Assembly (NCBI GenBank): GCA_965287045.1
Contig: OZ336883.1
Coordinates: forward strand, 21,390,001 to 21,454,000
Length of the DNA stretch: 64,000 nucleotides
Direction: 5' to 3'
DNA from: Carcharhinus amblyrhynchos
Taxonomy: Eukaryota
Shown here: positions 1 through 64,000 of the stretch, piece by piece
Layout of the letters: every line of letters starts with the position of its first letter
How positions within the stretch are numbered: position 1 is the first letter of the stretch
Notes under the pieces: generated by a model
Databases searched by the model: none
Seen by the model: only the letters and a program-made list of their open reading frames with translations
What the model was told of the DNA's origin: nothing
Translations under genes and position numbers: made by a program

Positions 1-237
1 CAACTGATGAGTAAGGCACTGTCTATGAAGAAAAACAGAGTTAACATTTCACTTGGAAAATACTTTAATCAGAACATTCTGATGAAAAGTTTTTAATCTG
101 AAATATTGTTTTTCTCTCCACAGATATTGCCTACCCTGCTGAATATTTCTAGCCTTTTTTTTGTAATTTCAGATTTCTAGCAATTACTTGTTTTGTAAAG
201 GGACCTTGGGGTGTTTCTTTACATAAAAAAGGTTTTT

Positions 238-538
238 TTTAAGTTTATTTATTATTGTCATAAGTAGGCTTACATTAACACTGCAATAAAGTTACTGTGA
301 AAATCTCCTGGTTGCCATACTCCGATGCCTGTTTGGGTACACAGAGGGAGAATTTAGCATGGCCAAAGCACCTAACCAGCATGTCTTTTGGACAATGGGA
401 GGAAACCGGAGCTCCCACAGGAAACCCGCACAGACAAGGGGAGAACATGCAGACTTCACACAGACAGTGACTCGAGCCAGGAATCAAACCCAGGTTCCTG
501 GTGCTGTGAGGCAGCAGTGCTAATCACTTGAGCCACCC
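238..538 (-). mobile_element. tRNA-derived V-SINE/HE1-like SINE, tail type B
   Basis: tRNA-like head (A/B boxes), central TCTCCCCGTGTCTGCGTGGGTTTCC core, tail CACAGTAACTT..TGCAGTGTTAATGTAAGCCTACTT..AATAAATAAAC. Confidence 0.88.
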
Positions 539-694
539 TTAGTATAATAAAAATACAAGATTTTTTACTCAAGAAATTTGACTTTGACTTATTGGCAGAT
601 ACTGTAAAACAGAGGCATTTGAATTTTGAACAAAAGTTTGATTAGTCTTTTATGAAGTTAATGGCCTGTTTAGAGTTAGGCCTATTTGGTGTAC

Positions 695-895
695 CTTATT
701 ATTTCTCCATATTCATCCCACTTCACTCTCTCTTCTGTTGCCGGGAACATGGGATAGGATTTTTTAGCCTGTTTGAAAAAGCTTCCTTTGCGACTGCTCT
801 CACTTTTCATCATGAGATCATGTTTGGTTTTGCCAGTCAGTGGTTGGTCCATGTCTTCTTCAATATCACTCTCATCACTGGAATCAACATCTCGC
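695..895 (-). CDS. CPSF2: CPSF2 coding exon 9, [18 protein letters not shown]...[28 protein letters not shown](R); the gene continues beyond the left edge
   Basis: 201 nt, cag acceptor and gtacac donor. Contains the conserved KSYPMFP...KWDEYGE motif. Confidence 0.95.
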
Positions 896-1940
896 CTGCA
901 AGGAAAACACAATCAAGGATGCTATTAATTTATTCTGCAGGTCAGGTAGTTTCTAGGAGGAAGAAAACAGAGTTAATGCTTCAGGTTTATTAAATATTTC
1001 TAGCATTTCCTGCTTTCATTTTTGATTGGCAGCATCTGCAGTATTTTGCCTTTGCTATTAATTTTGTTCCAAACAGAGAAAGGGTTGTCGTGAATACAGC
1101 CTAAACTAACATTACAGTGGCACACAGTATTTAAAGAATTCCACCAACACTTTAAATGTTTAGTGGTCATATATTATGTAGTTATCTGGGGAAAAGTCTA
1201 TTAAACTGCGCATACACAATTTGAAAATACCTGTGTATTATGTAAAGAAACAATTTTAAAGTATTTCTTACTTTTCTTACAGAAGAATAATAATCTTGGG
1301 CAGCGGCTCATTGTGTTCAAATTATCACAATGTTACCTCAGAGTGGTAGCATCATCTACATTTCCATTACTTTTGGAATTGCAACCACTTATAATTTATT
1401 TATAGCTTTTGTATATACAGAATCATGCAAACATCATGAATGTTTTAACAGTTGGTTTTAAAAGCAACCTTGTCTTGCTATTGGTACTAATGCATTTTTT
1501 TAAGAAAACGCTTTCTGTTTTTTCATACAGAGGAAAGAAATCTGAAGTGGACTTTTCTTCTTGCAATGCATTAAGTCACAGAATTGAAGTCATGTAAATT
1601 CTGCCACATTTACTTTGCTTACGGCTGGACAGAGCATAAAAAAGCATCAATAGCCACAAAAACAGACCAAAATCTTCCTCAATATATTTTGATGAGGTGT
1701 AAAGTGCATAACTCCCAAGTGACGCACTGAAACAATGATGGCAATTTATTTCAGCATTTTGTGCCAGAATTTTACATTTTTCTGTGGATTAACAGAAGGC
1801 CAAAGGTCGATGCAATTATAGAACTGGTCACTGATTGCCAAAAATACCAGCTATAAAATGTGACCATGTTACATCCTCAGAAAGCAATAAAAAAAATCCA
1901 AACTGCAGCTTTTGTCAGTTTGTACATCACATCTACTTAC

Positions 1941-2041
1941 TCCTTCTCTTGTTCCTGCTTTTTAGCTGCCTCCTTCTTGAGCTTCTCCTTCTCTAGGTAT
2001 TCTTCCAACTCCTTCCCTTCCAATTTTACACGACGTCTAAT
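1941..2041 (-). CDS. CPSF2: CPSF2 coding exon 8, [33 protein letters not shown](E)
   Basis: 101 nt, tag acceptor and gtaagt donor. Confidence 0.95.
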
Positions 2042-2769
2042 CTATTGGTTGAAAAAAAAAATGACCGTCACAGAGCAGGATGACAGAGACTTTGTCACGT
2101 GATTCAAGATTTACTGTATGTAAAAAACCTGAGATTCAATTACGTAGTCAGTCAAAACACAATGGGGCCCTAGTGAAAATAAGATAGACGCTGAGGACCA
2201 AGTTATTAATTCAATTTCAATTTGAGTCCTCACAAAACAGGACAATTCCCTCTCTTTATTATCAATGGGAGTTGCACTTAATTCTTCAAAAACAAAACAT
2301 GTATGTTAGTATATATTACTCCAAAATCTTGTTTTACAGTATGAAATACCATTTTAAGTGCTCATATAGTTAAGATGCTACAAGAAATATTAGCTGCACC
2401 TAAACATTTAAAAATACAAAATGGATTAAAGATACAGCTAATAAAGAATGACTTCCAAGAACTGTAGAAAATTCTACCACTGGACAGCACAAAGCACTGG
2501 TACTCCAGAATGTTGAGCAGTGGGATGTACATTTCTCCATACAGTGAATTCCCACCATCAGGCGGGCCGTTATATAGGCAACACTTGGAGAAAGAAAAAG
2601 CAGAAGGCATAGCACCCCATTTGTTGATAGTGTAACTTATCAGGGATATCTTCAACACATCATTGATGGAAACCCAGGAACTGATTATTTTCCTGTTCTT
2701 TAAGACAGGGAATTGTCCAAGCCCAGAGAGGCATTCACTTATGCCCATTTGTCATTTTTTGAAGCTAAA

Positions 2770-3095
2770 TATAGAAAATAGGTCCAGGAGTTGGCCATTC
2801 AGCCCTTCAAGCCTGCACCCCCATTCAATATGATCATGGTTGATCATACACTTTCAGTATTCCGCTCCTGCTTTCTCTCCATACCACTTGACCCCTTTAG
2901 CCTCAAGGGCCACATCCAGTTTCGTCATGAACATATCTAACGAAGTGGCCCCAACTGCTTTCTGTGGTAGAGAACTCCACAGGTTCACAACTGTCTGAGT
3001 TAAGGGGTTCTTCTTCCTCCTGAAGTCCTGAATGGCTTACCCCCTATTCTTACACTATGACCCCTAGTTCTGGACTTTCCCAACATCGGGAACAA
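2770..3095 (-). mobile_element. CR1-like LINE 3' fragment
   Basis: The - strand reads [23 protein letters not shown], followed by the CR1 3' UTR hairpin region. Confidence 0.8.
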
Positions 3096-3200
3096 CATAA
3101 TTTCACATCCCAGTTCTACTGCGCCGGAGAACTTTTCATCAACATGTCCAGAACAATAACCCCAATTATAAACTATTGTCTTTGTCAGTTGCATTCTTAC

Positions 3201-3491
3201 CTCTATATCCATTTTTTTGGTGCTAGGGTTGTCTATCAAATATCTCGCCAGTGTTCCAGGCGTCGTCCTATAAGTGAGGATCACAGAATTCTTTGGATCC
3301 TGACACCACTGTATGAAAAGGTCACGTGAAAATCCACATTCCATATCAGACTGACTGGCTAGTACAACCTTCGGACTGGGCACTCGAGCCAGGTCTGAAA
3401 GGCTGTGGCACAGAGAAAGGTGGCGAAACTGAAAGGGATTGTTTCGTTTGTCTTCAAAGCACCTCATTAACTTGTCACTCATCCATTCCAC
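3201..3491 (-). CDS. CPSF2: CPSF2 coding exon 7, [25 protein letters not shown]...[21 protein letters not shown]
   Basis: 291 nt, tag acceptor and gtaaga donor. Beta-CASP domain. Confidence 0.97.
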
Positions 3492-3944
3492 CTAAAAGGA
3501 AAGGAATAACAGACAATATTTAATTGCAGTGTCCCAATTCTAGAACAAAAAAACTTCATACAAGGCAGGGAGGTGGTCACCAACAGCATAAATTAAGTAC
3601 AAAGGATTGATTATTGTGGGGAAGTGACATTAATATTTTGACAACAGAGTAATTATAGACCAAGAATATTCCCAAAGTGCTTCCTGAAACAAACAAGCCA
3701 AAGTGCTGGATAAAGGCAATTGCATGACGTTCATATAAAAACTTTCAAAATCAGCTCACCAATTTGGATTTAGATTTTTCTAACTGAAGCAAGCTGGTCA
3801 TGGCATGCAAATAATACAAAGGAACATCCGATTTCAAACAAAAGACTGGTTATTGTGGAGAAAATGTAATAAGTAGGAAACAAATCAACTTATAAGCTCA
3901 TGCTGTAGCAAAACATCTATATATCCAAATGCAATTCTAATTAA

Positions 3945-4226
3945 GTCACAAGTAGGCTTACATTAACGTTGCAATGAAGTTACTGTGAAAATCCCCTAGT
4001 CGTCACACTCCGGCACCTGTTTGGGTACGCTGAGGAAGAATTTAGCATGGCCAATTCACCTAACCTGGACATCTTCTGGAGGAAAGCGGAGCAGCCGGAG
4101 GAAACCCATGCAGACACGGGGAGAATGTGCAGACGCCACACAGACAGTGACCCAAGCCAGGAATCAAACCCAGGTCGCTGGCACTGAGAGGTAGCAGTGC
4201 TAACCACTGTGCCACCGTGCCGCCCT
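3945..4226 (-). mobile_element. V-SINE/HE1-like SINE, tail type B
   Basis: Full head GGCGGCACGGTGGCACAGTGGTTAGCACTGC plus tail B. Confidence 0.9.
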
Positions 4227-4703
4227 TAAAGAATGAAGGCAAGAAATTATTTGCTTTTGTGAAATACTGATCTTCAGCAACGAACACTAACTGAATATTG
4301 ATAGCAGCTTGTTTTCGACATTTTTACACTAATCAAGCAGTGCCAAATATTCAGGAGGCAATGACTTTCAAAATTCTCCTTTTGGTGTTTAGAGCTCGAA
4401 AATATTAAAGTAATGCTTACTTTGTTGGATATATTTACCAATAAAACGTGCTGCTGAAGTCAGCTGAACAACTCATTCCTCAATTTCCAAGCCTAAATTT
4501 GGGTTTTTTGATCAAGTTGGCAGGAGATAGATTTTATTTTATATCAAAAAATGTTGATGATTTATTCACTTTCCTTTCAAAATACGGCAACTTTCATTCT
4601 GAATCGCAACAATTTTCGAATATTGTGAAGAGGGGACAAAAACTCCACTTTGAACCAAAAGGATTTTCTTTAATTCGTTAGTTTGTGAAATTGTCAATGG
4701 TTA

Positions 4704-5081
<378 letters not shown>

Positions 5082-5255
5082 TCATGTACTCATTACTCAA
5101 CTCACCTGAGGGTCAAAGTAACTCTGCTTCCATACTTGTTTTAAAAAAAACAGTATCAACAATATTCTCTGACACTCTGTCTTGTTTGTTACTCTCTCTT
5201 TTACAGAGACTTATTTAGGCACATTGGTGTACAGCCTGCGAAGAGCAGCCCTTTC

Positions 5256-5735
5256 ATAGAGTAGAATCATAGAATCCCTGCAGCACAGAAGGAGGCCTCC
5301 TGAACTGCACCAACCACAATCCCACCCAGGTCCTATCCTCTTAAACTCACCTATTTATTCTGCTAGACACCCTGACACTAAGTTGATTAAGCTGATCTTT
5401 CTCTATATCCTAGCTACGACTACATTCTGCACTCTCTTGTTTCCTTCTCTTTGAACAGTATGCTTTGTCTGAATAGCGCATGTGCAGGAAACAATACTTT
5501 TCACTATGTTAATACATGCAACAATAATAAATCAAATAAAAAGAGTAAATTTAGTATGGCCAATTCGCCTAACCCACACATCTTTGGCATGTGGGAAAAA
5601 ACCAGAGCGCCTGGAGGAAACCCACACAGACACAGGGAGAATGTGCAAACTCCACACAGACAGTCACCGAAGGCCAGAATTGAACCCGGGTCCCTATTGC
5701 TATGAGGCAGCAATGCTAAGCACTGTGCCACCCAC
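5256..5735 (-). mobile_element. HE1-like SINE (tail A) interrupted by a ~160-bp LINE-tail insertion (~5381-5542, + strand)
   Basis: SINE halves flank tatgctttgtctgaatagcg...aatacttttcact...aataataaatcaaat, which also occurs reversed at ~16596-16665. Confidence 0.75.
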
Positions 5736-6461
5736 TAAATTAGGAGATAAATCTGTGCTTTGCTGTTACCCCCAGAGCTGCTCACCAGCTCCCCACTAAT
5801 CATTATCCTGTTTCATATGGTTCACTCCACTCCACCCTTAGCTCACAACACTATCCCCTCTGCCACTAGTACTTGCAGTTGACTTCACCACTCTCACCCT
5901 TTCAGCACCCTTCCTTCTAACTGACATCCACAGCTCACACACAGCAAGAATGAAAATATGATTAAAAACTAGCTTCAATGCAATTGGGAACACTGAATTG
6001 AAGACAGGCCTCAAACATCCCTCATTTCTCTGCACTAATCGATCCATGCTGAAGTCGAGAGAGGGAGTTCTAGCCTCAGTTGATGAAAAAGCTTACAACA
6101 CAATTTAAAATGCAGTAGGCGGCATTAGTTGTCTTCACCTTGAAGCTTGCAGGAAAATCTGAGTTACTTAAGTTTCCTTGGAGGAGGAAAGATAACTAGA
6201 TTTCCCATCATATGCTGTATTGCTCAAAATCTTCAAATTTACAGTAAGAAAAACAAAGGATGCTGATGGAAACCAATAGGTTTCATGATAATGTGAATGC
6301 TCAGGTAGAAGACATACACCTTAAAAATTATCCCTTATATGTCCTCCAGCTTGTGTCTGAAAGCACAGAAAGATTTAAATTGTGCTACACTGCAGCTGTT
6401 ATCTGAATGTGACAATGATACTGGTCTGTGCTTGGTGCATGCCCTCCAAGTTAGACCATCA

Positions 6462-6614
<153 letters not shown>

Positions 6615-7204
6615 TTAGTGCCCATTGCAATTACTCTTGAAACTGGTTTCGCTGGATACATACTTTCCCCATGACATTATTAGCAATATGCCTGCGAAAT
6701 TCAAATGTTTCAGACTTAGTTTTGGAGACCTGTAGAAGACCCATGCAATTGATGCAGGGCAGCCCATCGACATTGCTATTTTTGCACATTACAGACTTTG
6801 TGGAGGAAAAGGTCAGGTTAAAAAAGTAATCAAAAAAAAATTCTCGTGTCTGATGATTTTCGGCATATGTAAGCTTTAACATCATTTCCTAAACTGCTGA
6901 CCACCAAATACTGCATCTTCCTTTGGAGCAAATGATTTTTGTTCTCCAGAACTCTCAGCTTTCTACCGAAATGTAAACTTTTAAAGAAGTCAAAACATAA
7001 ATGGGTCTGAAGAAGTGAACTGACATGCATCGCATATCTGTACCTGTACCACTGTTTACTATTAAAAGTACACTCTTTCGTATGCAGCTGTGTCAGTCTT
7101 TATTCAGAAGATGTTGATGATCTTATTCCCTGCTGTTGTAAGTGGGTTTTTGCAAGAATTAAATGCTCATACCACTGCTGAGCTAAAGCTAGTGATGATA
7201 CTCA

Positions 7205-7408
<204 letters not shown>

Positions 7409-8389
7409 TCATTGCAGCAGAATTTTATTACAACACTAGCAAGTACAGAGCTAAAGAAGTACCTCTTGTGTACATACAAACCATGAGGCCTAAGGCATGA
7501 CAGAAATTGAGCCTCATGGTAATAGTTATGAGCTGCCAGTGCCTGTTATGCTTCCAGAGGTAGCTTATCCATCTACCAGGATCCAAGTTGGGTCAGCTGC
7601 CTCAGTGAAGGGAACTCACATATTAGTGCCAGGGAAGAACAGGAAGAGAATGCGGAGCGAACTGCAGGCATCCCATAACACTGTAGAACCAGTACTCCCG
7701 CTTCTCCTGACTCCAGATTAAAATACAAATATTTTTGATACCATCGTAAGGACTACTGGATATTCCACATAATCAGTGCTGTAGAATTTGCTGATGGGCT
7801 CCATTCTTGTTTAGATATGCATTGAGCCTTATGCCCATTTCAGGTGGGCACTTCAGATTTCTGGAAACCCTTCTCCACCATGATGTCTGAACCCATGTCC
7901 CAGGCTCAAATCAGGTGGGGAAGACTATCCTGAAATCACTCCTCATTGCCTGGTTTTGAGCGCAAATGAAATAAGGACAATTTTTAAACTAATCTGAAAT
8001 CACACGGATTACTTTTTTTGGTTATATTCCACCTTTTTGGGGATGGAGGAAGAGAAGGTGTTCTACAAACCCTCCGCCAAGAAGTAAACCAGTTCCAGAT
8101 CTATGACAATATCACATTGTAACTTGACAACAGATGTTGTGCAAAAGCAGATTGATTGTCTACTTTTAGATTATCCCCCAGAGCGTGATACCAGGACTTT
8201 GGTAAATTTAAAGAGTTGAACAAATCTTTAATTAGTAAGGGTTTGAAGGGCTTTAGTGAACGGGCAGGTGAGTGGAGTTGAGGCCAAAATGAGATCAGCC
8301 ATGATCATATTAAATTGTGAAGCAGGCCCAAGGGCTGAATTGCTCCTAGTTTTCATGGTTATGATTAGACTCAAAACCGATTTTACCTC

Positions 8390-8790
8390 ACACCCCCGGG
8401 TATCATCTGAATCTACTGTAGTATTCTTGCCTCTGAGTCAGAGGTTGTAGATTCAAGCCCCACTCCACAAACCTGAACACAAAATCTAGATCTTCACTTC
8501 ATACAGTATGAGTGTTGCAATAATGCAAGTGCCATATTTTGCATGCAATGTTAAAATGAGGCAGAGTTTGTCCTCTTAGGTGGATGCAACAAATCCCTTG
8601 CACTATTCGAAAAAGAGTTTAGTCCTGGTCAATATCTCTTTTAAAAATTATCTGGTCATTACCTCAGTGCCGTTCATGGAACCTTGCTGTGTGCAATTTA
8701 GCTGCCACACATCCTACATTGGGTGCAAAGTGCTTTGGCCATGCTAAGATCATGAAAAACACTATATAAATTATAAGTATTTCTTTCTCG
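8390..8790 (+). mobile_element. Old Deu-domain SINE (SacSINE1/AmnSINE-like); partial copies at ~18330-18550, ~32190-32360 and ~44590-44835
   Basis: Head gcctctgagtcagaggttgtagattcaagccccactcca, central atctggtcatta...ttgctgtgtgcaatttagctgcc, L2-like tail aaagtgctttgg...ctatataaat. Confidence 0.7.
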
Positions 8791-9123
8791 GGAGAAGCAG
8801 ATGTACCTTCAAACAATCCAGCTGAAATTGGAAACTTACTTAGCCACAGGACATGGTTGTACAAATCCATTATTAAGCATTTGGATAAGTACAAGGATGG
8901 GAAAGGATTAGAAGGGTATGGACCAAACATAGGCAATAGGGACTAGCTGGGAGGGGACCATAGTCAGCAGGACTGGTTGGACCAAAGGGCCTGTTTCCAT
9001 GCTGTATTGCACTGTGAATATAACCTAGCCAACTCCTACAGCACATTATGATCAACCCATAGTGCCAATGTGATCTATGTTAATGAATAAAACTTCTGGA
9101 TCCCTATCCATGTTCTGTCGTAC

Positions 9124-9229
9124 CTTTTAAATTGACAATCTGGGAATACTTCAATTGTTGAATCTTGTCAAATGCTGCATCCACGTCATCCAAAGTAAAC
9201 AGGGAGAACTCTTCAGTGTTGTGCCGTGA
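9124..9229 (-). CDS. CPSF2: CPSF2 coding exon 3, [35 protein letters not shown]
   Basis: 106 nt, aag acceptor and gtacga donor. The translation matches CPSF100. Confidence 0.95.
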
Positions 9230-9510
9230 CTTTAAGAGGAAATTAAATCAATTTACAATTTTCCAGCATCAAATTATGAGCTTAACATTTTAATCATGAA
9301 AATAAACTACAAGTTACTAGCTTAGGATTTTAATTATATTAAGAAATTGATAAAGACAAAAACAATCAAACATCATGCTGGATAGTAAAGAATGCAGGTG
9401 GCAGCTCCTATCATCACGACAGGAACACAATTACAACTAATATTACAAGCCTGGTGAACAAGATTCTTGATGAACTTAATAAGATTACAGATTTCCTGCA
9501 ATTGACTCAC

Positions 9511-9670
9511 CTGATACAGATCATACATAAACATCTGCCCCATCTTGTAAACAGGAATTGTGGCGTAAATTGCACAGTTTAAACCCAGCCTCCCAACAGC
9601 GTAAGGGAGAGCTCCCAGGTGTAAGGGATCCGGATGAGAAAGTAGGATTGCATCAACCAAATGAACATAT
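9511..9670 (-). CDS. CPSF2: CPSF2 coding exon 2, [53 protein letters not shown]
   Basis: 160 nt, cag acceptor and gtgag donor, phase-compatible. Contains the [11 protein letters not shown] degenerate MBL motif typical of CPSF100. Confidence 0.97.
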
Positions 9671-9740
9671 CTGCAACAAAATTTGCAAAGCTTTGTAAGA
9701 TGACCCCAAGCAATTATCTTCACATCTAATTGATCATTGG

Positions 9741-10031
9741 CCATTCACCCATCAAGTCTATACCAACTCTCCAACAGAGCATCACATCAAGATGCTAGCT
9801 CCATAAACCCATATATTTACCCCACTAATCCTTCTGACCTACACATCTTGAGATAATAAGGGACAATTTAGCCTGGCCAGTCTACCATACCTGTACATCT
9901 TTGGACTGTGGGAGGAAATTGGAGGACCCGGAGGAAACCCACATAGACACGAGAATATGCGAACTCCATTCAGACCATGCTATCGGAATTGAACCCGGGT
10001 CCCTGGCAGTAGTGCTAACCACTGTGCCAGC
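9741..10031 (-). mobile_element. HE1-like SINE
   Basis: Reverse head/core motifs. Confidence 0.8.
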
Positions 10032-10699
10032 CTTTTAATGTTCAATGATCTCTGAGAGAAACTATGTTTGAAAAATCAACTGTGATGTCTCTCTAATCAA
10101 TGAAGATTAGTCAACAAATGCTTATTGACTCAGCTGGAATGTGAAAAATGGCCATTTGGAGCTGGTGCCAAATTAGTTTTATTACCCCTATATGCACAAA
10201 GTTACCAGCTAAATAAGGTGGGGACCTGAATAGGGCAATCAGACCTTTTAACAATTGCGTCTATCAACAATTAGATCATGGCTGATCTGAACTTCAAACT
10301 CATTTACCCACCTTTCTTCTGTATTCCCTGATAGTTATCTAATAAGAATCTATTAATCTCAGGTTCCTCCGATGAAACATTTGTAGCCTCAAAGCCATTG
10401 CTACCTCTGCTTTAAACACAGATGAGTGTATGTTCTTCCATGACTACAATTTCACCAAACCACAATGGCACCTGGTCAGGGAACACTTCCATTTTAAAAT
10501 TCTCATCCTTATGTCCAAATCTCCCTTGAAGGTCACTCGTCCCTATTTCTGTAACCTCCTCCAGCACGACAATCCTCCAAGAATTTTGCATTCTTCCAAC
10601 AATGTTTTTTATGCACTCCCGATCTCTTTCACTTAGTTATTGTAGGCTGTGCTTTCAGCTCCCTAGTTATGAATTAAATCACAAAGAATATTTTGCTTA

Positions 10700-10858
<159 letters not shown>

Positions 10859-11219
10859 TCAAATAAACAATCAGCACTGGCGAAATTGAGAAAGATGTCA
10901 AGCACAAATAGAATTTATACAGAATTTAAACAGAAATAAAATGTCACCATCTTTGGCGATTATTGCATACAAACTGCATCAGAATACATCAAGCATATGG
11001 CACAGAAACAGACCACTCAGTCCAACTAGTTGATGCCAGCATTAATACTCCACCTGAGCCTCCTTCCTCATTTAAACCCATCATTGTAAACCTCTATCTT
11101 CTCCTCCCTCAGATATTCATCTAGCTGCCCCTTAATTGTATCCAGGGCCAATGCAACCACTAGGAAATAGATGGACGCCTACAGCGACATAGTGCAGGGG
11201 TGCACAAAGAACTGGATGA

Positions 11220-11790
11220 ACTACTGTGTGCAGTTTTGGGCGCCGTACTTACACAAGGATATTTTGGCCTTGGAGGGAGTGCAGAGGAGGTTTACTAGGC
11301 TGATGCCGGAGTTGAGGGGGTTGAGCTATGAGGAGAGGCTGAATAAATTAGGCTTGTACTCGTTAGAGTTTAGAAGAATGAGGGGAGATCTCATTGAGAC
11401 GTATAAGATGATGAATGGGATGGATAGGATAGAGGTGGAGAGACTCTTCCTGCTCAGAAAGGATAGTAGGACTAGGGGGCACAGCCTCAAGATAAAGGGG
11501 GGGCGGTTTAGAACGGAGTTGAGGAGGAACTTCTTCACTCAAAGGGTGGTGAATCTCTGGAATTCTCTGCCCGTTGAAGTGGTGGAGGCTACCTCGCTAA
11601 ATATTTTTAAGACGCGGGTTGATGGGTTTTTGATAAGAGAGGGGATTAAGGGTTATGGGGAGAGGGCGGGAATGTGGAACTGAGCCACAACAGATCAGCC
11701 ATGATCTTATTGAATGGCAGGGCAGGCTCGAAGGGCTAGTTGGCCTACTCCTGCTCCTATTTCTTATGTTCTTGTTATGTTCTTATGTTT
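11220..11790 (+). mobile_element. Young 5'-truncated CR1/HER1-like LINE, open ORF2 C-terminus plus 3' UTR and (TTCTTATG)n tail
   Basis: YCVQFWAPY...LEGVQRRFTRL...RRMRGDLIETYK...RTRGHSLK...FFTQRVVNLWNSLP is the typical CR1 ORF2 C-terminus. Octamer tail, CpGs largely retained. Confidence 0.92.
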
Positions 11791-14700
11791 TCGTGAAATC
11801 AAATAAGTAACAAAGAGGCTTCAGCATTGGTAATGAAAAGAATTGATCTACTGATATACATATACAGACAAACATATAGATTTCACACATGATGTTAGTA
11901 CACTGGATGTTTTTTATATATCATGCTCACAGCCTTGTCTGACACCATTGTTACCAAACTGTCTACGAGGGGCCCTTTACTGCTCCTCAAGTGGTTTTAA
12001 ATGTGGCTTGTTTATTTTTACTTTGGGAATCAGTTCCATGACTCTGCATTGTCAGGAGGAAGAAGGTCTGCAAATCAGGTGACAGGCACGCTTTCGTTTT
12101 CAGTTCTGAGCTGCAGGTTTTGGTTTTAGAAGGGAGTGGACATCAGACTGAAAGCAGTGTCTCTCTCTCTGGTATTCTGGGAAGCAGTTCAAACTGTTTT
12201 GAGCGTATCAACAAAACTGTAGCATTCATCCAAAGGATTCAATTCTACTGAGCATTAATCTGCTTTGTTAAACCTATGAAAAAAGGGTTTTGTCTAAAGG
12301 AAGTTTTTGTTTTGATTGGAACATTAGATATATTTGTTAAGGGCTATGCATTATTGTATTCTGTACTTCTAGATATAAAGGATTTCTAAAAAACCTATCT
12401 TCTTGCCTGTAACCTTTAGTGATCCAAGTGACTCTGCCACAAATTTCTGACATTGTTGATTCAAATCCTGCCATTGGCACTGTATCTCCATTCCATTTTC
12501 CCTGCTTTCAATTTTTTTTGCTTCACATTTTTCTGCATTACAATGCATCTACCTACCCATATCTATCCATCTTGTTAACATGTGGCCTTGTGCAGATTTT
12601 CACTATTTGCTACGTCTTCCACTTTTGGTGTCATTGGCTACTTGGATTTACTCTCCCAATTTCTGCCCGGATCATTTGGAATCATAGAATCCCTTCACTG
12701 CAGAAGAGGCCTTTCGGCCATGAACCCGCACTGACAACAATCCCACCCAAGCCCTATCCCCTTAACCCCACGTAGTTACAGGGCAATTTACCATGGCCAA
12801 TCCACCTAACCCACACATCTTGGGAGAATATTTTATACAGAATGAATGTGCAAAACCCCAATTGAGATCCATATTTCTTAAGCATTTTAAAAAAAAAACA
12901 TTTATTACAAGCCATAGGTTTCTCATCCTCAAAATTCTATATTACCACTGAGTTATAAATAACAGAAAAAAGTCAAAATACCAGATTGTCTGGCAATGCA
13001 ATGTTAAATTTTCTTGCCACTATGCACCCTCCAATTTCTCACCACTATGCACCCCCAAATTCCTCATGTTTATCATTCAATTTCCCTGCCAACTTCTACA
13101 ATACCAATGCAGACCCCCACTCCCAACTCTAACCCTGCAGCTTTTTTCTTCTGATTGTCACCACTTTCATGCATTCATTTAGAAATTGGCTCATCCAATC
13201 TGCGTTAGTACTTATCCTTCACATATGCAGCAATTCTAATCCTACCTTGTTGACAAATTCTTTTCTCTCTCTTTCCTTCAATCATCTTAAATGTCTCATT
13301 TCTGCAAACTGCAATGCTGGTGGTGGATTTTCGGTCAGTTCCCCCAAATCTTGAACAAGTTGTCAGAAGTAGTGGGAGAGGCGAGTACAATTTTAAAAAG
13401 CATTTAACAGTTATATGGGTAAGATTGATATAGAGGGATATGGGCCAAACGTGGGCAATTAGGGCTAGCTCAATGGTTAAAAGCTCGATAGCATAAACAA
13501 GTTGGGCTGAAGGGCCTGTTCTCATTCTGTAGACCTCTATGACTCTGTACAGTTCTGACATTTAATTAATCTATTCCCCTTCCGTGTGGATTACTCAATC
13601 ACTGGAAATAGTCCGTACCTTTCTAATTTGAACTACCCCTTCACTGTTTTAACTTTTGCATCAAAATACTCTGCAATCCCCTCTGTTTGAATAAATCAGT
13701 TGCAATTATCATGTTTTACTTTATACTTCTACTTCCTGAGACCAAGCAGCTTTCAAGTGAATCTGTACACATTTTCCACACAGAAGCACACAATTCTCCA
13801 ATTGTGATTGTTGCCAAGGTTGTTATACATCTCACTTGTCAGAAAATCAAATATTCTGTTAGATGTTTAGTGTTATCCAACAGAGAAGCTGCGTTTAACT
13901 GAAACCCACCCACACAAATCTTTCTAATGTTCCACATCTCAATCTGCCCCCAAATGAAATGTGCCACCCGCAAATTCCATCTGCCATTGTTTTGTAGCTC
14001 TGCCATGTTAGCAATTTCCCCCTGCAGTGTTCGTTGGTCCTCAGATTTATATGCCTTCTAATTTGGACTCCAGATCTTTAAGGTATCCTTGATCTTTAAC
14101 ATCACATCCGCTGCCTGTCCCCATTAGTATTGTGAACACAAAAGAACTGTTTGTCAAGCACAATTTTCCTTTTTGAGATCCATGCTGGGTCCGAATTTTT
14201 TTTCCTCTTTTTTAAAAATTTTGAAAAATGGCACACTTCTGGTATTTCTTTTGTCTTTTCCCTATCGCCTTCCCTTTTATACTTGTCCTGATCATTCCAC
14301 GCAACCTCTTGATTTCAGTCTCATTAACAAGTATCCAAGACTTTTAACCCTGCAAATGAGTTACACCTCCCAATTTGACTACTGAATACATAATACCCTT
14401 CTTCCGGAGTAGTTTTCTTACAATATTGTATTCCTTTCTCCAGCAGAGACTAAGAATGGGACTTTGTGGTTGACAAACAATTACATCACCAGCAACTTTG
14501 GTTTTATGAAGCAGGTTGATGTTCAAAGCAAAAGCATTCCAAATCCCAGGAAGGAAACTTGGAATGCCTTTTCTTCACTATTTGTTTTTACAATTCAGAA
14601 AAAATGAGAAAATAGATGAAAGCTGGTACAGAAACATCTTGCTGTAAATTATTCAAATAATAAAACATTTTACAAACTAAGGAACAACATTTACAATTAA

Positions 14701-14947
14701 CAGTAATAATGGTTATTCAAAGAATATACTTAAATTACCCCCAATCTAAATTTATCTATTTTCCTAAACTCTGAGAATACACCTTCCCCAAAACAACATC
14801 CTATAGGTTCTAACACTGAGTCAAATCGAGCAACAACTACCAAACAGGACCTGTAGCTTTTTTTTTGAGGTTTTTCTTCTAATTTTGCGTATATAGCATC
14901 TGACACAGGCTGTTTTCTTTTTGATACAACAGCTTGCTTCCCTGAGA

Positions 14948-15156
14948 GTAAGAAGTCTCACAATAACGGTTAAAATCCAACAGGTTTATTTGGAATCATG
15001 AGCTTTCGGAGCACTGCTCCATCAAGTGAATCATGAGCTTTCACAGCAGCGCACCAAAAGCTCATGATTACAAATAAACCTGTTGGATTTTAATCTGGTG
15101 CTGTGAGACTTCTTACCGCGCCCACCCCAGTCCAATGCTGACATCTCCACATTATG
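14948..15156. mobile_element. Palindromic repeat family P1 (Penelope-like terminus, decayed hammerhead motif)
   Basis: Inverted arms GTAAGAAGTCTCAC...GTTTATTTG..ATCATGAGCTTTCGGAGC / AAAGCTCATGAT..CAAATAAACC...GTGAGACTTCTTAC. Confidence 0.75.
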
Positions 15157-15589
15157 GCTGCCAAGAGAGAATTCTGCTTTGCAACTGGATGTGACTACAA
15201 GACTGCACGTCTCCACTCTGCTTAACCAAGCATCGGTTTAACCCTGCTACTCGGCTAATCTGCATCTCAAGTGCTCACTATGGCAAAATCCCTATCAGTT
15301 TCTTTTTTTAATCCAGTTCTTTACTTATTATTTCATTCCAACTTCCTAACAGCTATGAGTTTTTAAATCAGTTTGTACACCAAGTCCCATTGAATCACAT
15401 GGATCAATTTGAGGGACGAATAAGAATTCTACGGTTAACAACTCTCACAGTGTGAGTTATTGGGAATCCTGCCCCATACTGGTTGCTTTTTCCAAGAACA
15501 TGATACAAATTTGACCTGGATCTTCTTGTGTACAGCTGAAAAGGTTTTCATTTTAATCTTGGCAAAAAGGAATAACAAACGTTTATGAA

Positions 15590-15885
15590 TGGGTAGCACA
15601 GTGCCTAGCAATGCCTCCTCACAGCACCAGGGAATCGGGTTCAATTCCAGCCTCGAATGACTTGTGTGGAGTTTGCACATTCTCCCCATGTCTGCATGGG
15701 TTTCCTCCCACCGTCCAAAGATGTGCAAAATTAGGTGGATTGGCCATGGTAAAATCGCCCCTTTAGATGAATTAATGATGGTAAATGTTGTGGGATTACA
15801 GGGCCTGGGTAAGATACTCTGCCTGCGAGCTGGTGCAGACGGGATGGGCCAAATGGCCTTCCTCCGCACTGTAGGGATTCCATTA
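15590..15885 (+). mobile_element. HE1-like SINE, tail type A (CR1/HER1-like tail)
   Basis: Head and core plus GGTGCAGAC..GATGGGCCAAATGGCCT..CTGTAGGGATTC. Confidence 0.85.
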
Positions 15886-15999
15886 TCATTCTGATAATCA
15901 AAGAAGCAAATCACATGGCAACTGTGGACTGGGAGTTTTACTGTGAACCGGTGTGTATTCATTCGAACAACTTTTCGGAAAGGGGTTATTAATGAACGA

Positions 16000-16560
16000 C
16001 GGCAGTGCAGCGGGGGTAGATCCTGGGGTGGGGGGGGTGTCTAATTCCCCCACCTCCATCACCGCCTATCGTAGCTTTAAATCCAGTTCCTCAACACTGA
16101 GACTCTGAAACATACCGAGTTTAAATAGTGGAGGCAGCAGCCCAGCGGGCCGGCCTGGTCTCCCTCTCTCCCACTCTCTCTCCTCACACCACCACCACCA
16201 GCCCCGCACCGGCTCCCGCTCCCCCGGCCGCCATCTTTCCCTCTGCGTCACCGGGTCAGAGGTGACCGGACTCCACCATCTGTCTCCCGCCCCTCCCGCC
16301 GGAGAGAGTGGACTCACCCGCCCGGTTGCTGAGGGAGAGCCTGAGGCACAGGCCGCGAGAGACAGGTAAGCACTCACTGTGGGCTCGGGGCTTAGGGCCT
16401 TTGCTGCTGTGGGCCCTCCCGGCTGAATGAGGCCCCTCCCCAGGCCTCTGAACCTGCCCTTGTTCTCCCTGGTCTCTGCCCAGGTTTAAGCCAGGGATCC
16501 GGTGTCCTTGTCACACCTTCCCTGACCTAACCGGACTCGGTAAAGGTCAGTGGCCTGGGA
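16000..16560. promoter_or_regulatory. CpG island / bidirectional promoter for CPSF2 (-) and NDUFB1 (+), containing the candidate non-coding first exons
   Basis: GC/CpG-rich island between divergently oriented genes. YY1-type AAGATGGCGG on - at 16228-16237, + strand donor CAG|gtaagc at 16366, - strand donor candidates at 16317, 16187 and 16115. The same head-to-head arrangement is known in human. Confidence 0.75.
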
Positions 16561-16665
16561 GACAGCTTTCCCCCAAGCACACCATGGATGATTCTTTTTA
16601 AGTTTGATTTATTATTGTCACACGTATAGTGAAAAGTATTGCACGCTATACAGACAAAGCATACC

Positions 16666-17150
16666 AAAGGTATGTAGGTTAGGTGGACTGGCTATGCTAA
16701 ATTGCCTTTAGTGTCAGGAAGATGAGCAGGATAAATATGGGGGGTTACAGGGATAGCACCTGGATGGGATTGTTGTTGGTGCAGACTCAATGGGCCGAAT
16801 GGTCTCCTTCTGCATTGTAGGGATTCTATGATACTGTTATGGAGTGCACGGTGGCACAGTGTCTAGTACTACTGCCTCACAGCTCCAGGGACCTGGGTTC
16901 GATTCCTGGCTTGAGTCTCTTTCTGTGTGAAGTTGCACATTCTCCCCATGTCTGCATGGGTTTCCTCAAGGTGCTCCAGTTTCCTCCCACAGTCCGAATG
17001 ACATATTGATTAGGAATCCCTACAGCATTGGACGTGCTCAGTTCTCCCTCAGTGTACCCAAGCAGGTGCCGAAGTGTGGCAACTAGGGGATTTTCACAGT
17101 AACTTCATTGCAGTGTTAATGTAAATGTACTTCTGATGCTAATGAATAAA
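16666..17150 (+). mobile_element. Tandem SINEs: tail-A 3' half (16666-16832) followed by a full tail-B copy (16845-17150)
   Basis: Motifs as above. Confidence 0.85.
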
Positions 17151-17830
17151 CTCAAAAAAATAGGGAAAGGAGAGGGTGCAAAATATAGTGTTGCCATTGT
17201 AGTTAGAGTGTATAGGAAGATCAACTTAATGGTTAATGATGAACACAGAATTTTAAAATGTGCAGTCAACACGTAAATGAAGAACATAGAGAAGGTCATG
17301 AAGGTTATACTGAAATTATACTAGTTAGACCTTAGCTGGAATATTGTGTACAGTTCTGGCCACCACACTGTAGGAAGCATGTGAATGCACTGGAGAGAGG
17401 GTAGAAGAAATTCACAAGAATGAACCTCTTCAGTTCTGAGGATAGATTGGAGAGGTTGTTCTCCTTGGAGAGAAGGATGCTAAGGGGAGATTTGATAAAG
17501 ATGTTCAAAATCATGAGGTGGCTGCACAGCATAGATGTTGAGAAACTGTTCCTGCTTGTAAAAGGTTCATGAACAAGACGACACAGATTTAAAGTGATTT
17601 TCAAAACTAGCAAATGTGATGTGAGAAAAAAAGTGGTTCAGGTCTGGAATGCACTGCCTGGAAGTGTGGTGGAAGCAGTTCAATTAAGGCATTCAAGATG
17701 GCATTAGATTGTTTCTATTCAAGTATCATGTACAGAGTATGAGTAAAAAACAGAGAGTGCCACCAAGCCACAATGCTCATTTGACGAGTGGGTGCAGACT
17801 CCTTCCGTGTGGTAACAATTCTGTGACATG
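17150..17830 (+). mobile_element. Decayed CR1-like LINE ORF2 3' fragment
   Basis: ctggaatattgtgtacagttctgg (LEYCVQFW), aggggagatttgata (RGDL) and tggaatgcactgcctg (WNALP) motifs, with frameshifts. Confidence 0.8.
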
Positions 17831-19348
17831 AGGAATATGACTGATAGCACACAAGCTCAAGAATTAGGCAGATAAATATTGGATGAATTTAATGTGGAGA
17901 AATGGGAACTGATATATTTCAGGAGGAACATTAGAGGAAATATACAACAAATCATTAATATTTGGACGTAGAAGACCAAAAAGAGTTTGGGGGGGGATAC
18001 CTCCTATCAGTCTTTAAAAATTATTGGACAAAATTGATACTGCTGTTCTTCAATAAAAAAAATGGGATCCTTTGATAGACTCAACTGTCTACATCTCTCC
18101 ACAATGAAATATATCCCTTTACCAGTGATTTCTGTGTAAAGATGATAATAGGTAGGAATTAAAATTCTGTCCCCTTTGCAAACACATCAACCTAATAATC
18201 AATGTTTATCTCTTTGAGTGTGATAGGCCTTTTCCATTATTGTTGAATTTTGAATGTTGGCACAGTTTGTTCCTCAGCTGCTAACCTTGAAAATAAGTTC
18301 CACATTTTTGAGAAGAAATTTCCTGTGTCCTCTCATTGTCTAGCCAATATTTATTATTCATCCAATGTCAGTGAAAATAAGATTACCTGACCATTATCTC
18401 ACTGCATTACTTGGGCCCTTGATCCATACTAATTGGTTGCTGCGATGCCAAAAATGCAACAATGACTATATTTAGGGACTTTGTTGGCAGTAAAATGCTT
18501 TGTGGCCTTCTCAGATTATGAAAGGCTCTATATAAATGCAAATTCTATACTTAAATATATTCTCTTTAATCTTACAGTATGTCTCCCTGTGCTGAATTCC
18601 TTAAAACTATTGAAGTAATTTGTATTTCATTTCTTGTAAAAAGACCTGGTATGATGGACCATGTGGCCTTTTTTTCTATCCATACTTAGGGGACCAGAGG
18701 CTCGCAGCGCAAAGGAGAAACAGATATCTCAATGGGACTACTGCAAAACTCCCTGAAATTATTTTCTCATTTCAGATTTTTTGATTACCTTAGGTTTGAG
18801 GATCTTATGGATTCTGTATTTCAGTTTTTCTATTGTATCCCTAGTAGTAAATTTGAGCTGTAATTGAATGGCCTTTTAGCTTTGACTTCTGTTCAAAAGT
18901 TTTACTTTTAAATGGTGGCATTTATTTCCTGTTTTAATTTTGAAAATCAGGTTTTATATTGGAGCGTATTTATTGGAACAAGCTAAATATTTAGCGCAAT
19001 GGCTAAGCTATCACAATGCTAATATTTTACTGTTGAAGTTACTTGTAGTTCATTTTCTGTTATTTTATACTATGTTGGCCATCTAATGTATGATTGGTTG
19101 CACAGATAGTACAAGTACAAACTATTATGTGTTAATTATGTAATTGTAATATTTCCAGCAACATCATTCTCTCCAGTTGAAATATATAACTGCCAAATCA
19201 CATCAAGTGGCCAAAGTTCCTAAAGATTAATGTTTGAGTTTACATTGTGGCAAGAGGTGTGTAGTAGCCATTAAAAATCTTCAGATGAGAAAACCAAGAA
19301 GTTCTTCTAAAATTCCTTTTGTAACTGGTCCCCACCAAAGAACAGCTT

Positions 19349-19664
19349 AAGAATCGTAGAATCCTACAGTGAAGAAGGAGGCCATTTGGTCCATTGAGTC
19401 TGCACCGACCACAATCCCACCCCGGCCCCATTCCCATAACCCCATGCACTTCCCCTAGCCTTTCACTCTGACACTAAGGGACAACATAGCATGGCCAATC
19501 CACCTAAATTGCACATCTTTGGACTGAGAAGAAACTGGAGTACCCAGAGGGAACGCACGAAGACACGGGGAGAATGTGCAAATTCCACACAGACAGTGAC
19601 CCAAGCTGGGAATCGAGCCTGCTGTGAGGCATCAGTGCTAACTATTCTGCCACCATGCTGCCCC
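19349..19664 (-). mobile_element. HE1-like SINE, tail type A
   Basis: Reverse of the full element. Confidence 0.85.
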
Positions 19665-20197
19665 TATAACTAGTCATTCATCTCACTGGTGTAGGTGAAT
19701 TATTTCTAAAGGGAAAATGATTTTCACAGTTGCCTTTCGTAGTCATTAATTTGTGTTTGACATTGAGATATTTTTGACAGAAATTATAGTGATGTGAAGT
19801 CATTCATTTGATTTAGTAATAATGAGTTACAAACTGCAAAACAGTAAAGAAATAATCCAGTTCTAAGGATGTGATTTACTTAAGTGCATTGTTTTAATTC
19901 AGATTGCCATCTTTGTTCAGTCATTTTCTGCATTAATTGCGAATGAAGCGAAAGAGTACCAGCTTCATGCAGTTTCTTGTAACTAACAAACCAATGCACA
20001 GCTAGGATCCCTTTGACATCTCTTTACTTGGAGTAAAAAAACCATAGATATAATTTTGAAACCAATTTTTCAAAACCTTCAAATGGCCAAAGTAATGAGT
20101 AACTGTCTATATAGATAGGAATCCAGCAGCTTTTCTTTGGGAATTTATGCATTAAACAGCTTTTTTTTGTTTGTTTTTCTTTCTTCCTCTCAGCACA

Positions 20198-20334
20198 ATG
20201 AATCTGGTTGGCATTGTACGTGATCATTGGCCCAATATCCTTGTCCCTCTGGGTTTTGTACTGGGATATTATCTTGATAAAAGAAATGATAGCAAACTTA
20301 CTGCATTCAGAAACAAAAGTTTATTGTATAAACG
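20198..20334 (+). CDS. NDUFB1: NDUFB1 (complex I subunit MNLL) coding exon 1, [45 protein letters not shown](R)
   Basis: Strong polypyrimidine acceptor (cag 20191-20193), ATG at 20198, donor CG|gtgagt. Closely resembles vertebrate NDUFB1 (VRDHW...LVP.GFV.G.YLD...LTAFRNKS). Syntenic position between CPSF2 and ATXN3. Confidence 0.95.
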
Positions 20335-21088
20335 GTGAGTATGAGATTTCCATATTGCCTTTTTTATAGACTAATTTGTGCGGCTGCAAATGCCTGATAA
20401 TTTTATTATTTTAATGCACAGCTGCATTAAAATAATAATGAATATCATTCATTGAGCGATTGAAAAGTTCAACAACATAAGTATTTTTGTTACTCTAAAC
20501 ATAGAAAATTTTTCAGCACCGCATTATTAACTACAATCTTGTTATTTATGGCTGGCTTAACCTGCTCTTGCATATAATAATGTGCGCTTGAGGGAAAGAT
20601 GGGCCAATTGTTTAGACTTTAACTAAATTATTTTGTCCAGTTCTGGGCACTAAGCTTTACAAAGATTCTTTAGAAAGATATTGGAGAAGGCTGCAGAGAA
20701 AATGTACCTGAATAGTACCATGGATTAGAATATTTAGTGATATGAAAAACAATGGAGAAACTGAGATTTATCTTCTTGAAGCAAGCAAGGCTATCGGGAT
20801 GGTCAATTCTAGAAGACACAAATTTAAGATAATTGGTGAAAAGGACGGAGGGTAATAAGAATTTTTTTTATCGTCATGATCTGGAATGCATTGTCTGAAA
20901 GGGTGGTGGAAACAGATTTAATAGTTGCTTTCAATAGTGGCTTTTTACTTAAAAATGGAAGAAATGTATGGCAGTGGAGAAAGAACAAAGGAGAGGGGTT
21001 AGAAAGTGAATTATGTGATACTAAAATGTTATATTTATTTAGCTGGTCATACTGTTTTATATTTTAATTAATTGCCTCATCTGTTTAG

Positions 21089-21125
21089 AGAATTGAAACC
21101 AGGTGAAGAAGCGACATGGAAGTGA
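21089..21125 (+). CDS. NDUFB1: NDUFB1 last coding exon, ELKPGEEATWK*
   Basis: tttag acceptor, phase 2, completing a 57-aa protein that ends in the conserved TWK. Candidate polyA signals ATTAAA at 21264 and AATAAA at 21444. Confidence 0.94.
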
Positions 21126-21815
21126 AGAGCTGAAAGCCGTGCTGAGAAAACAAGGAATTGTTTTGGCACTTCAAAAAAAAGTCCAATGTCAGTTTTAGTT
21201 TTGATTTTGAGTTTTCAATTAGGGATCCAGTGAAAGTTTATTTAAATAATGCCATTTTGCTCTATTAAATGTTGATCCATCACAAAATCTGCTTATCTTC
21301 ATGTAGCAAATAATTGGTTTAAAGTCCTAAAATTTGCCAAGGTTTCCCTCTTTGTATCATTGGAACATAACATTTAAAACGCGTGGCAAATAGTTCAGTC
21401 TATTTGCATTAACTTGGATGTACACAAATTGTATGTCAGACTTAATAAACCTTGCATTGTATTTAACTTTGAATCTTTGCTTTCAGCTTTTAAATTTAAA
21501 TATGTAACATGTTAAATGACTAATGGTAGGACATGGATTTATACAGAAACACTTCATAAAATTGTAGTAGTGTGCACTGAATCTTGATATAGAAATGGCT
21601 AAACACAAATAGGCCTCCTTAAGAAATCTAGTTAGAAACAATGCAGTTGAGCTGGAAATGATAAATGGTCAGATGCAATTAGCCAGTTAACTAACTCTTT
21701 CGAGACATGTGCATCCCACTTGGTGCTGAGATGTGCCTTGCTAATATTCTATTGCTGTGCCTGACAGTGTCTTCATCACCAATAAAGTGGAATAAACTTA
21801 AGTAGGGTCATACTT

Positions 21816-22131
21816 AGGACTAGGGGGCACAGCCTCAAGATAAAGGGGGGGCGGTTCAGAACGGAGTTGAGGAGGAACTTCTTCACTCAAAGGGTGGTGA
21901 ATCTCTGGAATTCTCTGCCCGTTGAAGTGGTGGAGGCTGCCTCGCTAAATATTTTTAAGAAGCGGGTTGATGGGTTTTTGATAAGAGAGGGGATTAAGGG
22001 TTATGGGGAGAGGGCGGGAAAGTGGAACTGAGCCACGACAGATCAGCCATGATCTTATTGAATGGCGGGGCAGGCTCGAAGGGCCAGATGGCCTACTCCT
22101 GCTCCTATTTCTTATGTTCTTATGTTCTTAT
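21816..22131 (+). mobile_element. Second, shorter copy of the same young CR1-like LINE 3' end
   Basis: Nearly identical to 11467-11780 (about 8 differences by eye), same TTCTTATG tail. Confidence 0.92.
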
Positions 22132-23492
22132 ACTCTGGGTTCCTGGCTTGTAAATGCTAGCTGTATCTGTGGTGGGTGGGAAGCAGCTGTGCAACATTGT
22201 AGCTTTTTTCACCTGTGACAGTGGCCTGAGGCTGAAGGCAGAAATCCTGGCAAGTGTTGCTGTCCTGCAAATCAACAGAATCAGGCACTTGGACTTGCTT
22301 TCAACTTGGGCCTGGTAATTACTGCCTCAGTGCCAGCTACATGGATGCTCAGATGGCAGCTGCCAAATCCCAGAAGTCTCATTCATCAGACACAGGAAAC
22401 TTGATTCAAGGTAAGGTCTTTTAAGAGACTTTTGGATAAGTATATGGGACTTAGTAAGATAGAGGGTTATAGGTAAACCTAGTAGGTAGGGACATGTTCG
22501 GCGCAGCTTGTGGGCCAAAGGCCTGTTTGTGCTGTCGTTTTTCTATGTTCTATATCTTCTAATCCATTTAATTCCCCCCTACCTCCCAGCCTGGCACCAT
22601 TCCAGACCAGCCTTTTCCCATTCTAATTATCTTGTCCTCTGTGCCCCTATAACCTCCACTCCATTGCTCATGCATAAAGCCTCCCCATGACAATATCAGT
22701 ATTATCTGATTCCATCACTCCATTTGACAGCTGTATACAAAGTCCTCCTAAGTGATTTACGTATCTAATAGCTATAATATTTATGCCCCCTTTTGAAAAG
22801 ATGAGGTCCGAGCAGATCCCTTAATTGGGAAGATGTTGGGGGGGGAGGAGCAGCAGTTGGGAGCGATCAGATGGTTGAGAGTGATAGAATGGAGCAGGGT
22901 AGAAATGGAAAATAAATAGAGGGCAAGATTAGCAGGGTAGAATTATAGCCACATCCTAACAATTTGAAACATTACTATTATCTCTACTCATGTCTTCTAC
23001 TTGCTAATCTATAGTGCCTGAGCTATGAGTATATCCAGCATATTCTTTTTACAGATTTGCATGCAACATCTGCAGTCTTTTGCTTTGGGATAAAAATCTG
23101 GGAGTTCCCTTCCTATAACAACATTGTGGGTGCACTTGCACCACAGGAACTAGCAATTTAAGAAGGCAACCCACTGGTCATGATCTCACTGAATGGTGAA
23201 GCACACTCAGTGGGCTGCATGGCCTATTTCTGCTCCAGAATGTGGCTATACTTCTACTCCATCTCTTCTCATCTTATCCCTCCAATTCGCTTATCTTCCT
23301 ATTTTTACCCCTCCTTCACCATCTGATTTCAACCTCTTATGGTCACCACCACCTTCTCAAGGGGCAATTACAGTAGGCAATAAATGCTGGAATACCAGCA
23401 TTCCATGAATGAAAGAAAAATCCATGCTTGCAAACGGAGAACTTATTGTGAACATTCCTGCCTTGGCAAAAGAACTGGAGGAATTGGCCGGC

Positions 23493-23513
23493 GGGGGGGG
23501 GGGGGGGGGGGGG
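23493..23513 (+). repeat. G21 homopolymer
   Basis: 21 consecutive G. Confidence 0.95.
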
Positions 23514-23601
23514 TGGACGGAGAATAGTCAATGTAAACTCTGACATCATTGTGGTGATGATGTTAACAGGATTGAAGAAATTCCAGACCCACATAAATAT
23601 G

Positions 23602-24243
23602 ATGGCACAGTTGCAAAGTGGTTAGCACTGCTGCCTTACTGCACCAGTGACACGGATTCAATTCCCAGCTTGGGTCACTCCTTTCTATAGAGTCTGTACA
23701 TTCTCACACTGTTTGTGTAGGTTTCCTCTGGGTGCCTGAGCAGTGTCTATCTCGTGTGTGATGGGACACCAAGCAGGATATTACTGTGGAGCCACAGCTC
23801 AGGAACCTGCCTGCCATCCTGAATAGGATCGCAGACACATAGGTGGCCAATTAGCGAGACAAGACACCCATTTCTGCGTGTGTTTCCTCCAGGTGCTCCT
23901 CTCACACATTCTGAAAGACGTGCTGGTGAGATGCATTGGTGTAGAGATGCCGGCATTGGACTGGAGTAAATACAGTAAGAAGTCTCATGACACCAGGTTA
24001 AAGTCCAAAAGTTTATTTGGTAGCAAACGCTACTAGCTTTCGGGGCTCTGCATCTTTGTCAGGCAGAGCCCCAAAAGCTAGTGGCTTGTGCTACCAAATA
24101 AACCTGTTGGACTTTAACCTGGTGTTGTGAGACTTCTCATGAGGTGCATTAGGCCATGCTAAATTCTCCCTCAGCATACCTGAACAGGAGCCAGAGTGTG
24201 GCCACGAGGGGATTTGCACAGTAACTTCATTGCAGTGTTAATG
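23602..24243 (+). mobile_element. Tail-B SINE carrying two nested insertions
   Basis: SINE segments at 23602-23735, 23873-23937 and 24140-24243, separated by inserts with flanking duplications. Confidence 0.8.
23938..24139. mobile_element. Palindromic repeat family P1, variant subfamily, with target-site duplication
   Basis: Same inverted arms, flanked by TGAGATGCATT (23927-23937) and TGAGGTGCATT (24140-24150). Confidence 0.8.
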
Positions 24244-24556
24244 CTACAGTACAGAAAGACGCAATTTGGCCCATCGAGTCTGCGTTGACTACAATCCCAC
24301 CCAGGCCCTACCCACGTATTTTACCCAGTAATCCCGCTCACCTACACATCTCAAGACACTAAAGGGGCAATTTTTAGCACAGCCAATTAACCTAACCCGC
24401 TGGATTGTGGGAGGAAACTGGAGCACCCGCAGGAAACTCAGGCAGACACGGGATGAACGTGCAGACTCCACACAGACATTGACCGAGCCGGGAATCGAAC
24501 CCGGGTCGCTGGAGCTGTGGAGCACTAGTACTAACCACTGTACTGCCGTGCCGCCC
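24244..24556 (-). mobile_element. HE1-like SINE (tail A), CpG-rich, abutting the ATXN3 promoter
   Basis: Reverse head GGCGGCACGGCAGTACAGTGGTTAG...GGTTCGATTCCCGGC. Confidence 0.88.
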
Positions 24557-24589
24557 TACCCCTTCTATATAATGTAAGTTTATATACAT

Positions 24590-25510
24590 AAACGGTAAGG
24601 GTAAATAAGTCTCCACACATAGAAAGCAGGCAATCCTCCCGCTCTCGACGGCAATTGCTGTGTGCGCCTGCACCGGTCCCTTAGGGAGCAGCCGCCCACC
24701 TCCCCGACTGTTGACGTCGCCGGCACGGCGCCCGCATGCGCAGCGCCCCGGCCGGTGATTGGTTGGCGGCTGTGACCCCGGCGGCGGTGGGGGGTCACGG
24801 CGCACAGGATGATGGTCCAGTATCCATCATGGAGGCGATATTTCACGAGAAAGTAGGTGGAAGTGGCGACTGCGGTTTAAAATGGCCGTGGTGGTGGCTC
24901 ACCCGCAAAGCTAGCGGCGGGAAAGAGAGAGAGAGAGAGGCCCCGTGCCGGCTGATGTCGAGTTGCTCAATCCTGCCTTTCCCTTTTCTTCACCTTCCCG
25001 GGGTGGGGTACTTCACACACACAGCCCGTTGGCCGCCAGCGCCACAGGGTTCGCAGCCCTGGCAGCTGCATTTCTTCACCCCATCCCACCCCACACACCC
25101 ACCCCACCCATAACTCAGCTCCGGTACATTGAAATCAGTTTGCCCGCGGGGCTGTGTCGCAGTTCTGGCGGCCGAGGTGCGACTAATGTCCCCCGCCCCA
25201 CATCTAAAGAGAAAGCTGTAGCCGTTTCCCCCACAAAACATTCTACCAGACGGCAGAGGAGTGCTCAAAGTTAGCCGGCGATGTTTGTGAATCCTCCCCA
25301 GTTGGTCTTTTCAATTCGTGGAAGGGTTGAGTAAATCAGGGTTGAAACAGTCTCTGACTTCCCCTTTCTGGTCCAACAACACTTAGGATTTTTTTTGGAG
25401 CTGCTTTCGTCCAGTGCAGTTTTAATGACTGCATTTTGTATAACTCGCAAACGCGACGTACGGGGCACCATTTGAACGTGGGAAAAGTTGAACGTTTAGC
25501 CGGAAAAGTG
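24590..25510 (+). promoter_or_regulatory. ATXN3: ATXN3 CpG-island promoter
   Basis: CpG-rich island spanning exon 1. CRE-like TGACGTC (~24712), NRF1-like CGCATGCGCA (~24733), reverse CCAAT box ATTGG (~24758), YY1-like AAAATGGCCG (~24879). Confidence 0.75.
24829..24852 (+). CDS. ATXN3: ATXN3 exon 1, MEAIFHEK
   Basis: Equivalent to human MESIFHEK. 24 nt, donor AAA|gtaggt, Kozak atcATGg. Confidence 0.95.
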
Positions 25511-25919
25511 TTATTGCGCTATATCAAATTTACAATTGGCTTGTTGTGATTGTACTATAATACTTGGTAAAATTGCTGCTAATAGGAAAATGTTACTTCA
25601 TGGAGTTGATTATTGATGTGCTGAAGTGTGGAAGTTCGGTTGTCTTTTTGATAGACTTTCGAATAGGTAGGATTGATGCTCGTTACAGTAAAGTACTATG
25701 TGTGATTACAATGACAAGCTTGCATATCTAGTTTCCCATACAGATATGGACGTTGGAATTTTAATCAAAATGCAAAAATAAAGATAGTATAAAATGGAGA
25801 ATGAATTACAATTACTCTATATAACTTTATTTCATTTGAAGATAACACTTTGATTTGAGTTCATGTAAAATGTCATAGTTACTAGTTTATAGTGGCTGTT
25901 GCTTTTTGTTAAGAAAGAT

Positions 25920-26570
25920 ACAAAGGCAAATTATTATCCAAATGGAAATAAACTTCAGAGTGCTTCAGTGTAGAGAGAGCTGGGTGTCCTCGTGTATGAA
26001 TCGCAGAAAGAATGGAATGTAAAAGTAGTGAACTGTGGTGCTACTCTACAAAGCATTAGTGAGATGCACTTGGAATATTGTGTACAGTTTTCGTCCCCTT
26101 ACTTGAGAAGAGATGTAGTTGCATTTGAGGTGGTTTAGAGGAGGTTTATTAGATTGATTCCAGAGATGAGGGGTTTGTTTTGTGAAGAGAGATTGAGCAA
26201 TTTAGACCTATACTCCCTGGAGTTTAGGAAAACGAGAGGAGATCTGATTGAGGTGTACAAGATGGTAAGGGGGATTACTAAAATAAATGTGGAGAAGATG
26301 TTTCCTCTTGTAGGTGACTCTAGAATAAGAGACCATAGTTTTAGATAAAGGATGGCAGATTTAAAACATGAGATGAGAAATTACTTCTCAAAGGTGGTGG
26401 ATGCCGAGACATTGTGTAAATTTAAGGAAGAGGTGGACAGATTTTTAGTTAGTAAGGGTTATGGTGAATAAACAGGATATTGGAGCTGAAGCTGAGATTA
26501 GATCAGCCATGATCATACTAAGTGGAGGAGCACACTGAAAGTGCTAAATTGCTTATTCCTCTCCCTAGTT
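25920..26570 (+). mobile_element. Decayed CR1-like LINE 3' fragment
   Basis: ORF 26154-26348 (EERLSNLDLYSLEFRKTRGDLIEVYK) and the CR1 3' UTR gatcagccatgatc. Confidence 0.85.
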
Positions 26571-26779
26571 ATATATATTTTTTGAAACATCTAAATCTGC
26601 CTTTATATCTGGTAATTAAGGCTTGTGTAAGTCTTTGACTCTTGTGCACAACAATACAGTAGATAAACTGGTTAAGTTTGTGAGCAAATCCCCTCCTACA
26701 AATGTCAAATGCATATCATTACTCATGTTGGTGTTTATACAGTAAGTTCTGTTTTATCCATTTCTATGTCAGTACTTAA

Positions 26780-27960
26780 GCAATAGCAAGAATAGGCCTT
26801 CAACTCCTCAAGCCTGCTCTGCCGCTCAAGATGATCATGGCTGATCTGAAAGTCGCCTTAATTCCACCTTCCTACTTTTCCCTCATAACCCTTAACTCTT
26901 GTGGATCAAAAGTATGTTTAACTCTGCCTTCAATATACTCAAAAACTCACCCTCCACTACTGTGAGAATTCCAAAGACACTCAATGCTCAGGAGGAAAAA
27001 AATTCTCCTTGTCTCAGTTTTAAATTAGAGATCTCTTATTTTTAAACTGCCCTTAATTTTAGATTTCCTCCAGGAAATCTCACCATCCAGCCTGTCAAGC
27101 CCACTCCTAATGTTTCAATAAGGTCACCCTTCCTTCTGGACTCCAATGAGTATAGGCACAACTTGCTCAACCTTTCCTGATTTCTTTTAAAAAAAAGGCA
27201 CCTCCGTCCTAGGAATCAACCTAGCTGATCTTCATTGAACTTTCTCTGAACTGCTTGCAATTAAGTGAGGAAACCAAGATTGTACTTTAGGAGTGGTCTC
27301 TCCAATGCAATGTACAGCTTGTAGCAACACTTTTCTACTTTAATACTCCATCTCCCTTGTAATAAAAGCCAACACTAATAACCTTTCTAATTACTTGCTG
27401 TACTGGTATGCTAACTTTTCATGATTTATGTACAAGGCCACCCAGATCCCTCTGTACTGCAGCATTTTGCACTTTCTCCATTTAAATAATATTCTGCTTT
27501 TCTATTCTTCCTGCCAAGTGGATAACCCCACTTCTCCTCAACTCTATTTTCTGTTAGCTAATTCTCTGTCCATGTTAGTACATCAACCCAACACTATAAG
27601 CTCCTATTTTGTGCAGCAGCCTTTTATAAGGCAACTTATCAAATGTTTTTTGGAAATTCAAATGCACTACGCCTACTGGTTGCCTTTATTCACCTTGTCA
27701 ACATGCTCAAAGAACTCTAATAAATTTGTCTAACACAATTCTTTCTCAAAACCATGTTGACTCTGCCTGGTTGTATTATGATTTTCTAATTGTCCTGCCA
27801 CTACCTTAATAATGGATTTTAGCTTTTTGCCAATAACAGGTGTTAGGCAAACTGACATGTAGTTTTCTGCTCCCTACTTCTTTAATTAGAAGTGTTACAT
27901 TTGCGGTTTTCCAATCTGCCCAGCCTTTTCCAGAGTCATGAACATTTTGAAAGATTAACA
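26780..27960 (-). mobile_element. Decayed CR1-like LINE
   Basis: Reverse CR1 3' UTR (atcatggctgatct) and ORF2 remnants. Confidence 0.7.
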
Positions 27961-28389
27961 CACCTGGGTTTTTAATTTCGTAAATTAGATTTTGATTTGC
28001 GTCTACGCAATATGTTTGATATAAGTTTTAATTTTGTCCAGCAGGTTATGCAACTCTTCCTGTACTTCAAGAAATTATTTCAAAAAAAGTTGTTTAAAAA
28101 AGAAAGAGGCTTTAAAATAATTGCTAAGTGTTTTGGCCATTTCTTTTTGATTGAGCACTGAAATTCCGCTAAATGAACAAATCTTTCTTTTCGAGGTTTC
28201 CTGTTTTTGGTGACAGAAGGATCAATAACCGGGGGCACAGATTTGATTTAAATGGCAAAAAATCCAGACGAGAAGTGAAGAGACTTTCATGAAGCAATTT
28301 GTGAAAATTTAGAATGCGTTGTGTAGAAGGGAAGCAAATTTAATAATTCCCAAAAGTGAATTTTGTATATATTTCAGGAAACCACATCA

Positions 28390-29870
28390 TTGTTACAGCA
28401 CAGAAGTAGGCTTCACAGAATCTTTACAATGCAGAAAGAAGCCATTTGGCCCATTGAGTTTGCACTGACTCTCTGAAAGAGTTTTCTACCTAGTCCCCTC
28501 TCCTGCTTTATTCCAGTAACCTTGCACGTTCTTTCTTATCACATTACAATCCAATTCTCTTTTGAATACCTCAATTGAACCTGCCTACATCACCATCCAG
28601 AAGTTCTTTCCACACTCAAACTACCCTCTGTTTCTTCCCATCACTTTTACTCCTTGGCCATTGTTTTGAATGTATCCTGTTGTCCTTGATACTCTCTTGA
28701 GTGGAAACAGTTTCTCACTATTCACCCTATCCATAGCCCTCAGGATCTTGAATACCTTTATTAAGTCTCCTCTCAGTCTTTTCTCCAAGGAAAATAGTCC
28801 CAGTCTTTCCAATCCCCATAGGTGACGGTTCTTTATCCCTGGAATCATGCTTGTGAATCTCCTTTACTAACTCTTTCCAATGTTTTCACATCCTTCCTCA
28901 AGTATGGCACCCAGAGCCAAATGTAGTTCTCCAGATGAGACATAAACAAGTGTCTTATACAAATTCAATGCGATCTCCTTACTTTTGTACCCGATGTCCC
29001 TATTAATAAAGCCTAAAATACTGAATGCTTTATTAACTGCTCTCTGAATATACCTTGCTATTTTCAATGTCTCCTGTACATATGTGCATAAACCTAGATA
29101 TGTGTCTTCCACTTCCTTTAGTTTCTTCCTTTATTTTGTACTGTTGATATTCTTCCTGCCAAAATGAAGCACCTTGCACTTCTCTGCATTGAACTTCATT
29201 GCCACTTGTCTGTCCAATCCACCAACATGTCTATATCTTTTTGAAGTTCACAATTATCCTCAATGCTGTTGGCAATGTTTGCAATCTTTGTATCATCAAG
29301 TTTTGAAGTCATGTCCTGAACACCACTATGTAGGTCACTAATAATAATCAGGAAGAGCAAGGGTACCAACACTCATGCGTAGGGAACTCCACTACAAACC
29401 TTCCAACCATTTATTATTATTTCCTGTTTTCTGTCACTCAGTCGATTTCATAGCAAGTGCCTACTTTCCCTTTTATTCCATGAGTTAGAATTTTGCTTCC
29501 AAGTCTGTAGTGTGGTATTGTATCAAATGCCCTTTGAAAACCCATGTACACCACATTAACAGCATTGCCCTTATCAACTTTTTCTGTTTCCTTCTCAAAA
29601 ACATTCCTAGTTGGTGAATTCCATTAATGAATCTGTGCTGGCTTTCCTTAATTATTCTGCATTCCAGATCTTAACCCATCACTTCATGAAAAAGTTGCTT
29701 TGTCGATTCTTTTGCTAATTATCTTAAATCTGCGCCATCTCATTCTCGATCCTTACGCCACTGGCAATAGTTTCTCCCTATCTGCTTTGTCCCCATGGTT
29801 TTGAACATCTCTATCAAATCTTCTCTCAATCTCCTTTCCAAGGAAAACAGTCCTAATTTCTCCAATCTAT
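28390..29870 (-). mobile_element. Decayed CR1-like LINE(s)
   Basis: ORFs 28621-28848 (LGLFSLEKRLRGDLIKVFK) and 28867-29112 (ILGFINRDIGYKSKE..LNLYKTLV). Confidence 0.85.
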
Positions 29871-29877
29871 CATTGGA

Positions 29878-30190
29878 TCATAGAGTTCCTACAGTGCAGA
29901 AGACAGCCATTCAGCCCATTGAATCTGCACTGACAAAGCATCCTACCTGGGCCTCCTTCCCTATCCCCATTACTCTGTGCATTTACCATGGCTAATCCAC
30001 CTAATGTACCCATCATGGGACACGAAGAGGCAATTTATCATGGCTGATCCATCTGACCTGCACATGTTTGGAACTGTGGCAGGAAACAGGAGGAAACCCA
30101 CGCAGATACTGGGAGAACGTTCAAACTCCACACAGACAGTCAGCCCAGGTCGCTGGCAGTGTGAGGCACCAATACTTGCCACTATGCCCC
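29878..30190 (-). mobile_element. HE1-like SINE, tail A
   Basis: Reverse motifs, inserted in CR1 remnants. Confidence 0.8.
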
Positions 30191-31482
30191 CTATCTATGT
30201 TCCTCACCCCGGAAATGTTCTTGTGGATCTTTTCTGCCTTTTATCTAATGTCTTTGTATTTTTCCTGAAGTGTAGCGTCCAAAACTGGATGCAGTACTAC
30301 ATTTCTATTTGTATGGTGTTCATTTGCCAGTACAGTCAGAGCTGTACATCTGCAACAGTGGATTGCTCTGGGTGAGATCAAGTAGGATTTTTCCTCATGG
30401 TTTCTTTCTAACATGATGCAGGCCCAGTCTGGCAGATGTCCTTTAGAGCTTGGCCAGTTCTCTCAGTTATATTGCTACCAAGCCACTTTTGGTGATAGAT
30501 AATGAAGTCGCTCAGCCAAAGTACGTTCCGTGGCCTTGCTATTCTCAGTGCTTTTTCCAAGTGGTGTTCAACATGGAGGAGTAGTGATTCTTGATTGAAG
30601 GAGAACTGCAAATGGTATTTAGCAGAATGTTTGACCTGATACCATGAGACTTCATGGGGTCTAGATTCAAACTTGGGACTCGCAGAGTTACTCCTTCCTG
30701 ACTATATACCTTTAGTGGGTCTGACCTACCTGTAGGTCAGGGCAACACAGGGATAGTGTTGACACTAGCTGAAAGATATGATTCATGAGTATGAGTGTGA
30801 GGCTTTTGTTTTACTAGTCTGTGAGACAGCTCTGTTAACTTTGGTACAAGTTCCTAGCGGTTAATGAGGAGGTGATTGCAGGTTGCATCTCCTGTCATTT
30901 CCTGTGCCAGATGGTCCATCCAGCATTTTTGACTTCTCTGAAGTGATTTGACAGAACTGCGAGACTTGTTTGGCCATTTCAGCAAATAGTTAAAAATCAG
31001 CTGTGGGCCTGCAGTCACACATAAAGTTCACCCAAGTGAAAATGGCAGGTTTCTTTCCCTAAAGATAATTGGTGAGCCAGATTTTTTTTTTAAAGATAAT
31101 CCAGTAACTTTGTGACCATCATTATGAAGACGAACCTTTTTATTCCAGGTTTGTTATTAATTGAAGTTTAGTTCCACCAGCTGCTGTGATGGGATTTGAT
31201 CTCCTGTCTCTGGAGTGTTAGCACTGTAAGAAGTCTCACAACAACAGGTCAAAGTCCAACAGGAGCATTAGTCCAGACCTCTGGATTACTAGTCCAATGA
31301 CATTAACACTATGCTACAGTTTCCCTAAATATAATTTGAGCATACAATGATGGCATCCTGTATTATTTCTGGCGCATACCCCAAAAGTATAAGAAGTCAT
31401 TGTTCATTTTGCGGTCCGCTCTTCCAGACGTTTTGTACGTGGAAGTCAAGCTTAGGCCATTGAAAATACAAAATGTGTCTGA

Positions 31483-31750
31483 GGGGTGGCACAGTGGTTA
31501 GCAGTACTATCTCAGCGCCAGGGACCCAGGTTCAATTCCAGCCTCGGATGACTCTCCCCGTGTCTGCGTGGGTTTCCTCCCACAGTCTGAAGATATGCAG
31601 GTTAGGTTGATTGGTTAAGATAAATTGACCCTAGTGTCAGGGGATTAGCAAAGTAAATATGTAAGGTTATGGAAATAGGGCCTGGGTGGGATTGTGGTCG
31701 GTGCAGACTCGCTGGGCTGAATAGTCTCCTGTACGGTAGGGATTCTATGA
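31483..31750 (+). mobile_element. HE1-like SINE, tail A
   Basis: Head, core and GGATTCTATGA tail. Confidence 0.88.
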
Positions 31751-31960
31751 AAGTTGAAATTGAATCCCTGTTGGTAAGAAGCCTAATTACAATATGCATG
31801 ATCCCATTTCAGAGTTTAATTAAAACTTGAAGATTACTTTTTATTGCTTAAAAAAGAGTATTATTGTGCAGTATTGTCAGATTTACACAACAAAGCAAGA
31901 AATCTGTCTCTGGTACCTTATATGAAAATCTGATGGGCTTTGCTCTGCTTAATTCCATAG

Positions 31961-32125
31961 CAAGAAGGATCCCTCTGTGCTCAGCATTGCCTCAACAATT
32001 TGTTGCAGGGAGAATACTTTAGCCCTATAGACCTCTCTACAATTGCACAGCAGTTGGATGACGAGGAGCGAGAAAGAATGGCAGAGGGAGGAACTACTAC
32101 AGAGGAATATAGAATATTTTTACAG
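31961..32125 (+). CDS. ATXN3: ATXN3 exon 2, QEGSLCAQHCLNNLLQGEYFSPIDLSTIAQQLDDEERERMAEGGTTTEEYRIFLQ (catalytic Cys14)
   Basis: 165 nt, tag/gtaaaa. Josephin signature LCAQHCLNNLLQ. Confidence 0.97.
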
Positions 32126-32538
32126 GTAAAAACTGCAATTTAACGCAACATCAATTTCATTGAAGCTGCTCTCTACAGACCAAATACCATGACTCGGTGG
32201 TAGCACTCTCCCCTCTAGTCAGAACATTCTGCATTCCAGTTCTGCTGTGGAGACCTGAGCATCTAAGCTGACACCTCACTGCAGTACTGAAGGACTGCTG
32301 CAATGTTGGAGGTGTCAGCTTTAAGGTAAGTTGTTAAACAAATACCTCGTCGGCCCTCTAGTTAATTCACATAAATGTAAAGAGCGTCTTGATGTTAACC
32401 CGTTTATCAGTAAAATGCCATCCCAGTTTCAGTGCTTTTAATTGCCCTTTGAAATTATGCAGCCCTTCACATGCTTTGACTGTGTACCATGAACATTTGC
32501 ATTATTCCATCAACTTTAATTGTTTTCTCTCAATGTAG

Positions 32539-32583
32539 CAACCTTCGGGGAACATGGATGATAGTGGATTCTTTTCAATTCAA
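32539..32583 (+). CDS. ATXN3: ATXN3 exon 3, QPSGNMDDSGFFSIQ
   Basis: 45 nt, tag/gtaagt. Confidence 0.97.
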
Positions 32584-34723
32584 GTAAGTATCTGAATTTA
32601 AGCCTATAAATCCTATAATTAAGCTTATAATATCTAGCAATAAACTTTTTATTTTTTCTTACCCTCTCCCTCCTTTGAAAGTGATTTGAACCAATTTTCT
32701 TTCTTTATCCTTGGAATTGTTAAATAAAGCAATCAAGTCATAGTAGACAGGGCTAGCAAGCGACATTTAATTAGATAGTTTGATTTGTTCTTTCCCTATT
32801 GCTCATCTACACTGTCATCATTTGCTTTTTACTTCTCATTTTAATTTCTAATCTGGCTTTCTCAGTCATTTTCTCCATGTTGTTTGTAAGTCAGTTCTGC
32901 AACTATTTCATCCAGATACCATCAGCATACCCTGTTTTTAGTATAGGAAAATGTATACAATTAGAATTTTCAGGAAATCTGAACGCCTGGCCCTAGTTAT
33001 CAGTGCCAAAGTACCTCTACCATTGACGCAGCTGATGGCTATTCTAAAGAATAACCATCAGAGAATTGAAGGGCGTGGGGGAGGGGTAATACTACAGCTG
33101 AAATTGGATGTGAGTGCAAATGACAATGTTAGTTGATAGTAGGTATAAAGAGGCTACCATTAATTTTCAAGGTTGCCTTGACACCACACCAACTCTCAAA
33201 TTAACAATGTTAGCTACTGAAGAAATGCACTTGTCCTGTGAGGAGGTAATATTTGAAGGTAGTGATTAATTAAATAGTAGTTTTCGCATTTTTGCCCCAA
33301 TTGATAATTGCAAAAGCATTGCTGTCAAATGTACTTTAATGTACACGCATATTTTTGGAAGCCAGAAATAGACATTAGCCAAACTTGGCCATAACCAAAT
33401 ATGTTCAGAAAAATTCACTCTATTTATCTTCTTAGCTATAATGCGTTAACATTTTATATAAGTTGTCAATTAAGATAACACAAAATGGAGGCAGAAGCAG
33501 TCAGGCTGAATAAATTTTAGTTCATTTTTGTGTTTATTCTCTTTACCAGATGAATCGCCAGATTAGATTGTTAATGAAGGAGCTGAATGTTTGATTAGTA
33601 CAATACATTGGCAATATAGCACCATCATCATCATGCAGTGATAAAGCAAATGCTTGTTCTTCCCCATCTCATTTCACCGAATGTTCTGTTATAGAGGTAT
33701 TGCTTTAGAATAGTGCCAAAAGATGGGAAAATTAGCTGGAAAATCATTACTGAATTGATTAGTTGCCAGCTCTCAGTGTCAGTTGATAACCTGTGCAACG
33801 TTCTGAAAACTAATTGCAAAAGCTATCCTCCACCTTTTTGATCAGTTTTTTTGTCATTGCAAATTTACTAACATGGACAACACAGTACAAGACTGAAAGC
33901 ACTGATTAAACTCTCTATTGCCAAAGCATTTTGAAGTAATGTTTTAGAAAAGTAAAATGAATGGTGGGGGACTACAATTGATGGAGGAATGGGAAATTTG
34001 GGGAATTCCTGTCCAGATATCCTAAAGCAATCAAATAATATTCCAGAATGTATCCAATCTTTAGAATAATTTCCCCCTCCCCAACACCCCCCTCCTCTTT
34101 GTGGATTAAGTTGAATCTTGCCGTGTTAATATTCTTTGATCAATAAGACATGAAAAAAATTGATAGAGAAGAGGACTCAATTTTACTTGTTTTTAAGATC
34201 ACTCTAAAATATAAAATAATTCAGTAAGTTAGATACATAAGCCATTTACCTCGGGTGAGGGAATCCAGAATGAGGAGTTACACCATTTTGGAGTGAAATC
34301 ACAAAGTACTTTTTCACGCACAGGCTAAAGGCAGTCTAGAATTCTTTCCTACACCACACCTACCAATGGTGTGAATGTTGGATCAACAGAAATGATCAAG
34401 CCACCAATTCACAGTGAGGGTATTAAGGAATGCCAGATCAACCATGATCTGATTGAATAGCAGACAGGCTTCAGGGACTGACCCACTTTTATTCTGATTT
34501 TGTTATTGCAAGCTTGCAAAGGGGAATTATGCGGAGTATTGTAAACATGATTGAAAATTACATGACACTTTGTGAGACCATTAAATAATGTTTTGTGCGA
34601 ACGTTGAGTTTTAAAAAATGCATAGTTGCACAAGATAATATAACAAAATACAGCCCAAGTAGGAACAATCCATTGCACCCTGGTTATTTCCATTGGGAAA
34701 ATAACTGCAAATATACAATTCCT

Positions 34724-34940
34724 AATAAGTCTCACAACACCAGGTTAAAGTCTAGCAGGTTTATTTGGTATCACAAACTTTCGGAACGCTGCTGCTTCAT
34801 CAGGTGAGTGATGATCACCTGATGAAGGAGCAGCACTCCAAAAGCTCATGATTCCAAATAAATCTTTTGGACTTTAATCTGATGTTGTGATACTTCTTAC
34901 TGTGCCCACCCCAGTCCAATGCCAGCATCTCCACATCATG
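34724..34940. mobile_element. Palindromic repeat family P1, best-preserved copy, with two back-to-back hammerhead-like motifs
   Basis: Arms of ~85 bp (34724-34807 and 34815-~34900), each beginning TCACCTGATGAAG. Confidence 0.82.
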
Positions 34941-35154
34941 AGCTCCTAATTGGTTGAGGGAGGGAAGAAATGATACCTTGGGCTGCAAGAAAATGCAAGT
35001 AATAGCCCTTTGCTGAAGCATGTCTTACAGGTTGGAGCACAGACTTTTGCATGTGTTAAAACCAGGTGTTGCTTTTCAAATTACGTATTTTAAGTGGGTT
35101 CTACTGTATTGTTGTAAAATCCAAAGAGCTTTCAAAGCAATTTTATTTCTACAG

Positions 35155-35240
35155 GTGATTAGTACTGCCTTGAGTGTTTGGTGTTTAGAGATTACCCTCT
35201 TCAACAGCCCAGAATATCAGCGATTAAGGATTGATCCAGT
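35155..35240 (+). CDS. ATXN3: ATXN3 exon 4, VISTALSVWCLEITLFNSPEYQRLRIDP(V)
   Basis: 86 nt, cag/gtaaga. Confidence 0.96.
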
Positions 35241-35482
35241 GTAAGAAGCATTATATATAAATACAGTGTGTTCTCAGTATTTTAAGATTAATTTTTTTTA
35301 TTGTGGATCTCAGTTTTAATTTCAGATTTTGGATTTAGTTTATATGTCTATGCTCAAGTCACAAATATGTGATAGCCATTTTATTTGGAAGTTGGCATTT
35401 TGGAAATGAAATTGATTATTTTTCAACAAATTCATTGCAAAATGGTTTAAGGTCTATCTCTACATGTTTGTTGTTTCCACAG

Positions 35483-35549
35483 AATTGAAAGGGCTTTTAT
35501 ATGCAACTACAAAGAACATTGGTTTACAGTGCGAAAATTAGGAAATCAG
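35483..35549 (+). CDS. ATXN3: ATXN3 exon 5, IERAFICNYKEHWFTVRKLGNQ (catalytic His119)
   Basis: 67 nt, cag/gtagtt. Confidence 0.96.
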
Positions 35550-36529
35550 GTAGTTCACTCTTTAACATTAAAGAGCTGCAATGGAATTCTGAATCTCATC
35601 TCCACAAACGAGTTGCAGTATTCCATTTGCAAAATCATTCCTCCATTTCTCCTGATCGTTTCACCTCTTTATTCAACTTTAAAAATACCCTGTTGCATTC
35701 CACCAATTCAGTTTGTTAGATTTGCTGTATGGCTCCTTAGTTGCATTTTTTTTCTGTTTTAGTGTTTCTCATTTTTTAAAAATAACTTCACCTGGAGAGA
35801 AAAAGAAACTCCACAACAGATTTGGTTTGCTTTTGAAGAAATCATTTTAAAACTATTGGTGCACAATTGGTTGCATTATTTTTATGGTTCGTTCGCTGGT
35901 GCCTTTTCCTGCTGGAATCAGGGTTCTTCTTCTCCCACAGCAACAAAATAGCCCTAACCAAAGTCACAAATCATGTTGTCTGACAGTGACCATTGTGCAT
36001 TATCCCTGGTCAACCTCTCTGCAGCCTTTTGATACTGTTGACTGCATTATCATCATTCCTCTGTCCAGCCCAATGGGACTGCTGTTACTTGCTCCCATTC
36101 ATGCCTGTGTTACTGTAGCCAGAGCATTCCCAGCAGTAGCTTCTCTTCCCGCCTTTGGTCTGAACTTGACCACTTCCTCTCCCTCATCAGCATACTGTCT
36201 CTTGGTGACGTCATCTTCTGACATGGGATTAGCTTCCATGTATGTGTTGATGACACCAGCTGTACCTTTCCACTGCCTGTTTCAGCTCCTCCACTACCTC
36301 AGTGAAATCAGACATCTAGGCTTGAATGAGCTCAGGCTCTCTACAGCTAAACTCTGGGCAATTAAAGCCAGTGTTTTGGGGCTGTGTTTTCCTCTCAGAC
36401 CATTGCGAACAATTTAGTTCAACATTAAACAATGTCAGCAGCTTAACCGATCAAGCTGAACTTCCAGCCCTATACTCCTCTGGTTAGCTGCAGCTGATCT
36501 GAATATTTCCTCCTCAATCCTATCAGAAT

Positions 36530-37330
36530 CAAAGAGCCATAGAATTTTACAGCGCACAAAGATGCCCTTTGGTCCATCATGTCTGTGCTGGCCTTCGAGC
36601 ACCAATCTACTCCTAAACCCATTGACCAGACTTGGTCCATAGCCTTGTATGCTATGGTATTTCAAGCACTCATCTCAACGCTTCTTAAATGTTGAGAGTT
36701 TCTGCCTCTATCACTCGAAGAGACAGTGAGTTCCAGACTCCCATGACCCTCTGGATGAAAAAGGTTTTCCTCAAATCCCTCTAAATCTCCTACCCTTACT
36801 TAAATCCCTGTCCCCTAGTTAAGGGAAAAGGTTTCTTCTATCTACTCTTTCTATGTTCCTCAGTTTTGTACACCTCAATCTGGTTCCCCCTGCCCAACCC
36901 CCAGCCTTCTTTCTAAAGAAAACTATTGCAGCCTAACCAGCCTCTCTGAACAGCTGAATCTGGTGAATCTCCTCTGCAACCCTTTCCAGTGCAATCACAT
37001 CCTGTAGTGTGGCAACCAGATCTGCACACAATGCTGTGGCCTAAACAGCATTTTATACATCTCCATCATAACAACCTGCCCTTATATTCTACACTCTGGC
37101 CAATAGAGGTAAGTATCCCATATACCTTGTTAATCACCTAATCTACCTGTCCTGCTGCCTTCAGGGACCCCAAGATTCCTCTGGCCCTCTGTACTTCCTC
37201 ATGTCCTACCATGCGTTTTGTGTTCTCTTGCCTTGTTAGTCCTCCCAAAATGCATCACCTCACCCTTTTCAGGGTTAAATTTAATTTGCCACTCTTCTGC
37301 CCATCTGACTGGCCTGTCTATATTGTCCTC
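36530..37330 (-). mobile_element. Decayed CR1-like LINE
   Basis: Reverse CR1 tail and ORF2 motifs (reverse complement of YCVQ.W.P). Confidence 0.75.
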
Positions 37331-37541
37331 TCTTTTTACCACACCTGCAAACACCGATCATGACCGCCCCCCGTTCACGTTTAAATTGACATTCTGTACC
37401 AAGTTTCACTTACCCAGTTATCTATATTGCTGCTGACCTGTGCTGACTGTCTCAAATTCACAATTCTCATTCTCCTGTTTAAGCTTCTTCATGGCCTTAC
37501 ATCACCAAGTTTCTGCAGCTATACACCATCTACTCTCTCCA

Positions 37542-37692
37542 NNNNNNNNNNNNNNNNNNNNNNNNNNNNNNNNNNNNNNNNNNNNNNNNNNNNNNNNNNN
37601 NNNNNNNNNNNNNNNNNNNNNNNNNNNNNNNNNNNNNNNNNNNNNNNNNNNNNNNNNNNNNNNNNNNNNNNNNNNNNNNNNNNNNNNNNNNN
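37542..37692. other. Assembly gap (151 N) in ATXN3 intron 5
   Basis: Run of N. Confidence 1.
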
Positions 37693-38352
37693 TGGTGGGA
37701 TGTTTTCACCTGCCCTTCCTAAACGTTTCCATTTCATTTTCCATTGACCGCTCCTTTGGTCGATCCTCCTTTGGCCCAACATCACTGTGAAGCAGCTTGG
37801 GATGTTTTTCTGTGTTAAAGATGCTTCATAAATACAAGTTATTAAATGTAAGAGAGCCAAACTTTACACCATGATTATAGTTCTATGATGTTTGCAGAGC
37901 TACATTTATGAATTGGAAAAATTGGCGTTTTGTGCAAAAAAACACAATCGATTAAAATATCTGGATAAAGTTAAATTTCTAGCCTCCACAACCTCAGCTG
38001 GTAGATTTAATGCAATTTGGAACCTTGCGCCATTCAGATTAGGAAGATTTTCGGTTCAGTCCCTGTTGCTGAGTTAACCAACCTCAGCCTTGATCGCTGT
38101 GGTGTAGTGGTTTACTTTAACTTTCCTAAACCTGGAAATGATAACTACAGGCTGTTAACCAGAGCTTGACCACTAGGTGGCACTCTTCCTCATATTTTCT
38201 GACAGGAGATAATAAATAAGCAAAGATGTTCAGATATATTTGAAAACAAGTGAATGCGAATGTTGTCACAAAATGGTTACAGCACAGAATGAATCTTTTC
38301 AATGCACATTTCATCGATGGAATGCATAATTTGTGCTTTCTTTTCTGTCCAG

Positions 38353-38440
38353 TGGTTTAACCTGAATTCTTTATTGACGGGTCCAGAGTTGATCTCCGAC
38401 ACTTACCTCGCCCTCTTCTTGGCTCAGTTACAGCAAGAAG
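38353..38440 (+). CDS. ATXN3: ATXN3 exon 6, WFNLNSLLTGPELISDTYLALFLAQLQQE(G) (catalytic Asn134)
   Basis: 88 nt, cag/gtatcc. Confidence 0.97.
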
Positions 38441-39540
38441 GTATCCCTTGATTAATAGTCTAACAACTTAGTTCACTATTCATGAAAAATAAAACCCTAA
38501 CTAATTAAATAAGATAAATGGAGAAAGTTTGCTGATTATTTTAAGGTACAGTTTTATAGACAATAAAGTCTCCAAGTATACTTTCAGAGTTGATGGAAGT
38601 TATTGGTAGCCCACAGGTTTTACATTGTAAATGAGGATTGAAAGATTTGCATTTCAGGGCACACATAGATGTTTTGACTCTTAAGAGTACGAATCTTACT
38701 CGTTCTCTACAGCTATATAGGGAAAGAGTGGTTCTTCAAGTTGCATTCTGGAAGTCATCTACTCTAAACGTAAAACTTTCTGTGATACTTTCACGATCAA
38801 ATGGCCTGTGAAGACTTGCCATTTAGCCTTGCATGTAGAAACTGGCCACTTAAGCAAGCTTCTTTGTGGCTGTGCAGCCATAACCCAGCATGGAGTTAAT
38901 TCTTTTGGAAATGACGTGGGAAAGAAATTGGCCATAAAAATAAACAGGCAGGAATGTGCATCAGTAGCAGAGCATATTGTAATTGCAGTCTGAATCAGAG
39001 GTTTTGAAGGTGGAGATCCCGGTTTGCTGGCTAGAGTTATATCATTTTTAAAAAAAGCAATCTCTCGAGATCAAACATAATTCTACAGTCTCATTACAAA
39101 GTAAATTAGAATATCAATGAATAAGATCATTCTTTTTCACTTCTGTTCCAGCTCTTTGCTATGAATTCAGTGATCATTGCAATTATAGAATTCCTACAGT
39201 GTGGAAGAGGCCATTCAGCCCATCACATTGGCACCGATTCTCTGATAGAAATCTTCGCCAGGCTGCCTCCTCCTCCACCCTATTTCCATGGTTAATCCAT
39301 TTAGCCTACACATCTCAACGCTAAGGAGCAATTTAGAATGGCCAATCTCCACCTAACCTGCCCACCTTTGGAGATGAAGGATTTTTATGCCAACATATAG
39401 AAAACTTTCCATTTTAGGTACTCTGTCAGTATCAAGCAATTCCAGAACAATTATTTGGGTATGTGGTAAAGGTCCTTCTACTATGTCCCAGTAACATATT
39501 CCAGTCTTGCTCTTAGACCGGTGCATCTAAAAGTTAGCGA

Positions 39541-39783
39541 TAATTTATTAGTCACAAGCTTACATTAACACTGCAATAAAGTTATTGTGAAATTCGCCTA
39601 GTCGCCGCACTGTGGTGTCTGTTCTGGTCAATGCATCTAATAGGCACATCTTTCAGACTGAGAGAGGAAACCCATGCAGACATGGGGAGAACGTGCAAAC
39701 TCCACACAGACAATGACCCAAGCTGGGAATCGAACCTGGGTCCCTGGCACTTCAAGGCAGCAGTACTAGCCACTGTGCTGCCC
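39541..39783 (-). mobile_element. V-SINE/HE1-like SINE, tail B
   Basis: Reverse motifs. Confidence 0.85.
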
Positions 39784-40034
39784 ATAATGACATTTTTCAT
39801 TTCCTTTTGCTTATTTATTACAATTTACAGAGCAGACAGGATCATGGAAAATATTACAATTAATCTCGATCTCAAATTTCCTAAAGTCAGCAAGTGTTTG
39901 GCAGAGGCACATTTAGCATTTGTTCTGTGTCAGCAACATTCCACAAACTAGTAAATTGAATTATCAGTTAATCATTGCTAGTGGTGTTGGTTGAGGAAGG
40001 AATGTTGGTCAGATAATGTGGCAAGTAGCTATTC

Positions 40035-40293
40035 GAATCCCTACAGTGCAGTAGAAGGTCATTCGGCCCATCAAGTCTGCACAGACCACAGTCCCACCCA
40101 TGCCCTATTCCCACAATCCCACATATTTACCTGGCTAATTGCGCTAACGCTAGGGTCAATTTAGCATAGCTGATCAACCTAACTCGCACGTCTTTGGACT
40201 GTGGGAGGAAACTGGAGCAGCCGAAGGAAACCTACACAGACACGGGGAGAAGGTACGAACTCCCCACACAAGACAGTGACCTGAGGCCAGAAT
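40035..40293 (-). mobile_element. HE1-like SINE, tail A
   Basis: Reverse motifs. Confidence 0.85.
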
Positions 40294-40989
40294 TCTTCCT
40301 CAAAACTGCAGAAATGTCACCCTGAACAGGAAAATCTCAGTTTACCGTCCCACCCATGGATTAGCTCCTCCCCCAGTGCAACACCTCCATGTCACAGCAT
40401 TGCTGCAAGCTTCCCACAACCTTATGATCGAGAGTAGATAATGGTTTGGAGTGAGCCAAGGTGGCACTTCTCATCTGTTTTGTTTATTGCAAATTTCTAA
40501 CATACCAAGATTGATTATTTGTACTCTGTGGGTTCAGATTTTTAATGTTAAGAGTTCCTATATTGAAGTGCGAGGATAGAGGGGGGAGGTTGGGGATGGT
40601 GAGCAATTGGATTTTTAATGCATGGAACTTGAATTTTGTAGATAGTTTTTCTATAAATGCGCACGTTTTAGCAGAAATAATATGATTGTATAGGACATTG
40701 TATTTAATCATGATTCTGCTTGATCAAATGTGGCCCATTTAGTCATTATGCTATATGCATCCAGCCCACTGGCCCAAAAGGGAGGAGGTCCTTGATCTTA
40801 ACCAGTTAGGTCTTTTAGGTGGCTCAATGTCACAGTTGGTAATGTGATATCACAGTTGATTTTACCTATTTGTTTATTTGAGGAGAGGCTTGTGTTTATG
40901 TCAGAATGACCTCATTTAAGGTAGGTAACCAAAGGTTTGTAGTAAAAATTTTATATTTTGTTTAATTTCATCAAATGAAAGAATAGTAT

Positions 40990-41820
40990 AGCACAGGAGA
41001 AGGTCATGTACTGATCGGGTCTGAGCTGGCTCTTTTGATGAGCAAGCCAGTTAGTTCCACTCCCATGTTCTTTCCTCAGATCCATGCAATTTCCATTTGA
41101 AGATACTGTTGAACCTATATCCACCAACCTACCAGGCAGTGTATTCCAAAACCTGATCACTTGTTGCGTTAAAAATAAGTTGTTTTTCTTGTACCATCAC
41201 TAGTTCAAAGCTTAAATCTTTGTCCTGTCATAATTGACCCTTCAGCCATCAGAAACAGTTTCTCTTTACTTATTCTTTCCAAGCTCTTCACAGTTTTGAT
41301 CAACACTACCAGATCTACTCTTGGCCTTCTCTGCTCTAAGGAGAATGACCCCAGCTTGTCCAATCTTTCCACACAATTAATCGATCATCCAATCTAGCAA
41401 ATGTGTCTGTACTCTCTCTAAATCTTTCTTGTCTTCTCTGAAGCTTGATGTCCAGACAGCGTGGTGGCGCAGTGGTTAGCACCGCTGTTTCACAGCACCA
41501 AGGACCTGGGTTCGAGTCCCAGCTTGGGTCAATGTCTGTGTGGAGTGTGCACGTTCTCCCTGCGTCTGCATGGGTTTCTTCCCACATTGTGAAAAACATG
41601 CTTGTTAGGTGCTTTGACCCAAACAGGCATCAGACTGGCGACGAGGGGAATTTCACAGTAACTTCATTGCAGTGTTAATGTAAGCCTTAGTTGCGACTAA
41701 TAAATAAACTTTACTTTAGAATTACACACTGCTCCAACTGAGACCAAACTAGTGTTTTTATCTTGGTTTAACTTAACTTCCTGGCTTTTGTACTCTATGC
41801 CTCTATTTATAAAGCCCAGG
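40990..41820 (-). mobile_element. Decayed CR1-like LINE interrupted by a SINE at 41455-41717
   Basis: The - strand reads IRFWNTLPGRLVD. LINE sequence resumes after the SINE. Confidence 0.65.
41455..41717 (+). mobile_element. V-SINE/HE1-like SINE, tail B
   Basis: Head GGTGGCGCAGTGGTTAGC...GGTTCGAGTCCC plus tail B. Confidence 0.88.
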
Positions 41821-41849
41821 ATGATTGATTAATTGCATAATTTCTCCAG

Positions 41850-41988
41850 GTTATTCGATATTTGTAGTAAGAGGAGAACTGCCAGCATGCGAAGCTGATG
41901 AGTTACTAAAAAGGATGAAAGTGGTGCAACGAGAGAGGCCAAAGCTAATTGGCGAGGAGGCAAATCAGCGAACAGAATTTGGTCAGAG
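41850..41988 (+). CDS. ATXN3: ATXN3 exon 7, YSIFVVRGELPACEADELLKRMKVVQRERPKLIGEEANQRTEFGQ(R)
   Basis: 139 nt, cag/gtactg, phase-compatible with exon 8. Confidence 0.92.
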
Positions 41989-42368
41989 GTACTGAGGAAC
42001 AAAATTGCTCAAGATCTTTTTTTTTTCTTTCTGTTATAAAACAACCTACACCTGGTGCCTATCATTTCTGTTTTTACATAGCCTGTTTTGCTATGTAAAA
42101 TTCTGACTCCTAAGGGGCATCACACCCAAGTTCTACAGGACTCATTTCCTCAGATAAGCTCAGAAATGTTCCAGGGAACAAAATTTGGTTTTAAATGCCT
42201 TATGGCAGCTAAGTACAAAAATAGACTAAATGAGGGAGAAAAATGTTCTCGATTAGATTAACAGGAATGTAATACCCAGTAAGAACAACTGGAGGAGGCT
42301 TTTTTTGTGTGAATTTTACCAACTTCACATTCTGTCCTTTAATGTATTTTTAAAATTGTGTTTTATAG

Positions 42369-42538
42369 GGTACAGAACAATGACTGGGAACAAGCAATCG
42401 ATATGTCCAAATCAATTACAAATGCTCTGGATGAAGATGATGAAAATCTGCAGCGGGCATTGACGTTAAGCCGCCAGCACATGGAGACAGAAGATGAAGA
42501 AGCAGATCTGCGAAGAGCGATTCACCTCAGCATGCAAG
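42369..42538 (+). CDS. ATXN3: ATXN3 exon 8 with UIM1 (DEDDENLQRALTLSRQ) and UIM2 (EDEEADLRRAIHLSMQ)
   Basis: 170 nt, tag/gtgagg. Two canonical ubiquitin-interacting motifs. Confidence 0.95.
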
Positions 42539-43889
42539 GTGAGGCTTGGTGCTCTGCTGAGAAAGTAGCTACTCTGTTAAAAGAATTGCCCTTATAACGA
42601 CAAACATCGAACCTTTATCCGAGTACAAGCTAATCTGGAGCTTTGATTTCAGATCCTTATTTTCAGAGTAAGATCCTACTGATTTTAGTCTGTCCAGTGT
42701 TAACTATTTTTGCTGCTGTTGTTATTATTGAAATTATAATAGGGAACATTTAGAATCCAATTGACCACTGTTTAACTGTTTACTTACAATAACTTAATTG
42801 TACTAAAAATAACTTATTCATCTTGCAATAAGAAAACTTTAAACCAACAATATTTGGTTTAAAAAGTATGGTAGCTTTTTTTGATGCTTTGAGAAAACGT
42901 AATGATGAGGATGTGTAGTATATTAAAGCAAAATACTGCGGAAGCCAGAAAGCTGAAATAAAAGTAGGAAATACTCAGCAGGTCAGGCAGCATCTTTGGA
43001 GAGAGAAAAAGATTAAATGTTTTGGATGGATAACCTTCCCTCACTTTTTATGCATTGTTTCAACTTTAATGTAAAGCTGAAATCTCAGTCAGAGCAACGT
43101 GATGCATGTCTGCTCTGCTCGTGAAACCACTACAACTTATCTGTTGGAGTTGGTCTATGAATTGAGCAGGAAAATTGCCAGGCCATCCTCTAGATTCTTA
43201 CCTACCCTTGTAATGGTTTCCCTGCAACTTAACTGGACGGTTTCCTTTATCAAATTGAGTATTCCAGTACTGGCGATCTTGCGATTGGACTGATAGATAA
43301 CACAAAGATTTCTCTTACGATACTGTTGAATAAAGCTTTACAATAACTTAAATCTGTCTGCCATTCAACATATCTGGACTGTTGTCAGCATTCTTGTTCA
43401 TAAACTGTTTCTCACATGCATATTGTACATTTGTGCCTGTTTCAGATCTTGCCCACCTCAATACCAACTCAAATCATTTTTAATTGTACAAATATACTGC
43501 CAATCCAACAAGCAGAACTTGTCACATTAATATGATATGATAGCTGTAGAATTATTGTCCACTGGGAGGAATGTGTGCCTCTAAAAGTACTCGTTCATAT
43601 TGGGAATAGCATTCAGCTTGTCATTGAAGTTATTAAAAACTAGAACCAGGGTAAGGCACAGTTGTATCAGTGTGCATCAGTTTGGAGCAATTACTATTAC
43701 AAACTGGAAAAAGATTTGCATATACGTAGAATGCATTAGACTATAAAATTGCCCCTTAGTGTCAGAGGGATGAGCAGGGCTAAAAAAATGGGGTTATTGT
43801 GTTATGGCCTGGCTGGGATTGTTGGTACAAGCCCGATGGGCTGAATGGCCTCCTTCTGCACTGTCAGGATTCTATGTTACTAGTTTTAA

Positions 43890-44122
43890 AAAATTCAAAT
43901 TACTGCAGGTGCTGGAATCCGAAAGCAAAAGAGAAAATGCTGGAAAATCTGAGCAGGTCCGGCAGCCTCTGTAAGGAGAGAAAAGAGCTGATGTTTCAAG
44001 TCCAGATGACTCTCTATCAGCTTTGACAAAGTGTTATCTGGACTCGAAGCGTCAGCTCTTTTCTCTCCTCACAGATGCTGCCAGGCTGGCTCAGATTTTC
44101 CAGAAAATTTTCTCTTTTGGTT
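43890..44122. mobile_element. Palindromic repeat family P2 (Penelope-like terminus); related copies at ~20-190, 940-1055, 42925-43045, 47005-47140 and 54490-54630
   Basis: Inverted arms AAAAGAGAAAATGCTGGAAAATCTGAGC..GGCAGC.TCTGT.AGGAGAGAAAAGAGCTGA / TCAGCTCTTTTCTCTCCT.ACAGATGCTGCC..GCTCAGATTTTCCAG. Confidence 0.78.
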
Positions 44123-46739
44123 GTATGATTCTACGTCAGTTTGTAAAGGAAGGCACAAATGGTGAACACCCTATCTTCAGTGGCTTCATTGCACAAGCCT
44201 GTGAAACTTAATATATTGCACAAAGCAATGAGGCAATGAGAGATTTGCATCTCAGATTCCTGCATGGTTAATTCCCGATCTCAACACTTCCCAATAATGG
44301 GGAAGCAGAGGCCAATCACTTTACCACAGGTACACAGAGAAACTCATCACTGCAGGCCACTGTCATATAGCTGCCAATAGTTGGCAACAATAGTAGCACT
44401 AATGAGGTAGCTTTATTTTCCAGGGAAGGTACACATGGGTGGTAGTGGGGAGCAATTGGGGGTTGGGGGACACTTAGCAACACAACAGGAAACATTTTGC
44501 TGCTATTTTGTCAATTCTCAGCCTGCGGAGTAAGTTTTTCCGTTTTGTCGATGTTTCCCTCAGTTTCTGATGCAGAAAGTTGCAAATCGAGAAGAGTTGG
44601 GGAGTTCACCTAGCATTTTGGCCAACATTTATCCCTCTACCGTCACCTGAAACAGGTGCTCTGGTCATTTGTTTTATTGTCTTTTTGTGGGAGATAGTTA
44701 TATACAAAATTGACTTTGTGTTTTCTACATTACAGTAGTGACAACACTTTAAAAGTACATCATTGTTTGTAAAGTGCTTTAGGACACCCTGAGACCATGG
44801 GAACTGCTTTAAATACAGATGTCCTTTTCTCTCTTTTGTTTTAGCTGTGATAATCAGTTCGCAGCAGCCAAAGAATGTAGAGGGAAAACTGTGACAATAC
44901 ATGAATGTTTTGCCCTATTTTTCCATCTGCTTCAGTTCATCTTCAACATCTCATATTGATCTAAATTATTTTGACGCTCTTTCTGTGAAAAGCAAGATAA
45001 ATAGTAAATTGTTACAGTTCTGTTTTATTTAATTTTCAGTTAGAATACATTTTATATTGCTATATTTCTACAGTTAGTGTGTTATTTGGACTAGCAGTAG
45101 ATTAAAATAGTTTTTATCCTTTGACACAGAAATGTACAAAAGAAGGTGATAGTCATCACATCCCCTGCATGGCTGGAATGAGAGCAAAGCTGTACTGTAT
45201 ACCGTATGTACATACAGTCTCAAAAGGGAGAGAGGTTTCGTTACTGTTCTGTTCTATAACTGATTCAGAAATAAAACATGAAAACTATGTTTTTATGTTT
45301 ATCTTTGTTTGTAGTTTTAGAAAATCTTAGTTAACTGCAGATATTTATAGTTTCTTTAAAAAGTAGAATAAAATAGTTTTGATCTAATCACACTGTTGAA
45401 GTGTAATTATGACCACATAAAAGGTTTTTCCAGATTAATGCAATGAAATCTGCATTAAGAGAAATCATTGAGGTATATCGCAAAATGGTCCTATGAGGAA
45501 TCATCTATATAATTGTCATTTAGTTGAGTGCTGAAACATAACATAGTGAAATTTTTCTTTTGACATAACCCTGCCTCCATAATTGGACTGCCAATTCCAA
45601 GAATTACAGTAAATTTGTTAGTTGGGCAATAAAATTATACAGTTGTGCAAAACAGAGGATGCAATTTGCCAATCGTACCTGTCCTGGCTCTCAAAGAGGA
45701 TCCACTTAGTCCCCTTTCTCCCATATCCTTTTAAGTTAGCTTTTTTCACATTTAACCATTTCCGTTTTTGAAGATTATTTCTTTTTCAGCGCTCTTTTTA
45801 TTAAGGCTTTGCATGGTGAAGCAGCTTTCAATATTAAGTGAAAGGCTCTAACTTTTTCCTTTATCTTTTTGTTGGTGTTCTTTCTTTCCCTTTCTTCAGT
45901 TATTTTCCCTTATCAAATCTCCTCAGATGTGAACGCATGTATCAGATTTCCTTTTTGCCTCATCTGTTTTAGTGACAAAGGCCCTAATTTCTCTCACCTT
46001 TCCTTTTAACTAGAGTAAGTTAATTACAAAATTAAGCTCTATTCTGCAATGTTTTCAGAATTTCACTCATAAATTTGACAGAAATGCATTGTCTTCTAAA
46101 CCATTGATTAAAAATAAGTCTTTTAAGTTAAATGTGCAACTGTCCGGATTCAATATTCAAAGTATGGAGTACTGGAGTTGTAACAAATGATATTATAAAG
46201 TGTTAGGATGTGTTTAGAAGTCCTTACTAACTGATGGCAGACTGCAGAGCTAAGCGGAAAATGGGTGCTTTCCTACGACCAGGCAAACTCTGACCCCAGC
46301 CCACTATTAAACACCTTGTAGCAACCAACAGCATGGAAGAGCATAGCATGGAAAACTTTAAAAGAAAAATAGTGCATTCCGCTGTATATTCAGTGCATGG
46401 GACCTGCTTTATGTCTGAAAATTTTCAAGTGCTTGCCGTAACCATTACTCCAATATGTGGCATTGCGATGGGCCTTTCCAATGCTACCAGTCCCAGATTT
46501 ATGGTACACAGTAGATGTTATTAAATAGTTGGACCATATCATGCTGTGATTGTCTAATCTGATCAATGTGTTTCACAAATTACTCCATTTTCTCAATCTT
46601 TTGATAGGTAATTACACTTCTGATGTCTAAGATAAGGGTTTAAACAATGTGTAAAATTATATTTTACAAAAGTGATTAAATGCATCCACTGAATTTTCCT
46701 TTAATGCATTCCATAAAGTTTTCATTTCAAGACCACAGA

Positions 46740-47870
46740 ATTTCCTAGGCATGAGGGAGAAACCATGTAACTATAGACCCATCAATTTAATATCAGTTGT
46801 GGAAAAGTTACTGGAATCTTATCATCAGAGACAGAATGGCTGAACATTTGGACAAGTATGAGTTGACCAGAGAGTCAGCATGGATTTACGAAGGGTAGGT
46901 TATGTTTGACTTATCCAGTTACAATTTTTTGAGGAATCATTGTGGAAAGGGGAGAGGAGCCTGTGAATGCTATGCATTTGGACTACCAGATGGCCTTTGA
47001 TAAGGGTACAAAATGCTGGGAATCTGAAATAACAGGAAATGCTGGAAACACTCAGCAAGTCAGGCACTATCTGTGGAGAGAGAAACAAGAATGTTTCATG
47101 CGGATGACCTGACAAGAATCAACAATCTGAAATTTTGACTTTTTATGTTTATAATTCATATTTGATAAGCAGATTGACAAAAATGGAAGTGCATAGAATT
47201 GTAGGTCAGGTTGTGACATGGTTGGTAGTTGGTTGGTATGATATGAGACAAAATAGAGTAAAGGGCTTGTCTTTGATTGGCAGGATAATGACAAATGATA
47301 TTTTCCAAGGATCTGTATGTGACCACACATTTTTCACCATATATGCTAATGACTTGGCTGAAGGAAACAGGAGTAGCAGATGAAACTATGTTAGGGGGTA
47401 CAGAAGCAGTAATTGATAAGTTATGTAGATGGAATCAGAACAGCTTAATTTGTAGGCAAAGCAATGGCAGGTGGAATTTATTGTGGGGAAGTATGATGTT
47501 ATCCCTCCTGATAGAATTCAGTTTATATCCCCTTGAGTTTAGATGGTTGAAGGATAATCTAAAAAAGATGTTTAAAACAATTAAGGTATTCAATAGGATA
47601 GTTACAGAAAACTTAATTTGTTTTGGTGGGAAATCAAAACAAGAGGGCTATTAAAATTAAGGCTAGCCCATTATGGAGGAAAATCATCCAGGACTATTCA
47701 CACAAATGGGCAGTGAAAATCTAGAACTCACTTTTTTCCCCTGAAAGGCTGTGGTTGTTGGGTCAACTGAAATTTTGAAAACGGAGTTTTTTTGTACGGT
47801 AAAGATTTTGAGGCATATGGAACAATGGCATTTAAAATCAAGTTGAGGCATCTGATTAAATAGCTGAGCA
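46740..47870 (+). mobile_element. Decayed CR1-like RT region with an internal palindromic-family insertion (~47005-47140)
   Basis: aactatagacccatcaattta (NYRPI.L) and agtcagcatggattt (SQHGF) RT motifs. Confidence 0.75.
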
Positions 47871-50079
47871 GATTTTAAAAAGTTGGACAGATTTGAGGGG
47901 CATGAGTGATTTGGGGATGGCTTGGAAATGGGAATGCTGTTTTATTCCTCCATTGCAACCATTAGCTGTTAGTGGCTTTCTTTCTCCTTCTTTCCATTCC
48001 ATCTGAAAGGAAGGTAGAAGAGTACAGACAAGGTAACATCAGGGAACTAAAGACAAGATTTAAGGGGGAGAAAAACATAGAGAAGAGAAATGAAAGAGTG
48101 AGAAACACAGCTGCATAAAGAAAGCAGAAGCCAGCATGAGTGTGGCCATATTATTTGGCACCCAAAATGCAATGCCATGGGAAAGAATGGCTGCTCGTAA
48201 AATGGATTGCGGATTAACAGGCAGTGTTATTTTCTAACATATTCTTTTTCCTGATTTGAATCAAAAGAAAAACATTTTTTTTGTAATTAAAATCTAGGGA
48301 TCTAATTTTGTTCACAGATTTCTTGGTGACTCGTGATTATAGTATAAGCCCATTATAGACTTGATTTTCTCTGGTTACCTATTTAATTTTTGTATTGAAA
48401 TGATGATAAACTGGCAGAGTTCTTTAGGTTTGGCAGTATATTAAGACTGACAGGTGAGTGGGTGGGTGCTGCAGTGAGGGTTTTATGCCGAGGTTTACCT
48501 TTGGAGTAATACAATAGGGAATAAAATGTCTTGTGTCATCTTGGTATTTAAATTACCAAGTGTTGTTTTGACTCTTCATAGTACAGATTATTCTCCATTT
48601 ATGCAAGGTAGCTTAAATGTTTTACATCTTTGAAAATTATTTTATTTTGTAACTAATGAGTGGCTTGTTTTAATTACTTTGCGTCATGATGATTATCTTA
48701 TTGCCATTTAAGTAACCTGTGAAGTTGGGAAAACAATTGTGGGTTAATCTACAATTAAGGTTGTGGTGCATTCTGTAATAGTGAAGAAACATTTTTAGTT
48801 TGTTTTTGGCTGTAATACTGTAGACACTTCAAGTAATACTTACAGCTGAGAGGGTTATGATAGTACGGTTGAATTCTAAAATTATTTTTCACAGTGGTTT
48901 TCCTTGGAAGATGTTGCTAATATTCCCTATTGAGTAACAAATGACAGCGGATGCATCTGATGTGGTGGAGAAAATAGTGGTCAGCGATGAAATGGTCGAC
49001 GAGGTATTGGAATATTTGAAGATTCACTATTAGTTGGTGTAACAGGGTATGTTAAAGGAAGTGAGTTATCTCCTAAATGATGATTAAAGTGCAAACAGTA
49101 GCCTATAGCCTAAATATGTTCCAACACTTCTAGCTCTTAAATATATTTTAATTAAAGCAAATATAAGGGATACTATAATGGAAATTTGAAAGTTCAGGCA
49201 ATGCAAATATACTGAATGATTTCAAAAAACCCAAACATTGGTTCCAAAATATCCTAAGTATGAAGTAAGAATGAAAACAGGTTTATAAAAAAGTTGTCCG
49301 CACCCACATTGAGCACTTTTTGAGGTCATTATATTGCTAATTGCATAAGGGTTTTGCTATTGTCTATTTTGGTCTTCTGAAAACATTTGTTAAGTTTACT
49401 CAGAAATCACTCAGCTGAACTGAAAACTTTGGAGGTTTTGGTAAAAGTTGTGGATGAGGTAAATGTTTAAACAGGGCAATAGGGAACAAAGAAAATATAT
49501 TAATGATCATTATGCAAATCAGGTGTCCTAACCATACCCTTGCAAGTTTGTGGTCTGACTGAAATATCAGTTACCAATCTGCAGTACTTTTCTAGTTGAC
49601 CAAAATTGCCTAATCAAAAGTTATTCCTGAACTCTTGCAAAAGAACGGAGCATTGTAGCAATGAATGTGTGATGCCTGTTTCTGTTCAGGATATTTATAT
49701 GCTCTCCTAGAGTATTTTCTAAATGGAAGGCTACATTTCCAAGTTAACTCAAAGTTAATTATTTCCAAAGAGGGTGTTTGTCCTCAAGATGATGTGTAAT
49801 GTCTGAGTAATGGGGAAGAGGGAACTTAACGTTGGGAACATAGTATTGATGATGACATGGTTGAGTATGCAATATAAGCTGTTATTACTAGCAGATATAG
49901 CACAGAATGAAGGTTAACAAGCTACTTAGACATTGTAAAGATGAAATAGTCATAGTAAAGAATCAAAGTATAGGATATTCTAGGAAATAGTGATCATAAC
50001 ATAGAATTTCACATTCAATTTGATAGTGAGTAACATGGAATTTGTGTCTTAAGCTGATACAAAAACTATTACAAGGGTA

Positions 50080-50750
50080 TGAAGACACTTAGCTAAAGTG
50101 GACTGGGAAAGTTGGTCAGAAGATAGGACGATGGAGAATCAGTGGCAAACATTAAAGGGCAATAAATGCTGGTCTAGCCAGCAACATCCACATCTCATAA
50201 ATTAATTAAAACAGATACAGCAAGTAGTTAGGCAAATAGAAAGATGGCCTTTATTGCAAGTGGAATAGAGCACAGGAGTAGGGAAGTCTTGCAATAGTTG
50301 TTCAAGGCCTTGGACTGCACCTGGAGCACTGTGTGCAGTTTGGCATATTTAAGGTTCAGCCTATACTCATTGGAGTTTAGAAAAATGCAAGGTGATCTTA
50401 TAAAAGCAAAGGAATTTAAGGGTTTTAGCAGATGGATAAAGGTAGGATGTTTCTGCTTGTCAGGGAATATACAACTAGGAGTCACAGTTTCAAAATAAGA
50501 AATCTCCCATTTAAAAAAGAGATGTGGAGAATTTTTTATTCTAGAAGATCATTAGACTTTGGGATTCTGTTCCTCTGAAAGCAGTGATGTCTAGATAATT
50601 GGCTATATTTGAGGCTAAATTAGACAGATTTTTAATTGACTAGGAATTTGAGAGTTATGCAGGCCAAAATCAGATCATACGAGATCATATTGAGTGGCAG
50701 CGTATGCTCAAAGGACTGACTGGCCCATTCCTGCTCCTATTTCTTATGAT
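50080..50750 (+). mobile_element. Decayed CR1-like LINE 3' fragment
   Basis: YSLEFRKMQGDLIK and the tail cctgctcctatttcttatg. Confidence 0.75.
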
Positions 50751-53700
50751 CTTATTGGAAATTGTAAAGCAAAGAGTATTAATTGAACTGCACAATACAT
50801 TCAGGCAAGCCATACAGTCAGTGTTTTTGGTTACTGCATTACAGAAAAAAACAGGCAATGGATAAAGTTTATAGAAACAGAAATTGTTCTGGCTTTTCAT
50901 CATTGAGTTGTGAAGAGATGCCAAAAGAACTCAATTTACTCTCATTGGAAAATGACTAAAGGAATGTAATCTTAACCAAATACATTAGGTTTCTGCTAGG
51001 TAGAATTTTGTTGTGAAAAACCAGTCAAAGGAAAGCAGACAGCTTGATTTCAAAATGGCAGAAACTGCAATTTATTTATTTGTTCCTCTTTGAATGACCC
51101 TCTCTCGCATTCCCATCCCTGCCATTCTTGGAAGGAATTGATGCATTTCTGGGTGCAGTATTTTCCCATTTTTGTGTTTCTTTTACCATGACTATTCAGA
51201 AGCTGTTCCATCACAGTTTTTCTCCTGCCAATCCAATTCTGCCCTCTTCTGACATCCTCCTGCTGTTACTTGCAGCAGTACTTGACCACCTTCTGGTGGG
51301 AAATGTTCAGGCCATTTGTTGAATTGTATCAAGTGTCCCTTTCTCCAGACTGAGATGGGCCAGCTGGTTACAAACAAGAGTACAAGAATCTCTTTTGAAT
51401 AAATTTGCTTCATCACCAAAGAAGCCAGTGATTATAGTCTCAGCAAACATCTTTATCTGTATTCGTTCTTCACACACATTCAGCTTGGATCTGACATTCA
51501 ACAGAAAATGACAGGCCAACTGTTAGCATTGCTGATTGTACCTTATAAGGGGAAAGGTGATCAGCCAGCATTGTGGCAACCCCAAGTAAAATGGGAGAAG
51601 CCAAAAGATGAAGATTGTAGCTTTGTGTGATTGTATATAAGTGATGGAAATTTGTAGCTCAGTTCCTTTTCTTCAGTTGTGCCCAGCAGCATCTCATTGT
51701 TGCTTTCTAATAACAAAGGTCCCTGTATAGTCTGTCTGTTTATCAATTCAGTTTGCTATCACAACAAGATCCTGTCATTTACCCCATTAACAAAGCAACA
51801 AGGTTTAATGGGCCAAACAGACTTCCAGATATTTTTGTGCCTGACAATTTTTGGTTTTCGTCACTCTTTTAATGTTAATTTCCTGCCCTTTCCATATTTG
51901 AACTTCTGCGGCATGCAAGGTCTGTTACCAAAAGGTGGCAAGCTACTGGAACCAGTAACTTGAAGATGTGCAATTTCCGTTCAGTTTCCTCATGGATAAG
52001 ATTGCAATTTTATTTTTCTGCAGTGTTCCAATTATAAAACTGAATTCATTTTTTGGCAGTTTTGCCAGTGTATATAGCAATGTGATTAAGTCTCAACTGC
52101 CCTCTAAACAAGGGCAGTTGGGGATGGGCAATAAATGCTGGCCAGCCAGTGATGCCCATGTCCCACTAAAAAAAAATGCTGCTGAGCAAATACATTTCAG
52201 GGAGTCTGTTTTTAAATGAAGTTTGACGATCGATATTATACAAACAATTACAAAATGAAGTATTTTGGAACAGAACTCCAGCTGTTGTACATTGTTTTCA
52301 ATTCAAATGTTTCAGAACTAGCAAAAGAAAGGTATATTTAAAATAGGTTAGATTTATAGTTTAGGAAGTGGATTGACTTGGCAGGGAATGAGCTACATTA
52401 ACTAGATTGATTACCATCATCAGAGGAGGGAGGTTATTCAGTGAGCTGGTTGACATGATATAAACAATAGGTCCCAAAGGGAAATGGAAATTATTCTGAA
52501 TAACAGGGTTAAGTCAGCTGGGCTAACTGGCCTTATTTCACATTTCTATAGGTATTTAATTACTTTGTCATGAGTACAGAACGGCCTAACTTGACCTGAT
52601 TCCATAAATTATATGAATGATTGGGAACACAAATGCTGAAATTGTGAAATTCACATAAAAAATGTTGGAAATGCATCTCAGATTAATCATCGTAGAGTCA
52701 TTTCACATGAGGCCTTTTTATTGGAACTATTTATCATTGGGAAACCATCCACTAGATTGCAGTTGTAATGGAATTAGTGTAAAATTAAATTGCATGTAAA
52801 ACTGGTCTAGCTTTTGTATTCTACAGCAGTAAGTGGACTTTTTTTTTATAAAGGATATTATTCAGGCAATCTACTGAGTTTAAGATTTTCCCCAATTAAA
52901 ACTGGACCGATTTTCCAAACGTGACAACTGTATATATGTCTCATTTTTGAAAACGTATGCCTTCCTCTACCTTTAGTGGACACCCCTTTTCCTTTTGTGG
53001 ATTGTACTCTAGTAATTTGTCAAATTGAATTCCCTGATTGTCCATCAGTTAAATGTCACGTAGTGTGTGACTGAACTTACAGAAAGTCCCAGTCTCACTC
53101 ACTCGCTCACTTAGTTACTTGGTGTGAGCCATGGCAGTAAATAATTGCTGCTAAAGTTAGGAAGGAGGGAATGCAATTGGGTTGCAATCCAGTCACTACT
53201 TCTGGACATGCATGTTTGTGAATATTGGTTGGATGGGAATTTGGATTTGTCTGTGATGCCCCACCCACGTTTTGACATCTCCTGGCAGTCTTTTGCATGA
53301 ATACTGGGTTCAGTTACTGCCTCTAGGAAGGAAAGGTAAAAAGGCAGGGTGGATGTATATTTTCAAGACTAGCAAAGATGATCTCTGTAAACAAACTGTA
53401 AAATAAGAACCGTGCCACTTCATGCAGTAATTAAACATCAACTATATCCTGAGTATAGAATTCTAATGTTTTACCAATTGCATCATTTCATATATAATTT
53501 TAACCATTGATGTATCCAGAGTCCAGTATGACCACTGAGGCTCTTAATCTGAATTGCTATAGCCTTCTTTGAAAAGCACTTGTACTGTCGTACATGAGTT
53601 GACCTGTGTGTTGTGCCATACAATGGTAAGCTTTGTACCAAGATTTCCAACATGGAAACTTCCCAATCATTGAATAGATGTGAAGAACCATGAAAGGGAA

Positions 53701-53969
53701 AGATCAGTTCAATCTGCTCACTCAGCCTTGTGTCATAATAATGGCAAAAATATTGGCACAGGCCGATATTTACCATTACCAATGTTGCATAGGTACCTGA
53801 AGAGGTAGAGAACCGCTTAAATGACATTGAACAGAATTCATATAATGGGAAGAAAATTAAACACTTTTGTAAGTTTGGTTGATTCTTGTACATCACAATT
53901 GAACTGTAACATTTTAAGCAGTTGAATTGATTCCATTTTAATAATGTAATCTTATTAATGAATCTCTAG

Positions 53970-54102
53970 GTTTTGGGCAAGGACCAGAAAATTCAGGGGT
54001 GACTTCATCTCAGAGTGCTATTGCACAATCTTCAAGAACAATTCATACCGAAACTCCTTCAGCAGAAGAACTACGAAGACACAGACAAGCATACTTTGAA
54101 AG
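53970..54102 (+). CDS. ATXN3: ATXN3 exon 9, FGQGPENSGVTSSQSAIAQSSRTIHTETPSAEELRRHRQAYFE(R) (VCP-binding-motif region)
   Basis: tag acceptor, phase 1. Ends in the homologue of EELRKRREAYFEK, followed by a GC donor AG|gcaagc. Confidence 0.9.
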
Positions 54103-55289
54103 GCAAGCAGACCATAGATTTGTACCACTCCAAAACTTGGTTTAATGTCCACGATAGAAAGTGTGTGACTTTGCCTCTTTGAGGATCTAATTTCTTTACA
54201 CCTTTAGCAGTATTAACACGTCAGTTTTTCTGAAGCTTTTTTATTCTTGTTTAATGTTGACTTTGCAGATGTATTTATTTCGATTATCTTTTGTGCACAT
54301 TAAAACAAGAAACATTGAAGTGAGAACTGAGAATTTCATTTGACACATCAGTGCCAGCATTGAAGACTTGACAATTTGACATATACCATTAGCTGCAGTG
54401 GAAAGTAGCTTGCTTGTTCCTTTTCTCCCTACTCTGGTCTCAGCCATTTCTGAACCCTCGTCTCAAAAGAAGATAGTACTTTTACAGATAAGAGAAATTA
54501 CTGGGAATACTCAGCAGGTCAGACAATAGTTGTAGAATTTCTTTTTCACAACTGCCACCTGACCTGCTGAATATCAGCAGCCTTTTCTATTTTTGCAGAT
54601 TTCCAACATCTGCAGTATTTTGCTTTTGGCATAATTTTACAAGTTTGAATGGTGTTCAGTTTCTTCCAGCCATCTGAGTGAAATTACATACAATCAAGAT
54701 TAGGTCATTGTGCCTGTTCTGACTCCTTTGTTAGCTGCGATAACACTACTATTCCATTTCCAATTCCCTGCCCTCCATGTTCCTTAATACATCGCCTTCC
54801 AAATTAATTATCTACATTCATTTTCAATCCTTAATTGATTCTGCATCTGTAGTTTATTATTTGTTTTCACAGTCGCACAGTTCTTCTGTGTGAAGAAATG
54901 TTTCCTGGATTTGCTTTTCGTCAGCTTAGTCTGAATTTAGAGATCTCATGCGTTTTTAATATTTTAAATTCTTCAATAGATAACCCCTTAACTTGCCAAA
55001 GAATATTATCCATTATCTAGTCTCTCATAGTTAAGTCCTTTCACCCCAGGTATCATCCTGTGAATTATTACTGGGTTCCTTTCGAGGTCAATTTATTACT
55101 CAATTAGATGCCAAAAACTGGTCACAGTATTCCATATCAAGGCAAGTCAATGAAATAATATCTCATAACATTGAAATGTCAGACTTTTTCTGATGAGGCT
55201 TGGAATCCTGCTGGTCCTTTGCTTCACATTTGCACTTGTCAATTGACATTTCCCTAAATTTTTTTATCCATTTATTCCTTCTCGCAAGC

Positions 55290-56045
55290 AGCAAGACCTG
55301 GACAATATTCAGCCTTGGGCTGATATGTAGCAGGTAACATTTGTGTCACAAGTTTTGGGCAATAATATCCCTAACAGGGGAGAATCTTACTATTTCCTCT
55401 TGTTGTTCAACTGCATTGGTATCACTGTATCCCCCACTATTAACATCCATTGACCAGAAAATTTATTGGATGAGTGATAAAAATATTGTGACTACATGAA
55501 CAAATTAGAGGTTGGGAACACTGTAGTGAGACTCCCCAAAGTTGTCCACCATTTACAAAGGAGTGTGATGAAATTCTGTCTATTTGCCTGGATGAGTGCA
55601 ACCCCAACTACACCTGAGAAGTTCAACACCATCCAGCACAAAGCAGTTGGCTTCGGCTATCCACTAACATCTTCACTCCCTCCATCTTTGGTGCAAAGTG
55701 GCTGTTGTGTGCACTGCAGTAACTCACTATAAGAGTCTTTTGACAGAATCATCCAAACACATAACCTCTACCACCTCGAAGGACAAAGGCAATAGATGCA
55801 TAGGAACACGACAACCTGCAGGTTCCCCTTCATGCTACTTGGAAATATCCCAATTTGGAAATATATCACCATTTCTTCATTTGCAGAATTAAAATCAAGA
55901 GACTCCCTCCTAAACTGCATTGTGGACACATGCACCAGATGGGCTATAATGGTGAAAGAAGGCAACTTACCACCACCTGAGAGGGGAATCAGAGGGAGGC
56001 CACTTTTGCTGGCCTTGCCAGCAATGTTCACATTCCATGAACAAA
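55290..56045 (+). mobile_element. LINE 3' fragment of a further family (tail ...caccaccacct..gaggggcaatt...gctggcc), with related pieces at 23340-23420, 52095-52170 and 30300-31320 (-)
   Basis: Shared tail motif at several loci, and ORF-like remnants (WMSA.PTT...NTIQ.KA). Confidence 0.6.
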
Positions 56046-56676
56046 TGTAACAAGAAGAAGTGACATCTATGAACTTTTCCAGTGAATGCCAATTTAGGAG
56101 TGTTTTTGTTCTGTTAACCCACATTCCATGAGGAACTAGTCCTGACAGGCAAACAGAGAAACTAGGAGTAGGCACTCGACCCTTTGAGCCTACTTCACCT
56201 TTCAATGTGATGATGGCTGATTGCCTAACTCAATGCCCTATTCCCGCTTTCTCCCATGCCCCTTGATACCATTAAAATCTAAATCAACAGATTGGTCATT
56301 TGACCGAATAGAATCCAGACCTCATAAATAATTTGATAATCTAGTGCATCCAATCGATGAAAAACCCTGTGCAAAAAGAGTAAACACGTTCCAGTCTCAA
56401 ATCTCCCCCAAAATCCTACATTTGTCCAGTGCAGATGTTAAAAGATAAATATTTTCAAATAAATCATGACGCTCCTTAAAAGTTAAAATTATTTAAAACT
56501 TGTAGTGCTTTTTTATAAATAAAAATATATATTTTGTATGTATATATCACATGTTAAAACAATAATCAACACTGTTCACATGTAATTTAACCCAGTAGAG
56601 AGTGCCTGGCTGCATTACAGAACAGTGCAAGTACTGCTAGGCTTATTATACAATATATATATTTTGTTCCAAACAG

Positions 56677-56750
56677 AAAGCAATGTGTACAAACAGAAAT
56701 TTCGGATCATCCAGAAAAACAAAGCTCTGCAATACCGAAGCCAAATTTGG
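56677..56750 (+). CDS. ATXN3: ATXN3 exon 10 (polyQ exon equivalent), KQCVQTEISDHPEKQSSAIPKPNL
   Basis: 74 nt, cag/gtatgt. Phases 2/1 join exons 9 and 11. Weak similarity to the mammalian post-polyQ segment. Confidence 0.78.
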
Positions 56751-57104
56751 GTATGTTTCCTGGTATTTTAATCCTACTGAATAAATAATACGATGTAAAA
56801 TACATACATTTTGTTATATGCTGTAAAGCTTGTAATCCTTTTTAATAAAGTCCTGCATACAAAAATTAGATTAAAGAATTCCTGAGGAGCCAAGATGTAG
56901 ATTTTTAATTTTGGTTTTGCTGTGAGGCACCAATTGGAGTTGATAGTAATTATTATGGACCACATCCTACTAATTTCACAAGTGATAACTTGTGTTTAAC
57001 ATAAGCGGGACCCAAGATGCATGACAAGAGAATAAATTAAAATTTGGCATCGAGCCACAAGATATGAAAAGGGAGGACCAAACACTTGGTCACAGGTAGG
57101 TTTA

Positions 57105-57560
57105 ATGGCAAATGTGGCAAAGTGGGATACCACAGGGTCGAATGCTTGGACCCCAGCTATTCACAATACATATCAATGACTTGAATGTCGGCGTCTAATG
57201 CAAGTTTCTAAGTTTGCTGAAGACACAAAACAAGGTGGGAATGTGAGTGGTAAGGAGGATCTAAAAAAACTTAAGATGATTTAGATAAGTTGAGAGAGTG
57301 GGTAATTGCACAGCAGATGCAGTATAACAAGGATAAGTATGAAGTTATCCATGTCGGTAGGAAGAACGGAATGGCACAGTATTATTTAAATGGCGATAGA
57401 TTGGGAAATGTTAATGTAGAAAGGGACCTGGGTGTCGTATTACACTAGTCACTGAAAACCAGTGCAGCAAGCGGTTAGGAAGGCAAATGGTATGTTGGCC
57501 TTCACTGCAAGAGGACTCGAGTACCTGAGCAAAGATGTCATACTGAAGCTGTACAGGACA
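57105..57560 (+). mobile_element. Decayed CR1-like RT fragment
   Basis: G.PQGS.LGP.LF.IYINDL and SKFA(D)DTK remnants. Confidence 0.75.
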
Positions 57561-58876
57561 TTTTGCTCTCTCTGTACTGAGGAAGAAGGACAGAATACCT
57601 GAAGAGAACGAACTGTTAATAACAAGAGAAAAGGATGTGGTTCTCATGGACAACATGAGCTCAGAGAGGGTGTGAGGAGAGATGGGGAGGAAGTTGAAAG
57701 CTCAGAGTTATGTCAGGATTGAATCTTAAAAAAAGTTTGGCCAGGTGGGCTAATGAAAAGGTGGCTAAGGTACTAATCAGTTAGTCTCAGTCTTAGTGAC
57801 AAAGAAGTGCACAAGTGCTTTGCATTTGTTTGGGTGAGGGTGGAGGTGATGAGAAAGGTGTTTCAGAAGATGTTTTCAGTAGAGGAAAGAAACTGGGGCT
57901 ATCTTTGCATTTCAGGTTAATTCTGAAATAACTGGCTGTTTGGTAGACAAAAGCAGGGCTTGATACTGTTTTATGTGGTGCAGCCAGATCTGGTCATGAA
58001 TGGTTAAACCATTTGAATGCCATATCTTTTCAAGGCTATGCCCTTGTACTTACAGTAACAGAGAAGAAGGCCACGCCAGGTGAATTGGCCATGGTAAGAG
58101 AGAGTAATGGTTTTAATTAGAACTAGGTTATCGAAGATAGAGATGAGGGTGCACTAGGCCGATCTGTGACTGAGCAAGAAATGTTACAGTAAATGGAGGG
58201 CCAAGGTTCGATAGTTGGGATTTTGGAAGTCCAGTCCAGTGCAGAATGAAACCCTTCTGGAGGCCCAGTTGTAAGTGACATGTTTATTTCAGAGACAGCT
58301 GCAGAAGGAAGTGGGTTTCAGAGGTGGAATGAGGATGTGGTTGGGGACACAAGGGGGTGATCAATTGGCCTTATCAGTGGTTAAGATGATAGAGTAGAGG
58401 CCATGTGAAACGGCAGGGTCAGGGTTATACAACTTGGCAAATCCACCTTGCAGGTGATGAATTCTAAGGAGACATTGCGTGATGGATTGAGACAGAATTG
58501 GAAATCATCAAGGATAGGTAGTTGCTCAGCACAGAAACATCCCTGAGAGAAACTGGTACTTGGACAATGCCCATTTGTTATGCCCAGATTATTGTGGTGG
58601 CAAATTATATGTTGGTCTGTTCTCTTACTCCCTTGGCACTTTCTTCTCCTTTTGAGCATCTCATCTTTTCAAAATCTTCACTCTCTTTACTGCCCTCAAG
58701 TTTCTCCAATATCTTCACTGCTTTCCTCGTTCAGCTTCCGCACCAAGTAGCATAGCAAAGCTAAAAATGAAGGTTAAAAAAATCAGGTTTTTCAAGGTAT
58801 AGATGAGGGCACCCTTCCTTCATTGACTTATAAAAGTTGTGATACTTAAAACCAATTTTTTTTCCTTTATTAATAG

Positions 58877-58968
58877 CTAGCGTGACTGAACAAGAACTGC
58901 CTCAAGCAGATGTGTTGAAATCACTAGAAGATGGTGCCAATGATAATTCAAAGGGGAAAGGAAGTTAA
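58877..58968 (+). CDS. ATXN3: ATXN3 exon 11, ASVTEQELPQADVLKSLEDGANDNSKGKGS* (degenerate UIM3)
   Basis: Long pyrimidine tract plus tag acceptor. Aligns with human DAMSEEDMLQAAVTMSLETVRNDLKTEGKK. Total CDS is 1083 nt = 360 aa + stop. Confidence 0.85.
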
Positions 58969-61615
58969 TACGAAAATGAATCTACAGTATTCCCATTACT
59001 GATATACTTGTACTACATTCCCCTTGTATCTCAACCACAAAGACAAATATACATGTTTTCAGAGAGAACAAAGATTATGTTCACTCTTGATGCAAAGAGC
59101 ATTGTGGTTGACTTATGGGATCATTTGTGGTATAAATCTACAAGATTTTCAGTTTGTGGTCTTCAATTGTCGCACCTTATCTTCCAAAAAGCCCTCTTTG
59201 TACACAACATGGTTGAGTAAATTACAGGAGAGAGTTGAAAGATTTTTGTACCCATTAAAAATCTTGAGTTTTTGGCATTATCTGATTCAATTGTACAACC
59301 AATGATGGGATCTAAGAAAACAAATGTTGATGTGTTTACTTTTTGAAAATAAACTTGTATAAAGCCCTTAACTGTTGCCTATGTCAGAATCAGGTCCATT
59401 TTAAACTCTGGACATGTCAAGGGGGATAGTATGCAACAAGCACTTGAGCTTTGTGGGGTTTGTTTGATGCTTGAAAGTTTGCAGAGCTGTTTTTGCTTTG
59501 GTTGTTGACCTGGTGTTGGTATTTAAATGCTGTTCAATTGTTATAACACACAATTCCTATTCTGTTTTAATGTGTCGTACAAAACCATGCAGATTCTATT
59601 TTCAGACTTTGAACCTGCAGTTTAACCTGTTAACTTCGCTTTTGAGAAGATCATACCAGGGAACATAAATGTATAAAATGGAATTGGGTGAAATAGAGAA
59701 AACTGCACTTGAATGTGAGGTCAACTCTGTTGTTTAAGAGATGTGGTTTCATATCGAGATTTTCACTGGGAAATGTAACAGAGTAGATGCTAGCTGTGTG
59801 CATTTTACTGATTGTATGCTGTATTCCTGATTGTATAATATAAACACAGTTAAAATTGCTGTTTATTGAGACCTTTCATTGCTTACACTACATGCTAATG
59901 TCTGTATGAAGTTCATGTGTTTGTATGGACCAAGATAAAACAGTGTAACCTGTTGTAATCTTTTATCCTTTCTTCTGCATGCTTTAAAAGTCTTAACCTC
60001 TGGCAGATGAGAGTGATTATTTGTCCATCCCTCAAATTTAGGCCTTCTGAATAATGTTGTAGCTATTGTAGCCTAGTGGTAACAGTACTGGAGCTATAAA
60101 TGGGAGGGATTCAATCCCGATGTGCCAGATTCTAATAATAAGTGAGCTTTAACCTGGAAAAATTGACCATGTATATTGCTAGATTTTCATAGAAGTTCAA
60201 CTGGTTCTCTTTTTTGACCAATGGGGAAGAGAACCAACTTCCAATGCTGGACTCTTAATGTCCTCAGCCCAGTAATGTTTCTTTAACTTTGTTGCCCGTA
60301 TCCTAAGAACATGATTTTAACTTGTAAAATGCATTTTTTTAATTAATTTGAGAAAGAATTACTATATTTCATTGCATTCCCTTGTTAGTCTGCCTTTGCC
60401 CAAACATTTTGACATAACCTGGAGCACAGTTTTGAAGGAACCAGCAGCCTTCCTGCACTATGGTGCAAGTGGTATTCTTCACTTACTGGTCTAAACAGTG
60501 CATGTCAATATGGACTGGGACGGGGCGGTGTGATGTGGAGAACTGTGTGGTACAGTAGAATCATGGCTGAGCTGCATTGAAGGAATCGCACATTTTTGAG
60601 CAGAAGCCTGTGAAAGTGGTCAGGATAAGGCTTATTTTCATCACCTTTTCCTTCTCTTTTCAATCACCTAGCCGGGGGACGCTGAGGCTAACTGCAGTAG
60701 GCACATTGATCAGTTGATTCATCTCAATTAAGATGGCAAAGGCCAGAAATGGAACGTGAAATTTTCTTCTTTGTGGCAGAGTGCTAGATCATGCACTACC
60801 TTTAATTATTGACTCACCAGGAAGCTTAGTATTTTCACTTCTAGCAAGAGACACAAATTTGTCATGGAAAATTCTGTAAAAGAATGTCTTAGCCAGATCC
60901 AATCCATAGACTGGAAAGAGTTACCTGACCTCAGTTGGTTTGACAACAGTTAGAATGACTGACCTTGTAGTAGCTAGCGTAACATGGGGAAATCACTCAA
61001 GTCCTCCTTGGTCTCTGATGAGGAACAACCTGTTGCTGATCAAGTATCGAGGCTTATGGGAACAATAGCTTGTATAAGGAGCAAGAGGGTGACTGACTAA
61101 TGCCTGTAGAACTTTACCTCAGTTGTAGTCGATGCTTTTGAGAGGAAAGCATTGAGTCGAAAATGAAAACCAGAACTTGCCTCTTTTTGCAACTTTGTGT
61201 GTTTTTAATAGTGTTGCAATCAAACTATAGCATAACTTGCAACTACTAAAATTCTCTGGCTATTTTATATTTTTAAAAGGTGTGGCAGTGTTTCAAGTGT
61301 TTCCTGAAACAGTTGCAATACTTTTATGTTGGTTGTATTTCTGAAGCTTGGATTTTAAAATCTATCTAATAAAAGTTGCCTAAAGAAAGAAATATTGCAA
61401 TTTTAACTCTGCTTCATTGACAAAATTAAGATTGTAAAGAATGTTGGAAGAAACAATTGTTTCACTTTGTCAAGAAGTTTTATGACGTAAAGTATGATTA
61501 ATTGTGCTTTGCAATGCTTTTTGCGTGTGCACACTGGAGATAAGATGTGTTAGTCTCTAAAATAGTATCCATGTTGCTGTGTATCAAATAAAATTGCATT
61601 TTTGGAGCTTAGCGC
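58969..61615 (+). other. ATXN3: Probable ATXN3 3' UTR region with alternative polyA signals
   Basis: Repeat-poor AT-rich stretch after the stop. AATAAA at 59348, 61368 and 61587, the last followed by a GT/T-rich tract. The true end is unknown. Confidence 0.45.
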
Positions 61616-62437
61616 GTGTGTTTTATTTAACACAAGTGTCAGGAAGTGAAGTGACGTAATGAAGTGATAAGCACGTCTAGCATGTGTGCATGTTTTTGCT
61701 GGTTAAATGCCCAATTCTGTCTTGTGGAGATAATGACCAGAAATTTCCCACCGTGGGAATTGTAGTGGGCAGGACAGAAAATTTGGCAGACCACTGAAAG
61801 GTCTGTTGACCTCTGGCGGGAATTTCCAGTCTTAAGGCGTGTGCAGCTATTAAATCCCATACAGTAGGTCATCTGAATGTCCTCTGTCTAGACTACAAGT
61901 GTGAATGAAATAAGGCAACAGGAAACTGGGAAATATAGATTTTTAAAAATGCTCATTAATAGCAAACCAGCTAATTATTTTGAGCATTTAAGCCAAACAA
62001 AAAGTCACTTAAGATGGGAACGTTTGAACAACATTTTTCTTACCAACTTTGTTAAAGAATAAAGAAATAACTTTGGGGATCGTAAATCCTTTTATAATGT
62101 TTAATTTCATCAGTAGGTTAGGAATTCAAATATATTAAGCAGACAACTAACTGCAACTATGTTTCTTGTGATTATGATTATAGATAAATACTGAATGCTT
62201 TGATCATTTGGCTTTGCAGTTATATCCTTTCTAATCTTTCTGCACCTTGTTCAAATATGCCTATGGAAGCTTTCTATGAATCATCCACAATTATCAAATC
62301 CAGTCGTTCACTAGACATTCTTCACCCAAACATGTTAGTGTTTTATTGATTAATATCTAGTGGTGCGCTCACGCTTGCGGATTTTGTGATGGCCTTATTC
62401 TGTATAGATATTGCTTCCAAGTTTTTGTACACAACCA

Positions 62438-62724
62438 GTGGCACAGTGGTTGGCACTGCCACCTCACAGCGCCAGGGACCGGGTTCAATTCCTGGCTTGA
62501 GTCACTGTGAAGTTTGCACATTTTCCTCATGTCTGCATGCGTTTCCTCCGGGTTATCCGGTTTCCTCCCACAGTCCAAGAGATGTGCGAGTTAGGTGGAT
62601 TGGCCATGCTAAATTCTCCCTTAGTGTACTCAAACAGATGCCAGAGTGTGACGACTAGGAGATTTTCACAGTAACGTCATTGCAGTATTAATGTAAGCCT
62701 ACTTGTGACTAATAAATAAACTTT
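62438..62724 (+). mobile_element. V-SINE/HE1-like SINE, tail B
   Basis: Full head, core and tail B. Confidence 0.9.
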
Positions 62725-64000
62725 AAAACATATGTTTTGTATCCACCTATTGCAGAATACCTTGCGACAAATTGCATGATAAATCATACAGCTAAGATCT
62801 TTTGGAATTTCTTGCTGCCTTTTGCTAGTTCAACTGTGGCTTCACATTCCTGACTGAGCCTTCCAACCGTGCCAATGAAGTAACTGATAGTCTGGCTTAC
62901 AACATTTCTTGCCTGCTTTTTCCACTTCTGTTTAACCTTTTAAACTACACCGGTTCAGCTGTGCCTCTTTCTGTGCCTTAAAAATTCTGCCTATTACAGA
63001 ATCATAGAATGATACAGCCTTCTGTATTGTGTTTGTCCCAGATTCTTGGTTGAGCATTACAATTAGTTCCCTCCCTTTGCTCATTTCCCAAAGCCTTCAT
63101 TTTTCTCTTCAAGCATTTATTCAATTCTCTTTTGAAAGTTACTTTTGAATCTGCTTCCTTTCAGACTGTACATTGCTTTATTTTGCTTTTTAAAAAGCAA
63201 AATGTTTCCTCGCTTCGCCTTTGGTTCTTCTAATCATATTAAACTGCTTTTCCAGTTATTGAAGGATCACAGACTAACATATTAATGCTATTTTCTATCC
63301 ACAAGTGCTGAGTCTTAGAAAGCATATATTCTGAACCTGGGGGGAATGCTTCTCTGTTCCCTTCACCTTGTCAGCTGGCCTGTTGGCATAAGGTGTATAA
63401 GTGTAGTAATGATGGGTAATCAGTATTTATCTCAACTACATTGGTTTAACATGTTGGTGTATTAACCATGACACTTCTAGTTTGAGGCTAATTAGTACAT
63501 TGATTTCTTTTGACCTAAGTTATAGAAGAATGAGATTCCACGCTTTTAAACTTTGTGTCAGAGAGGTTGTTTGGCAGATTTATCACACTATTAAAATTCA
63601 ATTGAAGCTGAATTCAATAACTTTTTCTACCGCTTTAGTGGGTAGTTTGAGGGTAAGTAGCACAACTTCACATTCCTACATAGCTTTCAATGCTGAGTCT
63701 CTGGGCAACATACAGTTTTGGTCCACCTATACGGGAATAGAACATCTTGCTCAGCAACTTCCAGATTTCCACATGTGCACACTTTGGATGTTACTGTTTG
63801 ATTTACAGAATGATGATGCTGTGTGTGGTGAGCCTCACCATTATTCTCGATGCAAAATCCAAGCTAATGTTTTCTGTTTAAAGCAGAGATGAGAAATTTT
63901 CAGTCCACCCTCACTTAATTTCTCAATCTTTTGTTCTCATTGGTGAAGGAAATAAACAGTTATACCCAAGTGTCTTGTAGTCACCATTGTCAACTTTCAC

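Follow-up and report, generated by a model that had tools for sequence, protein, structure and literature searches.

The window analysed here, a 64,000-nucleotide (nt) stretch of the shark Carcharhinus amblyrhynchos genome (contig OZ336883.1, positions 21,390,001 to 21,454,000), contains exons of ATXN3, which were placed by translation at 24829, 31961, ~32539, 35155 and ~35484. The second of these matches the Pfam Josephin domain (E 3e-17), and contigs from four probable RNA runs of other organisms join 32583 to 35155 at GT..AG borders. Together, exon placement, domain match and splice joints agree with the first-pass annotation in assigning the element under study to ATXN3 intron 3. No RNA record containing the focal stretch was found, and the contigs of other organisms fixed the exon joints only. 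The element is a 218-base palindrome, tail included (34723–34940), built around an inverted repeat of two 85-nt arms (34723–34807 and 34815–34899) that are 81% complementary and separated by a 7-nt spacer. The interval 34771..34851 originally assigned to it covers both hammerhead ribozyme motifs but not the whole element, whose tail reaches 34940. The features are given below, where pLTR denotes the pseudo-LTR of a Penelope-like element (PLE) and profile positions refer to a family profile built from 47 genomic copies.

32584..35154, + strand: ATXN3 intron 3, the host intron (exon placement, Josephin match, RNA-contig joints)
34720..34726, + strand: left copy of a weak 7-bp target-site duplication (score 6, threshold 8)
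34723..34810, − strand: inverted, 5′-truncated, tail-less pLTR arm, profile positions 372 to 285 (8 differences from the family profile over 88 nt)
34771..34807, − strand: minimal hammerhead with intact CUGAUGA and GAAA, broken helix II (G10.2>C), AGCU>AGUU and C17>U
34808..34814, no strand: arm junction, in which 34809–34814 repeats six letters of the ribozyme core
34815..34851, + strand: minimal hammerhead on the ATXN3 sense strand, with G12>A (34840), G1.1>A (34848) and a loop G>A (34835), all at CpG
34815..34899, + strand: direct 5′-truncated pLTR arm, profile positions 288–372 (9 differences in 126 nt, tail included)
34900..34940, + strand: one-sided PLE tail of ~37–40 nt, ending at the ATG 34938–34940 that starts the ORF in full elements (copy L059 continues into ORF-start sequence)
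34944..34950, + strand: right copy of the weak 7-bp target-site duplication
14947..15155, + strand: second family stub, tail on the right, ribozyme cores deleted or truncated at the centre
23937..24141, − strand: third family stub, tail on the left, different helix II

Both hammerhead motifs read as annotated, and they are the only two matches in the window to a relaxed descriptor of the minimal hammerhead (min-HHR); among 200 Markov-1 control windows, none gave two matches and two gave one. An Rfam search returned no hammerhead among 13 matches at E ≤ 5, and the best of these, a miRNA hairpin, was rejected as a generic stem far below its gathering score. The consensus proposed from the window, TCAC CTGATGA A GGAG cagcg CTCC GAA AGCT C GTGA, corresponds to profile positions 288–324, and the intact 35-nt consensus ribozyme occurs as 599 exact copies genome-wide, against 0 for the control. 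Of the copies at 14948 and 23938 that had been combined into it, the former has no complete CUGANGA on either arm and the latter has a different helix II. The family ribozyme contains the CUGANGA and GAAA boxes and the UH triplet and, at profile positions 299–320, an extra base after A9, the G10.1–C11.1 pair and a palindromic 15.2–16.2. Its helix II covaries, with 42 of 44 cells Watson–Crick across 11 variants each seen at least 5 times, and with G-C/A-U swaps at pairs 2 and 3; in a shuffle control that averaged 32.2, none of 10,000 trials reached 42, a statistic in which the relatedness of the copies is uncontrolled. Helix I (UCAC/GUGA) is nearly invariant, one common variant in the young sister family described below breaking a pair; of the covariation anticipated for both helices, only that of helix II is seen.

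Minimal hammerheads are known from the pLTRs of metazoan PLEs (Cervera and de la Pena 2014, PMC4209133). As described there, and as here, they are type I, devoid of helix III, palindromic at 15.2–16.2, and carry an extra base between 9 and 10.1, a G10.1–C11.1 pair, a short helix I and many variants per genome. The initial identification as a minimal type-I hammerhead of a Penelope pLTR thus agrees with the boxes, extra base, palindrome and covarying helix II of the family. Dual motifs on opposite strands have been reported in Schistosoma at 100–700 bp apart (PMC4209133), whereas the focal motifs lie 7 nt apart and are decayed. Sharks are unnamed among the hosts in the available portion of that paper, while the focal family is a shark one; its supplement, like that of the retrozyme preprint discussed below, may list chondrichthyan motifs.

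G12 is a catalytic residue of the hammerhead. The sense-strand motif has lost it and has its first helix-I pair broken, while the opposite motif keeps both boxes but combines a broken helix II with a damaged AGCU palindrome. As the first pass had suspected, both focal hammerheads are probably inactive, judging from their sequences. Decay at CpG, the cause proposed for several of the lesions, accounts for GAAA>AAAA and for four of the nine changes on the + arm in all, but for only one of eight on the − arm. Genome-wide, the C11.1–G12 CpG is intact in 2885 instances, reads G12>A in 1970 and C11.1>T in 2290. This decay is near-symmetric and shows no surplus of the catalytic loss; selection to kill the ribozyme was rejected, the G12>A change being no commoner than its mirror image.

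A long hairpin is predicted for either strand (−97 and −107 kcal/mol, z about −11), which in the sense transcript would comprise ~85 bp and lie 255 nt upstream of exon 4. Within it, the pair probabilities of the ribozyme helices are 0, and an intact copy folded within its own palindrome gives the same value. Whichever strand is transcribed, the ribozyme would pair with its antisense arm, leaving both focal motifs masked in these models. Dimer cleavage has been described by Lunse et al., as cited in PMC6765202, but the “back-to-back” pair offers no dimer partner within one RNA, because the motifs lie on opposite strands and each strand carries one ribozyme and its antisense.

The focal element has a great many relatives. 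A search with it gave 6191 first-look candidates, and all 40 scored places matched on both strands. The 30 aligned copies most like the query have common outer ends and differing centres, and one arm of the aligned copies carries ~37 extra bases ending at ATG; some junctions recur among these 30. At a threshold of 8, target-site duplications were scored in 21 of the 30 old copies and in 4 of 870 pairs of mismatched flanks; the focal duplication taken alone, at 6, falls below it. A 664-kb sample chosen regardless of family content, of which 264 kb comprise the window and its surroundings, holds 50 arms, namely 16 inverted pairs and 18 arms unaccompanied by a close inverted partner; in all 16 pairs exactly one arm bears the tail. 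Rough extrapolation from this density gives on the order of 10^5 decayed stubs genome-wide. The window also contains a very short fourth fragment of the family in ATXN3 intron 1 (31221–31263), consisting of two ~40-nt overlapping arm ends.

What, then, is the parent of these stubs? The hammerhead motif sits in the pLTR of a protein-coding PLE. In longer copies the pLTR arm sequence follows an RT/endonuclease ORF, and even among copies picked by their 3′ end alone, some run upstream into the end of an ORF. One copy (L042) holds an RT and endonuclease fragment whose protein matched 150 scored places, with open frames of up to 979 codons. The adjacent Penelope coding sequence that the first-pass annotation had suggested looking for is therefore present: long copies with the focal helix II (L107, L108, L110) continue into endonuclease and RT coding sequence, and in L186 an intact ribozyme is joined to 1033 nt with 76% and 299 nt with 85% identity to a younger element. 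The long copies of the focal subfamily are thus contiguous with homologous but broken coding sequence, and a non-exhaustive search found no intact ORF of this old subfamily.

The younger element belongs to a sister family 77–79% identical to the focal one over the pLTR end. Of 20 stretches retrieved around RT matches, 4 hold open frames of 917 codons, and the family's pLTR–ORF–pLTR unit measures 3026 bp and carries intact hammerheads. An 893-aa protein of this family matches RVT_1 (E 1.5e-9) and, by eye, contains DKG, CX4CxxC and a GIY-YIG-like core. Since Pfam GIY-YIG gave no match on this protein, the endonuclease call rests on these motifs; a genome search with the same Pfam model gave three places, none near the focal pLTR. 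The CX4CxxC linker ahead of GIY-YIG was seen in the L088 protein and in pieces of L186. A CX2-5CxxC linker in this position is the Neptune/Nematis pattern (PMC8557442), and on the strength of these motifs the element is likely of that type. The architecture of a single ORF with RT and a putative C-terminal GIY-YIG, flanked by direct pLTRs, is intact in the sister family, while the ORF is absent from the focal stub. Members of the young family (L086–L105, e.g., L088:2841-6023; G000:C1:24052500-24062499) have intact ORFs and may be active; their pLTRs are 99–100% identical within one insertion, and at least eight helix-II variants occur. Five of them (L091, L092, L096, L097, L100) are near-perfect palindromes of 3.6–6 kb with long open frames in both arms, the arms being 98.8–99.4% identical.

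This young family preserves insertion ends to the base. A 35-mer diagnostic of it has 14,490 exact matches genome-wide, and 89 young arms were mapped in DNA fetched for 90 of the first 100 matches listed. Among the 26 young inverted pairs shorter than 2 kb, 25 bear a single tail, on one of the two arms, and an arm of the remaining pair continues into a tandem unit that has a tail. The arm that lacks a tail stops at an almost constant position, ~37 nt short of where the tail ends. At the other extremity the ends of paired arms correlate (Spearman 0.87; in 17 of 26 pairs the two ends lie within 15 nt of each other, against 5.5 when permuted), and 18 of 20 readable pairs have the same helix-II variant on both arms, the other two differing. 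No two of the 24 young palindromes inspected have the same centre, and most show clear target duplications of ~9–13 bp. Across the palindromes in general, sizes are continuously graded from ~180 bp to 6 kb, the largest with ORFs in both arms. Because the centres differ between copies, each mirror was likely made at insertion. Read in this way, the palindromes represent inverted, truncated insertions of elements that code for protein, and the surmised non-autonomous ribozyme-bearing family is unsupported.

Nearly all young arms (84 of 89) run past the cleavage site, and of 84 uncensored ends, 30 fall within −15..+14 of an Inr-like A that lies ~30 nt downstream of a TATA-like box, a density of ~1 end per nt compared to 0.2–0.4 on either side; the old arm ends cluster there in much the same way. 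The peak, situated near the ribozyme 5′ edge, is broad, and no sharp transcription-start cliff is seen among the young ends, which makes the start-site reading only a hint. In Drosophila virilis, the Penelope promoter is internal and TATA-less (PMC2377424). Cleaved RNA was rejected as the usual template, as only 5 of the 89 arms stop at the cut or 3′ of it, and two of these stem from one duplicated event. The latter is a young single-arm insertion, duplicated with its flanks (L240 and L243); its 5′ end coincides with the site of hammerhead cleavage, so that cut RNA may occasionally serve as template. In L225, L257, L260 and L271 the joints carry short templated duplications reminiscent of microhomology end joining.

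Taken together, these data argue, with a probability of roughly 85%, that the focal element is an old 5′-truncated inverted insertion of an endonuclease-bearing PLE, likely of Neptune/Nematis type, whose hammerheads are damaged and likely inactive pLTR passengers. The first-pass annotation was right about the PLE identity and wrong about the class: the locus is best described as the decayed remnant of a truncated PLE insertion rather than as a non-autonomous ribozyme element. In the proposed mechanism, the PLE protein would make a staggered cut ~9–13 bp wide and reverse transcription would be primed from each of the DNA ends, at a pair of RNA sites separated by ~37 nt and mostly on uncut RNA. 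Both cDNAs would stop early, often near the ribozyme 5′ edge at the TATA/Inr-like start, and would then be joined by microhomology; in the focal copy, the six-letter repeat at 34809–34814 resembles a templated insertion at such a joint. Neutral decay would follow, fastest at the CpGs holding G12 and G1.1. Two-sided priming on uncut RNA fits the one-arm tail, the correlated arm lengths, the read-through of the cleavage site and the stops near the ribozyme 5′ edge.

This arrangement of inverted 5′-truncated copy, one-end tail of 30–40 bp and target-site duplication is the published insertion layout of endonuclease-bearing (EN+) PLEs (Craig et al. 2021, PMC8557442; Arkhipova et al. 2013, PMC3846280), just as pLTR hammerheads were already on record. 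EN+ units as portrayed in these papers share with the shark elements the inverted pLTR, the tail at one end, a duplication (8–10 bp), a pLTR that overlaps the ORF start, and TATA- and Inr-like motifs. Unlike them, the focal unit consists of two ~90–125-nt arms devoid of an ORF, a size class that is a major product here. How PLE inverted repeats form has been termed undefined (PMC8557442). In vitro, the Poseidon element of Anolis carolinensis extends both strands, and two RT start sites bound the tail (Frangieh et al. 2024, PMC11167929); as in the present proposal, both DNA strands are cut and extended and uncleaved RNA is the main substrate. In contrast to the shark element, Poseidon represents its own clade and its ORF begins inside the ribozyme. 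Moreover, no difference in start site was seen between its strands, whereas in the shark genomic pairs a single arm bears the tail. A tentative extension, which we hold at somewhat less than even odds, is that the shark stubs constitute a genome-scale record of twin-primed integration, in which one protein dimer would use both RT start sites, one per DNA end, with one and the same uncut RNA usually serving both; the short palindromes would be run-offs from start sites at the transcript's 5′ end to the promoter just upstream of the hammerhead. If true, the formation of PLE inverted repeats and tails would become directly testable, given thousands of near-identical young copies and intact ORFs. 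A search of the literature, largely of open-access main texts, listed no paper on hammerheads in shark PLEs or on PLE twin priming.

The strongest competitor keeps the PLE identity and differs on the origin of the mirror: in a fold-back, one cDNA (or antisense RNA) would prime its own copying. Such self-priming has been proposed for rotifer PLEs (PMC3846280), and it would account for the near-equal arms of many young pairs (−518/−520, −273/−274, −30/−31) and equally predicts the helix-II variant common to both arms in 18 of 20. Yet the arms are discordant in two pairs, L259 (which has two common family variants) and L265, and the near-fixed end of the tail-less arm, ~37 nt before the tail end, matches the second RT start site of PMC11167929. 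Fold-back is accordingly rated the less probable origin, though a substantial one. On their own, the different ribozyme variants on the arms of L259 and L265 suggest two templates or gene conversion.

Considerably less probable is a SINE/MITE- or retrozyme-like mini-element, palindromic and non-autonomous, that would be transcribed and moved as one unit. The very many short, similar-sized copies (the 6191 candidates and 50 arms per 664 kb), the few recurring junctions among the 30 copies most like the query, and the reported capacity of PLE proteins to mobilise pLTR-flanked DNA in trans (PMC3846280) are in keeping with it. Against this, the centres of the 24 young palindromes inspected all differ, the helix-II variants number at least six, sizes range continuously from ~180 bp to 6 kb, and fixed internal structure was not seen in the copies compared. 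The animal non-LTR retrozymes (10.64898/2026.07.22.740005) do resemble the focal stub in being PLE-derived and protein-less and in bearing a type-I hammerhead, but they are defined by head-to-tail tandem units with ribozymes on one strand. Those units are absent here, where the arms are inverted, head-to-head, with one ribozyme per strand. Least probable of all is a functional ribozyme or hairpin retained to regulate ATXN3 pre-mRNA through cleavage, dsRNA editing or a cryptic splice donor: the predicted sense hairpin upstream of exon 4 and the donor-like CAG|GTGAGT that the antisense pLTR of the left arm presents at 34801–34809 (+) are set against the loss of G12 on the sense strand, a 7–9% divergence of the focal arms from the profile that is ordinary for a family with a median identity of 85%, and the direct splicing of exon 3 to exon 4, donor unused, in the four RNA-run contigs of other organisms, which may lack the focal copy.

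On the truncated PLE insertion reading, the focal locus itself is probably of little consequence, an inert insertion scar and one of many decayed stubs. The family adds a shark-type PLE with minimal hammerheads, an addition of modest importance, and the young sister family supplies base-exact insertion ends that bear on how PLEs build inverted repeats. Elsewhere in the window, a tRNA-related SINE-like repeat is present in many copies (e.g., 398–536, 4078–4216 and 41463–41582), and another palindrome at 43927–44116, with 93-nt arms, 81% complementarity and a 4-nt spacer, is unmatched by the Penelope-family profile.
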